A stretch of DNA of 15,367 bases from assembly GCA_039589315.1 (NCBI GenBank), contig JBDHHQ010000151.1, positions 1 to 15,367 of the forward strand, given 5' to 3'. Source of the stretch: Gemmatimonadota bacterium. Lineage in GTDB: Bacteria > Gemmatimonadota > Gemmatimonadetes > Longimicrobiales > Gaopeijiaceae. This document shows, one piece after another, positions 1 to 15,367 of this stretch. The position numbers and the translations under genes were made by a program. The notes under the pieces are model-generated. The model worked only from the letters and a program-made list of their open reading frames with translations. It was not told where the DNA came from and did no database searches. Position 1 is the stretch's first letter, and every line of letters starts with the position of its first letter.

Positions 1-325
1 CGGCGGGAGACGGAGTCGGCTACCACGATAGGGCACGGGGTCGTCAATCGCACGACTTTCGTTCGCCGGCGATTGGCGAAATGTTCAGCGGTCCGCAGAA
101 GTGTGCCGCTTCATATCGGGGTCGCTGAAAGAGGGCGTGGTTCAAACGCGATCCCGTGTGCGCCTTAGTGTGCCGATTGGTGTGCCAACCAGGCCGCACT
201 GGGGAATACGGAGAAGAACAGGCCCGAAGAGCGGGGGGTGCTAAGTGGTTGACCCACAGCATCATACACACACTAGAACCAACTTACCCTAACTCCCAGA
301 AACACCCCGAAAACTGAATGGGGTT
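1..325 (+). repeat. Inter-cassette repeat copy R1 (promoter + GTGTGCC arm-like repeats + tRNA-Pro-derived core)
   Basis: Aligns by eye with 3007-3318, 6901-7077, 10030-10357 and 13128-13447. GTGTGC(C/G) at 101, 156, 168 and 180. Core CTGAATGGGGTT at 314-325. Confidence 0.9.
25..53 (-). promoter_or_regulatory. Putative sigma70-like promoter GTGCGA-N17-TATCGT for a gene starting just left of the window
   Basis: The same motif with exact 17-nt spacing precedes all four kinase starts in the window. Bases 1-53 closely match 10030-10082, which precede the ATG at 10021. Confidence 0.6.
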
Positions 326-2978
326 GTCTTAGCTCCTCGGAGAACCCCTCTACCACGACGAGATCGCCTACCGGGCCCGACGTGGTTGCCCTCACCATAA
401 TGAAACGCTCGTCGTCGGGCATGACGTCATACATCCGATGGGCCCTCAGCGTTCGATACGGAAGTGCGGAAAACAACACGCGCTGCTCGCCATGGTCGAA
501 CGTGGGGGTTGTGCTGACTGCCACAGACACCATGTCACCATCGCCGCTTCGATAGAAGAGTTCTCGGCCGCTGTGAGCCCACACCGGTTCAGTGCCCCCA
601 GAGATCGATATGCGCGACTTTTGCGCCTGTACCTCGGGGAACGGCACGACGTACACTTCGGCTGATCCGGTCTCGGTCGAGACGTAGGCCAGCCAGTCTC
701 CTCGCGGGGAAAGGGCCGGGGAATTCTCGAGGTAGGGCGAACCTAGTAGAACCGTCGGTTCGCCGCTGGCGTCGGCAGGCAACATCAGGATGTCCCCCCC
801 ACCGGCGGTGCCTCCGTCAGTTCTGTAGACGAGTCGACTTCCGTCAGGAGACCAGACCAGCTCGGCGACACCTCGTTCGCGGTCGAGTACCAACTGCTCA
901 TCTCCCCCGCCGTCGGCCCGCCTCATCCAGACATCGATGAGCGCCAGTCGATCGGATCCGTAGGAAACCCACTGGCCATCGGGGGTCCATTCCGGTCTCA
1001 TGTTCCTGAGGCCCTCGAAGCTCAATCGAAGCGGGGAGCCTCCATCCAGCTGCTTGACCCAGACGTCACTGCCTGTTGGCCCTTGGATCGCGAAAGCGAG
1101 CCTGTCGCCACCCGGCGAGAGTGCCAGTGCGTTGAACTTCTCGGTCCATCCCGGATCGACGGCACGTGCTGAGCCATCTCTTCCAACGTACATGAGCTCG
1201 CCTTCGCTCTGGAGGGTCCCCCTTCCATACACCAGCGAGCCACCGGCGCTCGACAGGTCCATGTCCAACGAGCCGAGCTCTGCCACCATCACGCCGTCCG
1301 ACAACGCGACCGATGCGCCGGTGACTTCTAGACGATCTTCATCGAACGGCACGGCCAACAGCGTGCCTTCGGCGGAGACGTACACGAGATGACCCGTGGT
1401 GGAATACCTCACTCGGACTCCGGGTACCAGGACCTCGTAGTCGCCAGTGCCCGGATTCGCGACCGCGATCTGGTATCGGCTCACGTCCGTGGAAGGAGTA
1501 CCGAGTACGGTGAAGAGGACGCCTCGACCACCCGGGAGGGCGATGGGTGCCACGTGGCCCGTTTCCCCCGCATCTGCATCGATGCGTGTCACGGATTGCA
1601 GCGAGCCCCCACCTTCTTCCACTCGCACCAATCCCTCGTCCGAACCCACGTAGATGTGGCCGTCCGAACCCCAGGTATGGCCCAGGCGATTCAGCATACC
1701 ATTCAGTTCACCACGGAGGATCTCGACAGGGGGTTCACCGCTCAATGAAACGACCCGAAGCGCTTCAGCCGGTGTTCCCACCAGGAAGGCCACCCTCTCG
1801 CCATCCGGAGAGAAGGCCGGATTGTACCCGCCTTCCGTGCCGGCTAGGGAGGTCGGTTCCAACTCGTCCCGTTGGCGTGTCCACAGCTGATAGCCAGTGA
1901 GGGGACCGACGAACACAAAGTGCGATCCATCCGGCGAAATGGTGACACGGGAGGCGTGACGCTGAGCGAGCTGGGGAGGTTGGCCCAGGTTCAGATGGTA
2001 CCGGCTGACCATCGCGGTTCGACTGCTCTGACGCCCCAACACGGCCCAGGCGAGCGCGAACGCCGAGACAGCAGCGACGCTCGCCGCTAGAAGGGTTGAA
2101 CGATTCCTCGCCCCGCCCCGGGGTGGCCCTGCCCCATGCGCGAAGTCGGGATCGGCTAGCGCCTGTGCGAATCGCTGAGCGCTGGAAATCCGGTCCGCCG
2201 GCAATCTTTCCAGCGCCTTCTGGATCGTTGCGTCCACATTGGCCGGGACAGACGACCTGGTCTTCTTCGCGGAGACCGGGTCGCCCGTGATGATCTTGCC
2301 GAGGATCACCTGTGCCGAGCTTCCGGTGTGAGGGGGGTCGCCGACCAACATCTCGTATAGCACACAGCCGAGCGCATAGATGTCCGCTGCGGGACCTACG
2401 GTCTGCTCGCCGGTGGCCTGCTCCGGGCTCATGTAGTGGGGAGTGCCCAGACTCAGGCCGGTCTCGGTAAGTCGACTCCCTCCGGCTACCCCCACCGCCA
2501 GCGCGATGCCGAAATCAGCGACGAGTGGCTCGCCACCGCTCAACAGGATGTTGGCGGGCTTGATATCTCGATGGATGACGCCCTTGTCGTGAGCCGCGTG
2601 GAGCGCGTTCGCGACGGCCGTGGCGACCCGTACCGCCTCATCGACTGGGAGCTGCTTGTCGCGGTCCAGCCTGTCCCTCAGGCTCTCCCCCTCCACGTAG
2701 GGCATGACGTAGAAGAGGAAGCTGTCGGCTTCGCCCGAATCGAACAGCGGCAGGATGTGTGGATGCTGGAGGTTGGCTGTGGTTTCGATTTCTGCGAGGA
2801 ATCGATCCGCACCGACGACGGCAGCCAACTCAGGCTTCAGGACCTTCAACGCGACGTTGCGGTTGTGCTTGAGGTCCTTGGCGAGATAGACGGTGGCCAT
2901 CCCGCCCTCACCGAGCTGGCGCTCGATGCGGTAGCGGCCTTCCAGGGCGGCGTTGAGACGGGTGACGGGATCGGACAT
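273..2978 (-). CDS. Ser/Thr protein kinase with TM helix and TolB-like (PD40) beta-propeller repeats (kinase 1, 901 aa)
   Basis: Motifs [37 protein letters not shown]. Hydrophobic segment LLAASVAAVSAFALAWAVLG, then repeated (W/F/I)SPDG blades. Start reassigned from 3065 to ATG 2978 ([17 protein letters not shown]). The last 17 codons read into repeat R1. Confidence 0.93.
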   Translation of the reverse strand: MSDPVTRLNAALEGRYRIERQLGEGGMATVYLAKDLKHNRNVALKVLKPELAAVVGADRFLAEIETTANLQHPHILPLFDSGEADSFLFYVMPYVEGESLRDRLDRDKQLPVDEAVRVATAVANALHAAHDKGVIHRDIKPANILLSGGEPLVADFGIALAVGVAGGSRLTETGLSLGTPHYMSPEQATGEQTVGPAADIYALGCVLYEMLVGDPPHTGSSAQVILGKIITGDPVSAKKTRSSVPANVDATIQKALERLPADRISSAQRFAQALADPDFAHGAGPPRGGARNRSTLLAASVAAVSAFALAWAVLGRQSSRTAMVSRYHLNLGQPPQLAQRHASRVTISPDGSHFVFVGPLTGYQLWTRQRDELEPTSLAGTEGGYNPAFSPDGERVAFLVGTPAEALRVVSLSGEPPVEILRGELNGMLNRLGHTWGSDGHIYVGSDEGLVRVEEGGGSLQSVTRIDADAGETGHVAPIALPGGRGVLFTVLGTPSTDVSRYQIAVANPGTGDYEVLVPGVRVRYSTTGHLVYVSAEGTLLAVPFDEDRLEVTGASVALSDGVMVAELGSLDMDLSSAGGSLVYGRGTLQSEGELMYVGRDGSARAVDPGWTEKFNALALSPGGDRLAFAIQGPTGSDVWVKQLDGGSPLRLSFEGLRNMRPEWTPDGQWVSYGSDRLALIDVWMRRADGGGDEQLVLDRERGVAELVWSPDGSRLVYRTDGGTAGGGDILMLPADASGEPTVLLGSPYLENSPALSPRGDWLAYVSTETGSAEVYVVPFPEVQAQKSRISISGGTEPVWAHSGRELFYRSGDGDMVSVAVSTTPTFDHGEQRVLFSALPYRTLRAHRMYDVMPDDERFIMVRATTSGPVGDLVVVEGFSEELRQPHSVFGVFLGVRVSWF

Positions 2979-3006
2979 GCACTCCTCGGGGAACACGGGC
3001 ACCGCT

Positions 3007-3035
3007 ACGATAGGATCCCGCCGGTCAACGCGCAC
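3007..3035 (-). promoter_or_regulatory. Putative promoter GTGCGC-N17-TATCGT of kinase 1
   Basis: TATCGT on the minus strand at 3007-3012, 17-nt spacer, GTGCGC at 3030-3035. About 29 nt upstream of ATG 2978. Confidence 0.6.
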
Positions 3036-3318
3036 GGTCTCGAGTCTCTTGAGGGATCGCTTCACCGGGAACGCGTCCGAGAAGTGTGCCGCTCATGACC
3101 GGAGCCCTCCGAGACCGCAGGTTGCGTTAGGCGCTCCGGTGTGCCCGTTAGTGTGCCGCTTGGTGTGCCAACCAGGCCGCACGGGGGAAGACGCAGAAGA
3201 ACAGGCCCGAAGAGCGGGGGATGCTAAGTGGTTTACCCACAGCACCCTATGCCGCACTGGGTTCAACTCACCCGAACTCCCCGAAACACCCCGGATTCTG
3301 AATTCTGAATGGGGTTCA
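3007..3318 (+). repeat. Inter-cassette repeat copy R2
   Basis: GTGTGCC at 3084, 3139, 3151 and 3163. Core CTGAATGGGGTTCA at 3305-3318, overlapping a 7-nt tandem duplication (TTCTGAA x2). Confidence 0.9.
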
Positions 3319-3366
3319 CGCGTTGTCGCGGATTCAGTGGGTCAGTTTGGCTCAAACCGCTTCAGC

Positions 3367-6057
3367 TCACCTACCAACGCGCTGCCCGACTTCCTCCCAC
3401 CAGTTCATTGCGAGGATGAGCTGGTTGGTGTCGCCCTCTCCAACGTCGAAACGGACCATCAAGAACCGCCCGTCCGGAGCGACATCGTAGAAGGCGTAGT
3501 TGGTGATCACGTTCAGTGCTCGCTCATCAACGTTGAAAAGGGGAATCCGTTCCCCGACCTGGAGGCTGCCGCCGACTGCCTCGACTCCGACGGCAGTCAA
3601 GAAACGGTCCGCGTTGACGTAGTACAACTCGTCTCCTGAGGGCGCCCATCTGGGAGCGATACCTCCGTTCGTCGATACCTGCCACTTGCCGGCATCCACG
3701 TCAGGGAACGGCCGGACATAGATCTCGTCCTGGCCGGTCTCCGTCGATTCGTACGCCAGCCACCGGCCGTTGGGCGATAGAGCCAATGATTTCTCGTCGT
3801 ACTCTTCGGCCGCCAGTGGCACGGTCACCGAGTCCCCGACCTGTATTCCCACGATATCCCGGCCGCCGGTCACGTTGGCGGCTCCGCCCAGCCGCAACAC
3901 GAACCAAGTCTCATCTGGATTCCGTTGGACCTCGAGGATTGGCTGCTCGAGATCAAGCAGGAGCTGCGGGGTCCCCGTGCCATCAGCCATTCGCTCCCAT
4001 AGATCCCGGTTTTCGCCACGCTCCGACACGAACATGATTCGCTGGCCATCCGGTGACCATCGTGGTCGCCGGTCGAGGTCCTCGTGGAATGTCAGGCGTG
4101 AGAGTGGTCCACGGTCGAGTTGTTTGACCCAGATGTCCTCGCCGGCGTCCGAATGGACTTTCAGGGCGAGGCGAGTGCCATCGGGGGACACCGCGACGCC
4201 GATCTCGGCAGCTCCGGAGGACGACGGTGACGAGCCGTCGAACTTCCACTCCGAGTCGACGGGGTCCACCGTTCCCTCGCGTGTGACCCAAACCGCCTGG
4301 AAGAGTCCAGTCTGCGGCGGACCGGTCTTGTACAGGAGACTTCCGTCCTCCGACAAGCTGAACTGGGATTGAGATCCGCCTTTCACCTGCACGCCTGGAA
4401 TCATGGCCACAGGTGAACTCATTAGCTCGAGACGGCTTGCGTCGAACGGAGCGACCATGAGCGTCCCATCAGCGGCGGTGTAAAGGAGGTGCTCCGACGA
4501 CGAATACCTCGCCATCGCTCCGGTCACGAGATCGTGGACCTCCTTGGTCTCGAGATCGATTCCGACGATGCGACTGTTGGTCGGTGGTCCGTTTGCGAGG
4601 GTCGCGAGGATCGTCTGGCCTCCCGGTAGGCCCCGCGGCATCCGGTAGATGCCTTCTTCCGGGGGAGGAACCACCTCCTCCGGCTCACCCCCAGCAGCGA
4701 GTACGCGCAGAATGGCACCTTGGCCGGACGCGTAGTACACCCACCCATCCGATGACCATGTCGCCCCACCGAGGCCCCCTTCAGCCACCAGGCGGAACGG
4801 CGGCCCCCCAGCGAGCGAGGCGACGCTCAACCCTCCCTCTGCAAAGAAGACGATCGATTGGCCATCGGGCGAAAACGCGGGGCTCAGTCCGTTTTGTGTT
4901 CCGTTGACCGGGTGGGGCTCGATGTCATCGAGCCTGCGCTGCCATATCTGTGTACCGCCGGCGTTGGCAGGACCGACGTAGGCAAAGCTGGATCCGTCGG
5001 GGGCCAGGTCGAACTCGACCCAGGGTGTACCGGGCACCAAACCCTGCCCGGTCTGGAACACCATCGTGAAGCGGGCCGTTCGCGAGACTTCCGCGCCTCT
5101 AGAAAGGACCGAAAAGCCGAGAGCTACCGCGAGAAGAACAGCGAGTACGCCCGATCCGAGAGCGAACGGTTTCCACGAACGCGCGGCGCTTGCCGAAGCG
5201 AGCGCCGCGTCTCCGAACTGATAACGGGGGCTCGTCAATGCATCGGCGAACCCTTGAGCCGAGGCGAATCGGTCTGCGGGCAGCTTTTGCAGCGCGCATC
5301 GGAGAGCCGCGTCGACGTTCGAGGGAATCGAGGCCCGAATGGCCGTGGGCTGCCGGGCGTCCTCGGTGAGGATCTTCGCGAGGACGGCCTGGGCGCTGGG
5401 TCCTGTGTAGGGTGGCTCGCCGATCAGCATCTCGTAGAGCACGCATCCCAACGAGTAGACGTCGCTGGACGCGCTCGGCACGCGGTCCGCTGACGCTTGT
5501 TCGGGGCTCATGTAAAACGGTGTCCCCATCGACAAACCGGTCTCCGTCAGCCGGCCGCCGCCAGCCGCGCTAACGGCGAGCGCAATCCCGAAGTCCGCAA
5601 CGAGAGGTCTCCCACGTGACAAGAGGATGTTGGCCGGCTTGATGTCGCGATGGATGACGCCTTGGTCGTGAGCCGCTTGGAGTGCTTCGGCCACATCCAG
5701 TGTGATCCGAATGGCCTCGTCCACCGGCAGCTGCTGTTCTCTGCCTAACCGCTCGCGTAGGCTCTCGCCCTCGACAAATGGCATGACGTAGAAGAGGAAT
5801 CCGTCCGCCTCGCCGGAATCAAACAGCGGCAGAATGTTCGGGTGTTGCAGATTGGCGGTCGTCTTGATCTCGGCCAGGAAGCGCTCGGCGCCGACCACGG
5901 CCGCCAACTCGGGTTTCAGCACCTTGAGCGCCACTTTGCGCTCATGGCGTACGTCGTCAGCCAGGTAGACGGTCGCCATGCCCCCCTCACCGAGCTCGCG
6001 CTCGATGCGGTAGCGGCCTTCGAGGGCCGCGTTAAGCCGCGTGACGGGATGGGACAT
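3367..6057 (-). CDS. Ser/Thr protein kinase with TM helix and TolB-like beta-propeller repeats (kinase 2, 896 aa)
   Basis: Intact kinase motifs ([37 protein letters not shown]), TM FALGSGVLAVLLAVALGFSVL and SPDG repeats. Start reassigned to ATG 6057 (MSHPVTRL, RBS GGAGG). Confidence 0.93.
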   Translation of the reverse strand: MSHPVTRLNAALEGRYRIERELGEGGMATVYLADDVRHERKVALKVLKPELAAVVGAERFLAEIKTTANLQHPNILPLFDSGEADGFLFYVMPFVEGESLRERLGREQQLPVDEAIRITLDVAEALQAAHDQGVIHRDIKPANILLSRGRPLVADFGIALAVSAAGGGRLTETGLSMGTPFYMSPEQASADRVPSASSDVYSLGCVLYEMLIGEPPYTGPSAQAVLAKILTEDARQPTAIRASIPSNVDAALRCALQKLPADRFASAQGFADALTSPRYQFGDAALASASAARSWKPFALGSGVLAVLLAVALGFSVLSRGAEVSRTARFTMVFQTGQGLVPGTPWVEFDLAPDGSSFAYVGPANAGGTQIWQRRLDDIEPHPVNGTQNGLSPAFSPDGQSIVFFAEGGLSVASLAGGPPFRLVAEGGLGGATWSSDGWVYYASGQGAILRVLAAGGEPEEVVPPPEEGIYRMPRGLPGGQTILATLANGPPTNSRIVGIDLETKEVHDLVTGAMARYSSSEHLLYTAADGTLMVAPFDASRLELMSSPVAMIPGVQVKGGSQSQFSLSEDGSLLYKTGPPQTGLFQAVWVTREGTVDPVDSEWKFDGSSPSSSGAAEIGVAVSPDGTRLALKVHSDAGEDIWVKQLDRGPLSRLTFHEDLDRRPRWSPDGQRIMFVSERGENRDLWERMADGTGTPQLLLDLEQPILEVQRNPDETWFVLRLGGAANVTGGRDIVGIQVGDSVTVPLAAEEYDEKSLALSPNGRWLAYESTETGQDEIYVRPFPDVDAGKWQVSTNGGIAPRWAPSGDELYYVNADRFLTAVGVEAVGGSLQVGERIPLFNVDERALNVITNYAFYDVAPDGRFLMVRFDVGEGDTNQLILAMNWWEEVGQRVGR

Positions 6058-6074
6058 TGGGCCTCCGTTACGAG

Positions 6075-6617
6075 TCAGACCGCCTTCACGATAGGGCAGC
6101 ATGGTCCCGATCGCACGGTTCGCGTCACAGAGGAGCAGGGCGGTCGGTCCCCATTGGACACTTGATAGCCCGGAGGTCGGTCCATCCAACTGAAGCCCAG
6201 ACCGATCTGACAAATCAACGAGGCTCTGGCCTCCGTGTAGACCCCCAGCACGGTCTCACGCAGCCGCAGGACGTCGTCGAAGCCCGGTGCGCGCTCGACT
6301 CGAATGGTGATCTGTCGTACCGCCGTGCTGGGCGCCAGGGCAGAATTGGTCCGAGAGTTCGCCCGGGCCCGCTCGATTCTCAACAGTTCGTTTTGCAAGG
6401 GCTGAACCTGGGACTCGGCAGCCGACACCGACTGGTCGACACGCGTCTTCAGATCCAGGGCTTCCCTACCGAGGGGATCGGACAGGGTGCCGCGAAACTG
6501 GCCGTTCCGGATCGATGCGTCGATGGCGTTCAACGTCTCCATCTGAAGCGCCACGGACCGGGTGGCGCCCTCGACGATCAGCGGTACCTGGGCCGCGTTG
6601 CTGAGTCCGGGCCGCAC
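6075..6617 (-). CDS. Hypothetical protein or gene fragment (helical, coiled-coil-like)
   Basis: 180-codon ORF with protein-like composition over roughly the first 130 aa. No recognisable family and no well-spaced RBS. Its 3' end overlaps the kinase 2 promoter. Confidence 0.35.
   Translation of the reverse strand: MRPGLSNAAQVPLIVEGATRSVALQMETLNAIDASIRNGQFRGTLSDPLGREALDLKTRVDQSVSAAESQVQPLQNELLRIERARANSRTNSALAPSTAVRQITIRVERAPGFDDVLRLRETVLGVYTEARASLICQIGLGFSWMDRPPGYQVSNGDRPPCSSVTRTVRSGPCCPIVKAV
6088..6116 (-). promoter_or_regulatory. Putative promoter GTGCGA-N17-TATCGT of kinase 2
   Basis: Same motif and spacing as the other copies, about 31 nt upstream of ATG 6057. Here the arm/core part of the repeat is absent. 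Confidence 0.6.
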
Positions 6618-6628
6618 CCTCTCTACCG

Positions 6629-6900
6629 TCAGTTCGGCACAAGCCGCCTCAACTCCTCGAGGAAGTTCTCGACCAGGACGGTCGACCGGGTATCCGCTTG
6701 GCCCGACATCTTGGGTCGGGCCATCAGGAACCGTGTGTCGTCGAGGTCCACGTCGTAGAAGTCGGCGACGCCAGCGACACTCATCGGGTATTCGTCCGGG
6801 ACCCCGAAGAGCGTGCGCAACTCGACGCGCCTGAAGACGTCGCCGTCAGCCTCGTACTCGGCCGAAACCAACTCACGCGTGTCGGGATTCGCGAAGAACC
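6629..6900 (-). pseudogene. C-terminal remnant (~90 aa) of another kinase/beta-propeller paralog
   Basis: ...FYDVDLDDTRFLMARP...VLVENFLEELRRLVPN* matches the C-termini of kinases 1, 2 and 4 (YDV.PD..RF.M...LV.V..F.EELR). Upstream it is fused directly to truncated repeat R3. Confidence 0.85.
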
Positions 6901-7077
6901 CGCTTAGTGGGCCAACCAGGCCGCACGGGGAGAGACTGCGAATAACAGAAGCGAAGGGCGATGGTCGTAAGTGCCTGTCTTGAAGCACTCTAACCGACCT
7001 GTAGCCAACTCACCCAAACTCCCTGCAACACCCCCAATACTGAATGGGGTTCACGGGGTTGCCGGTTCGAATCCGAC
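6901..7077 (+). repeat. Inter-cassette repeat copy R3 (left-truncated at the GTGTGCC trio)
   Basis: Begins CGCTTAGTGGGCCAACCAGGCCGCAC and continues in register with the other copies to the core at 7040. Confidence 0.88.
7040..7077 (+). other. 3' fragment of tRNA-Pro(GGG) (att-like; not a functional tRNA)
   Basis: CTGA-ATGGGGT-TCA anticodon arm with GGG anticodon, GGGGT variable loop, and T-arm GCCGG-TTCGAAT-CCGAC. No D arm or acceptor stem. Confidence 0.85.
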
Positions 7078-7081
7078 AAGG

Positions 7082-8546
7082 TCACCGATCAGGCGGCGCA
7101 CGATATAGACTCGGCAGACGCGCAGCCCGGTAGACATGCCACCCGTTCGGAGCGTCGTCTTCGATGACGAGCTCGAACACCTTTTGCGGGGGCGTCGTAT
7201 GGGTTACCTCGACGATCCGCGCCGACCGACGCCCATCCGACGCGTCCGTCGCCATGCCCTGCGCGTCCGTGATTCGAGCACCATCCGTGACCAGAACGTT
7301 CCCGGTTAGAGGCAGCCAGTCCGTATCGCTGATGAACGACGAGTAGAAGTGGTCGCCCTCCTGGTCCCCATACGACCAGACCTGGCTGACCCCCATGGTC
7401 GACTCGTCCACGGCATATTCCACGGCTCGACTGTATGGCTCCGAGATTGGTGGGCCGTCTTCGATGGGTCCGCCGCGATTGGTCCCGTTGTCGAAAAGCA
7501 GGATTGTGCCGTGCGGGGACACCTTGGCGGCGTGTTGATGGTTGGGCCAAACGAGCTCCCCACTCGGCGCCAGGAGGTAGGGGGCCCAAGCCTCGGTCCA
7601 ACCTGTGTGGTCACCGAGAATCCACGCCAGCTGACCGGTCGCGAGGTCCACCTTCACCACGGCATCCTGGCGACGTGCTGAAACGATGACCGACTCATCA
7701 CGCTCGTCGTAAAAGGCGGCATTGACGTGCGACCAGTCGACCAACCGACCCTCGTACATCCCTTCGTACGAGGATTCCCAAAAGCCCCCCCAACCGTTGG
7801 GCTGGAAGCCGTCCGAAACGGATCCAGCACGTCGAGCAACCTGACTTCCCGCAGAACGGCTCCATCCCTGTTGAATTCGACCAGTACGTCGCCCACCACG
7901 GTCGCGCTTTCAGTCGGAGCCTCCGGATCGATTGAGCTGGTAGGATAGTCGTCGTAGGTCCGTAGCTCGCTGCTTACCGTCATCAGGGTCCCCGAGGGCA
8001 ACTCAACTCCGCGATCTCGTGGTGAAGAGTGTCGGTGTCTACGGGCGTGCTTTCCTGGGACGTCTCCTTTGGAGTGCCTGTCGCGTGCCAACGCTCCACG
8101 ACGTTGCCGAGCATGTCGATCTCCGTCGCTAGGCCGTTTCGCCCGGACGCGTAGAGCAGGTTGCCGTTCGCGAGCTGGATCACATCGCCGATGCCGTGAT
8201 CGGCGCGATAGTACCAAACGATCTCACCCTGGCTGTCGACAGCGAGCATGGCTGCAAACCCACTACCTCCGCCCTCGCCACACTTCATCAAGTTGAAAAG
8301 AGTGACGCCGGGTTCCATCTCTCCAGATAGGACCTTTGTAGCGACCAGCCTGGGAAAGTCGTCCGGCAATGGCTCCGTCCGGAACTCGATGGGATCTGAC
8401 GCAGTCTCGTTGCCCGCGGCATCGGTCAACATGACGGAGATCCGGTGATCGGTGTCAGACCGAAGCCCGAGAACGGGCACATCCAGCTCCGCAGCGAGTT
8501 CCGTACTCACGACGGAGCTCCATTGGTCGCGACCGTCGTCGGTCAC
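7082..8546 (-). pseudogene. Arylsulfotransferase (ASST)-family pseudogene, 5'-truncated with two frameshifts
   Basis: Three consecutive frames give an N-terminal VPVLGLR Ig-like segment, HHE, DWSHVNA, SARRQD, QHAA, FDNG, YSRAVEY and YRAAR. Frameshifts occur at a 5-nt duplication (~7999-8009) and near a C7 run (7785-7791). The 5' end is cut at the IS110 end. Confidence 0.85.
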
Positions 8547-9015
8547 TGATATGAAAGGGCTGGGGTCAAGAGGCTGGAGAACCCGGGGACAGCTTCGACG
8601 ATGATCCTACTGATACTCGCCGGTTACGCGGTGGACCGCGCAGAGCGGGATTAAGATTCGTCTGGAGCCAGCCGGACTCTAGCATCGGGGATCCGGCCCC
8701 GAGTGGGGGCCTGCCGCATAGCGACGCCGGGCGTTCTCCTATCGTGCCCCGGGTCCACCAAGCCTCAGGAGTCTGACGTTGGCGCGATGATGGGTCAGGC
8801 GGCCTCGTCGAGTCGAAGGTTGTCGGTAGCGGGCTCCTGCATGACGGCCCAGAGGAAGCCGACGAGCTCACGGGCGGCGGCGACCACGGCGATGCGAGAG
8901 GACTTCCTGGCGGCGATCCTGTGATAGAGCTTGTGCAGGCGATGCTGGGCCTTCCAGGCGTGGGCCACGACATGGGGCGGCGCACCGTGTTGTCGTCGCT
9001 TTCGCTGAGGGTGCC
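8546..9015 (-). mobile_element. IS110-family remnant: transposase C-terminus plus ~250-bp right non-coding end
   Basis: 8795-~9010 encodes RRQHGAPPHVVAHAWKAQHRLHKLYHRIAARKSSRIAVVAAARELVGFLWAVM, the typical IS110/IS116/IS902 transposase tail. The downstream end finishes ...CTTGACCCCAGCCCTTTCATATCAG exactly where the ASST gene is truncated. The boundary with kinase 3 (~9015) is approximate. Confidence 0.8.
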
Positions 9016-10021
9016 GCGCGCGGGACCGGTTGTGTCGAGCGTGCCACGGCATACCCGCCGGCCAACAAGGCGCCGCCGAGCACTGCGGTGAGCCAGACGG
9101 GGACGCCGCGGCCCGGCCTCGAGGCGGCTACGGGCGTCGGAGCGGCGGCTGGCGCTGCGGCGGAGCGCGGCGCTGCGGCGTACGTAAACGCCTCGTCCTC
9201 GAGCGCATCCATGAACGTCTTCGCGCTCTCGAAGCGGTCGGCCGGTAGCTTTTCGATGGCCTTCGCGACCGCGGCGGCGACGTGACGCGGTACGGTGTGC
9301 CGGAGCTCGGTGAGCGGCCGCGGGCTCTCGGTCAGGATGCGCACGAGGATAGACTGAGCGCTGGGGCCCGTGTGCGGCGGCTGCCCGGCGATCATCTCGT
9401 AGAGAACGCATCCCAGGCTGTAGACGTCCGACCGTGCGCTCAGGTCGCGGTCCGCGCTGGCCTGTTCTGGGCTCATGTAGTGCGGCGTGCCTAGTGACAG
9501 GCCCGTCTCGGTCATGCGCCCGCCCCCCGCGGCGCTGATCGCGAGCGCGATGCCGAAGTCGGCCCCGACGGGTCGGCCGTCGTGGAGCAGCACGTTGCTG
9601 GGCTTGATGTCGCGGTGGATCACCCCTTGCCGGTGCGCGTAGTCGAGTGCATCGGCCACGTCACGGGCAATCCGGACGGCTTCGGAAACGCCGAGCTGCT
9701 TCTCGTGGTCCAGCTTCTCCCTCAGCGTCTCGCCGTCGATGAACGGCATCACGTAGTAGAGGAAGCCGTCAGCCTCACCCGAGTCGAACAGCGCGAGGAT
9801 GTGGGGATGCTGGAGGTTCGCGTCCTCTTGATCTCGGCCAGGAAGCGCTCAGCCCCGATTACGGCAGCGAGCTCCGGGCGGAGAATCTTGAGAGCGACGT
9901 TCCGCTCATGCTTCAGATCCTCGGCCAGATAGACCGTGGCCATGCCGCCTTCGCCGAGCTCGCGCTCGATTCGGTAGCGGCCTTCGAGGGCGGCGTTCAG
10001 ACGGGTGACGGGATCGGACAT
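9016..10021 (-). pseudogene. Ser/Thr kinase paralog 3, frameshifted and truncated after the TM helix
   Basis: [16 protein letters not shown] start. A 1-nt deletion at ~9822 (AAG AGG AC GCG AAC instead of K-T-T-A-N) shifts the frame. The second frame has HRDIKPSNVLL, DFG, YMSPEQ and TM VWLTAVLGGALLAGGYAV, then joins the IS110 remnant. The propeller is absent. Confidence 0.88.
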
Positions 10022-10029
10022 TGGTACCT

Positions 10030-10357
10030 CGGCGGGAGACTGGGTCGGCTACCACGATAGGGCACCGGCTCGTCAATCGCACTACGGTCGTTCGCCAGCG
10101 ATTGGCGAAAGATGCTCAGCGGTCCGCAGAAGTGTGCCGCTTCACATGGGGTCGCTGAAAAAAGGCGTGGTTCCAACGCGATCCGGTGTGCGTTTAGTGT
10201 GCCGCTTGGTGTGCCAACTGGTCCACACTGGGGAAAACACAGAAGAACTTGAGCGAAGAGCGATGGCCGTAAGCGCTTATCCTGAAGTACTCTAACCGAC
10301 CTGTAACCAACTCACTCCAACTCCCCGAAACACCCCGAATACTGAATGGGGTTCAGG
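10030..10357 (+). repeat. Inter-cassette repeat copy R4
   Basis: GTGTGC(C/G) at 10132, 10186, 10197 and 10209. Core CTGAATGGGGTTCAGG at 10342-10357. Confidence 0.9.
10054..10082 (-). promoter_or_regulatory. Putative promoter GTGCGA-N17-TATCGT of kinase 3
   Basis: Conserved motif with 17-nt spacer, about 33 nt upstream of ATG 10021. Confidence 0.6.
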
Positions 10358-10410
10358 CCTTGTCGGGGATTCAGTGGGTCAGAGACTACGAGCAACCGCT
10401 CTCCGCTCGG

Positions 10411-13095
10411 TCAGCCCTCCGGAACGATCTGTCGCAACTGCTCGGCGAACCCCTGTACTAACACGAGCTCCGACCCTCGTCCGGCCATTCGCTCCGGCAA
10501 TCTGCCCATGAGGAACCGCCCGTCCGCTGCTACATCGACGAATCCATAGCCCTGGTTTATCAGGTACTCCGGCCCCAGCGTGAAGAGCGCGTCGCGGGAC
10601 CGCACCTCGAAGCCACGTGAGGTGGACACCTGGGCCGCCAGGAGTCGCCTGTCCGGCGTCACGAAGAACAACTCCGACCCGTCGTGAGACCAAATGGGCG
10701 TGTGTCCGCCGTCTGTTGAGACCCGAAGACGTCCGGAACCCGTGTCCGGGAAAGGTCTCACGTAGATCTCCCACGCACCGGTCTCATTGGAATAGTAGGC
10801 AATCCAGCGCCCGTCCGGTGAGATCCTGGGCATCAACTCGAAGAAGTCCTCCGAAGTGACCAGCGGCACCAGGGAATCGGAAGCACCCGGTTCGACGCCC
10901 CAAATGTCCTGTTCGCCACGGGGTACCGTGGGATCGCTATTCACGACCACGAGCCACTCCCCGTCGGGGCTCCAGTGCTTCTGGGTGAGCGGTGGTTCGG
11001 GATCGATCAACAGCGTGGGGTCGTCGGCCCCGTCCGCTCGCCTCTGCCAGACGTTATAATCCCCGTATTCACCGCTGCTGTACGTGATCGACTGGCCGTC
11101 CGCCGTCCAGACGGGATACCGCTCCTCGGCTTCCGAGAACGTCAGCCGGTCGAAGGGTCCGTCTGGAAGCTGCTTGATCCAAATATCCCAGTTACCGTCA
11201 ACCACGCGGGTCGTGGCGATCCGCCGACCGTCGGGCGAGAGGATCCACGCGTACCCGCCATCGAGCCCCGGATCGTAGCGCCACAGGGGGTCGACAGGAG
11301 CAGCCTCGCCGGAGCGAGAAACCCACACGAGTTCCGCCATCTGAGTGTCGCTGGCTCCCCCCGTTCGGTAGATGAACGAGCCATCCGTCGAGATCGCGTA
11401 GTCCATCACGTCGAACTCGCTCCGTATCCCGACGTCGTGCAGCAGCCGGGTCGGTGACCCCGAGAGCTGAGCCCTTCGCGTGTCGAGCGGTACCGCGAAC
11501 AGCGCGCCGTCGGTCGTTCCGAACAGGAGGTGTCCCGTCGAGGCGATATCCGGATTGCTCCCCGCCGTCAGTACATGGCGGTCTCGAGTCTCGAGATCCA
11601 GCACCCAGATCTCGGCGTCCGTGGCGTTCCGGTCGTACCACACCTGGAAGACCGCCTTCGTCTCGCCGGGAAGGAGTCTCAGGTGGCCGTGTAGAATCTC
11701 GCCCTCCGATCGCTGGGCGAGCGTGTCCACGGGTCCGCCCGAGTAGGGCACACGAGCCAGGTTGTTGTCGGGTGAGGGGGTCAGGAAATAGACGTGGCCG
11801 TCCTCGCCCCAGTCGCTCACGCGCCCCGCTTCGTCGACCAGCACCCGCGGCGGCGACACTCCATCCAACGGTACGATGCTCAAGGTTCGCTGCGCTGAGA
11901 CGGCGATCTCCCGTCCGTTGCGGGAGACCGCGAACGACGTCACCCCCTCGGTTCCCGGAACAGGCGTCGCCTCGAGGTCCGCCCACCGTCGCACCCATAG
12001 CTGGCTTCCCACCCCGGTCGGGCCGGGCCCTATGTACACGAGCGCCGATCCGTCCATCGTGAACCGCATTGGGCCCGTCGGTTCCTGACCGTCTCGGAAC
12101 GGCGTCTCGAACCGGGCCAACCGTGGTGGGGGCTCGGGTGCAAACGTCGTCCATGCCAGCGCGACGGCGAGTGCAGCGGCCACGACGGAAGCCGCGATGG
12201 CAGTCCACTGCCAGATGCGTGAGCCGTCTACCCCGGAAGGCGCCAAGGCCCCGTGACGGAAGTCCGGATTCGACAACGCCGTGACGAAGCCGTGCGCTGA
12301 CGAGAACCGATCCGCGGGGAGCCTCTCCAGAGCCTTCCGAATCGCCGCATCCACGTGGGGAGGCACGGCCGTCCGCTTGGCCATGGCAGATGCCGGGACA
12401 CCGGCAATGACCTGGGCGAGCACTGCCTGGGCCGTGCTGCCGATGTAGGGTGGATCCCCGGTCAGCATTTCGTAGAGCACACAGCCGAGGGCGTAGACGT
12501 CGGTCGCGGGACCCAGGGCCGTGTCGCCGGTCGCCTGCTCCGGGGACATATAGTACGGAGTGCCCACCGACATTCCCGTCTCCGTCAGCCGGGTTGCGCC
12601 CGCGGTGCCGACGGCAAGCGCGATCCCGAAGTCGGCGACGACCGGTTGACCGTCCTGGAGCAGGATGTTGCCCGGCTTGATATCCCGGTGGATCACGCCG
12701 CGGCCGTGGGCGTGATGGAGTGCCTGCCCCACGGCCTTCGCGATGGCGACGGCCTCTTCCACGGGGAGTTGCCGATCGCGGTCCAGCCGCTCTCGCAGGC
12801 TCTCTCCCTCCACGAGCGGCATAGCGTAGTAAAGGAAGCCGTCGGCCTCGCCTGAGTCGAACAGAGGTAGGATGTGGGGATGCTGCAGATTGGCCGTGGT
12901 CTTGATCTCGGCCAGGAAGCGCTCAGCGCCCACGACCGCGGCGAGCTCGGGCTTCAGAACCTTGAGGGCGAGCTTCCGCTCATGCTTCAGGTCGTCGGCG
13001 AGGTAGACCGTGGCCATCCCGCCCTCGCCGAGTTCGCGCTCGATACGGTAGCGGCCTTCGAGGGCCGTGTTCAGCCGGGTGACGGGATCGGACAT
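10411..13095 (-). CDS. Ser/Thr protein kinase with TM helix and TolB-like beta-propeller repeats (kinase 4, 894 aa)
   Basis: Motifs [62 protein letters not shown] repeats and the family C-terminus LVLVQGFAEQLRQIVP. Confidence 0.95.
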   Translation of the reverse strand: MSDPVTRLNTALEGRYRIERELGEGGMATVYLADDLKHERKLALKVLKPELAAVVGAERFLAEIKTTANLQHPHILPLFDSGEADGFLYYAMPLVEGESLRERLDRDRQLPVEEAVAIAKAVGQALHHAHGRGVIHRDIKPGNILLQDGQPVVADFGIALAVGTAGATRLTETGMSVGTPYYMSPEQATGDTALGPATDVYALGCVLYEMLTGDPPYIGSTAQAVLAQVIAGVPASAMAKRTAVPPHVDAAIRKALERLPADRFSSAHGFVTALSNPDFRHGALAPSGVDGSRIWQWTAIAASVVAAALAVALAWTTFAPEPPPRLARFETPFRDGQEPTGPMRFTMDGSALVYIGPGPTGVGSQLWVRRWADLEATPVPGTEGVTSFAVSRNGREIAVSAQRTLSIVPLDGVSPPRVLVDEAGRVSDWGEDGHVYFLTPSPDNNLARVPYSGGPVDTLAQRSEGEILHGHLRLLPGETKAVFQVWYDRNATDAEIWVLDLETRDRHVLTAGSNPDIASTGHLLFGTTDGALFAVPLDTRRAQLSGSPTRLLHDVGIRSEFDVMDYAISTDGSFIYRTGGASDTQMAELVWVSRSGEAAPVDPLWRYDPGLDGGYAWILSPDGRRIATTRVVDGNWDIWIKQLPDGPFDRLTFSEAEERYPVWTADGQSITYSSGEYGDYNVWQRRADGADDPTLLIDPEPPLTQKHWSPDGEWLVVVNSDPTVPRGEQDIWGVEPGASDSLVPLVTSEDFFELMPRISPDGRWIAYYSNETGAWEIYVRPFPDTGSGRLRVSTDGGHTPIWSHDGSELFFVTPDRRLLAAQVSTSRGFEVRSRDALFTLGPEYLINQGYGFVDVAADGRFLMGRLPERMAGRGSELVLVQGFAEQLRQIVPEG

Positions 13096-13127
13096 CGGTG
13101 TCTCGGCGAGAGAAGCAAATCGCTCTC

Positions 13128-13156
13128 ACGATAGGACACCGGCTCGTCAATCGCAC
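13128..13156 (-). promoter_or_regulatory. Putative promoter GTGCGA-N17-TATCGT of kinase 4
   Basis: Conserved motif with 17-nt spacer, about 33 nt upstream of ATG 13095. Confidence 0.6.
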
Positions 13157-13416
13157 GACATTCGTTCGCGAGCGATTGGCTAGGTGTTCAGACGTTCGCA
13201 GAAGTGTGCCGCGGCACCTTGGGGTCGCCGGATGAGCGCATGGCCGCAGGGCGACTCGGCGTGCGGACTAGTGTGCCGCTTGGTGTGCCAACTGGGCCGA
13301 ACCGGAAGAAACTCAGAAGAACGGGAGCGAAGAGCCGTAGGTGCTAACCCCTTTTCCTACAGCACTCTAGCTAACCTCAGGCCAACTCAGCGGCACTCCC
13401 CGAAACACCCCGAATA

Positions 13417-13447
13417 CTGAATGGGGTTCAGGGGGTCGCCGGTTCGA
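13417..13447 (+). other. 3' fragment of tRNA-Pro(GGG) (att-like; not a functional tRNA)
   Basis: CTGAATGGGGTTCAGGGGGTCGCCGGTTCGA: anticodon arm (GGG), variable loop and 5' half of the T arm with GTTCGA. Confidence 0.85.
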
Positions 13448-13477
13448 GCCGAGCGGCCACTTGGGTGCAGCGTGAAG

Positions 13478-13511
13478 ACGGGGCCTCCCAGGATACCCTG
13501 GAAGGCCCCGT
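13478..13511 (-). terminator. Stem-loop, probable terminator of the SH3-like gene
   Basis: ACGGGGCCTCCCAGG-ATAC-CCTGGAAGGCCCCGT forms a 15-bp stem. Its single C/A mismatch becomes a G-U pair in minus-strand RNA. It lies 47 nt after the stop codon. The U tract is weak. Confidence 0.6.
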
Positions 13512-13558
13512 TCCTGGAGGGTGCCGCTAGATACTACTCGGGTTTCGTCGGGCTCGGG

Positions 13559-14047
13559 CTATCGCCAGATCCACCGCACCCAGTTGCCGTGGACCCAGCC
13601 AGACCTGCAGGGCCCCCGGTACGACTCCGGGTCCGCCAACTGCTCGGCGCCCGCGTAACACTCCGCCGCTTCCTGACCCTCTTGGGGGTAGACGACACCG
13701 TGCCAGCCGTTCTCGTAGTCGCACAGAATCACGAGGTCGCCATTGTGAAGCTCGTCAATCTGCTCGTGGTCGGTGCCAGGTCCCGTGCGCACCGCAAGGA
13801 ACCCGTCGCCCTGGGGGTCGAGTCCCTGGATCTCGCCCCGAGACGGACAAGGATCCATGGTCGGCTGGCTGACGTGCGCAACGGTCATGCGGTCCGCGTC
13901 CTGGGCGTGCACCTGCTGCGGCAGGAGCGGCAGGAGCAGCAGAACGGCGGTTCCGACCAGCGCCGACGTTGTTACCCCACCGGGGCGTCGGTGGCGACGC
14001 CACGCTTCGGGGTTGTTTGCGTTCGAATCGAAAGGCCGTGTAGGCAT
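13559..14047 (-). CDS. Secreted bacterial SH3-like domain protein
   Basis: RBS GGAGGA and signal-peptide-like ALVGTAVLLLLPLLPQQVHA|Q. SH3_3-like GFLAVRTGPG...IDELHNGD...GWHGVVY...SGWVH, with four Cys. Confidence 0.8.
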   Translation of the reverse strand: MPTRPFDSNANNPEAWRRHRRPGGVTTSALVGTAVLLLLPLLPQQVHAQDADRMTVAHVSQPTMDPCPSRGEIQGLDPQGDGFLAVRTGPGTDHEQIDELHNGDLVILCDYENGWHGVVYPQEGQEAAECYAGAEQLADPESYRGPCRSGWVHGNWVRWIWR

Positions 14048-14144
14048 CGTTCCTCCGCAGCTTCAGAAGCGTCGGTCGGGAGCCCTTATCACAACCATCG
14101 GCACACCGCGCCGATTCGATTAGTCATCGTGCGATGGTCGGGGT

Positions 14145-15367
14145 CTACCGATTCGCGTCGTCCACTCGCCGCTTCATGTCCTCCACGAAGCCCGGGATGA
14201 CCCGGACATAGTAGCCGAGGCTCTCGGTCGGCGAGCGCTTGTAGACGACGTCGCCGTCCGGCATGATCTCGAACGACTGGCCGGGGGTGTCCGCGAAGTG
14301 GGCGTCCGAGACGATCGATTCAGGGCCCTCGAACGGAGGATCCCGGGCGGGATCGATCGTTACCGAGTAGAGTCCGGCGCCGCTGGACACGGTGGCCGTG
14401 TCGCTCAGGAATGCCCAGTAGACCAGCTCCGTAGAAGACGCCCATTGCGGATCTTGCCCGCTCGGATCGATCAGATAGCGACGATCCAGGTCGGGCCAGG
14501 GCTGAAGCTGAATGCCGGGGGTCGACTGGTTCTGATAGGCGATCCAGCGACGGTCTGGGGAGATCTCTACAAAGAATGCATCGACACCGATCGGCTCCAC
14601 CGTCGGAGGACTCGAGGTCAGGTCGATCATCTCGGCTGATCCCGAGCCCGAAGTCTGTCCAACGAGCAGAGAATCGTCGGCCAGGTAGGTCGTCGGAACC
14701 ATGTACAGGTACGGGTCACCCGAAAGAAGGTCCTTCGAGCCGGCGTTGGAGTCGATCTCCAGAGACGCAATCGCGTCGCTCTCCGGAGTCGGGAACCTCG
14801 CAAAGACGACGTGCCGCCCGTCCGGGCTCCACACCGGCGTCCCCACGTAGTTGGCACGCTCCAGAGTCTGAAAAGCCCCCGTTCGGAGGTCGTAGATGCA
14901 CAGCTCCTGCTCCGGAGGCCGTCGATGACCGACGCGAACGAACGGCCATCGGGGCTCACGGTGAACCGCAGGTGGATGGCCGTCACCGTCCGACCCGGCG
15001 CCATACCGGAACGCGGGGTCGCCGAGCGCTCGAGCGAGCTCGTCGGCGGTCGCAAACCGATCCGCCGGCAGACTCTGGAGTGCTCTTCGGATCGCTCCAT
15101 CGACATTCGCCGGCACGGACGGTCGATGCTCGGCCGGAGCCACGGGGTCGCCGGAGAGGATCTTGCCCAGCACCGCCTGGGCGGTGCTGCCCGTATACGG
15201 CGGATCGCCCACGAGCATCTCGTAGAGCACGCAGCCCACTGCGTAGATGTCGCTGGCCGGACCGACGTGTTGATCGCCGGTGGCCTGCTCCGGGCTCATG
15301 TAGTACGGCGTACCGACGCTGAGCCCGGTTTCCGTCAGTCGCGCGCCCCCGGCAGCACCGACCGCCA
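14145..15367 (-). CDS. Ser/Thr kinase paralog 5 (5' end outside window), internally deleted (no TM or first propeller); possibly a pseudogene
   Basis: RLTETGLSVGTPYYMSPEQ...LPADRF, then after about 45 aa WSPDG/ISPD propeller repeats and C-terminus VRVIPGFVEDMKRRV. No hydrophobic helix between the two parts. Confidence 0.8.
   Translation of the reverse strand, partial: AVGAAGGARLTETGLSVGTPYYMSPEQATGDQHVGPASDIYAVGCVLYEMLVGDPPYTGSTAQAVLGKILSGDPVAPAEHRPSVPANVDGAIRRALQSLPADRFATADELARALGDPAFRYGAGSDGDGHPPAVHREPRWPFVRVGHRRPPEQELCIYDLRTGAFQTLERANYVGTPVWSPDGRHVVFARFPTPESDAIASLEIDSNAGSKDLLSGDPYLYMVPTTYLADDSLLVGQTSGSGSAEMIDLTSSPPTVEPIGVDAFFVEISPDRRWIAYQNQSTPGIQLQPWPDLDRRYLIDPSGQDPQWASSTELVYWAFLSDTATVSSGAGLYSVTIDPARDPPFEGPESIVSDAHFADTPGQSFEIMPDGDVVYKRSPTESLGYYVRVIPGFVEDMKRRVDDANR

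Follow-up and report, generated by a model that had tools for sequence, protein, structure and literature searches.

We asked how a row of receptor-kinase genes came to be separated by repeats that end in tRNA-like sequence. The window, by which we mean the whole stretch of 15,367 nt that was analysed, belongs to contig JBDHHQ010000151.1 (C151) of assembly GCA_039589315.1 from a Gemmatimonadota bacterium. The host is a soil-type bacterium, and its genome is a 288-contig bin with 5% contamination. A sequence-only reading of this DNA had described five repeats and minus-strand cargo, with a kinase-propeller gene or its remnant in each unit. This description was borne out: the core CTGAATGGGGTT occurs five times (at 314, 3305, 7040, 10342 and 13417), all long ORFs lie on the minus strand, and every unit holds a Pkinase and PD40 gene or a frameshifted remnant of one. 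These sensor-kinase genes are old and divergent, and their arrangement resembles a stack of genomic-island modules that lack an integrase; the locus looks like an unusually large instance of a known process, island accretion and decay at a tRNA gene.

Organization of the window and its repeat

The repeat proved longer than originally described, as ~330 nt from core to kinase ATG are homologous between units; the ~170 nt left of each core show 68% mean column identity in the alignment. Two modules, a kinase leader (M2) and the core-proximal M1, make up this region and are separable, since nhmmer found M1 with the core in the absence of M2, and M2 in the absence of M1. The best reading of the element is an attachment-site derivative composed of M1 (a ~150-nt P arm), a core of 14-20 nt and a right flank of type A or type B. 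Two of the five right flanks in the window (7040 and 13417) continue into the tRNA T arm, two (3305 and 10342) have an 18-nt insert followed by a 9-nt tRNA-like stub, and the one at 314 ends after 12 nt. In type B flanks, the stub directly adjoins the stop codon of the kinase gene that follows. The features are as follows.

1..313, minus: 5' region of K0 (M2 then M1), the gene itself lying off the left contig end; in the alignment, position 1 falls 6 nt before the ATG of the paralogs (repeat family D2, 1-261 vs 2984-3244; nhmmer match 360-1, hmm 5-405)
314..327, plus: core 1; tRNA identity stops after 12 nt, with the K1 C-terminal codons directly next
324..2978, minus: K1 receptor Ser/Thr kinase with Pkinase, one TM-type linker and PD40 propeller (ORF listing 273-3065)
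2979..3304, minus: K1 upstream region, M2 and M1 (putative att P arm), with AACTC[AC][CG] sites at -40 and -30 from the core
3305..3345, plus: core 2 and type B right flank, 18-nt insert then tRNA-like stub GTGGGTCAG (repeat family D12)
3382..6057, minus: K2 receptor Ser/Thr kinase (ORF listing 3367-6213)
6049..6899, minus: M2 tail (6049-6140), then ~760 nt of unrelated spacer, whose ORFs 6075-6617 and 6629-6988 have no Pfam match
6900..7039, minus: M1 alone (putative P arm), no joined M2 (nhmmer 7077-6900, hmm 56-233)
7040..7085, plus: core 3 and decayed tRNA-Pro(GGG) 3' half, type A, attR-like; ~37 nt match the tRNA with 2 mismatches, with divergence beyond
7082..8546, minus: arylsulfotransferase pseudogene in three overlapping frames (PF05935 on 7082-7759, 7654-8217 and 7983-8546)
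8566..10021, minus: kinase remnant, Pkinase split over ORFs 9749-10021 and 8868-9752, no propeller
10022..10341, minus: upstream region of the kinase remnant, M2 and M1 (repeat alignment, nhmmer)
10342..10382, plus: core 4 and type B right flank (repeat family D12)
10411..13095, minus: K4 receptor Ser/Thr kinase, 894 aa, most hydrophobic segment at residues ~297-318
13096..13416, minus: K4 upstream region, M2 and M1 (repeat alignment, nhmmer)
13417..13458, plus: core 5 and tRNA-Pro(GGG) positions 28-58 (31/31 identical); the T loop is then fused with ~18 nt from the start of a distinct T-loop-splitting repeat element
13559..14047, minus: small ORF, weak SH3_3 match below the Pfam cut-off
14145..15367, minus: C-terminal part of K5, whose upstream region is an M2 tail only, lacking M1

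The K5 gene runs onto contig C155, which overlaps the right end of C151 by 114 nt. Neither ARAGORN nor Rfam called a tRNA in the window.

The bin contains 16 core-bearing copies of the repeat on 5 contigs. A 23-mer spanning arm and core (≤2 mismatches) occurred 12 times in this genome and 1-3 times in each of 6 other genomes among the 401 searched. The reversed control pattern gave 0 occurrences in the 401 genomes, showing that the repeat/tRNA pattern exceeds chance. Mean pairwise identity is 0.92-0.93 over the 20 nt of the core vs 0.57-0.79 for the remainder of M1, and the anticodon-loop stretch is intact in 12/16 cores and altered in 4/16. The heptamer AACTC[AC][CG] occupies position -33 and/or -23 relative to the core in 8/11 copies from this genome and 11/11 copies from other genomes, with a background of 0.13 per kb per strand; in 5/6 genomes its reverse complement is found at +64/65 and +76/77 after the tRNA, beside the integrase. 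The idea of promoter-carrying cassettes found no support, as neither a sigma-70-type promoter nor a terminator was detected in the repeat. It also has no conserved RNA fold (RNAalifold consensus -3.6 kcal/mol, 0 compensatory pairs, 14 copies).

The tRNA-Pro(GGG) gene, its integrase and related sites

The intact tRNA-Pro(GGG) gene of the genome is located at C68:21809-21883. All five window cores correspond to its positions 28-39/41, that is, from the anticodon stem on, and the tRNA 3' half is matched at 47/47 positions at C42:47955, in a 72-kb sister array, and at 31/31 in the window at 13417. The host tRNA therefore matches the core, as had been claimed; the further statement that each repeat ends in a tRNA-Pro(GGG) piece holds for the cores, and the T arm is reached in only 2/5. 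Within C151 and within C42 the tRNA fragments all share one orientation. A tyrosine integrase gene (C68:21977-23146; PF00589, E 9e-16, 389 aa) lies 94 nt after the intact tRNA and is preceded by an Xis-like ORF (C68:23146-23496). Thus, the predicted intact tRNA with a tyrosine integrase/RDF does exist, in the same bin and on another contig. The units themselves are integrase-free, as proposed, since neither Pfam nor tblastn with the C68 integrase found an integrase in the window or in C42. As judged from the assembly, C68 and the arrays are linked by same-bin membership only: no contig-end overlaps joining them were found, and the 47/47 match is no proof of linkage because tRNA-Pro(GGG) is nearly identical across the phylum and the contigs are separate.

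Integrase homologs lie ~95 nt from a tRNA-Pro gene in 5/7 loci of other genomes. A complete island in genome G405 has the tRNA and integrase at one end and, 12.7 kb away, a far site made of an M1 homolog (nhmmer E 6e-13) and a full tRNA 3' half. The intact tDNA and the displaced fragment, directly oriented on the same replicon, enclose this 12.7-kb island; no kinase was present within the 1.5 kb read on either side of the scar. Together with the tRNA match of the core, this island upholds the view of the repeats as att-like. In other genera, M1 and core flank amidohydrolase, oxidoreductase, peroxiredoxin and further genes, a kinase is on the M1 side in only 3/9, and M1 often has no downstream gene in the sense direction. 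In genome G355, one amidohydrolase gene lies between two sites 1.8 kb apart, and a metagenome contig carries a 3.5-kb integrase-less block between two tRNA-Pro fragments. Type B-like forms were also found in two other genera (G355 and G363) and on metagenome contig L080; given that all type B junctions carry one derived 18-nt insert, these forms are inherited or copied and not newly made. The scar at 13417 shares its T-loop insertion with a scar in genus g10, suggesting that it is old or moved as a block.

The array kinases are paralogs of old standing, at about 50% identity. For 6/7, the best full-length match (48-62% identity) lies outside the arrays, which speaks against recent tandem duplication, an alternative already raised at the outset. 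In a quick tree from an unfinished search, M1-linked kinases were interleaved with others. GC3 is 0.78 for array kinases vs 0.835 for other kinases. The same-genus assembly G001 has orthologous DNA at 88-94% elsewhere; against C151, C155 and C42:33-63 kb it gave only paralog matches (≤84%). The arrays are absent from this congener assembly and so behave as accessory DNA, with the caveat that G001 is fragmented and 94% complete, and hence gives no proof of absence. Sequence comparison thus identifies the repeat as an attachment-site derivative, places the integrase family in the genome and marks the kinases as old. The order of events, and any present-day recombination, are what we infer from these data.

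Origin of the array

The array probably arose by CIME-like accretion and decay of tRNA-Pro islands, together with the spread of a single old kinase-to-kinase junction by copying and gene conversion. The window would then belong to a composite genomic-island region that either was built at a tRNA-Pro(GGG) attachment site or derives from one. The core of each repeat is identical to the tRNA anticodon stem-loop, the place of strand exchange for this class of tyrosine integrase, and M1, with its paired heptamers, would be the P arm of the attachment site of the tRNA-Pro integrase family. The type A flank would represent the displaced tRNA 3' half, an attR scar marking a separate island-block insertion; such blocks would bring non-kinase cargo and one or more receptor kinases, and older ones would have lost their integrase to become CIME-like. 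Genes other than kinases follow the type A scars of this genome (arylsulfotransferase, SH3 ORF, PKD protein, PadR/FtsX). Type B junctions would be copies of one old junction, spread via segmental copying and gene conversion. Indeed, the insert common to all of them indicates descent from a single ancestral junction. Homologous exchange is suggested by the nearest relatives of M1 and M2, which, crudely measured, are not the same within a unit. The better-kept sites could still be substrates for the integrase/Xis pair next to the intact tRNA.

Homology spans the whole ~3.07-kb unit, with a regular spacing of 3075-3079 nt, and this, like the common insert and the breakpoints at the M1/M2 border, would also be expected if a unit of kinase and old attR scar had simply been copied by unequal crossing-over with no further site-specific events. 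Plain duplication does operate in the kinase family, as shown by three tandem kinases with no repeat between them at C42:51-59 kb and 8 repeat-free ones at G038:C5. As the sole process we nevertheless consider it rather unlikely. The six scars with T-arm sequence differ in length and state, one being 47/47 beside flanks only ~80% identical, and they adjoin different non-kinase genes; most array kinases have their closest relatives elsewhere, and M1 with core occurs without kinases in other genera. Moreover, duplication alone would require the junction to stay similar through gene conversion and a promoter, operator or terminator role for the kinase, and the repeat offers no such promoter, terminator or RNA fold. 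Regulation as the whole explanation, with the tRNA likeness incidental and the repeat acting, for example, as a promoter for the ECF sigma factor beside the C42 array, is hardly credible. In its favour, that array has an ECF sigma gene (PF07638) and an STK-TPR gene at its flanks, M2 has phased GCACAC repeats, and the core includes, on its sense strand, TGAACC, a sequence that we take to resemble ECF -35 boxes. Incidental similarity is largely refuted by the 47/47 and 31/31 matches to the tRNA 3' half and by the G405 island, which an M1 homolog closes away from any kinase in the sequence read; M1 in other genera also often lacks a gene to regulate.

The sequence-only reading had favoured small, independently mobile cassettes. 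An integron-like store in which the tRNA-Pro integrase, acting in trans, inserts, excises and shuffles ~3-kb single-kinase circles having one M1-core site apiece is very unlikely to account for the array, and we are doubtful that the sites are live today, such that one integrase/Xis pair reshuffles these one-site circles as an exchangeable library of periplasmic sensor kinases. The kinase stop codon does lie inside the tRNA-like stub, so that a circle of 3.07 kb would contain a single gene and a single site; conservation is highest in the core and proximal arm, most cores keep an intact anticodon-loop stretch, integrase and Xis are present in the bin, and the bracketed G355 amidohydrolase gene and the integrase-less metagenome block are what such a store might yield. 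Against this, type B sites lack a P' arm with its two heptamers, the assembly contains no reciprocal product (tRNA 5' half joined to type B flank), and 3 array kinases are broken. Independent cassettes also fit poorly with one ancestral type B insert, with breakpoints inside the repeat and not only at the core, and with the lack of near-identical units (the most similar junction pair is 89% identical); circles and strain variants were likewise not seen. Like mobile integrons, the locus has compact, mostly single-gene units in one orientation, a conserved recombination-type site at the end of each and one integrase for all. Unlike integrons, each unit has its own ~330-nt upstream region, and the sites go back to an arm-bearing tRNA att site and are not attC hairpins, having no conserved fold. 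No IntI, attI or Pc was found in the window, C42 or C68, where the sole integrase is the tRNA-Pro-linked PF00589 protein; an integron identity was therefore rejected.

Relation to described systems and significance

The earlier remark that no system of this form had been described was too strong, as CIME accretion, Islander tandem islands and tycheposon islands appear from the published descriptions consulted to be close precedents. CIMEs have lost integration genes and kept att sites, and a resident integrase can act on several sites (Pavlovic 2004; Bellanger 2011, in Guedon et al. 2017, PMC5704250). The units here are likewise bounded by M1-core sites and have no recombinase. The cases described there are of ICE/IME origin, come from Firmicutes and Streptomyces and consist of two or three units (PMC5704250); by comparison, our genome has at least 16 sites on 5 contigs, units down to one 3-kb gene, cargo mostly from one paralog family and no conjugation genes in view. 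In Islander islands, a tyrosine integrase adjoins the regenerated tDNA, the far end is marked by a displaced 3' tDNA fragment, and the identity block begins at the anticodon stem (Hudson et al. 2015, PMC4383910). The block here also starts at the anticodon stem, and a tyrosine integrase adjoins the intact tDNA on C68, a contig other than the window. That study accepts a tandem array only where every member comes with an integrase and a fragment of its own, and its table of 3919 islands counts 125 tandems with at least two members and 4 with at least three (PMC4383910); units in the window and on C42 differ in having no integrase. In the tycheposons of Prochlorococcus, each new integration at the same tRNA moves older elements further into the island, within which partial tRNAs and degenerate elements lie scattered (Hackl et al., 10.1101/2020.12.28.424599). 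Phylum and integrase differ here, tycheposons are defined by their own hallmark genes, and the portion of that description considered presents no single-family cargo array, the feature of this locus. The ssrA-linked islands of Dehalococcoides integrate at a single small-RNA gene and carry genes from one paralog family (McMurdie et al. 2011, PMC3146451), a likeness drawn from a brief description.

The number of sites in a single genome stands out, and many sites with a best-kept core make this locus a good place to test the recombination competence of integrase-less modules. If the sites were live, they would form an integron-like cassette system in which an arm-bearing tRNA attachment site takes the place of attC hairpins. 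If accretion and decay are the correct explanation, the CIME idea would extend to one-gene units and to a little-studied phylum, and a large accessory set of sensor kinases, which share one conserved cytoplasmic kinase domain and differ strongly in their periplasmic propellers, would have been assembled by way of an integrase attachment site and not by duplication in place.

Composition of the window

The window is the full length of contig C151 in a genome bin (G000) of 6.67 Mb, 288 contigs and 67.5% GC. The sequence-only reading had described five copies of a non-coding repeat and cargo confined to the minus strand. The five copies were confirmed, and the orientation was borne out for all long ORFs. 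The repeat exceeds the extent first given to it, in that the full ~330 nt between the core and each kinase ATG is homologous. We distinguish the core (part of a tRNA anticodon stem-loop), M1 (~150 nt beside the core) and M2 (the kinase leader up to the ATG).

Features of the window
314, 3305, 7040, 10342 and 13417: cores of the five repeat copies
Long ORFs, all on the minus strand; by Pfam: three full Pkinase+PD40 genes, one kinase truncated at the contig end, one kinase remnant with a frameshift, and an arylsulfotransferase pseudogene spread over three frames
7082-8546: the arylsulfotransferase, which directly follows a tRNA scar and is fused to what is left of a kinase that lost its propeller
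~165-215, 3150-3200, 10195-10245 and 13270-13320: M2/M1 border, three to four direct repeats GCACAC / GTGTGCCAAC spaced 11-12 nt
15254-15367: 114-nt overlap with contig C155 (11794-11907, reverse complement)

In the kinase K4, only one segment is strongly hydrophobic, and it lies C-terminal of the kinase domain, indicating that the window kinases are receptor-type with the propeller facing outward. The truncated kinase K5, whose upstream region lacks M1, runs on into C155, as shown by the 114-nt overlap. This was the only pair found in the contig-end comparison, with no overlap for C68 or C42, two further contigs of the bin. The GCACAC / GTGTGCCAAC direct repeats lie within the kinase leader, with a related form in another genus (g10), and could be regulator sites or distal integrase-arm sites.

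Scans of the window with ARAGORN gave no tRNA gene, and with Rfam only four chance-level matches (E 2-6). A structured RNA was ruled out as the identity of the repeat, which has neither a consensus fold nor covariation. Sigma-70 promoters (0 found, 1.9 expected) and intrinsic terminators (2 found, 7 expected) were likewise missing from the repeats.

The tRNA-Pro(GGG) integrase family and the M1 arm

The earlier reading had derived the repeat from an attachment site and predicted an intact tRNA-Pro(GGG) and a tyrosine integrase nearby. Both occur in the same bin, but on C68 rather than on the contig of the window. The sole tRNA-Pro(GGG) (C68:21809-21883) agrees with the core starting at the 5' strand of the anticodon stem. 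The agreement covers 12-14 nt in each of the five copies in the window, 31/31 nt at window 13417 and 47/47 nt, reaching the tRNA 3' end, at C42:47955. Sequence comparison showed this tRNA to be almost invariant throughout the phylum; since C68 is also separate from the array contigs, the match of the cores does not establish physical linkage. When C68 and C155 were checked for synteny with the region around tRNA-Pro in G010, a closed relative, synteny analysis returned kinase matches only.

The integrase (389 aa) is encoded on the strand opposite the intact tRNA and begins 94 nt past it; the ORF before it shares 49-65% identity with the HTH_17 proteins found ahead of integrase homologs elsewhere. 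The family is common (404 proteins at E <= 0.001); the best 119, with the query's own cluster left out, are 62-73% identical, and in 5/7 genome loci ~95 nt separate the homolog from a tRNA-Pro gene. The interval between tRNA and integrase stop contains a hairpin followed by two GTGAGTT-type heptamers 12 nt apart, common to five of the six genomes compared. The reverse complement of this heptamer occurs in M1 at -33 and/or -23 from the core in 8/11 copies of G000 and in all 11 copies of other genomes, against a genome-wide background of 0.13 per kb per strand.

A direct test came from the relative G405. At 12.7 kb beyond the tRNA and integrase, in the same orientation, lies a homolog of M1 (nhmmer E 6e-13 over model positions 37-239) that abuts a complete tRNA 3' half. 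G405 thus carries an integrase island of the usual kind, terminated on the far side by M1 and a tRNA fragment, and this identifies M1 as the P arm of attP/attR in the C68-type integrase family. The outer border of M1 recurs near model position 233-243 in many contexts; M1 plus core and the kinase leader M2 were each also found apart from the other. The att derivation of the repeat had been recognized correctly.

Other integrase and tRNA loci were observed in G000. A paralog of the C68 tyrosine integrase, with 39% identity to it, lies immediately upstream of a kinase-PD40 gene (C119:1496-5687), and an integrase fragment on C119 adjoins tRNA-Gly(CCC). At C68:16206-18887, 3 kb from tRNA-Pro(GGG), there are 18 tRNA genes on one strand, including a tRNA-Pro(CGG)-like pseudo-tRNA that bears the T-loop element described below.

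Copies, junctions and the T-loop element

A profile search found 16 core-bearing repeat copies on five contigs of G000. The second array, on C42, is larger than that of the window and comprises eight kinase genes, PadR/FtsX, an aminotransferase and a PKD protein. Two junction types were distinguished, and in type A (n=6 in G000) the core continues into the tRNA T arm.

Core-bearing copies and associated features in G000
C151: 5 copies
C42: 7 copies
C210: 2 copies
C156: 1 copy
C124: 1 copy
Type A junctions: window 7040, window 13417, C42:47955, C42:39584, C156, C210
C42:63019-67272: ECF sigma factor gene (PF07638) and kinase-TPR gene bordering the larger array

The type A junctions differ in their degree of decay; beyond those of the window and of C42 lie non-kinase genes. 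In type B, the core is followed by an 18-nt insert and a 9-nt tRNA-like stub that holds the stop codon of the following kinase gene. The insert is common to all type B copies. Similar forms were detected in G355 and G363, which represent two further genera, and on a single metagenome contig of unknown genus. Hence type B is a single old junction that has been copied, rather than formed afresh at every unit. Genus g10 has an insert-free form with variable flanks.

A 23-mer spanning arm and core (<=2 mismatches) was present in 7/401 genomes of the order, with 12 occurrences in G000 and 1-3 in each other positive genome; the reversed 23-mer gave none among the 401. The genes adjoining the sites of other genomes are diverse; just 3/9 of these sites have a kinase on the M1 side. 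In G355 (C4:1213553-1215390), two M1-core sites (L053, L056) in the same orientation, 1.8 kb apart, surround a single amidohydrolase gene; at one there is a tRNA 3' half, at the other a junction of the insert type that adjoins a kinase C-terminal remnant. A metagenome contig carries two tRNA-Pro fragments 3.5 kb apart, without an integrase in between.

A separate repeated element of ~95 nt sits exactly between tRNA T-loop halves (GGTTCGA ... TCAATCC), whose flanking T-stem strands are still complementary.

Locations of the T-loop element
Window 13441-13458: first ~18 nt of the element, into which the fifth tRNA fragment continues
C27:37364-48450, C142, C184 and C68:16470-16770, all in G000
Individual loci L056 and L036

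We collected 15 full copies (13 in G000, one each in G355 and G010). They share a conserved hairpin with a GAAG loop and a co-varying stem, have imperfect terminal inverted repeats and gave no match in Rfam. The element may be MITE-like and T-loop-targeting, or an unknown RNA.

Origin of the array

Many relatives have a large complement of this kinase family (27/41 genomes with matches at E <= 1e-40, scoring at most 22 per genome). Paralogs in G000 share 40-65% full-length identity. The best match lies outside the arrays for 6/7 array kinases, and a quick tree, with weak support and from an incomplete search, interleaves M1-linked kinases with others. Together these exclude recent local duplication as the source of the array kinases. 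Junctions, unlike kinases, are up to 89% identical, and mean pairwise identity is highest at the core (0.92-0.93, versus 0.57-0.79 in the remaining M1). By pairwise identity, a crude measure with a background of ~72% from which the strongest pairs alone were used, M1 and M2 within one unit have different nearest relatives. This pattern points to selection on the site, gene conversion, or both. Plain tandem arrays occur in the kinase-propeller family too: the relative G038 has eight such genes in tandem (C5:1330-23252, same order) and no repeat copy by either the 208-nt repeat query or the 23-mer.

The congener G001 has DNA 88-94% identical to parts of C68 and to C42:24-30 kb, versus only paralogous kinase-domain matches (<=84%) to C151, C155 and C42:33-63 kb. 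No repeat copy turned up in G001; as this assembly is fragmented and 94% complete, we regard arrays and repeat as not found rather than absent. GC3 is lower in array kinases (0.78) than in other kinases (0.835).

The sequence-only reading had proposed an integron-like store of sensor kinases accumulated as cassettes. Independent movement of each 3-kb unit is a possibility, but no near-identical units were seen among those compared, the loop stretch is changed in 4/16 cores, type B sites lack the second arm, and a search for the reciprocal attL product (tRNA 5' half plus type B flank) found none. The arrangement also differs from an integron in having neither IntI nor attI, in sites without the integron hairpin, and in that every unit has its own upstream region. 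Our literature search found nothing on this arrangement, for Gemmatimonadota tRNA islands with an integrase or for kinase arrays at a tRNA-Pro attR. Among known systems, tycheposon islands (10.1101/2020.12.28.424599) invite comparison, as do Islander tandem islands (PMC4383910), for which only four tandems of at least three are given among 3919 islands, with each member required to have its own integrase. A further known system is CIME accretion (PMC5704250), in which islands accrete at a tRNA; here the older integrases would have been lost.

The observations fit CIME-like island accretion at tRNA-Pro, in combination with an old kinase-to-kinase junction that was copied and converted. Islands would accrete successively at tRNA-Pro, older ones would lose their integrases and become CIME-like, and the old junction would spread by copying and conversion. 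The repeat feature is real, and the array is a variant of an already known process.

Follow-up and report, generated by a model that had tools for sequence, protein, structure and literature searches.

An integrase-free array of kinase genes separated by putative tRNA-Pro(GGG)-derived att sites in a Gemmatimonadota bacterium

In the stretch of DNA analysed here (the window: the 15,367 nucleotides of contig JBDHHQ010000151.1, or C151, from the 6.67-Mb draft genome G000, 67% GC), Ser/Thr kinase genes with PD40 beta-propellers lie on the minus strand, with five repeats of ~330 bp (R1-R5) in between (Table 1). The best reading of these repeats is that they are attR-type half-sites, each composed of an arm and a core, of a tyrosine integrase whose cleavage site is the anticodon loop of tRNA-Pro(GGG). 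The array is a real feature, and the explanation towards which we lean is that of an integrase-free, att-linked kinase array, produced by tandem accretion with an integrase acting in trans, decay of the edges, reuse of a linker and swapping of kinase bodies by homologous recombination. An assembly artefact is unlikely, given the divergence of 15-30% between copies of the repeat and the contigs from two other runs, X2 and X4, that span the R4 junction from the core through the flank into the kinase end and show the consensus bases in the flank. Coverage in X2, X4 and X10 extends over the R4-R5 unit and hardly over its neighbours, but that unit was also used to select the runs, and the pattern therefore carries no evidential weight.

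Table 1. Coordinates of the features in the window (position 1 is its first nucleotide)
Feature	Position	Strand	Details
R1	1..325	+	kinase promoter region; arm-type sites 101-107, 156-162, 168-174, 180-186; core 314-325; right side joined to kinase C-terminal codons, probably a class-2 site minus ~45 bp, presumably by deletion
Ser/Thr kinase with PD40 beta-propeller	273..2978	-	stop deleted, so that the frame continues through R1
R2	2984..3343	+	promoter region; arm sites 3084, 3139, 3151, 3163; core 3305; class-2 flank 3319-3343
Ser/Thr kinase with beta-propeller	3367..6057	-	3' end adjoins R2 flank; nearest paralogue is the dispersed C157:6561
C-terminal remnant of another kinase	6629..6895	-	fused to truncated R3 arm
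R3	6900..7075	+	arm truncated; core 7040; 7-bp overlap 7044-7050; tRNA 3' remnant 34/36 nt; class 1
Arylsulfotransferase-like gene, fragmented	7082..8546	-	non-kinase cargo behind class-1 site
IS110-family transposase remnant	8795..9052	-	weak match, E 5e-4
Kinase gene, frameshifted and truncated	9186..10021	-	
R4	10030..10380	+	promoter region; arm sites 10132, 10186, 10197, 10209; core 10342; class-2 flank 10356-10380
Ser/Thr kinase with beta-propeller, intact, 894 aa	10411..13095	-	between R4 and R5
R5	13104..13447	+	promoter region; arm sites 13204, 13271, 13283; core 13417; class 1; tRNA part of 31 nt, reaching T-loop
Left end of ~87-bp T-loop-inserted repeat	13448..13458	+	remainder deleted
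SH3_3-domain protein	13559..14047	-	weak match; cargo behind class-1 site
Partial kinase gene	14145..15365	-	runs off contig end

The five cores of the window share the 12-mer CTGAATGGGGTT. Under an order-3 Markov model, ~0.0003 copies would be expected by chance in the window, where five were found, and 0.15 in the genome, where ten are exact. The host tRNA-Pro(GGG) gene lies at G000:C68:21809-21883, and in it the 7-nt loop ATGGGGT stands between CTGA and TCAG; the displaced fragments start at nt 29 of the tRNA, and this anticodon loop is the segment in common. A fixed left edge is expected from a crossover point in the anticodon loop, and it is what anticodon-loop integrases have been described to leave (Islander, PMC4383910, in the parts of that report used here). 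An earlier note made from the sequence of the window had proposed a tRNA-Pro(GGG) origin, a tyrosine-recombinase core and a common left start of the tRNA identity, and these proposals are supported; the host gene contains the note's test sequence. Exact tRNA identity extends over 12 nt in R1, 14 in R2, 16 in R4 and 31 in R5, as had been counted, but R3 matches at 34 of 36 nt (7040-7075) instead of 38. It was also correct that no copy in the window reaches the acceptor stem, but the missing CCA is uninformative, since the host gene does not encode CCA.

In total, G000 contains 17 such cores on five contigs (five on C151, eight on C42, two on C210 and one each on C124 and C156), with one orientation per contig. 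The intact tRNA and the array are on separate contigs, so their adjacency in G000 is putative. In other genomes, the core follows the intact tRNA and is oriented like it, in G205 with this arm class and in G010 in one of two copies. In the complete genome G010, tRNA-Pro cores with arms are also found in the opposite orientation, 350-460 kb from the tRNA (C1, 3147789 and 3960740), and at least three arm classes occur on the same core; several arm classes lie downstream of one tRNA.

On their left side, the repeats carry GTGTGCC at about -115 from the kinase start, plus a tandem set at -170/-182/-194; the arm type tied to tRNA-Pro(GGG) sites is TTGTGTGCC. In an alignment of the ten intact arms of G000, from which two truncated arms and five arm-less cores were left out, all 14 arm-motif columns show no variation, and 37 of 114 spacer columns are likewise constant. 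Of 279 family genomes, 10 have a tRNA-Pro end followed after 50-80 nt by GTGTGCC, at 12 places in all (1 and 2 for the controls). Seven of these places were inspected in sequence, one proving unrelated, and the other five were judged unrelated by the matched text alone. The six remaining places, found in five genomes, are genuine tRNA 3' ends with two copies of GTGTGCC at 12-bp spacing behind them, that is, attL-type ends, and in none does an integrase come straight after the arm. One island of G205 has an intact tRNA with this arm at one end and, 12 kb away, a matching arm and core at the other. In the viral contig L235, the same GTGTGCC doublet lies between an integrase and a tRNA-Pro core. 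The same arm type also stands in front of a tRNA-Lys core in G294 and G222.

The right side of the repeats is of two classes. Among the 17 cores of G000, six (R3, R5 and four others) have tRNA-type remnants, with tRNA 3' ends in decay (class 1), ten have a conserved non-tRNA flank (class 2), and R1, whose core is joined directly to the kinase codons EELRQ, is probably a class-2 site with a short deletion. The sole complete tRNA 3' end (46 nt) is found mid-array, at C42:47955, and the earlier note's view that units without the full 3' end could not restore the tRNA is supported for most units. This truncation is not general in G000, since of its five displaced tRNA-Val(TAC) fragments four have 44-46 nt and the other 41 nt. 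The class-2 flank, with consensus TCACGCGTTGTCGGGGATTCAGTGGGTC (nine copies strict and one loose), reads in sequence as an insert of 15-18 nt at the right border of the overlap, followed by ~11 nt of tRNA. A kinase 3' end lies behind nine of the ten class-2 sites, 34-139 nt from the core, and C42:41350 is the site without one.

The 25-nt flank has a mean identity of 88% among eight ungapped copies. When it was compared in five copies with the linked spacer, 18 of 21 columns were invariant in the flank and 61 of 113 in the spacer (Fisher p 0.005, an optimistic value, because the boundaries of the flank were set by its own conservation), and across genera the values are 0.80 and 0.62, respectively. 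The flank also occurs in two other genera; its matches elsewhere comprise seven sites in G296 and one in G294, with mixed genes behind them, and two metagenome contigs, while G145 has one looser class-2-like flank on a different arm. A match in G046 was dropped because both core and arm are absent. The exact flank pattern is rare, as it was found in 4 of 401 genomes of the order, including G000 and one spurious match. Exact G000-specific strings had zero matches in genome or metagenome contigs, so that looser patterns were required, and the class-2 22-mer of G000 was found in none of 200 family genomes. Additionally, G145 contains a gene-less, microCIME-like element of ~230 bp between a tRNA 3' end and a class-2-like core (L197:1700-2200, G145:C11:1226750-1227200), preceded by two nested T-loop insertions.

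These two classes bear on the earlier note's description of a ragged right edge, which does not hold, as the flank of R2 and R4 is common to 7-8 other copies in the genome and R5 stops at a T-loop insertion. Trimming after insertion, one of the two origins suggested there, fits the six tRNA-remnant copies and R1 but not the ten copies with a fixed flank; the other, insertion into secondary sites, would suit those ten, if internal reuse by recombination is accepted, but not the rest. That description recognised neither the split into two classes nor the arm-type sites, and it lacked the T-loop insertion at R5 and the complete C42 copy.

The T-loop insertion is a non-coding repeat of ~87 bp, starting GCCGAGCGGCC, that interrupts tRNA and tmRNA fragments in their T-loop (TTCGA^ATCC). 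It is inserted precisely, without target duplication, and has a covarying 4-bp stem close to its right end. In G000, 16 copies were collected, mostly in T-loop context (on C27, C42, C68, C127, C142, C159, C176, C184 and C191, plus the window), and it was found in 9 of 61 genomes, in tandem at 142-151 bp in G001 and G032. The tRNA stretch of R5 stops exactly at its left end, and the right edge of R5 is cut by the repeat. It has no Rfam match, no transposase was found for it, and the literature searched, with incomplete coverage, holds no description of it in this phylum.

Displaced fragments of other tRNAs, in more than one copy, also occur in G000. They derive from tRNA-Ser(TGA), Lys(TTT), Ala(TGC) and Ile(GAT) and are found on C27, C142, C184, C72, C118, C11 and C93, so there are several tRNA hotspots in one genome. 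Beside tRNA-Pro(GGG), 18 tRNA calls are clustered at C68:16206-18887, and similar clusters exist in G032 and G205. At C68:16400-16770, just upstream of the intact gene, lies a full-length copy of tRNA-Pro(CGG), with a changed anticodon and a T-loop insertion, which ARAGORN miscalls as tRNA-Ser(CGA). In the window itself, neither ARAGORN nor Rfam found any RNA gene.

The kinases between the repeats did not arise as local copies of one another. In a 33-row tree, the arm-linked kinases require 8 changes, against 8.1 with shuffled labels, and a single clade for the ten kinases of C151 and C42 is rejected (AU p 1e-48; 27 rows, after removal of the first 30 residues and of six divergent rows, with the frameshifted array kinases left out). 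The tree and the AU test rule out in-place tandem duplication of one kinase. By contrast, over codons 1-25 the DNA identity is 0.86 among eight array kinases and 0.73 to dispersed paralogues, and third positions are identical at 0.77 among the eight and 0.57 to others. Past codon 25, the identity of the array kinases is at background, with four-fold sites 0.38 identical; the arms have a mean identity of 0.74. Consequently, the shared unit is a linker running from the flank to codon ~25, between copies of which the bodies would have been swapped. By these comparisons, the linker common to the array comprises the flank, the core, the arm, a putative promoter and the first ~25 codons, and the kinase bodies are not one clade. 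The putative promoter was recognised by eye, and a scan for promoters gave no site. The C-terminal motif beside the flank is also present in dispersed paralogues. Many units are damaged, with frameshifts and truncated arms. Relatives have at most 35 matches to this kinase family per genome, and nothing on how the family spreads appears in the literature searched.

As for the integrase, G000 has ten PF00589 matches, and there is no tyrosine recombinase on C151, C42, C124, C210 or C156, the scanned ORFs of the window being kinases and cargo. The cognate integrase of the array sites was not found among the candidates examined, which came from C68 and G205. The integrase that neighbours the tRNA on C68 has arms of another motif, TGTGAG, which its G004 homologue shares, and it is probably not cognate. 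The multicopy recombinase inside the G205 island was discarded because none of 30 homologue loci has a tRNA, arm or core nearby; it belongs to a family of 387-aa tyrosine recombinases (L155-L184) that has several copies in many of the family genomes (86 of 301 have a match) and is possibly IS-like. The TGTGCC pairs next to other integrases of G205 are parts of different sites, tRNA-Cys and tRNA-Lys among them. No P' arm, the partner arm, was found within 450 bp of any of the 17 cores, so lambda-type excision of single class-2 units is not expected. In four public runs, no joint at a core was seen among 15 inspected of 186 joints, and no excision was seen. Kinases do occur in G000 as minimal integrase-free islets, as is evident at tRNA-Val(TAC), where a complete islet carrying kinase cargo only, with its two arms and complete tRNA ends, stands in tandem with an integrase (C119:1496-5932, partly covered by L275; the genome has five Val fragments).

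Several known systems resemble the array in part. A-subsite tRNA islands share with it the displaced 3' tRNA fragment from the anticodon loop and, presumably, tandem arrays at one tRNA; according to the parts of the Islander report used here, such islands have an integrase and a nearly complete fragment, the 'damage' meant is a small deletion close to the discriminator, and only 4 tandems with at least three members are listed for the 3919 islands (PMC4383910). Here, the anticodon-loop fragment and the host tRNA are present, but the 17 cores are without an integrase and mostly have a fixed non-tRNA flank, only one retaining a full 3' end. Streptococcal CIMEs and microCIMEs are similar in their integrase-free cargo, their tandem accretion at a target gene and their chimeric internal att sites, but CIMEs retain attL and attR, and the composites listed in the consulted sections have at most three elements (PMC7563491). 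The array matches CIMEs in the apparent absence of recombination and transfer genes, as its contigs have no tyrosine recombinase and the ORFs scanned in the window are kinases and cargo, but its class-2 units have neither P' arm nor tRNA end, and they use one linker for one gene family; an attL and attR pair was found only in the tRNA-Val islet. In Prochlorococcus, tycheposon islands also scatter partial tRNAs by serial integration, but these elements carry integrase and replication modules, and the portions of that preprint used here describe no conserved derived linker (bioRxiv 10.1101/2020.12.28.424599).

In integron cassette arrays and pdif modules, genes have the same orientation, stop codons abut the recombination site and the recombinase is encoded elsewhere. 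The array differs from them in its tRNA-derived site with integrase arm sites, its putative promoter in each unit and its lack of an attC-like hairpin, as no consistent significant fold was found, nor any Rfam match in the window. No integron integrase with attI is present beside the array on its contigs; recombinases that look integron-like by eye, on C97 and C248, are unlinked to it. By analogy, the array may work like CIME accretion and the partial-tRNA trails of Prochlorococcus, and it falls outside canonical islands, for want of an integrase and of a complete fragment, outside CIMEs, as the attL arm is missing, and outside integrons, as there is nothing like an attC fold. The literature searched, with incomplete coverage, contains no description of an array of this type.

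In the explanation that we favour, an integrase acting in trans would have added integrase-free islets in tandem at the hotspot, and the tRNA-type right edges would have decayed through deletion and T-loop insertion. One derived class-2 site would then have become a reusable linker, selected for integrase binding and serving as an internal target, while different kinase bodies would have been placed between linkers through homologous recombination, with the conserved N-lobe and the C-terminal motif as the regions of exchange. As class-2 units are unable to restore the tRNA, they could move only between internal sites or as passengers.

It may be argued that the integrase has been idle since one damaged att junction arose, a single time, between two kinase genes, and that this dead scar has since spread solely through the kinase ends, by gene conversion or homologous recombination. 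We regard this as rather unlikely, although the drop to background identity past codon ~25, the occurrence in dispersed paralogues of the C-terminal motif beside the flank and the failure to find a P' arm, a cognate integrase or an excision joint all speak for it. What it leaves unexplained is the presence of invariant arm motifs within a 72%-identical spacer, the excess conservation of the flank and the similar flank on a different arm in G145, unless the arm motifs have a regulatory role on the kinase promoter, which could rescue it. We consider it improbable that the whole array reflects ordinary serial accretion and decay, with every repeat left as a scar by a separate island that lost its integrase end through a deletion reaching as far as the nearest useful gene. 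This is a pattern known from Prochlorococcus islands (bioRxiv 10.1101/2020.12.28.424599) and streptococcal CIMEs (PMC7563491), to judge by the parts of both reports used here, and it would suit the six class-1 copies, R1 and the complete genome G010, with several arm classes downstream of the same tRNA. However, independent deletions could not yield the same 25-nt non-tRNA flank ten times, which contradicts it for class 2, nor does it account for unrelated kinases that have their first 25 codons in common.

A role in RNA, with the class-2 flank kept as a terminator or stabilising hairpin of the kinase mRNA and not for recombination, seems very improbable to us. The short distance of the flank from the kinase stops and a CCCCGA/TCGGGG inverted repeat across the core would be compatible with it, but a terminator is called at none of the repeats, and the folding z-scores of 21 junctions lie between +0.9 and -2.8, a single one being under -2, and reveal no shared structure. 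The arm motifs would also remain without an explanation.

Returning to the trans-integrase array, a further step is possible but doubtful, namely that the class-2 site, whose activity is putative, is a working, tRNA-independent recombination site. The array would then be an integron-like kinase cassette system derived from the att site of a tRNA integrase, in which an integrase in trans adds, removes or reorders promoter-bearing cassettes and homologous recombination loads new sensor domains. Island finders that demand an integrase and a full fragment filter out integrase-free arrays such as this one. The array suggests a route for spread, in which tRNA-integration scars are recycled as a standard linker that gives a promoter and a gene start to unrelated kinases. 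If the class-2 site is active, this would be a cassette system with an origin other than that of integrons, and, if the cassette reading is true, several genera of Gemmatimonadota would have a signalling repertoire that can be shuffled.
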